A stretch of 62,829 nt of DNA, counting the filler, from Rhabdomonas costata (taxonomy: Eukaryota): the NCBI GenBank assembly GCA_019059605.1. It is 39 parts of 39 records of this genome, joined end to end, with 100 filler letters (N's around TTAATTAATTAA, not from the genome) between each part and the next. Parts side by side here need not be neighbours in the genome. Positions count along the whole stretch, not along the records: positions 51,650 to 53,163 come from JAHMHO010014090.1; 38 more parts are not named here. The stretch is one strand, 5' to 3'. The translations under genes were made by a program, and so were the position numbers. This document shows positions 1-62,829 of the stretch, one piece after another (the first letter of the stretch is position 1; the number at the start of each line of letters is the position of its first letter). The notes beneath the pieces are model-generated. The model had not been told where the DNA came from, searched no databases, and saw only the letters and a list, made by a program, of their open reading frames with translations.

Positions 1-499
1 GGTGTTGGGAGTGGCCTTGTTGATGTCGAATCCTGGGGACATCCCTGGCGCCAACGGGTTGCAGGAATCAGCGGGGCGGCTCGAGGAACGCTCCTTGGGG
101 CCACAGGTGACAGTCCCCCCAGAGGTTCTTACAACGGCGAGGCCTAGGGCAAGAGAGTTTCGCCCAGTAGTGGAAGGACCGGAAACGGACGGGAATGGGC
201 TGTGCATTAGAACCCGTCGATACGTCGCGGAATTTCACAGGTTTCTTCGCCAAACCAGGCAATGGACTTCTGGCAGGCTCGGAGGCGCAGGCTGCAGGAT
301 TTGCCTTGGCCTTTGGGAGCTTGGTCCCGACAGCAGTTGCAGGGCTAAATGGCGGCAATCCACGTGAAGAAAGGGAGCTCTGCGGCCGCACCGAAACGTT
401 GGTATTCGTATTTTCTGGAGACGTCATATCCTGGTCCGAGGTATCCTGGTTGTAGCTGAACTCCTTGGACACACACAGGAGCCGGACGAGTTCTTCTCT

Positions 500-1500
500 T
501 GGTGGAGGAGGTTACCATCATGTGCATATCTACAGATGTCGCTTGGAGCCACGTTGCGGTATTGACCGGTTGTTGTGGGAATAGGGTGTACTCTGCGGTC
601 GATCCCTTGCGGAGCGCCAACCAACTGACCTTGAAGATGAGTGGTGTGCTTCCATCTATACACCCAAAGCAATCTAACTCTGTAGGGGACCGGCGGGTGA
701 TCTCAAGCTCAGCAACGCACCTACTAGTGGGTATGTGGAAGGGTCACATAGCTTGGAGGAGTTATGTGCGACGGGAGGTAAGGGTAGACGCTTATGAGCT
801 CGTCAAGCTTCAGCTACCGCTTCCCAGCGAGCTCGAAGCACTCGCGGATGGCATCCATGAGAATGCTGCGATTTTCAACGGGTTCAGTGAATGTGTGTTT
901 TCAGATGTAAAGAACGGAGGAACTTGAGTCTGGAAACGAAATTCAAAGAGTAAGTATACGTGTACGAGCAGACGAGAAGGGAACTGGCCTACCATGAAGC
1001 ATGAAGTCATCCCGCCGTCGTGACCGTGCCACATAGTCGGGGGTAGGTCGAGATCTCATCCGCTGTTATCTATAGCAGACTTCACCTAACCTTGATATCC
1101 CCCCAAATGGATGACAATCTTCTGGGCACGTGAAATTCGACCATGGTACTGCAAAATGAATGAAGAAGCGAGGGGTACCCAAGATTTGACCAGACCCCTT
1201 GCAGGCATGACCCGAAGCTTTGCAGGTGATCCCTCCGTTGATAACCATCTTGTTCACGCAAAAATATGCTAGATACCACCCGGATGATCCAGGATAACGA
1301 CCCATAATAGCCCACACTACTTATGCTTCTTGAAAGAGGTGTCACACTTCCTGGAAATCGTGTGAAGAATGAAAGTTCTGTCCCCACGAAGCGAACGTCA
1401 GCATTTGTCATAAAAATCAGTGCTGTCACACCGGCGTGCAGGTGGGCTGGCGGTGTGCCAGCCTACAGTTCTTTCCTTATCAAGCCCAAGGTAAAGCCAA
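500..1500 (-). mobile_element. Decayed tyrosine-recombinase (DIRS/Ngaro-like) retroelement remnant
   Basis: Minus strand gives SWLALRKGSTAE near 620 (resembles the YR H-x-x-R box, HSLRxGxAT) and ISRKCDTS near 1350 (resembles the RT GFxISxxK region). Many stops and no exon-like codon bias. Confidence 0.3.
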
Positions 1501-1515
1501 CATAAAAAACCCCTC

Positions 1516-1615
1516 NNNNNNNNNNNNNNNNNNNNNNNNNNNNNNNNNNNNNNNNNNNNTTAATTAATTAANNNNNNNNNNNNNNNNNNNNNNNNNNNNN
1601 NNNNNNNNNNNNNNN
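1516..1615. other. Artificial contig spacer N44-TTAATTAATTAA-N44 (first of 38; window = 39 concatenated ~1.5-kb contigs)
   Basis: The same 100-nt spacer, with stops in all six frames, recurs about every 1614 nt (3131, 4746, 6361 ... 61219). ORFs that run into X/LIN are artefacts. Confidence 0.98.
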
Positions 1616-1825
1616 GGGTGTTGGGAGTGTTTGGGTGTGGTTGTTCCCATGGTTGCGCTCAGCGGAGAGGGCATGCCTTGAATATTAGTTGTGTAACTTT
1701 CCTGTCATCCTGCTTTTGTTTCGCTCTTCTTTTCTGCAAAAGTCAGCCCAGCTTCTGCTTTTATGCCCATCCGGTCCATTTCCGATGTCCTTCTGCGACC
1801 GTTTTTTTCTTTCCGTTATGAACAG

Positions 1826-3000
1826 GTACCCCGCCCCAGCGACCCCGGCGGTGTCCCCGACCACAGTAGTGCTGCAGTCCACGATGTACTCCCGCCTCAA
1901 CCTCAACTTCCTCCGCAACACCAGCGACCCCACCATTTACATCACCGAAAGCACCCCAAACCCGTACGGCAATGCCAGCACCCTGCAAATGTCGTTGGCG
2001 GACCAGACCACGGGCCGGAAGCAGATTCCTCTGATCCGGCTGACCTACCCTCTTGAGATTGACGCTACGAACTTATCCTCTGCCGAGTCCTTCACGTGGA
2101 AGAATGAGTTGGTTTTTAACTTTCTCCCTGCTTTCTTGCAGGGTGGTCAAGGTTCAGAGTTCCTGCAGCATCACACGTGCACAGGAGCGCCAGGAGTAGC
2201 CTGTCTCTGTTTGCAGCAAAGAGTGATCGGCATGCTTTTCAGCCCTCCGGGGCGCCGGCCCGCTAAAGTACCAGCACATGCTCCCTCATCGAGCTCGGTT
2301 TAGATGGCTTTCTGGAGCGAAAACAGAAAATAAGGTTGAAATCGCTTCTTTGTGAATAGTTTCTCTGGCCAATTTCAAGGACGTTTGAAATCATCAAAGC
2401 TCCAGTCACGTCAGGCCCGCACGTCGTGCTAAGACCCCGCATTTGCCCCACGCAACCTATTGAAACAGTACTTCAACCCGTCCGGAGATCATGCTGATCT
2501 ACTTCGCCCCCACCGCGGACCAGCTGGGCGCCCACATGATCAAGATGTACACCTCCGTGCACACCGTCAGCAGCTTCCTGAGGGGCCTGTTGAGTGGGCC
2601 CAAGCAGAGGCTCTTCGCGTTCTTCCGAACGCCTGCAGGAAGGCTGATTGGGGCCTCCCATGGGAAGTACTTCTCCCACAGGTGTGGTTCCCTTCTCTTC
2701 CTCTTGTGTGGAAACCGGCTAATGTGCAAAGAAACGTGGCAAGTGATATATATGTCAGCGGGCACTTGCTATGGTTTATGAGTGGCCGCTTTCAGTTAAG
2801 GTTGCACGCTATTCCTGGCACTATTGTGTTGCACGTTTGAGATTTGCGGCTGTATCTTTCGGCTCCTGTTGCAGAAACTGCCCGTCTACTCCTACCGGAT
2901 CAGCGCTAAGAGAGAAAAATTTCGTAAGTGATCCTTTGTTCGTTTTCTCTCTCTCAAACACAGTGACTTGGACGTCGGCAGAAACAACCCCTTTGCCAAT
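1826..3000 (+). CDS. Three internal exons (1826-~2120, ~2469-2681, 2964-3000) of a probable receptor extracellular (Cache-like) region
   Basis: CAG acceptor before 1826, GC3-rich codons, clean GT-AG join ...GKYFSH|SDLDVGRNNPFAN. The first intron boundary is ambiguous (see findings). Confidence 0.6.
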
Positions 3001-3246
3001 GTTGCTCTCGTGGCTCAGTTCAGAAGGTGGGTTGTGCTCGCGCGGAGGGGAAAGTGCGCATCAAATGCGTTATCGCTCTTACTGGTCAGTCCTTGGTTTA
3101 GTTGGGATCGGACATTGACTAAAAACCAACNNNNNNNNNNNNNNNNNNNNNNNNNNNNNNNNNNNNNNNNNNNNTTAATTAATTAANNNNNNNNNNNNNN
3201 NNNNNNNNNNNNNNNNNNNNNNNNNNNNNNTGTGGGGGGGGTGCAC

Positions 3247-3348
3247 TTCAGCGCGGATATCAAGCTGCCGGTTTAGGTCCGCAATAGACTCCTGCTGTAG
3301 CGCCAGAACCGAGCTGCGCTCCGCCAAAAGCCGCATGATGCGGAGCTC
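3247..3348 (-). CDS. Exon of unknown coiled-coil protein
   Basis: ccag|ELRIMRLLAERSSVLALQQESIADLNRQLDIRAE|gtgcac. Confidence 0.5.
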
Positions 3349-6033
3349 CTGGAAGGGGTTCAAGTTGTTGGAGTTGTTGGGAACAAAGTGAAAAATAGCT
3401 GCTCAAAATACTTTACACTAGCAAGGGAAGATAAGGATGGGATTATCGCTGTGAATCTCTGTGGAAAAGTTCATCACGCTCCCAAACCTGCCAAAACCTG
3501 TTGGAAACACGTCCATCACAAGTCCTACCCACCACATCTCACTGCGAGGCCGAACGCAAGGCACACCGTATCCGAAGGATCCGTCTGAGTCTCCGCAGCG
3601 CACTGATCGCTTTCCGAGGTTTCGGAGTACACTGAGGCCGACAAGGCGGTCCCTTCCGCCACATGGGCCTCCCCATGGGGGGGTTGTTGCTATTTGCCAA
3701 AAGGAGGCCGAGAGAAACACAGCAAAGAGAAGAGAAAAGAAGCAAAGAAGCAAATCGAACTCAAAAAACATACAATAAAACAGGGCTTTTCGGCTTTGCT
3801 TGTGGCCCCTGGCGCATCTCGGGTTTTTTCGGGCCTTGCTGCAAAAATCTTGCCTCTTGGACTTTCTTCGTGCAGCGGTGTGGAGTTGGGGTGTATCCCA
3901 ACACCCAAAATAACCAAAAATTCGTTGTGTGCCCTGATAAGACTCGCACGCCACGCGCACAAGCAATAAAAATGAGAAGGAGAGAATGCAGCGCCATCGG
4001 CAAATAACGGGCAGACAGAAGGAAAAAATGTCGCCATCGACACATTTGGATACATAGAAGCACAATGGCTACAGTGACAGGAAAACAAGGAACACAACCG
4101 ATTCACAGACAAACCTTTTCGGTATTGATGCAGCGAATTTAGCCAAAAGGAGCAGTCAATGTAGCGAACAGGAGCATTTCTTTTGCTGTTTCAGCGAAAT
4201 TTTCATGGTGCTCCCCCCAGTCTCCCAGTAAATAGTAAACGTAGACAAGCAGACAAGACACACCTTCGCCACAAAAAAAAACATTCACTTACCCCACCTT
4301 CTCAGCCACCCTTGGCAGGATTGACAAGGTATATACGGGGAAAGCGGCACCAAGGCCAAGACCAGGTGCCAACAGCGCCAAAAGTTAAGTGCATTTTCGC
4401 CAAATTGCTAATGTAGTGCACACCAGTGCCCCTTTCCGCCCCTTTCCGCGTGAAAGAACGCTCCCGTTCGCCAAAAACACACTCATTACTGATTACTACT
4501 GCTAATTGTTTCCGCAGAAACGGGATCCTTAACGACTTGGTACGGACACAGCTATTAGCATGCCACCAAGAAATGACCCACCGCTATCAAATCCCAGAGA
4601 AGGGGCCCGTGCACAAATGACCACAACACAATTTAGCCGAAAAATCTCCAAGAAGCGTGCATCGGGCAAACCGCCTGACGACCCACTCCGAGGCAGAAAG
4701 ATAGGCACACCGCAGCCGAATGACCCGGTTGACCCCCCCCCACAANNNNNNNNNNNNNNNNNNNNNNNNNNNNNNNNNNNNNNNNNNNNTTAATTAATTA
4801 ANNNNNNNNNNNNNNNNNNNNNNNNNNNNNNNNNNNNNNNNNNNNGTGGTTGGTGACCGAGCTGAAGTACCAATGATATCTTGTCCACGTGGGATACCCG
4901 TTTCTGGATTAGATGCAAATAACAGCGCCGTTAAACAGTGCGCAGTACAATTGTCCTTCATTTGGCTGGTTGCTTGTTCGCTGCTTCGCGGTTTCTGCAG
5001 CATCCCAACTGGACAAGATATCATTGGTACTTCAGCTCGGTCATCAACCCGTCGTTTTCGCATTGAATCACTTTAGTCCTTGGTTTATCCACCTTGCATG
5101 TTGCATGCTGTTGCGAAAAAAGTTGGTAGACAAAACACAAACGCAGCAGTGTACAAGAAGCATGTCTGCACAGATTTCTACACACGGCATGCGTAATCAC
5201 GGAACGCTCTTTCAAAGGTAAGAACATTCATCACAAGCGAAAATCCATGGACAATTACTCAGCGATCTCAGGGAGTCCATCTGGTGGAGACGGTGCCTCG
5301 GCAGGAGGCTCCGCCGACGTAGGACCCATAGCGTCAGCCTAGCAGAAGTGAGGCGGCATATAAAATACAATAATAACACATCAACATCAACATCGAGGAC
5401 ACCGAGAATGCAATCACAGCAGTCGCCCACCTAGCACTGATATTCTGAACTGAAATCCAGTTGAGTTGCACATTACTTCAATACATTATCGAAACTCATC
5501 CGCTCATAACGAAACAGCAACCCCTCCCATACATCCGCGGAGGTGGAGTGCTCCGCTGGAAGGTCGAAGTGCACAGGGTTTGGGGACCGCGCCATTGTCG
5601 ATACCCCTTGGATCTGTGTAGAAAGAGGATAGCTGTCTTCCAAAAAGCAGCTGACAGAGGGCCCCGCGCCCCCAGAAAACGAGGCTGCCACAAGGCACAC
5701 CATTCTACCGGCTCAATATAAGAAGGTCGAACCCAACAACCACTTCACCCGGAAAAAGAATGGCACCGAATACCCAGCAGAATTGGTGTCACCCTTTTAA
5801 AACGGACACGTGCAGTCCCAATCCAGAAAGAAAACGACACACAGAGCGAGGCCGATAAGTTACACAGCAACTGGTCGCCTCCCAAAATTTCGGCATCCCC
5901 CTCCCCACCCCGTGCTTGGGTCCCTCTTCCAATTCTGGTCTGATGGTGTACGGGGAACTTGGAAGGAAGCGATGACTGGAGGACCTGCATCGCAGACATG
6001 CACCCTGCAAAATTCGCGCGCAAACGCATAACA

Positions 6034-6190
6034 CCCGCTGCTGGTACTGCTGGATCAGCTCCACCGCCTCATCTTCCTGCTCAGCCCGCTGCAGCAGGTG
6101 CTGCACCAACTCCCGTAGCCGGCGGATTTCCTGCGATGGCGGCCCTCCCCCCTCCATCGCTATCTCGGACCATTAGAACACCTCCCTGAT
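6034..6190 (-). CDS. Probable exon, coiled-coil protein (boundaries approximate)
   Basis: QEIRRLRELVQHLLQRAEQEDEAVELIQQYQQR followed by a GT donor; GC3-rich. Confidence 0.45.
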
Positions 6191-7082
6191 CAAGTCAACT
6201 GCGCAGCTCAACCTTAAGTCCGGCATACAGCCCCTGGTATATGGGACGCTGGACACTTCCGATAGCGGCTTGGAATACAACCGCACCTAGGGTCAAGGTC
6301 CACTTTGCTGCGCGATGCAGCCTCAGACATCCTGCAAATTTCTTCGAAAGCCCACAAACCNNNNNNNNNNNNNNNNNNNNNNNNNNNNNNNNNNNNNNNN
6401 NNNNTTAATTAATTAANNNNNNNNNNNNNNNNNNNNNNNNNNNNNNNNNNNNNNNNNNNNTGGTGGCGACAATCCGAAAAGCCTCGGCAAAGGTGCGGAC
6501 CTTCAAGCACTGCATCATGTGCTCACGCACTTCCCGCAGGACGCTGCGCTGTGCGCAGGAGACAAGGGAGAAAATGGCCACCTAGCTTCCCACATAGGCA
6601 CAACGACTATAATGGAGGGGGAAAGGCAGCAAAAAAGAGCACGCCGGCGTACATCGGAAAAGGCCGTGACAACGCATGCGCATCAGTTGATGCAAAAACC
6701 GCTTTTGCGAACCGCTTTCCAATTGCCTTTCACAGGGAGTGGCAGACATTGACAAGGGAGCCCTTCGCACCGACGCAGGGTATTGCCGCACAAGAAGAAT
6801 GAATTATCTTCAGCATATGGGCAGCCCTGCGTGAGTGGCCGGGGGAGGGGGAGAAGGCAAAAACACCACAGGACCTTCACCATAATGGGAAAGTTGAACA
6901 TGAAGTCGGCCACTTGAGGAGCGCACAAGGCCTTCTGAGTGGCTAACGACCACCGGGCCCTGCCTCACAGAGAAAAATAAAAACACCACGAACGAATACA
7001 GGCATGATTTCTAATCCGCCGCATGAAGCAACGGACTTGTTTGAAGTCCGTCATCTTGGAGATAGATGCGAAACGTAGACTT

Positions 7083-7500
7083 TCAAAACGCAAAGGTGAT
7101 GAAAGGTGCAGTCAAAACTGCGATCAGTTGTAAAAGCGCACAGAAGATTCCGCAAAGGAGCAGCCGTGGCACATACTTGCGATGTGGAGTGTGCTTGCCG
7201 ATGATGATCGGCTTCTGCCCTCGAAAGAGGTTGGCAGGTGTGACCACGGTAGTGAACAAGCAGTCATTGTCCAGAAAGCCAATCACCTGTGGGGGACAAG
7301 ATGCTGGTGATAGATAGATCTTCTGGGAATAACTACAATTGCAGCAGGGGGTAGAAGCAGCATGGGGACAATTACGTATGCTGGGGGGAGGGGACGTCTG
7401 GGTCACTCCGCTCCCAATATGGTCAAAGGACCTTTTACAGTGCTCTTCTGCGGCCAATGCCCAAAGCTGATGTCTCTCAGCAATGTCGATTTGGCCTGTG
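7083..7500 (-). mobile_element. Decayed non-LTR retrotransposon RT fragment
   Basis: LWALAAEEHCKRSFDHI resembles the RT D-x-x-KAFD motif; otherwise degenerate. Confidence 0.25.
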
Positions 7501-8181
7501 AATGTCGCAAATCTATTTAACATTTCTCCGGAACACAGTCCCACAGCGCATCGCATACTGTTGGGTTGGAAGCATCTCGGAGTTTGTCAAAAGAACCTTT
7601 AAGTCCAGCACTCGAAGTGTTCAGCGTACGGAAAAGAAAGGCTACACAAAAATTTTCCACAACAATGAACACAAAAGACCACTAAGTTACAGGGGGAGAG
7701 GCATGAGAAGAGGCCGAGGGAGAGAGAAAGCGTGCGGGGAGAGAGAGAAAGAAAAATTTTCCTAGGAATTGTCCCATCGCCCTCCAATAAACTTAGGGAA
7801 CCAAAAGCAACCATACCTCCGCATCGGTGTGGTTGTCAGCCCAGAACCGCGACCACTGCTGCCTGTCATACCCCTGCCCGCGGCCGCAGATGCCACCTGA
7901 AGCAGAAATGAAAAGCAAAATCTGTGAAGGTATCTGGCCGCTGTAGTTGTACCCGCAGTCATTTGCAACCAACAANNNNNNNNNNNNNNNNNNNNNNNNN
8001 NNNNNNNNNNNNNNNNNNNTTAATTAATTAANNNNNNNNNNNNNNNNNNNNNNNNNNNNNNNNNNNNNNNNNNNNGTTTGTGTGTTTCCCGCATTGAGAG
8101 CATTGGCGGACGAGTAACTCCTCTCTTCCGTCCTTGGTGTCCTTTCTCTCAGTCTAACCGGATCTTACAGAGGTTCAATCA

Positions 8182-9554
8182 ATGTTGAAGCCTGTCTCTT
8201 TCAACATCCGAAGAGCCCCCACAACGGCGCCGGCGGGGAGTGGGTTGGGGAGTGAGTCCTCCCGGGCGTGGCTTCAGAAGTCTGCCGAGGAGCACAGTGA
8301 TGAGCCTGCCCCTATAGAGATCATCAACCCCTCGGACAGGTGCACCCACTGCTCCGTTATCCAGTCACCAACGTTCCGTTTAACCCCGTGAATATCCATG
8401 CATGCACCATGTGTGGCTGCTTTTGTTACCAACTAAACGTTGCTGCGTGACGGAAGCAGAGCGGAACAGGAACGCAGACTGAGGCAACACGGGCAGGTGA
8501 GCAGGAATCTTTTCGAAGGGCAGGGAAAGGGAGGATAGCGACGTACCCGGACTTAAATATCAACACTAGGAACTCAGGAGGACAGGAAACGTTTCTAGGC
8601 GTCCGGTGTGTTGATGGCGCAAAACCGGCTGTGGGTAATTTAAAATAGCATAACGCCCGTTTGCGGCAAAATGAGGTTAAGGGCTGGGGCTGCGTATGCT
8701 GCATTGCCTTGGAACACCCGAGTATACTCCCTAGACAACGGCGGGTAGCCCTCCGCCTGAGGCTGAGCCTGTCTCACAGGTCGGCCAAAGAGAGAAACAC
8801 GCTCCCGAAAAAATAACCAAAAAAGATACGGCCGATCCATCCGCAAGCCCAACACAGGCAAACGTTGCTCATTTGCCGCTGAGACACACCAATATTCAAC
8901 AAGGCTTCCGCACGCACACGCAGACACATAGATATACAAAGTCAAAGCGGCAGCCGGATATCCCGTGAGCTTTGCCTTCCCAAAGATCCAAGCACCTTTG
9001 TATTTGTTGCTCGGGAAGGCAGACAGACATTCAAGAACAGAGAGAGCGGAGACACAAACGCGGGTTTGAGTTCATGCCGTGCATCACCTAGAGAGTTGAG
9101 GAGAAGAGGAATGCATAAAGCACTTCTGAGACTCGGCCGGGACACTCGAGAGCTTGGATGACATCCTAGCGGTGATCACAGAGTCAAAGAGGGATCCATA
9201 ACTTTGAGAGTAAGTACAACTTTGGGGGTGCAACGAAGAAGTCCATTTACCGCTGGCGAAAGCGCCTTAAGATATAAAAGCGAGGCATTTCCATTAAAAA
9301 CGCCCCCCTCACTCCCTGATGTACCAGACTGTGCTTCTGGTTCAAGGTGGTGTTATGTTGTCATCACATTCACGCACTCGCACGCACCTACACACGCGGA
9401 GGCAGACTCTTTTCAACTGGTACATCTCATAATCCCCCCAAGGTACCGGCCCAGCGGTAGGCAGACCGGAGAGTCTGAGCGGCTGCAGCTTGCTCGCGAG
9501 CTCGCAGCACTGCCCGACGAGAGCTACGATGTCCGACCGACAGACTTTGGGGCG
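8182..9554 (+). CDS. Spp2/GPKOW(MOS2)-like G-patch splicing factor, exons 8182-8339 and 9443-9554
   Basis: ATG after a pyrimidine tract and AG; GT-AG join; ELAALPDESYDVRPTDFGA matches the segment preceding the G-patch (P.E..Y...P.EFGAALLRGMGW). Confidence 0.55.
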
Positions 9555-10957
9555 GTATGTGCGTCTGTAAGTTTGGTGTTANNNNNNNNNNNNNNNNNNN
9601 NNNNNNNNNNNNNNNNNNNNNNNNNTTAATTAATTAANNNNNNNNNNNNNNNNNNNNNNNNNNNNNNNNNNNNNNNNNNNNGGGGTGTTTTTCTGTTAAA
9701 AGGAGAGGAACATGTGAAACTTCAGTTTTATGATCCGCCTTTTAAACAGAAATACACTCTTGCATAACGGTCAGCACAACAATGGGAAAACCGGAGCAAG
9801 TTACCTACGGCGTTGGACGGAACGATGCGGAGTTTGTTGTTTCACTGTCAAATTTTCGGTTTTCATCTTTGCACGCGCAACGCGCAGCTCGCCCTTCGCG
9901 GTGGAAACTGTGCTTGGGTCCTTCGAAGCAAGGTTTCTACATGGGGGCCTTTGCTGGTGGAGGAGTTGGCTTGCTTGTATGCCTCCCTCCCCGTTTTTTT
10001 TTGCAAACTGTTTGTTTTTTAAGTGCCTTCATGCGACTGTGCTTGTGTGGCTTTGTTTTCAGAGCGGTGTCGTGATGGGGCTCAGCCCCAAGTTGGCTGG
10101 TGTGCTCAACTTGTCATATGTTCATTTCTTTTTAATGGGAGGGCATCACCCGAAACGCCGAAGGGGCACCAGCAGCCTTTTTGTTTCCGGACGCAGTCTA
10201 AATCCTGCAAAAGGCACTGAATCATGTTAAACATACTGGGTAAAGCATAATCCCGAAACGCTTTGAGACAAAACAAAAAGCATTCTAGAGATTATATTCC
10301 TCAAGTCCGGCCAGTTGGTTTCTGTCCTCTGTGGGTTTATTTTCCTCTCTGCTCGCAATTGACTTCGCCCACAGCAGGGCTCGTGATAGAGACAACCCTT
10401 TACCAGCAATTTGACTTACACAATTTTTTTCTACTTTCTCCACGCTCGTGAACAGGGCAGAGGATGCATCACTTCACCCACCAGCTGCCACTTATGACGG
10501 TTGCCGGAGGCCTGATGTTTGGCGGCTTTTTCTTTATCGGCTCCTATCTTCGCTGTGTCTAAGGCTCAGCCTGACTTTGAATCTGACTATGCTGATTCCA
10601 TCTGACCCAAATCTCCTTCCATTTTATCGTTGCGTGACCATTTCTTTTTCGATGTTGCCGGGGAATGTGGGAGCATATAGTGGAGACGGTACCGAGGGCG
10701 GATCGTGCAGCCAGTGCCTTTGAATTGAATTGGATTTGGCGTGGGAGCGCGACTAAAAATTGCTTATAATAAATCACAAGGTGGAGTTTTAGCATAAGTT
10801 TGCACCTCACCCCAGGGAATTTTCTCATGCTCCACACAGCATTGCCTGACCTCGCAAGAAACTCCGCTTTTGACCACAGGCTGTAGTGCCTTGAATTTTC
10901 TGTGTCGTTTTGATTTTCGGCATTTGTGTTGGGATTTTTCCGTTTGCCAAGCTGAGA

Positions 10958-11130
10958 ATGGCCGAATACGCCACAAAAGTGGATCTTACTGCACCCCAGC
11001 GAGAGGCCCTGGAGCGAATGATTCAGTTGAGTTCTCAGGCTGCGCCTCCAATGAACTTGGCCCGATGGGCGGCAACCTCTGGAGAAACTGTGGGGGATCT
11101 TCTAGTGCGGTTTCTGAAGGCCAGAAAATG
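10958..11130 (+). CDS. Sec14/CRAL-TRIO lipid-binding protein, first exon
   Basis: LTAPQREALERM...DLLVRFLKARKW matches the CRAL-TRIO N-domain LLRFLRARKW; GT donor at 11131. Confidence 0.8.
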
Positions 11131-12244
11131 GTATTTTGCTCTCGTTTGATTTTGAATAGGAGCTCAGGGGGTCGTTAATTGATCATGCTTTCGAATNNNN
11201 NNNNNNNNNNNNNNNNNNNNNNNNNNNNNNNNNNNNNNNNTTAATTAATTAANNNNNNNNNNNNNNNNNNNNNNNNNNNNNNNNNNNNNNNNNNNNGTAT
11301 GCTTCGTTGCCACGCAGAACGGCGCCACCATTCGGCAGTGCTTGGAACAACTGGTTTGCTCGAGTCACTTCAAAAAGAGTGACAACTGTTCTTGAACGAC
11401 GTTCTTGCTTCTTGGTCGTGTTTACTCATGTTAGGTTCATGTGGACATTTTCCTTGATTTTCATGAAACCTGAGCTAGACCCAGCATGCAGGACTTGTTC
11501 TGTCTGTAAGACTCTCTAACTAACTTTCCAATTCGCCCACCTATTTTCTCCGAAGCCCCATCCAAAAACTGTTCTCTTAGAATTGCTCTTTCCTGTTTAT
11601 TGTGCCCCCACTTGCCCCCCCTCCCCGCGGTGCTGCTGTAGGGAATCAAGGGAGATTTCAAATTTCGTTCTCTTTTTGTGGGTTGCAGGCAGTGAAGCTC
11701 TTACTAAATGGCTTTTCTTCTTTGCTTTGCAGTCTGACTTGGTGAACCTTGCCAGCACCTCCTTGGCGCACCTTGGGATGCCCGATCAGAAGATTGTTTC
11801 CTGAGTACAGCAACTTGAACCCTAATTCTGGGAGTGGCAACCATGCCCTTTTCGAATTTTCTGGAAAAAGAAATTCCTGGGAAACCACCTGAAACAACCC
11901 AACCAAGCCCCATTGCGTGAGAATTTTATTCCGAAAGTTGGAGGGTGATCTGCGTTTTAGCCTCCAGTGGTTTCTGCCAGGGCAGACAGACAGCGCACAG
12001 GGTTCCAGATACACCTCCCTCATCCCCGCAGCTTAAGCAGTGCGTGCGCCCACAACAGTCTCATATGTGTCGCCTACAAACCCTCGCATTGGTGGGCAGA
12101 AATGTCCAGTGGTTGTTCATCACCTTATATGCAAGTCCTGCTTCCCACGCTACCCTTTGACCCATTGCAAGCCTTCTGATGGAATCCTGTCACTTGGCGC
12201 ACCGACTCCGAAACACAACAACAGCACGCATTGACAAGAGTCAG

Positions 12245-12600
12245 TTAGGGCCAACCACCAGGCAACGGCTGAGCTTCTAGACATGTCCTTCTCTGTTGAA
12301 AACGGACATCGCTCAAACCTGCCGCTACGCATGTAATACCGGGAATGACCGGATCCCCTCCCAACCAACCCGTAAAAGTCCGACGGACCGGCCGCATTTT
12401 CGAGATCACTATTTGATCTATTAATCTGGAGAGGATCAAATAACCAGACAGTTTATGCGGCGGTATAGCAATTCCCGTGCCCCCCCACCCACCCAAAGGC
12501 GTTATCAGCCTGTGCTGTCCTGTCACTGAACCAGAAGTGCCTACAACTCTCCAACATGGTTTCAAGAATATGCCGTAGGTATAAAACAAGGTAGCAACAC
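12245..12600 (-). mobile_element. Decayed non-LTR retrotransposon fragment
   Basis: RLITPLGGWGGTGIAIP resembles the post-RT L..P...GGLG motif. Confidence 0.25.
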
Positions 12601-13849
12601 CGCGCAGCAGGTTGAAAAGTTCATATAAAGAGGGTTGGTTTGGAGCTACCCTCTATTATTTGCTCCGAAAACCATGATTTGAGATGAAGCGCGCGATGCA
12701 TACTTCCCTTTGTTGTTAGGTCAGCCTAACGGTAAACAAAACATGAAACGCGCCCAGGTGCACCCACGCAACGCCCATCCAACGGCCAATGTGTATACCG
12801 ACCCAACAAANNNNNNNNNNNNNNNNNNNNNNNNNNNNNNNNNNNNNNNNNNNNTTAATTAATTAANNNNNNNNNNNNNNNNNNNNNNNNNNNNNNNNNN
12901 NNNNNNNNNNTAGGTGGTTCACGGGGGGGGGGGTCGAGTTTCAGCCTCGCCTCGCACCAAATCTTTTCCCCCAGATATCTAGGATCTTGGGCTGAGGAGA
13001 GCAGCGGGACATCCCGGAAAAACTGCAGGGAACATGTGCTTATATCTGTTGGAATCCCCACGGGACAGGTACATCGCCTCCGGATGTACACTGTATAATA
13101 GCCGTTTTTTAAAGTGCTTCTTTGTTTTAGAGCTCGCTTTGGGATATCGCACCCCTTCGTGGAGAGGGACTCCTAGCCAGCCCCTGTGAAGGGAAGCCGA
13201 AGCTTAGCTGACGTTTCTGGTGAATTCGGGGCTAGCTTTCTTGCGCCTTGCAGTGGGGAGAGCCCCTTCGAGTATGCCCCTTCTGCGACGGCGGCGGAAA
13301 CTTGATTTCATGTTCATCCGTGGACGTACTCGAGCGCTTCTCAAGCGTTTTGCTCTGAAGGCAGACCACCTAAGCCCTGTTGCCAGCGGCGAAACCGAGC
13401 ACTGAGGTCGGCAAGAAGATTCTTGTTGGCTCCTGCGCCGGAAGAGGGGATAACTGGCATTTGGATGCAAGCATCAGCTTCTGAAAGACCAAGCAAGACC
13501 CTGAAGCAAGAAAACCCTGCATAGAGGAGATGATTGCATTCCATTGCGGCGCAAGAGGGTCAGCACAGGTGCCCATAAGATGACGTCAATAGAAGGCAGC
13601 GAATCATCGAAGGTGTCAGGCGGTGTGCTGAGGGCGGAATGTACGGGACCGAATTCTCCTCTTCCGCTGGGACAGCTGGCTGTGCTGGAGGAGGTCTGCA
13701 CAGTGAGAGCAGACGATTCTGCGGTAATATCCGAGGAGCCCTGGCTATAATAGCTATATTGAGGTATTACAGCCATTTTTATCAAAATTCAAAAAAATTT
13801 TAAGTGGCTTTGCTTGGAAAATTAAATCTCGCTTCCGCTGTACAATGCT

Positions 13850-14100
13850 CGCGTCAGACAGCCTTTGCAGAGGGGAACCCACTGCCCCGCAGCGACCGAG
13901 TACCCTCTGGCGCCTCCACAGCCGCTCAGGTGACCACCAGGTCCTCCCCGAGCCGCAATTGGTTATGGTGACTGCTCGCATGCATTGCTTTCTGTCCAGC
14001 TCGGATGGCCTTCCTGGCCTTAGGGCCCCACGGTCTCCGACGAACCTCATACAATGATGGACCTGAGCTTTTCTGTCTCGGGCTGGGCTGCCGCTGCCCC
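13850..14100 (+). mobile_element. Possible decayed non-LTR RT fragment
   Basis: YNDGPELFCLGLG near 14050 resembles RT QGxxxGPxLFxL. Confidence 0.2.
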
Positions 14101-14978
14101 AGGGGTGACCTCCGCCTGGGGAAGAGGTATGGTGCAGCACAGACACAAGGACGTCGGAACCAGAGCCATCGGGTAGGGGGAGCTCGAGGCGGGTGAGGAT
14201 ACCTGCGCGGTTGTACTCAGCGGCCAGGGGGGTCGCGGAACAAGTTATGGCGAGTATACGTGCCGGACGAGGCGCAACAAAGGGACATTATGCTTTTTGA
14301 TATTCCCACTGGGGTCAAAAGGTAGACAAGATAAAGAAATTTATTTCTCAACCAAAGCACTATATTGATCTTCCCTCTCATTAGTCTCACATGCATTAAA
14401 CTTTTTGGTCGAGACCCAACAAANNNNNNNNNNNNNNNNNNNNNNNNNNNNNNNNNNNNNNNNNNNNTTAATTAATTAANNNNNNNNNNNNNNNNNNNNN
14501 NNNNNNNNNNNNNNNNNNNNNNNGTGGGCTTTCGAGAGTTCGGCTCCAGGGGGTACTGGGAAAAGGGCGCAAGCGTGTGGCCACGAAAGAATGGAGCAAG
14601 CAGCAGATTACGCGTTGTTTTCTGTTGTAGTTGGTGAATTTGGTCCGATGCAGAGGGGGGGGGCAAACGGCTTAACGACGTTAAAGATTCATCGGACCCA
14701 TGAATATACTGTGCCAAAGTGCATCCATCTGTGTGATCATTGTACCAGCGGTGCAGCAAAGAATTGCTGAAGTGACTGATAAATGCAGGGTTCGCCGAAC
14801 TGCCACCGCGAGAGAGTGCAATAACGGCGGTGCGGCCTTTTCCCTTGTGATTCGGGTGATCCGGATTTGTGGATGTCGAAGAATGAAGAGTCGAAGCGCT
14901 TCCGCTTTCTTCAGTTTCCCGTGGTTCTTGCTGGCTTTGTAATTTACCCTTGGGAGTCTTTGTGGTGTTTTTTCGCAG

Positions 14979-15825
14979 GTGTTCCAGGGGTTGATGATGG
15001 TGGTGCCCCGAACCTGCCACACCACCAGCCAGGCCATTCACGTGTGGATCCACGAAAACATGCGATGCTTCCACGACCGGCTCGTCGACTCCACGGACCG
15101 CCGGTACTTCACCGAGGAGCTCGTGATGGAGGTCCTCAAGCGCAGCTTCCCCGTCTCCCGGGACCTCACCCACGAAGACCTCTTCGAGGGCGCCCCTGGG
15201 CTGTGGGGAGACTTCACCCGCATTGGCGCCCCTCCTGAGGAGCGACTGTACGAGGAGATTACAGACCCCTCAGCCCTCCCTCGGCTGTTCGATGAATACC
15301 TGGATGAGTACAACCTGAACACCCGCCGTCCCCTAAACCTGGTCTTCTTTAAGGACCACTGCGAGCACCTGGCTCGGATCTGCCGCATCCTCCGCCAGCC
15401 GCGGGGCAACGCCCTGCTAGTCGGGGTGGGGGGCTGTGGGAAGCAGAGCCTCACCCGCCTCGCCGCGGCGATTGCGGAGTACAAGTGCTTCCAGATCGAA
15501 GTCACCCGGAGCTACGGCCTGACGCAGTTCCACAGCGACCTGCAGGAGCTGTACCGCCTGGCCGGGGTCGAGGGCAAGCCCGCAGTGTTCCTGTTCTCGG
15601 ACACCCAGATCGTCGAGGAGGGGATGCTAGAGGACATCAACAACATGCTGAACTCCGGGGAGATCCCCAACCTGTTCACCCAGGAGGAAAGGGACCAGTG
15701 CATCAACGACTGCCTGGAGGTCGCCCGGGAGGCCCAGGTCGGGGGGTCCCGGGACGCCGTGTACAACTTTTTCCTCAGCCGAGTCCGTGACAACCTCCAC
15801 GTCGTGCTGTGCATGTCCCCCGTGG
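14979..15825 (+). CDS. Axonemal dynein heavy chain, internal exon covering AAA3 lid to AAA4
   Basis: 847-nt exon (cgcag|...|gtgtgc) with VFQGL, WIHENMRCFHDRL, LVFFKD, RILRQPRGNALLVGVGGCGKQSLTRLA (AAA4 P-loop), EDINNMLNSGEIPNLF, NLHVVLCMSPVG. Confidence 0.97.
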
Positions 15826-17300
15826 GTGTGCTGAGACCCTGAACCCGAACCCCCCGCGCACCAGCGCACCATGGTGCGCTGCGGCATAGTTCACGGTTTG
15901 CGAGGGTTGTGAAGTGGGCATTGGGGGGTTTCGCGGCACCCACAGTGTCTGGCTCCCGGGGATGCTGCACACAACGGAGAAGCGCGCAGTCGGTAATCAG
16001 GCAATAGATGAACCGGATATGAACGGAACACAACAAANNNNNNNNNNNNNNNNNNNNNNNNNNNNNNNNNNNNNNNNNNNNTTAATTAATTAANNNNNNN
16101 NNNNNNNNNNNNNNNNNNNNNNNNNNNNNNNNNNNNNCGGGGGGGGGGGGAATAACCTCTTGTTCACATCGCATCCCCATCGCATTCATTGGTACATTGG
16201 GTGAGTTCCAATAAGGACCTCGCACTTTTGGGAGCTCTGAAGCCTGTTAGGTTCCAGCATTTAGCCCGGACTGCTCTGCTAATCTGAGGGTAAGGCCCAA
16301 TTGGAGTATTTCACGTTGGAACCCGAGTTGGACGGGATGCTTCTTCATGCCAGTGGCCGTCCAGCCTTATTATGAGCTGTTTTTGGGGGCCTTTTCAGAC
16401 TTTTTGAGTCCTGTGCCCGGAAAAGGGATTAATTCGTGCAAGTTGGCACACCCGCACCACCCCTGCGTGCCGAACGCCGAAAACACAATTGTGCATGTGT
16501 ATGTCTCCGCATTTAAAGAGAAGCAGAACCAAAGGCTTTGCACAGTTGGGGGAAATAAAATATGGTCAAATACATGGAAAAAGAACGGGTTTGTTGAGCA
16601 GCGTTTTTTGTGGGGAGGGGGGGGGCGTATCCAATACACAAAACGGAGTCAGTCCGCAACATAACCGAACTTCGATTCATACCGCTCTCGCTTGTGGAGG
16701 CAAAGGAGCAGAAACCACGATTGCACAGCCAAGAACTCTGCCCTTGGAGAGAGTTCCCCCGCCTGAGGGACCACAACCACAACCACCGCGTGCGCGCACA
16801 CACACACACACACACACACCGCACATTACTCACTCACATCTTCGAAGAGTCCACTATGAAGCGCATACGAATGTAAACGTGCTCATCAAATTTCCTAATG
16901 GACTTCTATTTGGGAGATGCGGGAAGAGGGACTGCAAATTACCTGCCTTTCCGCATTTCATTACGTATTTTTTTTTAGTGTTTAATATCATGGGGCTAAT
17001 ATTAAAAATATACTCAGACAAAGACAAACGCCGAATGACCACGATGCTGGCACAGTCAGCGCAGAGGCAAAAACGCGTGAACGCAGCAGGGCCCAGAAAA
17101 ACACGAGGCATCCTTAAAACAAAAAAACATACAAGATGGTAACATCCGCAAATCGCAAAGGAAACTATACTTTGATCATGAGAGCGGAAAGAGAATCGTT
17201 GAAGAGGAATGGAGCAAAAGACGGGCAATTGGGCACCAACAGAGCCAGTGAAAAAGGTTGCAGACTTCAATTGAATCAATTATTCCGTCCCCCACACCAC

Positions 17301-17473
17301 CTATTGCCGGGGTCACGCTTGAGGTGCTACAACAGAGTGTCAGAGGGAGGGAAGAACCTGGGAAGCGGTAACGTACAGGCGGAGCACAAGCCATTCCGCC
17401 CCAAGGGCGGCCATCATCTCCTCATAGATAGGAGCACTGATATTTTGCCGCGCAAGCTGAAGGTCAGCGATTA
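17301..17473 (-). CDS. Probable exons of unknown protein with a putative 31-nt intron (17327-17357)
   Basis: LQLARQNISAPIYEEMMAALGAEWLVLRLYVTASQ|gt..ag|HLKRDPGN; splicing removes an in-frame TGA. Confidence 0.35.
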
Positions 17474-17791
17474 GGGCGCGGACACGGCGGGTTGCGTCCA
17501 CATGTCGCCCAGCAGCCTGCACGCGGAATGGGTACGCATGTGCAAGTCCACGCGATTGCTGTGCAGTCTTCATTTAATACTGCGCTTGTCCTGAATGCAA
17601 ATACCGAATCTTCTTCATTTCCTTCGGCCGTCGACTGAAATGACCAAAAAAANNNNNNNNNNNNNNNNNNNNNNNNNNNNNNNNNNNNNNNNNNNNTTAA
17701 TTAATTAANNNNNNNNNNNNNNNNNNNNNNNNNNNNNNNNNNNNNNNNNNNNTCTTACCCATGGGTGTGGTTGCTTATCCATCTGTTTGCG

Positions 17792-18845
17792 AGGCGTGTG
17801 CACGTCGGGAAGCCCGGGGAGAGCCGCGAGAAGCACGGCGTGCGCTGGGCAGCCTTTCTTATCGTCGGACGTTTGCTTGAAGGTGGCGGACCTCGAGACA
17901 ATGCACTTGTCTCTTCTGCTTGCATTTTAGCATTTTGGTTTTCCGTTAACCATATGGGCTCATTCTGTGCTTTTTCTTTTGGCACTGCAGGTCCATCCCG
18001 CGCGAAAGAGGGAGTGGTGGTTGCCTTCGCTGTGGATACGGGCGGGAGCTTTTATTTGTGATGGGCACAGGGTAAGCTCCGGCTGCACAAGTTCATCCGC
18101 AGCAATGTTCTGCCCACGGTGGACCCTCGACTGCACCAGCGGTACCCCGGGCTGGGCGTCCTGCACAACTTCGCCACTGCGGTGGACGCGTACCACACTT
18201 CCCTGCGCCACCTTTCGGTGATCTCACCCCCCTCCCGCGTCTCCCCTCTACGTCGTTACGTCGTGTGGGTCTGGTGATGACATCCGCTTCCGTCCTTTGC
18301 CCCTCTAACTGTTCGGACTTGTTTAGGTTTGAATCTACGGTTTCGGCCGGTTCCATGCTTCTCCCAGCGTCTCAGCTGCTTTTTCATGTTGAATTCACGT
18401 TGTGATGTGCACCCGCAATATCCATCCCTCTCGCACACGCAACCCTTCCCCCCCGCACCCAGCCTTTTTTCTTCCCTCCTTTTCCTCCTTCTCCTCCTTT
18501 CACTCTCTTTGCAGTCTTGTGTAAGTGCTGTGTGCCGGATTTTGGACACTGCACTTTGTGTTGTTGCATTGTTGTTATTTTTTCTTCATATTTTCCCCGT
18601 CGCACTCACTTACATTGTGTACACGGCTCACACATACCCCATAGCATCGGCATCTTTCTTTCCAATAAACCGATAAACTTCTTATGTTGAGCACCCCCGC
18701 CTGTGTCCTGTTCCGTATTATTTGGGATGAATGAATTGTTGTGCATTTGACGCAGCGGAGGCAGGAGCTCCGGCGGGCCCTTGGAAAGGAGGAGGGCAAG
18801 GAGAACACCATCCCTGGGGCAGACCCCGAGGCGGCCGACTCTCGA
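17792..18845 (+). CDS. Multi-exon gene of unknown function (exons ~17792-17837, 17991-18016, 18071-18217, ~18756-18845)
   Basis: GC3-rich exons such as GKLRLHKFIRSNVLPTVDPRLHQRYPGLGVLHNFATAVDAYHTSLRHLS, bounded by AG/GT. Confidence 0.5.
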
Positions 18846-19367
18846 GGTTTGTATATTCTCGTTCCAAATGCACCGTGACAAGGGTTGGAGAAAGAGGAGC
18901 TGCTGTGAGTTGCTCTCAATGTCGAGTTTGTTGGTTTGCTGCTGTGTTACTGTTTTTTTGCCTGAACATGGCTCAATTCAAATCTGTGATGTGTGGGGTT
19001 GTTTTGACTGCTTCCAGCTCCCGTCTGCAAACATCAGTTGCGAGGCTGGTGGGAAAATGTCCTGACGTCAATGCTGTTTGTGCCTTCAGTACTCAGTGAT
19101 CTGCCTGGTCTAAAGGAAAATAGACGTAGCCGCGGGAAAAGAATTCGCCATGCTGCCTTTGGCATAGTAATGAAGCAACTACACGGCCTTACACGGCCTT
19201 TTAGTTAAAGGCATGAAGATTGTACAAGGGAGGAAGGGCTGGGGGAGCCCGCCCGTCCCCCCAACCCNNNNNNNNNNNNNNNNNNNNNNNNNNNNNNNNN
19301 NNNNNNNNNNNTTAATTAATTAANNNNNNNNNNNNNNNNNNNNNNNNNNNNNNNNNNNNNNNNNNNN

Positions 19368-19577
19368 GGGGGTGGGGAGGCCGTCCGAAGGTTCAAGGCG
19401 ATGCTGCAGAGGCATCTCCCTGTGCTGCTGCTGCTGCTGGGACAGCCCCAGCGAGATGCCCTGAGGCCGGTGTGCACGGCGGTGCTGGGGCTGATGGGAT
19501 GGGCTGGGGAGCAGGGGTCCTGGGGGTCCCCCGTGGAACCCGGGAAGAAGCTGTTTGCTCCGCAGCTTCAGCTGCAG
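19368..19577 (+). CDS. Exon of unknown alpha-helical protein
   Basis: GC3-rich frame EAVRRFKAMLQRHLPVLLLLLGQP...PQLQLQ ending at cag|gtatcg. Confidence 0.55.
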
Positions 19578-20384
19578 GTATCGTGCCCCTTCCCCAGCTT
19601 TCGCCCCTCCCTTCCCATTCGTCTTTCCTCGGAAAGTTGTTTGGTTGATTTGGAACTCATTCTTTGCGTGGTCGGCAGGATTTGGGCCACTGAGCTCTCC
19701 ATAAATGGACTCACGCATGCATCCGCATTTGCAAACCAGAGGTACAAGCGGTTTCTTGGTGGCCAGCCACGATAGCAGGGAATGCATTGCTGCTGGGAGC
19801 TGAGAAGTAGCCTTACGGGGAGGCGTTGAATGTTTTGGGACTTTGTGGATCGATTGAGACAGGACTGGGATGGAAACTTCCCCGCAACGTGGCCGGAGCG
19901 GGAGGATGATGCGGGACGTGCCATGGAAAGTCGTGCAAAAATTTTACTTTTGATGTTTAGCAGTGTTAAACGTTTGACACCGTTAAACGCATAGTTTCTT
20001 TTTGGTGAAGGTATCTTTCGAGCATGGCAGTTAAATAAAACGTGCCAGTGGAGGATGCTATTGGGTCGAAGGGTTTTCTGTACCGGTGCGCCCTATGACG
20101 ATTTTTTAAGTTTAAAAATATTTTTTGACGATTTTATCATTCAATATTTACCCGAAAAAGATTCAATTGGCCCTTTTCAGAGTTCTCGAACATCATCATC
20201 TGGCACCGAGGTGGGAAGACCCGTCAGCGAACGGCCGTAGCCTTATGCCCTTTGCTCAACTTCCAAGTCAGTAGATATATCGCAGGGTAGAGGCAGTCGT
20301 TGAAGCACAGAGGAGCTTGGGCTTCCTGCACCAGCTCTCACTCCATAAACCCAGTAAAGAAAACTGACCGCCCACTGTCGAGGA

Positions 20385-20540
20385 GTGAAGCGGGAGGCAA
20401 CCCACCACCCGTCCCTGCAAACGGGGATCCACGAAACCCCATCTGAGCGCGGAGCGTTGGGCGCCAACTCTGGACGCGCCAGTGGCGCCAGTGAGGGACC
20501 TCTCAAGAACAGAATGCGGAGAGCAGCTCAGCGATTAGGA
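20385..20540 (+). mobile_element. Possible decayed tyrosine recombinase C-terminal fragment
   Basis: TTRPCKRGSTKPHL resembles the YR T.HS.KRGAT box. Confidence 0.2.
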
Positions 20541-23500
20541 GAAGTGGAAGTTGAAACAGACTTCTCCGCCGACAAAATCCACATAAACCGTGCAGAACGA
20601 ATTATTTGGCGTACGAGTATTATGAGACCCCCCCCCCCCGTTTAAGGGGCATTTTACGTACCCAAGGTGTGCATGCAATGAGGGTGAGCGGGGGGGGGGG
20701 CTACCGTGCATCGCCACTTTACCCGATGCGAGGTATTTTGTCGCAGGAGACGTGTGCATCACTCCCTGACCCCCTTGCGACCTCCGGCATTCTGTCATGT
20801 CCCCATAGGTGGACGAGACGTGCACCCTGTAGGGTCCCTAATGTGCACCGAAATGGGGAGGGGGTCCCCACGCATCTTTTCNNNNNNNNNNNNNNNNNNN
20901 NNNNNNNNNNNNNNNNNNNNNNNNNTTAATTAATTAANNNNNNNNNNNNNNNNNNNNNNNNNNNNNNNNNNNNNNNNNNNNTTGTTGGTGTACCGGGAGG
21001 GGTTGAAGAAGCTGGTCAGCCCGCAGAAGGATTTAACCTGTGTGGAGATCCCGTGTCCGTAACTGAGGCCAGTCCTGCTTGCTGGTGATTGGAAATCCAA
21101 CAAGACAACGTTTTGATGCAAGATGCAAATGTGTTCGAGGAAAGAATGCTGAAAAATCAAACCTCCCGCATCATAAACCCTCAGTGCTTAAAGATTTCGG
21201 TTTGGACTCATCCGGCTCATCTGAAGACTGGATGCCCCAGGGCGGCCCACAGTGGAGTGGCGATGGTGGGGTGGGGTGGAGAGAGATGCCACCCTATCAG
21301 CGGTTCCCGCAAGCTGCTGAAGATGTACAGGTAGTTCCCATACCCGTGGACCCGTGGTGTGTATGCATGGGTCCTTGAATGATCGGTGCAAAAAAAAAAA
21401 CAGTGTGGCGGAAGAACGCTTCTTTTCGAGCCCTGTCACACACACACTTCAAGAAACGCTGGCACAAGTGATAAACACACACCCCCCCCCCCCCACACCA
21501 CAGGCAGGGGGCTTCGGTTGCGGAGCATCGAGCCCATCGCAGTCCCGCCGCCATGGCGGTGCACTGCGCGCTGGTACGACGTCCACAGCCGGGCCAGCGG
21601 GTCGTGGCTGTCCAGGTCGTCCTTCCAGAACGCCTCTAAGGGGATCCGAGCCCCAGTCGCCAAGGGAAGCCAAGTTGTACTGCTGGAGGGTGACAGGGGT
21701 GCCTTGGGGGCGTTCACATCGTTCCCCGGCCTCACTGTTGTGTGGTTGTCATGGCTGGCAATGCTATGGAGGGAAGGCATCGGGGAAGAGGGCTGGGGGA
21801 CAGAGTGGTCCCCCTGCGGCGCAGCAAGGGAGAAGTTCGTCGTCGGTCGGACACCAGTCCACAGCCGCCTGTGAGAAGGTAAGTCCGCGGTAGTAGGGAA
21901 TGGGAGGTATCCATGATACCAGGCGAAAATCATTGTGTTGTGAGAAAGAGACGGCTCTAACTAGAAAGCCTTGAAGGGGTAAGATGTTCCATGCGCCCCT
22001 TGCTGCTCTGGTCAATGAAGCGAGGAAGAAAAATATCGGATTGGTCATACATATTGGCATGACGTTTGCTCTTTTTCTCTCGTCTTCGTCTTTCGTCTTC
22101 AGATACGGCTTCACGAGTTCTCAGGAATCAAGTCGATCCAAAGGTTTCTTCATCTTATCATGCATTCGAATAGGTCGCAATTTTTGCCCCCCCCCTCCTC
22201 CATCAGTTGCCTTCGCGCACGGGAGAGAGCCAGCCACTGGGGAGACATAGGACGACCGTAGCTCACTAACAAAGGTCGAGTGCTAGGCATTGGCAGATGC
22301 AGCGGGTGGGAAAACTAACGCAGGTATAAAGGAAAGCCTGCTAAACCCCTCGATCACTGCATAAGACATTGCAGACCACCTTCCACCAAAGATGTCGGCA
22401 GGCAAGCCGGCAGGCAGAAAAGCAGGCAGACACCCGGCCAGGTTGGCAGTGACCCCAACACGGCACCGCACAGAGCGGTGCACCCCCCCCAAACCNNNNN
22501 NNNNNNNNNNNNNNNNNNNNNNNNNNNNNNNNNNNNNNNTTAATTAATTAANNNNNNNNNNNNNNNNNNNNNNNNNNNNNNNNNNNNNNNNNNNNGGTGG
22601 GGGTGCAGGCTCACCAAGTAACGGGCCAGGATGCCTTCGCCAGCGCACACTACACTCTTCTCTGCTCCCTCTCTACCTCCCTGCCTGTCTCCGCAACACT
22701 GGAGCGAGAAATTTAAGCAAAAGTGAAAATTAGCACGTCCCATTGAGGCTCTTCCTCTCTGCTCAAGCCGGAAAGAAAGCACTGAAGAAATTAACGGTTC
22801 CCACCCAGCCTGCGGCCGGACGGCGGGACCCGAAACCCACAACCCGAGGGAGCCACGGGCCACCAACCGCACCATCCAGCGGCAGAGCAAACCACTCACT
22901 CGTGCAAACACATAGGGGAGGACACGGGTAAATGCCCGCGCACCTACTCACACAAGGGGCGGCCGGGGGCCGGGAGCCGCGCGCAACACGTACATCACGC
23001 ATACAATCACACCAGGGGGAGAAATGAGAGAGAAAAGGCAATGCGCCCACCTCCGCAACATAACACAACCCCCTCCAACCTACGCCGCTCTCGGTCGCTC
23101 TCCACGAAGCCGAAGAGAGGCAAGATAAGGACAAACCCAAGAGATGCGAAAACCGGAGACACTATGTATGCAAACAGTTGAAAACGTAGAACCATCCATA
23201 ATCGGATGGCAACAACAGCATTTGGTTTGGGTGACTGGGACAGTGTACATGTTTGTATGTTTGTTCGCGAAAGATAAAGACGGAAGGTGCTCTTGCGAGG
23301 GCGTAAGTCGTGAGAAGGTGACCTCCCCCCCACACACACAAACACACACCAGGAACAGCGGGCAGAGAGGAGAAGCCCAGGTCGGGCAACACCCCATGAC
23401 GATCCGCAGCAGACAACCCGTTACTCCATAACTGCACCTGAGAGAATGCAAGACGAAGTCTTAAGAGTTGCAGGCCCATCATTAGGCATCCTTTCCCCTC

Positions 23501-24255
23501 ACTTCAGTTGCCACGGTCATCGAGTGAGAAACGCAGAAGCGCGGTGCTGACCTGGATCTGACTCCTGCACATCGTGTAAGCGGAGAATAGGAAGAACAGC
23601 AGGACCAACGCGAACTGCGACCACGAACCAGCCTGCGTTTTTATTTGGGATGAGAACCAAAAAACCACGAGGAGGTAGCCCCGGCAAATTCTTAGGAAAA
23701 GGGCCAGTCACCCGTCCTCCTTGATTCTTCTCACAGCGCGATGCTTTCAAGCACACGCACAAATCATGAAGGCATATGCGAAACATAGAAAGGAGACCGA
23801 CCCTAACGATTTCCGAAACTCGGACGACCCGACAATTGCATCCTACCTGAAAGGTTGTCAATAAACGTTTGACTCGATGCTCTGCACACGGCTCAAGCTG
23901 CGATCCTTCCGAGGTACAGCAAAACCCATACAGTACCGTCGGAACCGCAAAATGCCCCCCCCCAGCAGCAACAACTCCAAGATCTCAAGATTCGAGGACA
24001 TATGACGGTTCTTCAGTGGCTCCCGTCTGGCTTGTGCGAAGCACCAGCCAACCCAACCCACCAAACCAACCTCATAACCAAATGACTAAATGGTGCACGA
24101 GCACAGCCANNNNNNNNNNNNNNNNNNNNNNNNNNNNNNNNNNNNNNNNNNNNTTAATTAATTAANNNNNNNNNNNNNNNNNNNNNNNNNNNNNNNNNNN
24201 NNNNNNNNNGTTTTGGGTGCCAGAATCTGTTGGCGCGTGTCCGCGTCTTCAGTGG

Positions 24256-25692
24256 CGGCCCCTTCTGCTTCCGATCATGCTGCTTGTCTTTGTGAGCTCA
24301 TCTCTGCTGGCCCCTGCCGAGGCGGTGACGCTGCGGGGTAGTGTGAGTGCTCTGGTGCAGCCGATGATGGACGCGTGGAAGGCGCAGTTCGCCAGGATCT
24401 TTCCAGACACTGACCTGGAGCTGCACGTCGCGACGTCCATGGAGACGGTCACCGCCCTTGCTGCAGAGACGGTGCGGGCGTGTGTATGCCACCTGCATTT
24501 TTTACCAATGTGCTAGGGACACTGCTGGTTGCTGACACCTGCGTGACGCGGATGGCCATTGGTCAGCATGGAATTTTTTCCAGACCTTCCACTTCGCTGA
24601 CCACGTTCTCTTTGGGGAAGCCTTTTGCCGAGCTGGCATGGCTGGGAGGGCAGGGATATTCAAGCTTGCATTTGCGTTTGTCTTCCCCTCCTCTTGCAGG
24701 TTGACTTTGCGGCGCCCTCGCTCAGCTTGGACCTTCCTGACCCGGACCTTCGGCTGGTTCCCTTCACAATGACCCCAATGGTATGCAACAAGAAGCCCCA
24801 ATGAGCGCCCGTTGCAAGGTGTCAATGCCATGTCGGGAGGTTCATCCTGCGACCATTCCAATTCGGATCAATTGGAATAGGAAATTTAAATTACTGGACA
24901 CCGTGGAAACCACACATGTATGATTATTTTTTTTGAGGGTGTGGGGGTCTCAGGTCAACGCCTTCAACCTTCCCAACGTGACCCAATCGGTAGTTCTCTC
25001 CCGGGAAGTCCTCGCGAGCATATGGGCAGGTGAACTTTCGTGTGACGTACCACTTCCTATGTGCTCCATAATTGCCTTGCATAAGCCATCAGGCTCGGTT
25101 TGTATTCGGTTGGACTTCTGTGGAGCGGTGTGGGAGGGTTCCTGTTGTCATTCGGATGAGGAGGAGGTTGGAGAGGGATCGAAAAACAAAACCCAACAGG
25201 CAACATCACAACATGGTCGCACTCCGACATCCAAAGCCTGAACCCTGGGGTCGCCCTGCCCAACGCGACGATTCTGCTGCTGGTCCGGAAGGTCGGCGCT
25301 GCTCCTCACTCGTCCTCCCACCAAACACACGCGCAGACACATGCATTTGCACATTGGGGCGACTGGAATATGGAATTAATGCGCCGTCAAGAATCTTTTC
25401 AAAATTCGAAATTTTCGGGGTGGGGTGGGGTGGGGGCTTAGCAAGGCTGATCGTCTGCTTTAACCGTTTTGTTTGCTTTGTAACCAAGGCTAAAGTCACT
25501 CCCGCACACGAGGTTGCCATGTTCTCGTAGGGAAACACGGGGTACACTCTGGGCCAGACCACGGTGCTGTGCTCGTTCAGCGCCGCGTGGAATGCCACAA
25601 TGGGCGCATTCGCGGAGTTCTCAGGGTTCCGCAAGCGTGGCAACGGGACGGTGCTGCAGTACTCAGGGGATGGGCTGAAGATGTCCCGCGCG
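24256..25692 (+). CDS. Secreted/membrane protein with a PstS-like (type 2 periplasmic binding) domain; exons ~24256-24471, 24700-24780, 24954-25029, 25200-25291, 25531-~25692
   Basis: Signal-peptide-like N-terminus; VTLRGSVS, VDFAA, FNLP, LSREVLASIWAG|NITTWSHSDIQSLNPGVALPNATILLLVR match PstS; all four introns GT-AG and in frame. Confidence 0.85.
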
Positions 25693-25823
25693 GTTCGTGG
25701 CGGGTGCCCCTCAACCACAACCCNNNNNNNNNNNNNNNNNNNNNNNNNNNNNNNNNNNNNNNNNNNNTTAATTAATTAANNNNNNNNNNNNNNNNNNNNN
25801 NNNNNNNNNNNNNNNNNNNNNNN

Positions 25824-25963
25824 TGGTGGGTGTGGTTGGTGGTTTTTGGGACGTCAACAAAGGGGCGGCTATTGTGAACTACAGCAGCCACCTGAAGCCT
25901 GTGGTGTGTATTGTGCTGGACGACGCCTCGCCCGCGGCGGGTGGCGCTGACCTTCGCAAATGA
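25824..25963 (+). CDS. LST8: LST8-like WD40 protein (TOR complex subunit), terminal exon
   Basis: WDVNKGAAIVNYSSHLKPVVCIVLDD then TGA, like the LST8 C-terminal W..G..I..Y.GH.KAVVC..L.D. Confidence 0.6.
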
Positions 25964-26642
25964 GTGAGTGAGTGAGGGGTGATGGGGAAGGAGCGGAAGA
26001 CGCGGCATCGAAGGTGGGCAGACTGTGTCTGTGGTGGCTGCTGTGGTCTGGCCCTTGGCTGACCCTGGAAACTGTAATTCTGGCGTTTTCTTTGGTGTTT
26101 TGATATAGTGTTTTGAATTGCTGGGTTTGAAAGCTGGTCGGGGGATGTTTGTTTTGTGTACTCCAAGTTTTTTTGTAGTTATTGCCCTGAACGAGATGGA
26201 TTTCCCGCCAGCCTTCACAGAACGAAGTCTTAACATAAATTAGTCACAACGCTGCTACTTCAGCTTACCTCTTTTTCAAATGCGAAGACGCTTTGTGACT
26301 GAGTACACTCCGCTTGCTTTTAAAGTCACTCTCACGCCGACCTGGAACAAGCATGCATTTCCCCACAGTGCGAACTCCACTCCTTTGAGAATCGAGAGCT
26401 GTGGTCCAGTGACTATAAGAGCGGCTTTACAGTGACCCATGAGTCTTTTTTCCCTCATCATTCACGTTTTCACTGTGACCTCTAATCCTTCCATTACATG
26501 TGTGCTTGTGTTTCTCCTTCAGCTCACTTTGGGCTTTTTGCCCTTTTTTTTTTGAGTGGGTAACGTTGTAATTCGCAAGTGTGCCGACATAGTTCACACC
26601 AACAGTCACCACCCGATATCTCGCCCCATCCCACGATCCACG

Positions 26643-27337
26643 ATGGCAACGTGTGGGCATGGGATGCAGATTTCCGTGCTTGTCCTTCCGTTTATCTGGG
26701 CTGCCTTTATTCTGTGTGGGGATATCTACTTGGTCAACGACACCGTAAGAACTGTACATCGCTTTCTCAGTGATATTCCGGCTTCCACAGGTTGGCCTCT
26801 GTCACCTGATTCCCAAGAAGTCCCCTTCCACCTCCGATTTCCTGACGACCTTCATTCATCAACCTTAGATCAGATGCAATTTGACACTTCAGTGCCTGTA
26901 CTTTTGAACTCCCCCGACTCTGCCGAGGGTTGGAATGCCGGGAAGTCCTCTTCCTTGCGTCGTGCAGTCACCACTGGCTCCGCCGAGTTCTCTGCGGAAA
27001 CCGCTCCCGCAGCTATCCCAATTTCCAGCTCATCTCCTTTGAGTAACAGCAGTGCAACTTCCGCAAATCCTCCCTCGTGTGAGCCGCACGTGTGGGTGCG
27101 GCTTGGGCTGCCTTCCTGTGGTGCAACCCCGGCAGATGTGAGGCGTCACCTGCTGGAGGCTTTCCCGCCTTTTCGGGAGGAGCCTCGGGTGGTGCTAACA
27201 ATGCAGTCGTTGCTTCGCATTGATCCAGAAGATCAGTTTTCCCCCTCTGGCCTCCCTGCTGCATTGAATGGTTTGCCTGCACCTTGGCAGGCTTTCCAGA
27301 GTCGACCCTCCAGTGTCGCAGCACGAACCCCCCCAAC
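26643..27337 (+). CDS. Type II membrane protein (N-terminal TM, Ser-rich stem), truncated by contig end
   Basis: Open to the contig end; hydrophobic ISVLVLPFIWAAFILCG near the N-terminus. Confidence 0.45.
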
Positions 27338-27437
27338 NNNNNNNNNNNNNNNNNNNNNNNNNNNNNNNNNNNNNNNNNNNNTTAATTAATTAANNNNNNN
27401 NNNNNNNNNNNNNNNNNNNNNNNNNNNNNNNNNNNNN

Positions 27438-28602
27438 GGCACCAGGCTGGTCACTGGCACCCCGTTCAGCACCAGAGTGCCTTGGGCAGGCAGCGTGGTC
27501 AGGGCAATCGACACAGGGTACTGAACGGATAAGGAAAACAGCAAAACAGGATCAGTCTTGCACCGTGCACTGCCCAGTTGCATCGCAGCGAAATAACATT
27601 GCCAGTGCCAAAAAAATGAATCAACCAAACAAGGTAGTGCCCTCTACCTCAGGGTACTCACGAGGACGACGGTTCTGCTGTGGGAGGACAGGGTCCACTT
27701 GCATACAGTGAAGCAGAATGCGGGAAGGGAAATACCCAAGCCCACAGACGCACTGGCACTGGTGGAGCGGCCAAGTGGCAGAAACACCACAACATATCCC
27801 ACTGCATGTAAACCACAAGCACCACACCGTGTGCTTAAGAAAATAAAGGTGACAAGAACGGGCACAGCACAATTTATACTCAATCGCTGTTTTGTAACTC
27901 TAAAAAGACTTGCCGTGGCAGCGGCAGGAGGCTCCCCCCCCCCATTCCGTATCCTGACATCCTTGCCAGCTATTATTCTATCCTATCGGAAACCAAGGAG
28001 GACCTGCACGCCACTCATTCGTTTGGCTCAGGCAGTCACAGCACATCAAGCAGTCCCACGGGTTCCCCTGTGTTTCGGTTACACCCCGGCCTCGCGCAAC
28101 GAGCGAGGGACCAACGGTACCCGCACGCAGGCACGCACGCACACACCAACCAGAGGGAAACCTCACTAAAGCATATTGCAAAACACCAGCAGAGCAGCGG
28201 TGCACACACGTTTTCAGTGTCGTAGGTGGTGATGGAGATATTCACAGGAACACCCTCGGAGGTGGAGATGTTTAGCCCGCTCGTCAACGTGGGTGAAGAG
28301 TCCACGGGAAGGACTTGCACCGTCACATTGACCGGGGATGATCGGAAGGACATGTTCGCCACCTTAGCGCTGGTGTTCATGTTGACGGCGTAAAACGTGA
28401 ACGCCGTGAAGGGGCTGAAAAAGGCGTTCAGCGTGGGCACGAAGATTACTCCATTCCCAGGGTCCGTCACCAGCGTCCCGACCTGGGTGATGGGCACACC
28501 AGCCTCTCCTTTTTCGACCTGGAAGAGCTGCCCATTGACGGGAAGGGTGTTGATCACCGCCACCACAGGGTCTCCGTCAGAGTCGGTGATGGTGCACCCG
28601 AT
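27438..28602 (-). CDS. Extracellular protein with cadherin-like/bacterial Ig-like repeats; exons 28210-28602 and 27438-27520
   Basis: TDSDGDP..I.TLP.NG.L, FTFYA, VTVQVLPVDSSP, T.EG.PV.I repeat pattern; GT-AG boundaries. Confidence 0.75.
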
Positions 28603-29830
28603 CTGAAGCAAAGAGGAAGTATGGGTAGGGGGAAGAGTATGGGGGCCTCAGCGAGAAGACACACCCAAGATAAGCTTCCCATGGACTACTGCACTGAATA
28701 CTGCACCAGTTTCCAAGGGTGTCAACAGGCCTAGTGCACTGCCCCGATGCGATTGGGGGACTGAACACGGCGCCAAAGCCTCCGCCTTTCAATTACATAG
28801 ACATGACCCACGCAACCTCCCTCCTCTATGTAAAAGCAGAGCCGCCTCTGTATGCCGTTTCTTTTTCGCCGATCTGCCGATTCTGCAGGACGACAACAAA
28901 GAGGAGCGATGATCATTTTCCGTAATGCCTCCCAACTCTGGAACCACATGNNNNNNNNNNNNNNNNNNNNNNNNNNNNNNNNNNNNNNNNNNNNTTAATT
29001 AATTAANNNNNNNNNNNNNNNNNNNNNNNNNNNNNNNNNNNNNNNNNNNNTGGTTGGCTAACAGTTGGGTGGGTTCAAATGAAAAGCGACACACCTGATA
29101 AGCTTTCAGGGTACCGAGAAAAGGTGAGTAATGCAGTAATGTATGGGCATTTTTCTGAATTGGGGCTTGTCGTACGATATCTTCCCACTCGAGGTTGGTG
29201 GCTTCGCAATTCAACAGAGATTTGGCAATATCGAAAATGGCCTCGTTATCTAATTGGTTATAGAGATGCAAACAAGGAGGGGTCTGATGCGAGAAGCCGA
29301 GGTGACGATTGTTCAATTTGAGGTTCAATTGAGGTTCAATTTCCGAGGTGACGATTGTTGTAGAGGTCCTCAGGCCAGAAGAGTATATACGGGTGCTGCT
29401 GGAAGATCCCCCCAAATGAACACAAAGAACAGTTGAAAAAACTCAATTTAAGGGTCCTCTTCGCAAAAATGGCATATTTTATACCTCATACACAGTGCTC
29501 CCTCGGAAATTCTTTTTCCGCATGGCTTCCCCTTGTTCGCATGTTCGCGGCCAAAACTGCTCGAAAAATGCTCGAAAATAGCAAAATTAGGCCAAATTTG
29601 CACTCGTCAGCCTCTTCGATATCGCCCTCCTGGAAACAGTCAATGCCGATAGGTCCGCAACATTGACCCTTGAGGGGAAGAGGAGCCAGAGATGCAGATT
29701 ACTTGCCCATGTTGGATCCTTTTTCTTTTTGTCAATTAGTGTTCACACTTGCGTGCTGCCATGGTGGGTTTTCGATCACGGTCCACGAATCTACCACCCT
29801 CTGGCACATTCTTGTGCCCGAAACCTGCAG

Positions 29831-30072
29831 ATGAGAACCCATGCAAGGTGGACCCCGTCTTGATCCGCGAAATTTACCGCACCATTGTGATTCCTCTGAC
29901 GAAGGACGTGGAGGTGGAGTACCTGCTACAGCGGCTGAACCACAGCACTGTCGCAGTGGCCGGGGAGTCCGTGCAGCCCGCCGCGGAGGCCCACTTTGGG
30001 GAGGCCATGCGCCCCAACATCGTCTCCAAGGCCACCCCATACGAGGTCCTCCTGGCGGTATCCTCGAATGAG
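29831..30072 (+). CDS. Exon joining a eukaryotic-type chorismate mutase C-terminus to a prephenate dehydratase-like N-terminus
   Basis: KVDPVLIREIYRTIVIPLTKDVEVEYLLQRL is the yeast/plant CM C-terminal helix; it continues without a stop into TVAVAGE..AAEAHFG..EVLLAVSSNE; cag|...|gtgtgc. Confidence 0.8.
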
Positions 30073-30505
30073 GTGTGCGGTTCCCCCCCCCTCCCCGCGG
30101 TTTTTGGGTACTCTTCTTATGTGCGCTTGTTTTTGTTTTGTTTCTTTTTTTGCGAGAATTGTATTTGGTATACGTTTCTACCGTATCGTTGGTGTACATT
30201 TGATACATTCGTGCGTACGTGCGTTTGTCAATGACATACTCACTGTTCTCGCTCACACACACACACACACACGCACCGAAGGAAAAGCTCACAGGGTCGT
30301 TTCCGCGAGAAAAGGCCCCAGCTCCATCCCCCAAAGAAGGAGTGTGAAGTCTCAGAGACCTGGTAGCCGTTGGAAAAGAGCAGTCGCTTCGGCTTTGCCC
30401 ACCTGACCCATTGTCACTCAAAGACGGTTAGATCTTTTTGCCGATGATTGCAAAAGGCATTAAGACAGTGCGCAAAAATTGCCGTACTCTAGACACCTAA
30501 ATCTC

Positions 30506-30531
30506 GTGTGTGTGTGTGTGTGTGTGTGTGT
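30506..30531. repeat. (TG)n microsatellite; (CA)n also at ~16797-16819 and ~30254-30272
   Basis: Seen directly. Confidence 0.9.
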
Positions 30532-30957
30532 TTGTGCCTGTGACCCCACCCCCCAAACACCAACACANNNNNNNNNNNNNNNNNNNNNNNNNNNNNNNNN
30601 NNNNNNNNNNNTTAATTAATTAANNNNNNNNNNNNNNNNNNNNNNNNNNNNNNNNNNNNNNNNNNNNGTGGGTGGGGGGGCAAAAGCGGGTGAAGCCTCT
30701 GCACCACAAGAACAGGGATGTTCACCAGCCTTCACCAGGTCCAGTCACGAGGAAATGATTTGCAAAGGATGCACAGAGAGAAAGTTGAGAAAGTAATGGT
30801 GAGGGATGAAGAGCGAAGTGCCGCCCACCTCAAAATGTTCGGGAACCACTCCTTCCACAAGCAGGATGAAGGTCGAATTCCGCTTTGGGCGAAAAAATGC
30901 CAGATTTCCTCACTTCGCCCCGCCCCAAAACGACAAGCAAAGCAGGCAAACATGCAC

Positions 30958-31787
30958 CATAGCCGTAGCAAGAGCCGTAGTGGCAGCTATCGTCGTAGGT
31001 GCTGTTATTGTTGTCATTGCAGGGGGTGTAGTCAGGAAGCGCAGGGTTGTCACCGCAAACCGGGCTGTCCCCACTGGGGAAGGATAAGCAAACCCACCAC
31101 AACAGGAGCACATCAGTAGAGCCCCACAAAACTCAGTCCGATGCCCTGCTCATGTGGCCCACTGCCGAAACCCGTGGCATAAGCTAAGCGCCTTTGCAGT
31201 CTTTTCTCGAGCAAGTCAATGAAGAGCGAAGGACAAAACGGCGGGGATGCCGGACATCTCAAAGTACGACCAGCATTCGTCATGACGAAAAAGGGAGTTG
31301 AGTTTAGGGAGGAGGGATTGGTTGCTACATTGTCAAATACTCTGAGACATTGCCTTCCGCCACCCAACCTACCCCAACCACCCGATTCGCAATTAATTCT
31401 GTTGTGAAAGGTAGGTACCCGCTGGAAAACCGGACAGCTGAGGCCGGAAGTAGGAAAATCGGAAAGAAAATAGGAGCCGAGGTCATCCCGGTTGAGGGTG
31501 GGCTGGGGGTAGGGTTTAGGATGGCTCCCCAGATTAGAAAACGCACAGCTCCCCTGGCAATAAAAGACCCCAGAAGAAGTTAAAAAGAAAAGCTGCAAAG
31601 GTACGGGAACAAGGCACCACCAAGGGCCATTCCCCCAATCACGCCTACGCCCAAAAACGACGGCGCGCACCTGCACAGCGCCGGGGTCAGGCAAGGGTTG
31701 GTGGTGTTGCGGCAAACGGTGCCCGAGGGCTTGACAAGGTGCACGGGGCAGGTGCCGTTCTGGCCGTCACAGTAGGTTGGCAGGTCG
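30958..31787 (-). CDS. Cys-rich disintegrin-like repeat surface protein; exons 31671-31787 and 30958-31073
   Basis: DLPTYCDGQNGTCP..KPSGTVCR....CLTPALCS|GDSPVC...PDYTPCNDNN..TYDDSCHYGSCYG; GT-AG in frame. Confidence 0.8.
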
Positions 31788-32499
31788 CTAAAGCAGACAA
31801 ATGTGTGCAGCAGACTGGGGGAGTGAGGGTCACCATTTTAACGAGAGTCAGTCTACCTCAGCGTGAAAGCTTTCGAGGATAGGAGGGTGGCACAGAAGAG
31901 GCGGACACAATTCAAGCGCCTTTGGGATACTGGAGTAATTTTCGGACATTTGTGGCTATATTGACTGCTTTTTCAGTTCTCCTGGAGACTGCACAAGGGA
32001 GCAAGAGGAGGTCGCAAGGCACGAATTTCTGAGGGTGAAACTGTTTTTTGGGGTCCAAAATGGGCCAAGGGCAACGAGTCTAATCAACATCCGGATTAAC
32101 CATTTTTTACCACGGAGAGGATTTCTTTTTAAATTGATTTACACCACAACCCGTGATGCCCCAACCACACCCACCCACACCNNNNNNNNNNNNNNNNNNN
32201 NNNNNNNNNNNNNNNNNNNNNNNNNTTAATTAATTAANNNNNNNNNNNNNNNNNNNNNNNNNNNNNNNNNNNNNNNNNNNNCAGAACAATGAAGTGTTAT
32301 TCAGTCAGTTTCACGTGACTAAGGTGTTCGTTTATTGCATTTACGCTTGTGAACTTCTCTTCTCCGCCAACTCATACAGTAAGTCCCGTATTATTCTCAA
32401 CACAAGCGCGCAATACAACTACACAAAATATACAATGGGCGTCCTTCGCTGTAACCAAGTCGGCTGACCTCCTAATCAGACACAGTTACACTTACTTAT

Positions 32500-33650
32500 G
32501 GTGACGCCGCGGAATCACGCAAAAATAGCACTGCCACGAGCTGGACATTCAGCTTGGACACAAAAATGCAAAGCGCACACGTTTATGTCATCACGCACTG
32601 GTTTACGGAAACAAAGATTCAATGGAAGGTGCCATTGCTCCCAGCCAAAAAAGGTCCTCCAAGGTTCTGTTCTAGAAGCACGAAAGCCAATTACAAAGAA
32701 AATCGGCCAATAGCCAACGTGTTCATGAAATGGGCTGAGGGCTGACTTGTTCAGGAATCAATAACCAGCTCCTTATGTGCCATTGGCGTGTCCGATGAGT
32801 GTCAAACACGAGGATATATAGGAAGACGTTGTGGAAAGAAATGCAGTGAGGCCGCGGCGGATGAATTTATTTGTAGGTATCTTCTTTATTCTTTATAGTT
32901 GCAAGAAAATCTGCAGTGAATGGAGTTGTATTTCGGACGAAAGATTACCATTCATGTGAAAACCTCAGTTTTGTGATCAACCAATGATGGATGGAAAACA
33001 ACAAAATAAACAACCAGTGGTCCTCAGAACGTGTTCAAGCGTGGACAGTGCAACCAAGTGCAGACAGAAAAGTCCATCCTGCCTAGATGAGTATTTTAGT
33101 ATTTTCAAAAATATTCCCTCCTCTTCTGCTTCACACATCAAGTGACGTAGCGACCTAAGTGGAAGGGTCCAATTTCATTCCTGACACCCATACATCATCT
33201 TAGCGGCTTCTTCACCCACCAACTGGGACATTTTCACCTCAGAATCAGGCATTCTTAGTTAGGTTGGAATCATGCAGTAAATGTAACATCATCCCTTCTT
33301 CTGTGGTGGTTCCCAGTTCCAACGGAAACATGGAATAATCAGATAGTATCTCAGCATCTTACCGGGTATGCCATCAGGCATAGACGAATGGCTTGGAACC
33401 GTTGCATAGAGAAGGTGAAATGACCGTAGTCGTTCAGCATCTTGTCAGCATGCGCGCTCAGGCTTGCACGCGAACATCTACTCTGCCAAGCGCGGCCATC
33501 ACATATATGGACCCAGGCGGGTTAGGCGTAGTTATATCACTTACCAATCGCCTTAGTAGTATTCCTGCATTCACCATTTATTTAGGCGTCGGTAACCCTA
33601 CTCTGCCGACATTTCGGTCGTTCCGTCACTCAAGTCATGGCACTGCCTAA
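32500..33650 (+). mobile_element. Decayed LINE-like retrotransposon
   Basis: AT-richer contig without clear exons; ITYMDPGGLGVV matches the post-RT GGLG motif. Confidence 0.3.
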
Positions 33651-33895
33651 ATCTATCTAATTTGAATAGGTGATAGTGGGATAGATGCTCCTGTTGGTAT
33701 TAAATGTAGAAACACTTCACTTCCACAAGGGTTCCGTGGTGGGTTGAGGTGTGGTGTTTCTACATTTAATACCAACAGGAGCAACCACAACAAACNNNNN
33801 NNNNNNNNNNNNNNNNNNNNNNNNNNNNNNNNNNNNNNNTTAATTAATTAANNNNNNNNNNNNNNNNNNNNNNNNNNNNNNNNNNNNNNNNNNNN

Positions 33896-34501
33896 TTGTG
33901 GGGGGGGTTGGAGGTCGCCGAGACAGATGACCCCACCTTTGGGGAGGAGGCCGATGCCTTCGACAGGGACATGCAGTACGTCTTTGAGGAAATGGAGGGG
34001 GGTTTGATATTGAGAGCTGATAATCACGGTTGGTTCAACCTTTATATTGCTTCCAGTCCCTTGACTGTGAGAGAACTTACCCCGGAAACAAGTATCGAAC
34101 GCCATCGGCATACTGCTCGGCTTTCCTCTACCCGACGCCGGAACGTTTGCCTGTGTTTGGAGTAGCCATGGTGAGACACAGAATCAGCACTGCTATGCAT
34201 ATATGCAGAGCGTCAACTGTCTCCCCTGCTCCGTCGGGCACTGACCTGCGCGTGCTGCCTTTCTCTCTTGGTCTCCCTCCCTCTCTCTCTCTTTTCTTCT
34301 GCCTGCATTTGTGTGGTGTTCGCATTTATAAGGTTGTCCGTGAGGACGCCTTTCGCCGTGGCGGAGAAAGTGAAAGCCGCGGAGGAGCCGCTGTGGAAGG
34401 TCTCCGCACGGTGGCGCCGGGAGGACAACCGGGCGACCCCACGGTGGGACATCCTCCGGTTCACCCGCCGCTACGGGCCGTACTATGACTACGATGCCCT
34501 G
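33896..34501 (+). CDS. Two exons (33896-~34002, 34333-34501) of unknown protein
   Basis: GC3-rich frames FGEEADAFDRDMQYVFEEMEG and LSVRTPFAVAEKV...RYGPYYDYDAL|gtacca. Confidence 0.55.
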
Positions 34502-35814
34502 GTACCAGTGGAAAAGGGAGGCGGGGCGAAGAAGGAGCGAGGAAGAAAATGGAATGGAATGGAATGGAATGTCATTTGGTCCGTTGAGACAGCGTCCAAG
34601 ACTGCACACACTTGGACACTTGGGATGGATATAGCTTTTCTTATGGGATACACGGGTTCTGGAACAATGTTCAGCAATTTAAGGAAGGTAAGAGCAAATC
34701 CAACAAATCCATAAAAGCTCGAAAATATCTTGTTGCCTTGTTCATGTTGTTTCTGCGAATGTGGATAAAGCCATCAGGCGAAATACGAAACAGCCGAGGT
34801 GGACTGGTGGTGTGTTGACTGGTGGCTTTTTGACGGTTTTTTCTTTCTGTCCCTCTTTCAGTTTCCTTCAACGTTTTTAATGGATGCCACCTCGCCGAAA
34901 CGCAGAGAGACACAGAGATGGGAATGGTGCCAAGGAAAAGTGGCCAATCCCTGAAAAGAACCTCCTAAAACAAGGCTGATTTATGCCGTTGCTGGTTGTC
35001 ACAATTATTCCAGTGCCCCCATCCCCTCACCTCACCCACTGCTCCTCTGCTGTGTATTCTGTGCAAAATCAGGTGAACCACGCACACGCACACTCGCATT
35101 CTTTCCTTCTCCCGGCGACAAGTATTCGCACGCGCAATCCACACAAAACTCACATATGCCTTCCATCATCAAAGGGTCGCTTCAGCGAGAGAAGGTCCCA
35201 GCCCCCCGCTGCGAGCAGGTGAAAAAAGTAAAGTAGCTCGCAACGGAGCCGCGGAACTCGTCGGGCAGAAGAGACGTCACCGCATTTGTGAGCTGGTACC
35301 CCTCGTTCACCCCGAAGGCACGTCTTGCGAGCATCCGTGGCCAGCAGCGCGTGCGCCCGACAGTCCGAAGCGGTCACCAGCATTCAGGCAGGCAATAGCC
35401 AACCCAACCNNNNNNNNNNNNNNNNNNNNNNNNNNNNNNNNNNNNNNNNNNNNTTAATTAATTAANNNNNNNNNNNNNNNNNNNNNNNNNNNNNNNNNNN
35501 NNNNNNNNNCCCTGTTTACTGTTTGCACTGTCAAGCTTTCGTTAGGGCTTTTGCAATCCCTTCTGGCCTAATAAGGAAATTAAGGTTCTCGCGCACCGAA
35601 TCGGCACTATTGGGGTCAGGCACCCTTGAAGAGCTTGTGCGGTGGGGTATGCAGATGCTTATACGCTCTCTAGCTCCCTTCAAGGGGTCATAATGTTCGC
35701 TGGCTTCGCTTGTGACGATCCAGAATCGGAAACTCTTTTGTTTAAATATAGGCTTGTTATTCTGCATCCGACTTGGGCAGCTGTATTTTCTCAGGTTTGC
35801 TTTTTCCGTTGCAG

Positions 35815-36594
35815 GCGACCACTTTTCGTGACCGAGGTGACGCGGCTGCTGCGGAATTCCATTGGTGGTGCAGAGCCCCTGGCGGCTGTAGAGGGCGACC
35901 GTCTGGTATGGCCACACCGCTTTGGGCAAATGGCGGTGCTGCACAATTCGCTTACATTTTCCATGTTCTGAAGCATGGGGAGGCTGGGATGGCTTCCGGC
36001 ATCGATGTGACCCAGAATCAGAAGAAAGACCAGAACCTCAAGTATTCGGGAGGTGGACTGTAAAAAGGTTCGTGTGTGCTTAAAAAAGGATTTGTGGTCA
36101 GGGGCCTGGGGCACGGGTTCGGATGAGGGGGCAGCAGCGCAGTCCGCTGCAGGAGCTTCCGTTCTGAACTAAGGCGCCCCCGCCCCCGCCACCAAAACCT
36201 CGCAGCGATAGTTTTTGTCCCAACACTTTCGAGACAGTTTTCGGCAAACCCCACACCCAAAGCTTTTTTTATTATTGGATCCTTGTGTGAGGAGTGTGCA
36301 TGGCGTGGCGTGTCTTTGGCGGTTCATGGATTCGATACAGGAAATGCTTCTTTTCGGATGGGTCAATCCGCCATTTCTTTGTCCCAGATCCCCGTATCAT
36401 TTGACGTGATGACCCGAGAGGCCCGCCTGCCCTCCCTGCCGGACACGATGACGGGCTTTGTACGTGCACGGATCGACCGAATGCCCGTGGAGCTGCAGCT
36501 GGTGCTCAAGTTGGCCAGTGCAGCTCAGGCGCTGCTCTGCCCCAGGGCCTTGTTCCATGTCATCCAGCCCTACTGCGAGATGTCCCTGAGCCAG
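35815..36594 (+). CDS. Soluble adenylate cyclase-type (ADCY10-like) STAND NTPase region; exons 35815-35905 and 36388-36594
   Basis: RPLFVTEVTRLL (GNPFF.EE-like) and LPDTMTGFVRARIDRMPVELQLVLKLAS. Confidence 0.75.
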
Positions 36595-37487
36595 GTGACG
36601 ACGCCCCTCTCACACTGCGTTGTGCGCGGCCACAGCCATCAGCTCCGCTCACTCTTTCCGTGCCCTCTCCTCCTGTCTGTTTCACACGCTCACTCTCTTT
36701 GTTGAGGGCAGAGTGTTCATTAAAAGTGGTTAATTCACTTTTTGAAAATTCTCTTCACTGTCCAAGTGCCTCTTACTGCTATTTTTTCCATGTGGGGTTC
36801 TGGGCAATAAGACGGTTAGCTCAGAAAATCGATTGGATTGAAAAAAGCGGCAGGAACCCAAAAGCTTTCATATGACCCCAGCATTTAATGGGGCAGCACG
36901 GTCTCGCGGTAACCTTCGGGTGGTGGCAAGCCCTGATACGCGGCACCAGATTGGAATAAAGATTGCTGTTAAACAAATGGCTTGACTGCCGCGGCAGCAG
37001 TGGCAACCTCCCCCCCACCCACCNNNNNNNNNNNNNNNNNNNNNNNNNNNNNNNNNNNNNNNNNNNNTTAATTAATTAANNNNNNNNNNNNNNNNNNNNN
37101 NNNNNNNNNNNNNNNNNNNNNNNTTTGTGGTGGGAGATTCTTTCCCCATACGAAAACCCGGGTGTGACAAAATATTCAACCTTAACTGTAAGAATTGGAA
37201 GTGGTACCAAATAACGATCATTTTGACTCACACCGGGTTTTCGTATGGGGAAAGAATCTCCCATTGAAAACCAAATCACCGTAATTCTTTTTGTGGATTC
37301 GAAGCTGCTACATTCAGCTCATCTTCTGTGGGACATACCGATGTTTTCAGATGTGCGGGCAACCATAGGTTTCGCTTTTCGCTTCCCACGTTTGACGTGG
37401 CACGGGCCATATGAAGTTGTGGCGGTGGCGGAGGCGAAGACAAAAACGGAGCAACATGCGACGACCAACAAGCGTCCCTTTCCACAG

Positions 37488-37693
37488 GAGGAGATCGAGG
37501 AGGAGGAGTGGCTGCGTGAGCAGGAGCTTCTGGCGCAGCAGAGCATCACGCAGATCCTGGAGCACCAGCTGCAGCTCCTCAGCGGGGCTGACGCCGCCGC
37601 CACGGCGCCGCGGATGACCCACCCAACTCACCAGCCATCCCCGCAGCTCCCCTCGAGCGGTCCAGAGCTGCCCTCTCGGCCGCCCCGTGGGCG
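37488..37693 (+). CDS. Exon of unknown protein
   Basis: ccacag|EEIEEEEWLREQELLAQQSITQILEHQLQ...|gtgggt. Confidence 0.55.
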
Positions 37694-39001
37694 GTGGGTC
37701 TCCCAGATGCAGTCGGTGTGCCTCATGGCACGGCGCGTCTATCCTTTCCCGTTCACATAAGTGGTCTACGTCAAAGAATGTATGAACGATGAGAGGTTGC
37801 TGTCGCGGTAGTGTGCGTACCACAAAAATCATCTGCTGCTTGCACGACAGACGGAGGCGAGCATCCTGAGATCCCACACTGAAGGCTTCGGAAGGTGACC
37901 GGGAGTACGGTGGGCACCCACTGTTTGAGCGAGCGACGGCGGTGAGCGCATTTGAGCTTGCGCAGAGTTGTGTTTCCCAACGTTTGAGGGTGGAAGGTGG
38001 AAGTTGGGGACAAGGTGATGTGGTGTTCGGACTGCGAGGTGATAGTTTTTGGTGGTGGTTTACGCAGTGGCGCATGACTCTGCAGTCCGGCCCAATCTCG
38101 AGCACAAGTTCACATCCCCCTCCCCCTCAAAGTTTGCAACCACTCTGGACTGCTCAGTCATGAAGCCAACCCGATGCCGAAGCAGGACAAAAAACAGCAT
38201 TCCAGGCAGCAGACGAAAGAGGGAAGTGACTCACAGCTAACAAAAATACGTGCAATCTCTTCTTTATTTCCTCGGCTTCTCTAATTCAGCGCAACCCTCT
38301 GGAACTACCCACGGGAGCCCCCGTGCGCGTGGGCGATGCCGACGCTTCCCCTCAGTTCCCGCCTTTGCACGTCCCCGGGCACTTTCTGCCAGGCGCCGAG
38401 CCCCGCATAGGCCCAGGGTGCTTGTGTGTGTTTGCGTCCGTGTGTGCCCAAGGGGGAAGAGGGAGCCTTTTTTGTCCCAACAGTCGTCCCTCCAGCTAGT
38501 TCTCATTTGATGACGGTTGATGACGGGCAGCAATGTTAAAACAACCAAAGTGGGGAACACATAAATGATCGCGACGTAAACCTAAATGTCCGAAAATAAA
38601 GAGGTTGACTGCTGATACGAGAATCCACACCCCCCCCNNNNNNNNNNNNNNNNNNNNNNNNNNNNNNNNNNNNNNNNNNNNTTAATTAATTAANNNNNNN
38701 NNNNNNNNNNNNNNNNNNNNNNNNNNNNNNNNNNNNNTGTGTTTGTTCTTGCAGAGGCAGGGTCAGCACCACACAGACCGATTCTACAAGAACAAACGCA
38801 AGGAAAACCAATGAGGATGGCAAAGGCACATGCTTGAAACAAGGCAGGAGGAGGATGCGAACGAACGCATGTGCGTGTGTGTGCGGGGGCGGGGGAAGGG
38901 CAAAAAGGGTATCTGCGGGATTCAAAATGGAACAAGCTCCTTCAGGGGTCCATCTCGTGCATGGAGGCTATATGTATCTGTGTTCGGGTGAAGAGGAGTG
39001 C

Positions 39002-39874
39002 CTTTGCGTGCCGAAGGTCAGCGCTGAGATGGCGATGAGCTTGCAGGCCTTGCAGCGCTCGTCCGGGGTGCCCTTCGTCGACCGCGCCGCCCTCACCAGA
39101 TGGTGCACAAGGGTCTCCACCCTATTGTTTAAGGCGGGAGGGACAAAACGACACACATAATGAACAGACCTCTTAGATTTCCTATTTTTTTTGCCGTATA
39201 CCGGCCCTAAAAATTCGCAAAATTGCACACATTTTAAGCTGGTGTCTTTTTCGTATTTCATCCCTTTCCTCTCAGATCCTTCTAGTTTTTTTAAAGGAAA
39301 TTTTCGGCATCGATTCGGAGCTCTGTCCTGTGGGCCGCCTGGGTCATGGAATCCAGGAGAATCTTTGAAACCGCTGAGGTCCTGCGAAACAATATTACGC
39401 ACGTCTCCTTCGTAGGGTGCGTAGGGTGCTGGACCTTTGTGGATGGAGCCCACCCCACCCCCCTGCTTTGGCCGCGACCTTGGTGGACCTGAAGGACCGG
39501 AGCACTCTTTGCTTCGAGAGCAACACTGGCCCTGTATCAATGCCGAGCCCATCTGCGATAGCAGCGTCTTTCTTGATCCAAAATGGGAGGAAGCGGAGAT
39601 GGGGGAAGAGATGCGGTGCTGCACCTCTGGGTGCAGGCCTCCAAGCAGCTCCACGAGCACAGCGCGCCGTCGATGTACGCCAGGGCGTTGGCCCTTTGCG
39701 CAGCGCTCTTCTCGACTAAGCTGTCGATGGCCTCCATCAGGGCCTGCGCCTCGAAGGTCATCTCCAGAGGCTGCGGCACAGCAGGCGGAGGAGCGGGCTG
39801 GCCTCCCTTGCCCCCGCTGCCGCTTGCCCCACCACCGTCCACTGCCCTGGGGCTACCGCCCCCATCGGATAGCA
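39002..39874 (-). CDS. IFRD (interferon-related developmental regulator)-like protein; exons 39625-39874 and ~39002-39121
   Basis: LMEAIDSLVEKSAAQRANAL and ETLVHHLVRAARSTKG..E..KA.KLIAISALTFG follow the IFRD N-terminal pattern. Confidence 0.6.
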
Positions 39875-40994
39875 CTGCAATCGGAAACCATTCCCGCCAA
39901 AACCCAAACGCACCCCCCGAAGACCACCCAACTCCCTCTCAACGACACCTCAGTTACAACACGCACAGAACACAAACCCTCCTATTTCAGGTCAGCAGCA
40001 CCCAAAGTAAAACGCTTAGTTTAGAGTAGAAAAAATATTGAAAGCTATATAGGTGCAAAAGAGGAAATTCTCATATTACAAAAGGTGAGGTGAAGAAGCT
40101 AGTTATTAATAAACCTGAATATTTGTTGTGTGATGTTTGTAACAAAAAGCGTTGTGAGCACAACTTATGCATTAAAGCACATGTTTACTGTTAAGAACAT
40201 TGTTTTTCAATTATTTATTTATCACAACAGAACCTACTATTACCAAACAAANNNNNNNNNNNNNNNNNNNNNNNNNNNNNNNNNNNNNNNNNNNNTTAAT
40301 TAATTAANNNNNNNNNNNNNNNNNNNNNNNNNNNNNNNNNNNNNNNNNNNNTTTGGGTTTTAGATTACGATAACCTCCAAATTGAACCCCGAGAATCAAG
40401 CGTTACCAACCATGATTTAGAAATATCAATCCGCAACAAACTAAATCATGGTTGGTAACGCTTGATTCTCGGGGTTCAATTTGGAGGTTATCGTAATCTA
40501 AAAACCAAAGCTATGAATGCAAAACGGACTCGTTCAGTAATGGTGCCGGGAGTCTCAACAGTAGTATTGCCCCAATGCTCCCAGGGAAGCATCTCGCAGT
40601 AATTAACCATTTGGGAGGATAAACCCCGCAGCCGCGGTGATGCCTCCAACCCCGGGGGCATATTACACAGAAGTGATATCCGGAGCTCCAAACAACAAGA
40701 ACAAAAGTGGCAAAAAAAAAAGGCAGTGCGTTTCTCGTGTGAGAGCTGCACACGGAGAGAAAGGCCTGTTGTCCTCGCACCCCAAGGCGGCACCTTCTGC
40801 TTTGGGTGGCTCTTTTGTTATTATGCCGCTTCCTCCGTTGGGAGTTTGACGTGACACCGTTATAGGAAAGGGGTACCCACCAACCAGCAATAGAAAAACA
40901 AGCACGAGGCCTACACCATCCACATGAGCAAGGGAGGTCAGCCAAACCGGAAATACCTTCAACCAAATGACAGGGTAACCACCCACAAAACAAC

Positions 40995-41201
40995 CTCTCG
41001 TAGAAACACGTCGAAGAGGCTGACGGTGCACTCGCTGGCGGCCACTGCGATGAGCTGCCCACTTGGAGACCTCACCGGGGCCACCACGGGAAGCGCCAGA
41101 ACGGTGGTGTCCCCTACCACCCCATTCACGGGCAGCAGTGAGGCATACACGGGGGCGAAGGCCACCTCCTCAGTGGTAGCCGCACCCGTGCGGTACCACA
41201 C
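40995..41201 (-). CDS. Exon encoding a dCache sensor domain
   Basis: WYRTG....VAFAPVY.....LPVVAPVRSPSGQLIAVAASE pattern; cag|...|gttgtt. Confidence 0.7.
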
Positions 41202-43126
41202 CTGTTGAAGAGTTTGCAGGAGGGCACAGAATAGAGGGTGTCCATGTGCCCACATCGATCTCCACAATGCCTGCCTCCCCTTTTGGCAGTTTGAAACCTT
41301 GGTCATCAAGCGACCCTGGGAACCCGACGCCCCGGCCCATAGTGCGTGTCGTCCTCTAACCAGGAGAAATTCCCAACAAACTAGGAGCGGATCGAAAGAT
41401 TGCCGACTCAAACACCACGGGTACCACCGTCGTTTCGTTATTCTGTAGGTCCTGACCCATTACCGCAGCTCTCTTGGGAAGAGAGGCTGAGGCGCCTCTC
41501 TGAGATATTGAGATTTGGAATAGAGTGTATCAGTGTCGGCAGAACATTGGATCAGGAACTTGACACACACTTGACTTTTCAACCCTCAATGCTATCCCGC
41601 CAAGTGGTCCAAAAAGAACAAAGGATGGTGCATGTGACGGCGACCACTGTGGTAGTCGTCCCGTGGTCACCGTTACCTCCCCCCAACTTCCGTTGGAGCT
41701 GTTTTCTAGAAACAAAAAACACTTCTCAAACGCTCTTCTCGGGAAAAAGGCAGTGCGAGAACCGCGATTCATTGACAGAGCAGCACGTTCCAGCACCCTC
41801 CCCCACCCCATGCCAAAAACGACCTACAATTCAGCGAGAGCAAACGTCCAAGTGCCAAAAAAAANNNNNNNNNNNNNNNNNNNNNNNNNNNNNNNNNNNN
41901 NNNNNNNNTTAATTAATTAANNNNNNNNNNNNNNNNNNNNNNNNNNNNNNNNNNNNNNNNNNNNTTTTGGTTGGTTGAGGGAAAATGTGGGCTGTTTTCC
42001 TGCTGTCCGCAGGTGAGATCGGGGGGCCACTGACCATAATAGGGGGTGCCAAGTTGTCCCACGATCTCACCTGCGGACAGCAGGAAAACAGCCCACATTT
42101 TCCCTCAACCATTCAAACTAAGCACACTTCTCAAAGAGGGTTTTTGTTAAAATATATCTGGAGGCTACTGACTGACCTCACGAGGATCGGGGGACTGTTG
42201 TGTCTGGGTCTTTCGCGAGCCGAAGAGCTTGAGAAGCCCTGTCGCATTCCAAGAAAGAATGGCGCCTCCCACTAATCCCGATCAAGGTGCACACCTGTAT
42301 GCTCATCGGGGTGGAAGAAAAATCGCGAAGGCAAGACGCACTAGGAGACTATTGCGGATAGGGTTCTCTCATTTTCCAATCATTCATTGCCCGGGCGAAA
42401 ACAACAGATCGCTGATTGGCATGGGGGGAGGGTGTAGGTTCTCCAGCGGTCGCCTCGCTGCTGCAACCTCGAACAGGAATCCACCGCCTCCCTGCTGACA
42501 TAACCACGCCAAAACTACGCAGATCACACCACACCTCTGGGATAGGTTTGGGGCCCTTCGGGGACCCCAAGGGAGAGTCCGCATTGGCCCGCGCTGCAAG
42601 CAAAAGTGCGGTCACAACTAGTACACACAAATAACATGGGCACCAAGAGAGAACCGAAGGGGAACGAGGAAGGGAAGAAACTGCATCGCACGCGCTGAGA
42701 ACCGTGGTTTTGGGATATCAGTGTCGACCGAATATCGACAATCCAACTGCTGGGAATTAGAAGGACATCGCATCCAACATCCATCGTAAACAGAACTCAA
42801 CTGCAGGCCACGAGCGGTCGTGAAGCGGTAAACGAAGGAAAGACCGATAAAACGCTCGACCACTAATTGTCACGGGTGCACAAGAGACGAGACTGGGGAG
42901 GCGAAACAGTTGCCTCCCGACGATCCACTGCTTCCGCAGTGCTACGGAACCGGAAAAAACACGTCCGGTCTAAAGGTCGCATCGGTGTTGCCATGAATGA
43001 TGCAGGGGTGACATTGTTCAAATGCGCTTGCTTCGTCACCTTTCCACTGGTATTTTTCAACAAGGCCACAAACACTTTCTCCCTCTTCTCCCTCTTCCTC
43101 CTGTCATTATCGCGTTTGAGGGAGAG

Positions 43127-43219
43127 TCAGCACGCCCCCACCACACCCTCGGCCTGGGCATCCAGGAACTCCACCAGGTTGTAGGTCGGGTCCCTGCTTT
43201 GCATCTCTAGCGTCCCAAT
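43127..43219 (-). CDS. Terminal exon of unknown protein
   Basis: cag|IGTLEMQSRDPTYNLVEFLDAQAEGVVGAC then TGA. Confidence 0.45.
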   Translation of the reverse strand: MGTLEMQSRDPTYNLVEFLDAQAEGVVGAC

Positions 43220-43615
43220 CTGCACCCCCTCAGTGGACCTGTGCATGGTAAGAGTCGAGACCCTCATATATCCGCACGTCCGCATCTCGCTGCTAACAGG
43301 GACAGCGGCAACAGGGCCACGCAAAGGAAGCGGATGCTGCTGCATCTTTGGAATGGGAGCGGCAAGGGCGTTAAACGTTTACCAACGTTTAACTTATATC
43401 ACCGTTAAACAGTCAAATTTTTTAGGACCCCCCTCCCCAAGGAAGGTTCTCGCCTAACTTGTTCTGTCCCACACACAANNNNNNNNNNNNNNNNNNNNNN
43501 NNNNNNNNNNNNNNNNNNNNNNTTAATTAATTAANNNNNNNNNNNNNNNNNNNNNNNNNNNNNNNNNNNNNNNNNNNNGTGGTTTTGTCTCAGGTGACCA
43601 GCACATGGCAGGGAC

Positions 43616-44281
43616 CTCGGCGACCGTATGGTAGTCAAGACGGCGCGGGGAGAGCCCCAGGTCCAACAGGGCCTGCCATGTGCTGGTCACCTGAGACAAG
43701 AAAGCCAAAGCACACCTCCTTTTTCTAGCTTATGCACACGCCGCGCAGCGAGAGGATGACAAGACACGGTCTGAAGAGAAATGCAAGACAGCGTCCGGCC
43801 AATTCAGCCCAATTCAGCAGCGTTGAAGGGCGGGCAGGAGCGAGAAAACCTTCTCCAGATTCTTTTCCAGCCCATAGGCCCTGATCAGGGGCCGGAAGTT
43901 CTCAATCCGAGGGGCGACCTGCTGTCGCTCCATCGCCTCGAAGACCAGCTGGTGTACTTTCTCCGCACCCTTTTGGGCCAGGAAGGGGTCAACAACCCAA
44001 AAAAGCAACGGTGAATCATATAAAAAGGAGCCATCACAGGGCACAGGAAAACTGCTTAGGTCTAGGCCTTCAGTGGAGAGGTTATATGATGAGAAATGGA
44101 GAAATCGAGAAAGCAAGGAAGCGAGGAGGGTGCGAAGAAAGACCTCCGCCTCGAGTAGGAACGAGGTGACGACGCTGAAGATCAGCGCGGGACAACTGAT
44201 GTGGAGCTCCTCCATTGCCAGTAGCAGCTCCCGGACCCGCCCGAAGTTGCGCCCACACAACCGCAGCGCGGTGACGAAGAA
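43616..44281 (-). CDS. Pentatricopeptide-repeat-like protein; exons 44144-44281, 43850-43969, 43616-43690
   Basis: VFEAMERQQVAPRIENFRPLIRAYGLEKNLEK|VTSTWQALLDLGLSP is PPR-like; GT-AG phase-0 introns. Confidence 0.7.
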
Positions 44282-44595
44282 CTGCGCACCGGGGGGCCGG
44301 GGGGTGGGGAGGGAGCCCACGCGAATGCGCACCCCCTGTCCCTGCTCACAAACTGAACGTTAATGGACGAAGGCGCTATGCTCTGCGTGAGTGCTGTTAT
44401 TTCGTGGACTGATGCGCTGCTGGTTATAGCGGCGTCTCAAGGTGGGAAGGAAAACCTCCGACAGCTAACACAGAGGATCGCCTTACAAACATCTTACCAT
44501 TCGCTCCGGTGCAGTCCTCACACAAGCACTACTAGCACTACTAGCACCACACTAACAGCATGAACCTCTGCAAAAAGGTAAGCTCACCCAGATCA

Positions 44596-44630
44596 TTGCT
44601 TTTTAAGATAGCTTTATATACGCTCAGCGC
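44596..44630 (+). promoter_or_regulatory. Bacterial sigma70-like promoter TTGCTT-N17-TACGCT with GC-rich discriminator
   Basis: -35 at 44596-44601, -10 at 44619-44624, then CAGCGCC; 13 nt upstream of the tRNA pair. Confidence 0.45.
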
Positions 44631-44637
44631 CTCTGGC

Positions 44638-44721
44638 GCCCGCGGGGCGGAACGGTAGACGCTGCGGACTTTAAATCCGTTGGGAGTTAATCCCGTGCCG
44701 GTTCGAGTCCAGTCGCGGGTA
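44638..44721 (+). tRNA. Bacterial-type tRNA-Leu body with anticodon TTA (UUA; would read UAA/UAG), possibly a pseudogene
   Basis: Acceptor GCCCGCG/CGCGGGT plus A73; D-arm GCGGAACGGTAGACGC; anticodon arm GCGGA-CTTTAAA-TCCGT (TTA at 44671-44673); long variable arm GGGA/TCCC; T-loop TTCGAGT. Defects: G at position 8 and a T-stem mismatch. Confidence 0.85.
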
Positions 44722-44731
44722 CCGTCGAAAG

Positions 44732-44803
44732 GGCTCGGTAGCTCAGTGGTAGAGCACCAGACTGAAAATCTGGGTATCGCCGGTCCGATTCCGGCTCGAG
44801 CCA
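44732..44803 (+). tRNA. Bacterial-type tRNA-Phe(GAA), possibly a pseudogene
   Basis: GGCTCGG/TCGAGCC acceptor; GCTCAGTGGTAGAGC D-arm; CCAGA-CTGAAAA-TCTGG; T-loop TCCGATT instead of TTCGATT. Confidence 0.88.
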
Positions 44804-44826
44804 CCCCTTCACAATCAACTTTGCAA

Positions 44827-44895
44827 ATGACAGAGTTAGATAAGTCTATAAAGAGCCTATTACAGAGACGATTGGAGCCGCAGAAAATAGAGGTG
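44827..44895 (+). pseudogene. Possible truncated BolA-family N-terminus
   Basis: MTELDKSIKSLLQRRLEPQKIEV resembles BolA (I...L...L.P..LEV); AT-rich codons unlike host exons; similarity ends after ~23 aa. Confidence 0.3.
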
Positions 44896-45242
44896 CATAT
44901 TCGGTGCCCTTCGGTTTCCTCTCTTTGGAAGGTAATACGGATACCCACAGATGCACACATACCTAAAGCTATGCGCGATTCTACTTTCGACGCACGTCCC
45001 ATACGCCATCTAACCGAAACATACACTTTTCACCACACCCAAAACAAGCGGTCCTCAGATGCACATGCTTGCATCGATACCCCCCAACCCACNNNNNNNN
45101 NNNNNNNNNNNNNNNNNNNNNNNNNNNNNNNNNNNNTTAATTAATTAANNNNNNNNNNNNNNNNNNNNNNNNNNNNNNNNNNNNNNNNNNNNGTGGTTGT
45201 TGGAAAAAAATTAGCTTGCAGTGCACTTTTTTCTTGAATATT

Positions 45243-45800
45243 CTCTTCTTTGCACTGGCCATCGGGCCCGCGCTTGAAGCCCTGCACTCCTCGTTCACCT
45301 TACACTGGGTAGCTTGGTACCACGACGACGGAATCCTGGTGGGGGACACGACTTTTCGCTGACCAGGGAGACGTCAGCTTTTTGGTCAACAGTAACGCCT
45401 CGCTTGCTCAAGCTTGGCATCGAGGAGAACATCTCATCTTGGATTGTCCCGCACGCTCTAACTTCAGCCACAGCGCTGCGGGACGACAACCTTCACGAAA
45501 AGAAATTTTGGGGTGACAAACTCCACCTGAAAGTCCGGCAGGACCTCCTGGATTCGGTTCCTCTGCGAGATCGTGGTCAGAAACAAGCAGATTCTCACGC
45601 CACGCCGGTGACTGGCATCATGTGAAAACAAACAAAAATCTTGGACTTTGGACTTTGCTCGGCGCCGCTGAGTACCGGCTGCTATTACACTTTCACCTGG
45701 AAATCCCCCTCCGCTGTGGTGAAGCCCAGGACGTGTTTGGCGACCACCTCGTCACATGTCGCCTCTCGGGACTCTGGGGAAGACACAACGCCCCTCGGGC
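45243..45800 (+). mobile_element. Internally deleted CRE/SLACS-like (RLE-type) non-LTR retrotransposon
   Basis: RT core LFFALAIGPALEAL...AWYHDDGILVG (45315-45332) and, ~400 nt later, C-terminal zinc-finger RCGEAQDVFGDHLVTC....GRHNA. Confidence 0.8.
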
Positions 45801-47568
45801 ACAACGCCCCTTCCAAGAGCCCAACACGGGCTCACCCGTGGGCCCTCGGTGGCCCGCTTACCCCACGCCAGCCAAAGTGGATCCCTACCTGCGCCTCCGG
45901 GAACGAAGACGCTAAGGCGATGGTTGTTTTCACACTCTTAACCGTACTCAGCCGTGAGACGTTGTCTTGGGTCTTATGTTTCGATTACGCTCGCTCGTTG
46001 GACTTGTCTGCCCTGTGTGTTGCACTCAGTTTCAGCAGAGCGGAGAGAACGTTTTCGACGGGTTCCCCCTCTCTTCTTAAAAGCAATAGTGGGAGGCTCG
46101 CGCTTTACCGGCTACTTCCCCACTCTTCTTACTACACTTTATTGGGCGTGCTCGGCAAGGGTACTCTCACCACTGCCGACAACAGAAGTTGAAAAAAGCG
46201 ACCCGGAGGGAGGCGGCACCCCAATGTTGGGTTCGCCATTTGTAAAAGAAAACTGTTAAAATTTTTTTTGCAGATTTTTCTTTTTTGCACTTTTCTCCTC
46301 GCACTTAAGTCGCCATTGTAAACGAGTGTTTGTAAGTTGTGTGTAAAAAGTAATTTTTCAAAATTTGCAATTTACAAAAAGTAAATTTACATCGACGCAT
46401 GAAGAACATGGACTTCTCATCTCTGCAATTTTCCCGTTGCTCTGAAGCTCTTCACCCTTTACTCAAGGGGGCACACCACCACAAATATAATTCTTTCAAC
46501 GCTCAGGAAGTTGGCTGCTGGAAATTTCAGGAATAGAGCCATTTCCAGTTCAAACGGGCACTTTGGGGATGGGTCGGTGGAGACCAGGGGAGTGACCACG
46601 GCGACCAGACCACCCAGTGGGAAGGAGGGGGGGGGGAGTGTGAAGAGAAGCACACAGTCAGAAGGAATGCAGGCAATGACATCCGTGAGTAGCTCACACT
46701 CCCCCACCCCCNNNNNNNNNNNNNNNNNNNNNNNNNNNNNNNNNNNNNNNNNNNNTTAATTAATTAANNNNNNNNNNNNNNNNNNNNNNNNNNNNNNNNN
46801 NNNNNNNNNNNGTTGGTGTTTCGTTCAACTTCAACGGAACATGTTAAGTCTAGATGCGCGTTTTGTTCTGGCCCAATTGTACTTGATGAGGTTAATACTT
46901 ATGGTGGCATGTTGGGCCACATCATGCAGTTAGTAATATTATCTGTCATATACATATACTATAGATAATATTTCTTTCTTTTAAACTTTATCGATATAAC
47001 AATTGGAGCATTCTCCACTCCCCAAAGGGAGAGAAGCTCTTGCGGGTGCAGCCCATCCCTCCACTCCTCACACGGCGTCATGCACCGAGGCCGCTGCCGC
47101 GTATAATTCTCACCCCCTTCCACTTCTCAGAACCTCATAAAACAAAGCTAATTTGCTTGGGCTGCGGTCCTCCCAGGTTTTTCATGCATCTCAGGCGAAC
47201 ACGAGGACTCCGATGGTTCCCAGGGTCCCACTTTCGGCCCAGCATTTGTGCTGCTGTACCATGTTTTTTTTGGTGGCGCAGCCAAAGGAAGTGGATATCA
47301 TCGGAATCTCTGGTATTCGACCCGAAAGACAACGCCCAGCTTTCTATTGGGCCCATCGTTTTCTGCGCGGTTTCTGCTGTGCAGCACGGGGGTTGTAAAT
47401 ATTGTGATCCAGTGGGAAGTGACTGGGAATCTTCCAGCCACCTGACCACCTGTGCGTGTTGTTTCTGCTCTCTGTGACTTCTATTGCTGGCATCCACAGC
47501 TTTTTTCCGCTCTTCTTCGGGGAAGTTTTTCTTTTGTACTTCGCGTTTGAGGCGTGACGGGCGGGGAG

Positions 47569-47856
47569 ATGTTCTTTCGAGTGTGCGTGGGGTTGTCGCT
47601 GGGGGCGCAGCAGCTGTGCTACAGCGTAATGAGCCGCACGCTGCGGAAGGCGCTGGACGTGGTGTGCGTGGGGCTGGGGATGAGCCTGACCGTGGTGACG
47701 ATGCTGGTGTACGTGAGGGTGGTGATGCCCGCGGTACTGGACCTGAGGTCCGCAGCGGGGCTCGGGGTGTTCATGCTGCACGCTTGGCTGGCGTTCAACC
47801 TGCTGTTCAACTATGTCCTGGCCGTCGCAGTGCACCCCGGGCGGCCTACCCGGATG
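47569..47856 (+). CDS. DHHC palmitoyltransferase (ZDHHC16-like), first exon
   Basis: Two TM segments ending FNLLFNYVLAVAVHPGRP (TM2-PG motif); pyrimidine tract and AG upstream of the ATG; GT donor. Confidence 0.7.
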
Positions 47857-48634
47857 GTTCGGAACTGGAGAAGTGGGGGGTGCACTTCGTTGGCTCTGCT
47901 CTGTCTTCTTGGATTTCGTGTCCTCGTGTTCCAAAACCTTCCTTACTTCCCATCCCCGTCGGCCAAAACACAGTGATGCACACTATACCCACCCACGCAT
48001 CGAAGTTTGCAGCAGCACAAGTAAGTTGGAAGAAACCACGGCGCAAACCCGCGTATGACGTTTGCAGCGAGTGGCTTGGGAAGCGGCAGAATGCATCGCT
48101 GTGGGGAGCGAACGGAACTTGAAAGGGAATCATCGCAATCATCGCAATGAAGAAGGGAACCGATGAAGGGAAGATGACGTGAGGTGGGCAAGGCTGCTGT
48201 GCGCTTCACCACCGTTAGGACTGGGAGTATCTGAGTGGGGCGGCCATGGAGGTGCCTTGCGGAGGTGGGGCCGCGGAGTCGTCCCCTGGAGCGGTGGCCG
48301 GAGGGGCCGCGGCCGACCAACCAACNNNNNNNNNNNNNNNNNNNNNNNNNNNNNNNNNNNNNNNNNNNNTTAATTAATTAANNNNNNNNNNNNNNNNNNN
48401 NNNNNNNNNNNNNNNNNNNNNNNNNGTTTGTCATCCTCCCAATTACCGCTAATCGCATCGTTGTGCCAGATCACCTTGGAATGGCGACACGCAGTGTGAT
48501 GGTGCTCAAATGCCTTCTATCGGGAATGTGCTTACTTGTGTGTGTATGGATTTGTCAACGAGGTGATTTTCCTCCATTTCAAGAAACACGAGCTCCCTCT
48601 CTTTTTCCAACAACCGCATCCTTATCCAAATCAG

Positions 48635-49918
48635 GCTGGTGTTCCAGTACAGCACCTCTCCGGGCAACGGGATGTGGGGCGCCTTGCAGAGCAGCGAGGC
48701 CCATCTCTCCGCGGTGGTTGCCGCGGTGCACTCCGAGGGCAGCGCTCGGGGCGAGGTCGCGGCGCTGGGCGCTCGGATCTTCGGCAACCTCAGCCAGGAC
48801 GAGGCTCTGCGCCGTCTGCTGGGCCAGGCCGGTATGCTGTGCCTCTGCATAGTCACACGGCTCTCTAGCCTCTTATCCTCTCGCTCTGGGTGCGCCAATG
48901 AGAGTCGAGGTCACTCCCCTGCATTTTCCGAAATCGCTCTATGGGCTGTATTGCAGTTTGTTCTGCGTGTGCTCGCACACACCCTGCGCATGCTTCCTTG
49001 ACGTTCTTCCTTTTCAGTGCTCTTCGTTTCTCTCTTTGATGATCGCTCGCGGCGGTATGTGCGATGGCCGGGATGGAGTCGTATCGATGGGACCGGCTGC
49101 TCATCAGTCCCCTAGGTTGGTAGGAAGGGGAGGGGGTGCATCCATTGAATGGGTTGAATGAATGGTGTCAACAGAGGCGGAACTACAGATGACTTCACAG
49201 CGGAAAGTTATGGGATCGTTGCCAGCCATTTTAGGTTGTGTTGTCCATTTCTCACCTCACTTCTCACCATGCTCAGGATTGCAGATTGCAGATTGCTGCT
49301 GTGTTCCCGTGATGCACGCGCACACAATGATAATTTTCATCCCCAGGGGCTTTGGAAGTGATGATTGCACTGCTTCGTGAGGACGACAACGAGGTGCTGG
49401 TACTGTGGGCCCTCTCCGCGATGGTGGAGGGGGTGAGCTACAATCAGCAGCGTTTCTGCAGTTCCGGTGTGTGCATGTCTGTTCCTTTCTTTCTTTCTTT
49501 CTTTCCGTGTGCCGGCATAGGCGGCTGTTCCTCCCCTGACCTTTGGTTGCATTTAATAGTGAGATGAACAACCCTTCCAAAGCATGTGTGTGCGCAGACT
49601 TAGCCTTGGAAGCTCTGATTCCAAACATCAATGCCCAACCTCTCGTCCCGGTTCCTCCAAACAACCCGAGACTTTCATGCAGTACGTGTTCAGTGCTCAG
49701 CTGCACAGCCATGCCTTGCTTCTGGTTCTTGAAAAGTCAGAAAAGTATGCTGCTGACAAATATATCCATCGTCGCTCACCGTCTTCGTGGCTACACACCT
49801 CTCAGGTGGGCTTCAGCGGCTTATTCAGGGCATGACCCCTGTGCGAAGCTCCGGGAACGTCCATGTACGGCAGATGCACCTGCTCTCCAATCTGGCCTTC
49901 GACAGCGACTTCTGTCAG
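48635..49918 (+). CDS. Armadillo-repeat protein; exons 48635-48831, 49347-49466, 49806-49918
   Basis: ARIFGNLSQDEALRRLLGQAG|ALEVMIALL..VLWALSAM..NQQRFCSSG|GLQRLI..LLSNLA; GT-AG phase-1 joins. Confidence 0.8.
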
Positions 49919-51301
49919 GTTCCCTTTGTCCCCAAAACCNNNNNNNNNNNNNNNNNNNNNNNNNNNNNNNNNNNNNNNNNNNNTTAATTAATTAANNNNN
50001 NNNNNNNNNNNNNNNNNNNNNNNNNNNNNNNNNNNNNNNGGTGTGGACTGGGGAGGGATCAGCAGCGCCCGCAACCAAGACAGGCCATAGTATTTCAATT
50101 AGAGTAGATTCCCGAAGGGCAGAAAGCAAAGCTGGGAATAAAGCAACTGCAGTCACGTGATATTAGCAGCAACGGCGGCAGCGGCAGCAGCAACAGGGGA
50201 AAGCGCCGAATGGAAAATACAGAAATGCAGAAAAATACTTCAATAAAAGGCAGCATGTGAACATACCCCACAACAGACGACAGGTGCTCACAATAGGAGC
50301 TTGTACGTGCTTGCAGATGTAATTCCTTCGCTTCAAAGGAATACCAAGGGTTTCAACTCGCCTCATCTGACAGTGATAGTGAGGGAGCACGCGCAGCTAC
50401 TGGAACTGAACTCGGGCAGATCTCTACAATGGACGCGTGTGAAGCAAAGTGAGCGAGATACCCATGAAGGAGGTTTTGGCAAAGAAGGACCAATTAAATG
50501 TGTGGTGCGATGGCTTTATTTCTTTGAGTTACGGACAGTGCTTAGTTCACCCCTGCTATCTCTCGCGTTCCCTTCTGTAAATTGTTTGTTCTTAGTGTTA
50601 CACTCTTCCCGCACTCTGGTGCCTGTGCCGCAGTGCCGTGCGTATTCAGTTACGGACAGTTGCTCAGTTTTTGGGTTTTGCTCATGTTGAGCGGACCGCT
50701 TGCAAAACGAAGAATCCCGTGCGCCGGAAGGCGACTGACCCCTGACGATGACACGTTAACTAAGAGAGTGCAGCAACCAAGAGAACCCCGCCCACGAATA
50801 TTGGTAACAGTAAATTTGAATCGAATTCATTTCCGATACCCGCCCTCCTCACCCGCTTTTGTGGGGAGTGCAGAGAGGGAGAGCAGGTAGTCCGGAATGC
50901 CCCGCACTTCTGGAGAAAACGATGCCTGTCTGCAGAGAAGGGCGTCCCTACTCTGGTGCTTCTGCTGAGCAAGGACGACGTTCGGGGAGAGAAGTTGCTG
51001 TGGAGTTGGCGCTGAGTATGAGACTGCCAGTGTGAGGGAGAGAAGCACGCGTGCACAGTGTATGACGGGTGTGAAGGGTTATGAGTGTTTTGGGGAGGAA
51101 GATGCACGACGTGAATTTGGAAGTGGACAAAAAGGCTGCCTCTGTTTTCTCTGTTTTCACTGTGTTAATGAAAGGGACCCACCCAATTTTTATTCAATTT
51201 TGGACGTGGAACCCTTTTCGAGTCCCCGGCACCCATGCCCGTAAAAGCCACCCCAAGCCATATTCCTAGGGCGGCAATAAGGGCTGTGGCCATGCACAGA
51301 C

Positions 51302-51482
51302 CTCCGTCCTTCTTGGAGCACCAGTCCCCTCCCGGGAAGCCCAGCTCCTTCTGCGGCAGGCGGTGAAGGGCGATCACATTCAGCTTCTTCGAGAAGTGCA
51401 CCTGCAGGTCGCCCAGGTCGGTCACCCCGGTCAGCAGCACCACTCGCACGGAGTACCGCATATCCCCGGAAACCACAGCCTC
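51302..51482 (-). CDS. Exon of unknown protein (probable next exon from ~51024 downward)
   Basis: tag|EAVVSGDMRYSVRVVLLTGVTDLGDLQVHFSKKLNV...WCSKKDG|gt; strong GC3 bias. Confidence 0.55.
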
Positions 51483-52195
51483 CTACCAAAAAAACGAATT
51501 CCTTCCTGACACATCAGTCCCGCCAACACCCCCCAACCACACCCACCACNNNNNNNNNNNNNNNNNNNNNNNNNNNNNNNNNNNNNNNNNNNNTTAATTA
51601 ATTAANNNNNNNNNNNNNNNNNNNNNNNNNNNNNNNNNNNNNNNNNNNNTGTTGGTCGTTGTCCATACTAAACACCAATGGACAACGACCAAGATCACCG
51701 CCATAATCGAAAAAACTCAACCATCATTCTTTTTTTTTTCAATTGTTGAGTGAGGTTTGCGTGAGGGCCTAATCCGGAACCGGGACAAAAGCTGGCCAGC
51801 GCTTGAGTGACATCCGTGGCCTCGCTCTCTGCGCGGTGCTTGGGTAAAAATAGCACATCATTGTTTACGTGCATTTTGATTCGAATGAGCTGTAATTTTT
51901 TTGTTGGTTTAACCCGTTATTAGGGTGACGGCTCCATGCTTGTGGCTTTATATTATCCTATTCCAACTAATGTGGTTATCACGTCACAAAAAGTGTAGGT
52001 GTATCGATTTGTCCTAACGTCAGGCACGTGCGCAGCGGAGCAGCGGAGCTTCATGGAAGAAGCGAGCCAAAAACTGATGTACATTGTGAATGTTGAGTTT
52101 GGCATCCACCGACTTGCTTTAATTTTCCAGGGGACGTTTACCTCAAACGGCAGGTAAAATATTATTTTATAGAACTACACCGAGAGTCGAGTGTG

Positions 52196-53100
52196 ACGAC
52201 TCAGCTTGACATCGCACCCTCTGTCCCGGCGGGGCCGTGACGTAAGGGTGATGTAAGGGCATGTCGACGGAGGAGGCATGACCAGGCAGGAACACGTAAA
52301 TGCATCAGCGATAGGCGTAGGGATGCTAAAAGGGAGCCATGCGTAGAAGGAAGGCACCGCAGGTAGGAATGCCAAGAGGGTTCCTTCTTACACCCTTCAC
52401 TCTCTCAAAGCTGGTTGGATGTCCTGACACCTCTCAGTCCTCCTACGACTCAGCTTGACATCGCCCAACACCCTGCAGGGCCTTGACGCTAACACCCACA
52501 CCCTCCCACAGCCCTTGACCCCCCGTAGCGCAGCGTAGGACATCCTGACCGTCTTACATCCCTTGAGTGAGTGCATGGAGGCACCTTAGGGTGGCGGAAT
52601 GCACGAACCACGCATGTAGGATGGAAGGAGATGCGTAGCATCGACTGACCGACATCAACACCCTTTCTTACTGGTAGGCCCTCCCTGACGGTCGTGCCTC
52701 CTCTCTTCAACCCCTCTTACGTGTCGCCCTGGGCGGACTCCTCTTCGCATACTCTTACACTTCGGGTTTAGCTGGGGTTCATCCTTCATCCTTGCATACT
52801 AGCGGTGGAGTAGCGTTGGGTTAGCATCTGCATGACAGCTCAGCATCTACGGTGGCATTCTCCCTCTCCCTTCTGTCACCCTTGCACCATCCTTACACCA
52901 TCCTTACACCATCCTTACACCATGACATCCTGACATACACCGTAGCATCAGCGTTAGGAACCACCATCATCCTTGCTCTCAGCGTAATGGTAGGACATCA
53001 TCCTTACAGCAGCAGCATCCCTCACACCCACCCTTCCAACATCGTAGGGTTCATGCTACGGGTACAGCTTGACATCCGACATCTTTGCTGACAGGGTAGC
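52196..53100. pseudogene. Mosaic of divergent mitochondrial cox1/cob (possibly cox2) gene fragments
   Basis: 52368+ NAKRVPSYTLHSLKAGWMS(TGA)HLSVLLRLSLTSP has cox1 TM1 spacing; ~52538 GHPD-V-YI; ~52660 TLSYW..LTV and YVSPW (cob); 52735+ GLLFAYSY...G*HLHDSSAS (cob); ~52945 ASALGTTIILALSVMVGHHPY (cox1 HH). Confidence 0.55.
52885..52923 (+). repeat. 11-nt tandem repeat CACCATCCTTA x3.5
   Basis: Seen directly. Confidence 0.9.
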
Positions 53101-53652
53101 ATGCTTACTCTACTCATCACCCTAAGAGTGGGCATTGCTGCATAACACCAACACCCCAACACANNNNNNNNNNNNNNNNNNNNNNNNNNNNNNNNNNNNN
53201 NNNNNNNTTAATTAATTAANNNNNNNNNNNNNNNNNNNNNNNNNNNNNNNNNNNNNNNNNNNNGGGTGTTTGGGTTGGTGTTGGGATCAGTTCTGGGGGG
53301 CGATTTCTATCCAGTGTGTGGAGTGTGTGGAGATCGGGCTTGGCCATTCGTGCCACATCCATCTTGGGTTGAGTCAGATTGTTTGGGGTTGGGTTTAGCT
53401 GGGTTGTCGCGGGTTGGTGTTCGAGTTCGGGTTTGGGTTGAATTAGCGGTGCGGAGTTTCATCGATGCTGTCCTCAGATTACCAGAGGTGGGGCCGTGCA
53501 CCCGTTTTACGGTTCGGCGTGGGAGAGATGTCGGGAGGGTCTTCCCTGGTCATCGCCGTGGTCTTCATCCGCTCTCATCTCCACTTCCTTCTTTCCTTCT
53601 TCTCTCCTTCCTTCTTTCCTTTTTTCTTGCTTCCTGCTTTCCTAATCGAAAG

Positions 53653-54354
53653 GTATGGATGCCCTGGACTACGATGACCCGGAGTACTCCGCGGCGGTGC
53701 GGCGGGCCCTCCTGGAGGGCGGGCTTTTCCTGAACGTCGCCCGACTGGACCCTGGGCGCTGCCTCTATCGCACCCTCGCCGAGGGCCTGGAGCTCCCCGT
53801 GCTGTTTACTTGTTCCCGTGCTTCTGGTTTGTGTTCTAACCTTCCACCTGTGTCGGTCCCTTGTTGGTATTGTTCCGGGGTGTCCCATTCTCTTCCGGGC
53901 CTTTTTGCTTTGCTGGTTCCGCGCTTGTTTGCACTGTTGTGTGGCTGCATACACTTCACCCCCGCCTGCGCCAGCATGCCTTATTGTGCAACATGACATT
54001 GCAGTGGTGCGGGGATTCACGACCGCTGCGTGAATTTCCGTTGTCGAGGAGCGGACCTGTTTACCATGGCTGGCTGGCTTCTCTGCTTTTTGCTGTGATT
54101 AAGGCGTTTGGGAGTACGGGAACAGGTCATCTGCCCACTGATCTGCATTTTTGTTCTTTGTTGGGTCAAGAAAGAATGGATATGGTCTTGTTTGTGTTCA
54201 TGTGCTTGTTGGTTGGTGTTGTTGCTTGCTTTGGGGTAAGGCGGTGACGGGAAAGCTCAACGAGGATGTCCCCGTGGAGGCCACACGGCATCCCAGCCCA
54301 GCCTCGCGGCAGTTCTGCGAGAAGCACGGCCTGCACGAGCGCTCGCTGAGAGAG
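53653..54354 (+). CDS. DEAH-box RNA helicase C-terminal exons (53653-53798, 54241-54354)
   Basis: AVRRALLEGGLFLNVARLDPGRCLYRTLAEGLEL (pre-OB fold) and RQFCEKHGLHERSLRE (post-HA2). Confidence 0.65.
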
Positions 54355-55399
54355 GTCCGCCCTTTCCGCTTCCCACGCGCTTACACCCCCTCCCTCTTAC
54401 GGTGCGTTTGTGGCGGTGGAAGTGCGTGCAGCTTGAGATGGGGTGACTTCCTTAAAACTATGAACCATGTGGAACGTATCCAACCGGGCAGGTTCATCAG
54501 CACCCTGCTAATCGCCAACTCCTTGTCTCTCTTTGTTGCCCAAGTGGTTTTGCTTCTTGCCAAGGAAGAAACCAGTGGCGTGGTTGAGGTGCAAAAGGAC
54601 TAGCTTCCCTTCTCAGGTAATTTTTCCCTTGGCTATTTCAGTGTGGCGATTGGGAGCGGCTGTGTAGTAAGCAGTGGTGGGAATGTGTGTGTTCAGGCCG
54701 TGAGCATCCAGCTGCAGCTGGATGCTCACGGCCTGAACACACACATTCCCACCACTGCTTACTACACAGCCGCTCCCNNNNNNNNNNNNNNNNNNNNNNN
54801 NNNNNNNNNNNNNNNNNNNNNTTAATTAATTAANNNNNNNNNNNNNNNNNNNNNNNNNNNNNNNNNNNNNNNNNNNNGTGTTGGTGGAGAAAGACCGATG
54901 AACGATGTCAAGAAGAACGTTGCCCTTATACAGTATCCGAGCAAAGCGCAGCAGCGCAGGCACCACCGTTCTGAAAGAAATATCATTCTTTTCCTCTTTT
55001 TTTTTCGTTTGATCGAAAGACGGCTTGACGAAGGGAGGAGAAGAAGAGAGCGGCTAGCAGGGTCGCCATTTGCCTCCCTTGTGAAAATTAAGCGTGCGTC
55101 TAAGAGTGCCAAGTTACGCTACATACGTGTTCTCGCACAAACAAAATAATGATTGCATGTATCCGCCGTGTCATTTCCAGGATGTCTTGAATCGCGGATC
55201 GTAGCGAAGGCGCCTGCCACGTGCGACTTAATAGGGTTGTGGTGTATGTACGTGCACGCCCTCACAATGGCCTTAGCCATACACATCAGCTGTTTGTTTT
55301 TGAAGCTAACAAACCTTTCGAAGCTCAGGCTCCCGTCACAGCGCTTTCGACGCCTCTACGGGAGCTCCCTAACCCCTGTGCCTTGTGCTCACCCTGCAG

Positions 55400-56391
55400 G
55401 AGTTCCGAGCGTACCTCCCGGAGGCCGTGCTGGGGACCGCGGACGCGGACGCGGGTGAGGCTGAGGCCGCGAGCGAGGAAGGGGCCAACCCTGAGGAGCA
55501 AGAGAAGCCCGTTGCCACGGACAGCCCGCGGACCAGCAGCAACTGCCGTGTCGTCCCCGTGACGGGCTCCATTCCGCAAGCGCGGTCCCGTCCCGATGGC
55601 CCGCATGGGCTGGCCACCAGCCGAAGCTCGGAGACGATGGTCAGCGAGCACACCCCGGTGCAACGCAAACCCCGCCCGGGATCTGCGCGAAGGGGCTCTC
55701 GGGCCTCTGTGATGCCGCACTACGCCCCCAATGTGAACCGTCAGGTGGGCGTGCTGAGCCACCGCATGATCTCCGTGCTGCAGATGGACATGGGCGGGTT
55801 CCACCATCTTCTGGACGACGAGACCTCGCTGATCTCTATCCACTCCTCTGTGATTCAGGCCACCAGTCAGGTGTGCTTTCCATGTTGATCGTTAGTGCTT
55901 CGGTGATGACAGGGAACCTGCCATTCCAGACTCGTTGGTGGTTTTTTCCTCTGCGAGCACCTGTGTCAGGCCATTTGGGTTTCACCGCTGGGCCTATACT
56001 TTGCTTTGCTTGCTGCTTAAGGACAAAAGACCACCCTTGTGCCTTTGATTTAGAGGATTGGTTTTCGGTGTTAGAAAAGTGGGAAGAAGTGGGGCTCCCA
56101 GGTGGCTTGTGCACCATGATTGCGATTTCTCCTCTTTTGTTTGTTTCTTGAAGACCGATCACCTGTAATGGTCCCGATATGTACATGCGATGGGCGCTCC
56201 AATGACCACCGTTTCCCATTGACTCGTTCGCAGGCGATTCAGGCCCACGGGGGGCTCTCCACTCCCTTCGCCGGGGATAAGGTGCTGGCCTACTGGAACG
56301 TCCGCAACCTGCGCTCGGACCACGCCTCGCGATGCGTTGTGGCGGCGCAGGAGCTGCTTCAGACCGCGCAGAAGCTGGGGCTGAGTGTGCG
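55400..56391 (+). CDS. Class III adenylate/guanylate cyclase-like protein; exons 55400-55870 and 56234-contig end
   Basis: ISVLQMDMGGFH...AIQAHGGLSTPFAGDKVLAYWNV..HASR. Confidence 0.85.
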
Positions 56392-57217
56392 NNNNNNNNN
56401 NNNNNNNNNNNNNNNNNNNNNNNNNNNNNNNNNNNTTAATTAATTAANNNNNNNNNNNNNNNNNNNNNNNNNNNNNNNNNNNNNNNNNNNNGTGATGTTG
56501 GATCACCCTCCCCTGTCCCCACTCACCTCACATTATTTCATAGAAAAGGTGAATTTTGTAGATCCTTGGGTGGGGTCTTGGTAGGGGTCATAGGCACTGG
56601 AGACTGCCTCGTGCCCGCCGCCTCTGCTTCGTTTTGAGTTGGAATCAAGTGGGCTACTTTAAACAGCTTCCCTACTTGCTCACAGGCAACGTATAGGACA
56701 AAGGCCATTGCATACCATGCGGTCTTATCTCACCTACTTTCCGAGCTGGTTCACAACCCAACACCAGGCAGAGCGTTCAGGCAGCCCTCACCGTCACCGG
56801 TGGTTTATTGTGGCAGGGCTTCAATTCGATTCAGCAGAGATGGAGCGTGATGGAGCGTGGCTGAAACGCCCCAGGTAGGGTCTCGTTTTTTTTTGCTTGC
56901 TCGTGCAGATACGTTCCGATGGTGGTGGTGATGCAGCTTCTGGCCGAGGTGTGTTTGTTTCTTTGTGTGCCACCAGCGGGAGAGAATTTGAATCCCGCGG
57001 GAGGTGGAAATTACTTCCACCAAAACAATGCCTTGTGCACGTAGTGTGTCTGTGTGCAGTTGGACGAGGGTCTGACGCGGATCGGTTTGAGCTAGGCAGT
57101 TTTTCTTTTTCTAACACTTTATGTTTTTCAGTACCAGTCCTCCGTCAAATAAGACTTTGATTCGCCTTATTCGAAGCTGATGGAATGGACGGAATCGGCA
57201 CGTTGTGAGATGTTGAG

Positions 57218-57712
57218 GTGGGACGTGTGTTCCAGAATGCTGGGGCGGGGCTGAGCCTGGGGATGCGCCCCGTCGCGGTGACAGTGATGTTCGTGGACAT
57301 CGTGGACTTCACTCGGATGTGCGAGTGGGTCAGCCCAGACGTGCTGGTGGGGCTGCTGGGGGAGTACCTGGCCCACGCCTGCGGCTGCATTGTCAGCAGC
57401 TCAGGTGTGGCCCTTCTCCCTGCTGCTCACGACTTGGGAACAGGGGTAGTGATTCTGGTAACCGTCAACCGCCACTAACCGCCTTCTTTTGAGCTAGCAC
57501 ATGCAGTAACACGTATTACAGATCTCTAGAGGTCAGGCGCCGGCTGGCGCAGTTTGCCCATACCCTCCTGCACCAAATTGTGTTTATTTGTGTTTATTTG
57601 ATGGCGCGTTTTGCAAGTGTTGATCAATGATTTTGATAAACCCGGTATCCTCCCTTTCCGTGGTCACAGGGACTGTGGACAAGTTCATTGGGGACGCCGT
57701 GATGGCCTTCTG
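57218..57712 (+). CDS. Class III adenylate cyclase; exons 57218-57404 and 57670-57712
   Basis: VTVMFVDIVDFTRMCE..P..LV.LL.EY....I...G|TVDKFIGDAVMAFW. Confidence 0.93.
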
Positions 57713-58418
57713 GTTGTGCTACTTGCTTGCTTGCCCTCTTTTCCTCCCGATACGATTGTGCCCCGCTTCGAGCGGCTTGAAAAGCAGACCTTTCCCCAAC
57801 GCCGAGGCTTTTGCAAGTGCAGCTCTGTTGTCGTGATACGCTGATACGGTGCCTACCAGCTAAAACTGGATCATTCATCAGAGATCGATGCTGTATTTCA
57901 GAGAAAAAGAGATGTGCTGAGCCATTAGTTTAGACCAGTGACGGGAAACACAGGGAGCAGATTGGCACGGGATGACAGACAAGCGTAGAAGAGCCGACGA
58001 CGAACNNNNNNNNNNNNNNNNNNNNNNNNNNNNNNNNNNNNNNNNNNNNTTAATTAATTAANNNNNNNNNNNNNNNNNNNNNNNNNNNNNNNNNNNNNNN
58101 NNNNNGTGGGTGTTTATGTGGCCCAGCTCGTGTCGGAGGCTTAATGTCGCTTTAACGGTGACCTTTGGGCGGCATCTGTGTTTGAAGATGACGTGGCTGC
58201 AGTGATTGAGCATCACTGAAATGTGACGAAACCCGGCTGTTCTCTTTGGAATGAAATATTTCAAGTTGGCCATCTAACCTCCTACGAAGTTTCTGATGGA
58301 AATCCGCCGGTGGGGCGGGGGCAGAAGGATGCCTGGGCCACTGGCGTAAAGGAATCGTGCATGGAAATACGTGTATACTTTTGTGCGCCACCCTACCCTC
58401 ACCGCTCACTGCTTACAG

Positions 58419-59420
58419 GACTCTACTCAAATCGCGAAGAAGACTCAGATCGTGCAGTGCGTGGAGTACAAGGTGGCGCTGAAGATTTTGACCCGAACCA
58501 AGGAGATCGAGCGCGAGCTCGGAGGGTTTCCTGAGGCCGCCGTGGAACTGGCCCAGCTGACCATCCTGCTGCTGCAGATTCCGATGCTGCCGAAGCACAA
58601 GGTGATCTGCCAGAAGATGGCTGTGAAGCGCAACCTGGAGGCTGAGAACTTCGGTGTGTGGGCTGCCTTGAAAGGCTCGGGCGGGGGCCGTTAAATGTTA
58701 AAAGGTGCTAAAAGGTTGGGGATTTCGCGGATCGATTGGAATAACATTTCATTTCAGTGGGAGAATTGTGATAGGGCCCAATTGCCGCCGCGCGTCCGGA
58801 CGAGTGAGGCGAAGAGGGGCCATGGGGTGAGGGAGGCCATGCGTTTCTGTGATATGTGATGCTTGCGTAATGGCCGGAATTCTTTTTTCGATGCCCTTGT
58901 GTGCTACCTTCCTCGTGCCCTTCTGCGATAACCTGTTATGTACAACGCATCATTTAAAGCGTCCGCCCCCCTGCTCGTCCCCTCCCCTGCCCAGCAACTT
59001 CTGCACAGAGTCCTATGCTGTCGCTATTCTTGCCTTGTGTGCCCCTCAACATGGAACAATGGTGGACCTCTGGGGAGGGGGCTCTCCCTTTTGTCTGTCA
59101 AAGTCTAACAGCAGCAATTCCAATAAGTCAGAAAATCAGGAACGATTTGGAGTGGTAAACGTTTATCCCCCCCCTCACACACAATACAAATGGAAGTGGT
59201 TGCTCTCACGGTATTGTTAGCTGCGCTCTCCCATGTGTCTCACGGCTATGTTGAGCTATGTTGACGTTTCTGGCACATGGTAGGGGTGGCGGCGAGGGTG
59301 ATTCGGGAGCTGCTGGAGTGCAGCCCTGAGAACGTCAAGAGGGACCTGACGGAGAAGCTGGAGCAGTGCGAGGACCGGCAATTCAAGAATAGCCTCCCTG
59401 AGGCCTACTGCGCAGAGAAG
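58419..59420 (+). CDS. TSET/TPLATE complex TTRAY2 (TWD40-2)-like C-terminus (coatomer-alpha-related); exons 58419-58653 and 59284-59420
   Basis: QCVEYKVALKIL...ELAQL...IPMLPKHKVICQKMAVKRNLEAENFG|VAARVIRELL..SP parallels the plant TWD40-2 C-terminus (C.QYKIAV.LL...LPL.AKHRINCIRTAIKRNMEVQNY) as recalled. Confidence 0.7.
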
Positions 59421-59968
59421 GTTCCCTGCGCACATTCGTGCCAATGCTCCGCCTCGCCACCTTATACATCCAGTCAAGCTCATTACAGTGTCGCTGGTCC
59501 GCTGCTTCTGTGTAACACGTTGCGTGGTCAACCGCTAGGGCCAAAGGGAGCGCAGAGAGAGTTCCCAGAAAAAGAAGTCACCCTGGCCAAGTGCCCACAA
59601 AACAANNNNNNNNNNNNNNNNNNNNNNNNNNNNNNNNNNNNNNNNNNNNTTAATTAATTAANNNNNNNNNNNNNNNNNNNNNNNNNNNNNNNNNNNNNNN
59701 NNNNNTTGTTTGGGTCAACAAGGAAGGAAGGGTTTGCCTCCTCACAGCTGTGACTTTTCAAGCAGTGCCGACATGAGGCGACCTCAAAGACAGGGAAGAT
59801 AGGAAGGCAGGGACCAGTAGCAGCGACCTCACGTTGGAGCTTGTCCATTTTTGGAATTTACATGTATCAAATGTGTCAAGCCTTTCTTATGCTGACCATG
59901 CCTGAAAGCCAATGATTCCAAGGTTCCTTGTTCCAGCCTTCTGGTTTTTTCTTGGCCGCCTTTTGCAG

Positions 59969-61200
59969 CAGTCCGCGGGGTCTGTGCCGCGGCGAGTGCT
60001 GCGGTACCAGCCCTCCCCGTCGCAGGGCAGCCGCTCGCAACTCAGCACCGCGACGTCGTCGTACTCGGCGTGCGAGGACAGCTTCCTGATGCCCCCGGTG
60101 TGTGCTCTTTTCTCCAATTATGACGGCAAGTCAGTACGTCCAAGCAGAAGCTCCAGAATGTGTACACTAAGTTTTCAGGCCTCTTCGAAGGCACAACTAT
60201 GGTGGAAATCGAAAACCCAGTGGTTTAATGCATTTGCGCAGCCTTTAGTCTTTCTGCGCGCGCTGTGGACATTGTGGACATTACGGTGGACACTTTAAAT
60301 TTGCGATTGTAATGGGTTAGTCGCGTGCTTTTCTCCAAATTTTGTTTCTTCTTTCGAGTTCTGGGGGGGGGTCGGTAGAACTCCACGTTGCGCTGCAAAT
60401 GGCGACTGTGTGGCAATAACTCAGTGACTAGAATCATCGTCAACCGAGCTCGTTGGTTTTCCAGGCACTGGAACTCCGTCTTTGATGTGACTGGAACCGT
60501 TTTCAAAATCTTTTCTGTCTGCAGCTTTGCTCATGGAGCATTGCATGGGCTATACTCGTTTTAGGTGGGCATGAAATTACAATCGTACGTTTTCTTAAAG
60601 TTGGCTCATATTTCCTGAGGCACTGCAGCGGACCATAAACACATCATCCGCACCTCACCCCATTTCAATTTTTGTTCGATTTGCGCGCTGCTGCTGTCAC
60701 TTCTGCGCGTGCAGGAGTCTGTTTCGGACTTCAATTTCGACACGAGCTCGGCCTGCTCCGTAGTCATTGAGGTTCCCCCGCCGTCGTTTTGGTTTGGTTT
60801 GGTTTGGTTGGTGAGAGTGTGGCTCTGCCTAAAGGACGTCCTGAAGGCAACCAAGCCATACTCTCGACGCGGATACTGTGGATATGATCCTTTTGTATTG
60901 TCTGTCTGCGAACCTTCGCACCGAGTTGAACCCGGAGACAAGCAGGTTAACTGAGCCCTCGTGGACTTTGTTCGGTTTATCCCCGTAACCTCGGATGCAA
61001 TTGCTCAGGTTATCCTCATTTTGCTTTTGTTTTCAGCTGCTGTAATGTTTCGTTGACGCTCTCCCGTTCTTTTCTTCCAGGATGACTTCGAGGGCGACGA
61101 CGCAGCAGCAGAGGCAGACTTCTCGGTGACGGAGCCGCGCCTCTCCGCGGACCGCTGCACATCTGCCGTGGAGGCGGAGGCTGCGGCGAGCACACCCACC
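59969..61200 (+). CDS. Low-complexity Ser/acidic protein; exons ~59969-60098, 60715-60771, 61081-contig end
   Basis: Three phase-0 AG/GT-bounded GC-rich segments. Confidence 0.45.
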
Positions 61201-62829
61201 ACCAACCACACCCAACACNNNNNNNNNNNNNNNNNNNNNNNNNNNNNNNNNNNNNNNNNNNNTTAATTAATTAANNNNNNNNNNNNNNNNNNNNNNNNNN
61301 NNNNNNNNNNNNNNNNNNTCACTCCTCAAGAGTGCTGGTGACTAGCGGTCGTTCATATAGAGGGAAATGTATTTGATGTTTCTAACAGGTAGGTGGGGAG
61401 GGGCGGCTGGTTGTGGCTGTCCAGTCCACACCCTCTGGTGAACCGTTCAGTGCCTCCCTCCCATTCTCGCTCGCTCTGTGCACTGTGGCTATCTCCTTCT
61501 CAGGAATTTCCCCGTGGGTTTCCCCCTCGGACCCTAGGCATGTCCGGGTCCTGCCTTCGGCTCCCCCTGCCCCTGACCCAGAGGCACGTGGCATTTGGTG
61601 TATGTGATGTGTATGTGTGCATGGTCAATTACTGTAGCTGGTCCTTGGTTGCCGGAAAGGAGAATGGCGGGGGGGGCGGCTTCTGCAGACCCTCGATCCT
61701 CGCCCGATGCAAAGTGAAGGAGGTTTCTGGGCTTCGTCCATTGTTCCGCAGGCGAGAGCACCCCTGCATCACACAGAAGAACCGAAGGGCAACCGAAAAT
61801 GAGGGACTGGGTACCACTTTGGCGCAGCAGTGCAACATGGGGAACATGTGATTTTATTGTTGAAACGCAACCCGTTCTGGACTCTCTGTTCCCTCATTGC
61901 ACACCACTAAACCACCAGCACTAGCATACTGCCCCCCCCTCCCCAACGCGCCCTGGGCATTCAGCAGCGAAGTCCTCTGGGGTTGGCAGTTTCTGAATTG
62001 GTATTGCAAGTTATGGGAACCATGCCCTTAGGCGTCCGGATGCCCTTTTTTCTCCAGGAGTACCTCCACCAGGGAGAGCCATCCTCGAGCCGCCGCAGCG
62101 GCCGCGTTTCCTCTCCGCGGCCCCATGGTATCAGTGTTGGGTTCGGGTGCGGTTTTGCTTGCGCTTCAGCCCCGGCGATTTTTCATGGTGAACCCAATCG
62201 TTTCTGAAATGTTGCGAGGCTTGCTGTTCTGGAATGCCATATGCAGCAGCTTCAATTCGACAATCTTCGCCTTTCTCTGTTTTTCCTCCACGCTTTCCTT
62301 TGATCCTGTCGCAGAACACGGTTTGGGCGCTTTCTTTTTGCTTTTTGGCTTGAACTCACTCACCCTGCACACTGCTCACTGAAAAAAGTATCGAGAAAGT
62401 AGGCGACTTTATCGAACCAACATTTTCGCGTGTGAAGGCACCCAATATTTCTTCCTCAGGCGATGGGCGTCTTCGGGTAACAGACCTGAGAAGTAACAGA
62501 GTGTCGAGTCCACGGCCATAACTCCCGTGCATGTACATATGTCCTCTTTGTGTTTGTCAGAAGTACGGGTGGGGCCGGGAGTTTGGGGTGCTGGGTGCCG
62601 ACGATGAAAGAGAGCTGGTTTCCATTGCTCTGCTGTTTGTACTCTTTGTACGTTTATCTTGGGTCCCTCCTCCCGGGGTGCTGTCTGTTGAAGGGGCGGT
62701 GTTTGCCGCCCGTGTCACGGTTTGCTTTCCCTCCGCTTTCCAGCTCGCCTTGGAGGTCAATGTCAACCTCTATTGGGCCTCTATGCGAGGCTGCCGATCT
62801 CCGGATTCCCTCTCCCCCTCCCACACAAA

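Follow-up and report, generated by a model that had tools for sequence, protein, structure and literature searches.

The window analysed here, a stretch of 62,829 nucleotides from Rhabdomonas costata, is a chain of 39 unrelated contigs of ~1.5 kb, ordered by size and joined by 38 linkers of 100 N that contain a stop-in-all-frames word. There is no biological continuity across any N linker. The segment under study is the right-hand 988 bp of contig G000:C14090 (JAHMHO010014090.1; 1514 bp, window positions 51650-53163), where G000 is the genome assembly. The abrupt change of composition near 52175 in the preliminary description was confirmed: GC content rises from 44.1% (51650-52175) to 54.9% (52176-53163). 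Related contigs shared seven 10-mers with the 526 bp left of the junction and 348 with the 988 bp right of it; the remaining 38 contigs of the window, taken as controls, gave 11-42 each. The left 526 bp are single-copy, as a genome search returned only the sequence itself and one 58-bp match at a contig end. To the right, the repeat mosaic runs to the end of the contig. No gene was identified in the left part. A possible 52-codon exon at 51999-52154, for which Pfam gave no match, has a GT donor at its end ~25 nt before the junction, so the insert would sit in an intron. Perfect or near-perfect inverted repeats were seen at the start of this contig (51652-51692) and of another (L016:14-157); they are possibly amplification artefacts. 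The features are listed in the table.

Table. Features of contig G000:C14090 in window coordinates
Feature	Position	Strand	Remarks
Contig G000:C14090	51650-53163	+	N linkers at both sides; adjoining window sequence unrelated
Single-copy DNA of nuclear type	51650-52175		44% GC, without mosaic vocabulary; presumed nuclear
Junction of single-copy DNA and repeat mosaic	52176-52181		Matches to related contigs begin at 52181 (L011, 96% over 56 bp)
Module A/B	52181-52320	+	Holds copy 1 of the 20-nt repeat (52196-52215)
Module B2	52331-52387	+	Common to L079 (98% over 43 bp), L016, L408 and L409
cox1-TM1-like reading	52389-52472	+	23.8 bits; judged chance; 3' end is repeat copy 2 (52445-52464)
Module C	52539-52679	+	Most widely shared block; hairpin at 52630-52642; origin of the 'ILHAWFVHS' reading
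Module D	52707-52888	+	89% identity over 182 bp to L002; origin of the 'cob' readings
Module E	52783-53157	+	69-96% in pieces to L003-L008 and L018; origin of the 'HH' reading
Short 11-nt tandem repeat	52877-52920	+	

The segment consists of short repeat and hairpin modules in mosaic arrangement and is sharply joined to single-copy DNA. Modules common to other contigs covered 859 of its 988 bp at 69-98% identity, and every contig sharing them was a different mosaic. At least 46 matches to the segment were found in G000 (40 of 88 candidates scored). The 15-nt core of the 20-nt repeat occurs 95 times in the genome, versus 0 for the reversed control. Beyond Module D, the partner contig L002 continues into gene-flank DNA; in L004, L005, L007 and L008, Module E is followed by ~550-600 bp of conserved non-coding sequence (the conserved block). 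DNA hairpins with GNA loops are stable. In the hairpin of Module C, the 5-bp stem was invariant and the 3-nt loop variable in 13 of 13 aligned copies; no compensatory changes were found in the stem among these copies. Mini-hairpin words were enriched, with GCGTAGC occurring 40 times in 40.6 kb and once in 57.5 kb of other contigs (7.2 expected). When the segment was folded as one piece, it did not stand out from its shuffles (z 1.06).

The preliminary description read this mosaic as scrambled fragments of cox1, cob and cox2. The respiratory-like peptides it named can indeed be read near the places where it put them, but they did not behave as gene fragments. The Pfam families COX1, cytochrome b and COX2 matched none of the six frames of the segment, read with TAG as Tyr and TGA as Trp, and none of 18 frames of three related contigs. 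Genome-wide searches at E ≤ 10, with all or nearly all candidates scored, returned 62 matches to COX1, 45 to cytochrome b and 27 to COX2, and contig C14090 was not among them. Six named motifs scored 9.6-13.5 bits on the profiles; random pieces of the shuffled region scored 10.4-12.8 ± 1.7. The chain score for cob, on a six-protein profile, was reached by 76 of 150 shuffles on the plus strand and 14 of 150 on the minus strand, and that for cox2 by 188 and 166 of 200. Neither gene exceeded the mean of its shuffles, apart from cob on the minus strand. In homologous contigs, frames were broken or residues changed at the named motifs.

Only the cox1 TM1-like stretch (52389-52472) stood nominally above chance in the frameshift-aware searches. 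On a profile built from 106 cox1 proteins, a degenerate control copy scored 318 bits; the score of this stretch (23.8 bits) was reached by 1 of 400 shuffles, and a profile made from closer relatives gave 22.9 bits, reached by 6 of 400. For a collinear cox1 chain built on the stretch, 1 and 0 of 600 shuffles did as well. These values speak for the view that the mosaic is a true non-functional relic, made of very old, decayed, amplified and shuffled pieces of cox1 and other genes, and the account of E. gracilis mtDNA as containing short gene fragments (PMC4700960) points the same way. However, the chain dropped to the shuffle mean once the TM1-like stretch was removed, the other segments scoring 10.7-15.0 bits, which is background level. 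No excess of the chain was found in six other family strands. When both strands of 56 related contigs were compared with the profile (contigs under 400 bp omitted, longer ones cut to 1500 bp), z reached 3 or more in 5 of 112 cases, at unrelated profile positions; the mean z values were 0.19 and 0.55, and two of the 112 strands exceeded 23.8 bits. The 15-mer that ends the stretch had a different upstream context in all other copies listed, and the NAKR reading, taken as the start of TM1, was absent from the Module B2 copy in L016. We judged the TM1-like match to be nominally significant but due to chance.

DNA comparison also spoke against an ancient relic, as the segment had no likeness to the present genes. 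Against the cox1 and cob loci there was no match better than E 0.011. Among 56 alignments to 14 pieces of gene contigs, some plain and others tolerant of C/T and A/G editing, six had scores that no more than 1 of 40 shuffles attained. The best of these, re-run with 400 shuffles, were a match of 18/19 nt (2/400) and one of 24 nt (3/400), which are ordinary for 56 tests. Moreover, the peptides have TAC-type Tyr codons where the real gene has TAG. We consider a decayed relic quite improbable.

The real mitochondrial genes look very different. The searches of G000 also returned 40 matches of nad4/nad5 type and 18 of nad1, and contiguous cox1, cob, cox2, nad1 and nad4 are present when TAG is read as Tyr. 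cox1 lies in two contigs, each in a single frame, covering profile positions 16-236 (221 positions) and 237-415 (179 positions). cob (155 profile positions) and nad4 (~250) are each read in one frame. The proposal that the genes are fragmented or scrambled is therefore not supported. The genes are G/T-rich (A 8-12%, G 28-36%, T 37-42%) and have TAG at conserved tyrosines, e.g. the Tyr after GHPEV. A mitochondrial code with UAG as Tyr and UGA as Trp has already been published for R. costata (PMC8219788). Editing or decay, considered possible for some of the defects, is not supported. TAG in place of TGG is an ordinary Tyr codon in these mitochondria, not an unedited Trp (PMC8219788). The extra TA at ~52988 also occurs in related contigs, where frame-breaking differences lie at this place; it thus belongs to the repeat rather than being damage to this copy. 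We take the apparent scrambled fragments to be chance readings, since intact genes of quite different appearance lie elsewhere in the genome. Recurring words of the CAT-CCT/CAT-CAT type, read on the strand that does not carry the genes, may give rise to the peptides.

Several other copies and genes were noted in the same contig set. By eye, gene copies in L026, L033, L042, L053, L145 and L147 are degenerate or joined to non-mitochondrial-looking DNA, and in L108 a piece of a mitochondrial gene or flank is joined to such DNA. Since there are many of them, nuclear copies of mtDNA (NUMTs) appear to be common in the assembly, although the joined copies may be either NUMTs or chimeras. A GC-rich COX3-like exon in L150 (800-991, minus strand; G000:C31520; Pfam E 1.1e-7) is seemingly bounded by splice sites, which suggests a nuclear cox3-like gene. 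A mitochondrion-targeted transcript for complex IV subunit 3, with a Euglena orthologue, is listed in the supplement of PMC8219788. Conventional cox3 or complex-I-type genes without TAG codons were seen in L149 (G000:C27469), L090 (G000:C39239; 34% GC) and L089 (G000:C65586; 62% GC). These three contigs are unlike the G/T-rich gene set and are probably foreign contigs in the assembly.

We also considered diplonemid-like modules that would be edited (A-to-I/C-to-U) and trans-spliced, or antisense guides that would pair with transcripts through G:U. Compared with the genes, the segment has more C and A, as such editing would require, and its polarity would suit antisense guides. Kinetoplastid guide RNAs have 40-55 nt of G:U-tolerant complement to an mRNA. 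No complement of this length was found in the segment or in 50 family strands: the longest G:U-tolerant run in the segment was 24 nt, which was reached by 21 of 60 shuffles, and runs in the family strands were at most 31 nt. The editing-aware alignments to the 14 gene pieces also lay within the tail of the 56 tests. Neither pre-edited nor guide-like sequence thus gave a signal, and contiguous genes exist. No sign of editing is reported for cox1, cox2, cob and nad4 of the organism with the TAG=Tyr code (PMC8219788) or for E. gracilis (PMC4700960). Edited modules or guides are extremely improbable here.

If the segment has no gene fragments, is the mosaic class mitochondrial at all? Gene-flank DNA, i.e. 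DNA contiguous with cox2 or nad1, was present in 5 of the 37 contigs that had been fetched for a match to the segment, versus 0 of 38 controls; one of these five unbiased bridging contigs matches over 22 bp only. Seven more, making 12 bridging contigs in all, had been fetched with the 15-mer and hence form a biased sample. In L405, Module C is followed by a transition zone and then by homology to the cox2 flank (471 bp at 77% and 128 bp at 94.5%), and the passage from mosaic to flank is gradual both here and in L016. The 15-nt core itself lies in the 3' flank of cox2 in L058, on the cox2 strand. Eight bridging contigs have a module match; in 7 of them the minus strand of the window corresponds to the gene-bearing, G/T-rich strand, and L395 is mixed. 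The main peptides of the preliminary description therefore lie on the strand opposite to the genes. As several module contigs carry DNA flanking cox2 or nad1, nearly always in one polarity, the repeat and hairpin mosaic class is probably mitochondrial non-coding DNA. The earlier suggestion of a piece or nuclear copy of a mitochondrial genome is thus retained in part: the DNA probably derives from euglenozoan mitochondria, is rather rich in GC and mosaic in build, and may be a nuclear copy, but the view that it consists of cox1, cob and cox2 fragments is not supported.

The mosaic might instead be a nuclear or extrachromosomal family of hairpin repeats, the bridging contigs being clustered insertions or chimeras. 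Its base composition (A23 C32 G23 T22) is unlike that of the G/T-rich genes, and the five gene flanks tested had no match in 20 contigs that carry the conserved block. What links the block contigs to mitochondria is their composition, together with two short stretches of homology (46 and 57 bp). Few contigs carry a gene and the mosaic together: mosaic vocabulary was seen at two gene-bearing loci only, and weakly (L058 and L104). However, a non-mitochondrial repeat would not readily account for the 15-mer common to the segment and the cox2 flank, for the gradual transitions, or for the consistent polarity and the lack of gene flanks among the controls. We regard such a family as improbable.

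The explanation that we put at slightly better than even is that the segment is non-coding euglenid mtDNA which was copied into nuclear DNA fairly recently, i.e. a young NUMT. As described for E. gracilis (PMC4700960), heterogeneous mtDNA molecules may have recombined at short repeats to give the mosaic, in which case the scrambling would be older than the insertion. NUMT insertion proceeds via double-strand-break repair, and a mosaic piece would then have entered nuclear DNA in this way, presumably without function there. The hairpin modules could have a role when mtDNA replicates or recombines. The best module partners are 94-98% identical to the segment, which points to a young insertion. 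A missing near-identical partner was considered as a marker of a NUMT and rejected, as 12 of 16 other contigs also have none longer than 52 nt.

Alternatively, the DNA may be of the same class and the join a chimera of mtDNA and a nuclear fragment that arose during amplification, library preparation or assembly. Runs of G/T only or A/C only at contig ends, and short inverted repeats, are expected from primer-based amplification, and contig ends in this assembly have them. The assembly is also extremely fragmented (104,289 contigs, 97 Mb), and the modules differ from their best partners by just 2-6%. A published draft genome of a euglenid with the TAG=Tyr code used amplified DNA (PMC8219788). 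On the other hand, strongly degenerate gene copies lie beside non-mitochondrial DNA in the assembly, which is not expected of fresh chimeras. Among the fetched loci, the segment had no near-identical partner over more than 23 nt, a weak argument against a chimera. We therefore hold a chimeric join to be unlikely, and prefer the young NUMT.

The conserved blocks into which Module E leads were compared separately. The block at L005:700-1330 (G000:C16995; 550-600 bp) had at least 51 matches (40 of 109 candidates scored). It occurs in recombined types, between hairpin mosaics and A/C-rich tracts, and its copies (L126 left out of the comparison) differ by swaps of whole segments and by deletions of ~45 nt. 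A second conserved non-coding block was seen downstream of cox2 and its flank (L064:149-830 and L063:149-652); the two copies are 79% identical over 207 and 244 bp and unrelated to the first block. By eye, the first block was persuasive as domains IV-VI of LSU rRNA. However, Rfam scans found no rRNA and nhmmer with a 72-sequence bacterial LSU profile found no match, a test of low power for very divergent mitochondrial rRNA. Similarly, the LSU chain score was reached by 6 of 60 shuffles and 0 of 28 pairwise tests were positive, again with low power for such rRNA. The odds that the block is a divergent rRNA seem low. A 186-aa frame in L005 that by eye resembled the C-terminus of cox1 or cox3 was also rejected as a hidden divergent protein: it had no Pfam match, its chain score was reached by 11 of 40 shuffles, and its single match in 1.84 billion representatives was weak, over seven bacterial fibronectin-III repeats. 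A 14-nt pattern was used to look for relatives of the block in metagenomes; of the 120 stretches returned, none matched beyond ~30 bp around the pattern.

These blocks resemble the constant regions of diplonemids, whose mtDNA is described as multipartite, with modules, cassettes and constant regions (PMC7049700), in that conserved non-coding stretches lie on many molecules beside variable sequence (L005:700-1330). Unlike in diplonemids, the genes are not split into modules of 40-540 bp and there is no editing signal at the DNA level. Such a constant-region architecture is so far known from diplonemids and kinetoplastids, not from euglenids. A bolder but rather unlikely reading takes the euglenid mtDNA for a large multipartite population. 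Conserved blocks (at least two types of several hundred bp, with recombined variants) and hairpin modules would be common to gene-bearing and gene-less molecules, and some of these blocks or modules could be fragmented mitochondrial rRNAs. The segment would then be a nuclear copy of one variable region.

In E. gracilis, mtDNA is described as heterogeneous, recombining linear molecules with intact genes and repeats (PMC4700960). R. costata seems similar in having intact, unedited genes together with a heterogeneous, recombination-prone, repeat-rich mass that fails to assemble. However, the fragments of own genes found among the repeats of Euglena were not detected in the segment (best DNA match 18/19 nt), which is also ~55% GC and rich in hairpin modules, and the genes of R. 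costata use TAG for Tyr. The genes found here agree with those published for R. costata in their code and in the contiguity of cox1, cox2, cob and nad4 (PMC8219788). The segment, by contrast, probably belongs to a class of non-coding mtDNA of which we found no description in the open-access literature. As for the insertion, Diplonema papillatum is reported to have more than 1400 NUMTs, some from constant regions and ~20% in introns and UTRs (PMC10161547). As there, DNA of mitochondrial non-coding type lies beside single-copy DNA, and there are many such joins. Unlike in D. papillatum, the host is a euglenid and the source mtDNA is unassembled, so that the origin and nuclear position of the segment are deduced. 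On balance the segment resembles an ordinary NUMT of non-coding mtDNA, and its membership of that class is slightly favoured.

As a single insert the segment carries minor weight, given that NUMTs, repeat-rich euglenid mtDNA and the TAG=Tyr code are already known. It provides a useful negative result, namely that it contains no fragmented or edited genes. It also gives a lead: the hairpin-mosaic contigs tied to gene flanks may represent an undescribed architecture of non-coding mtDNA in a heterotrophic euglenid.
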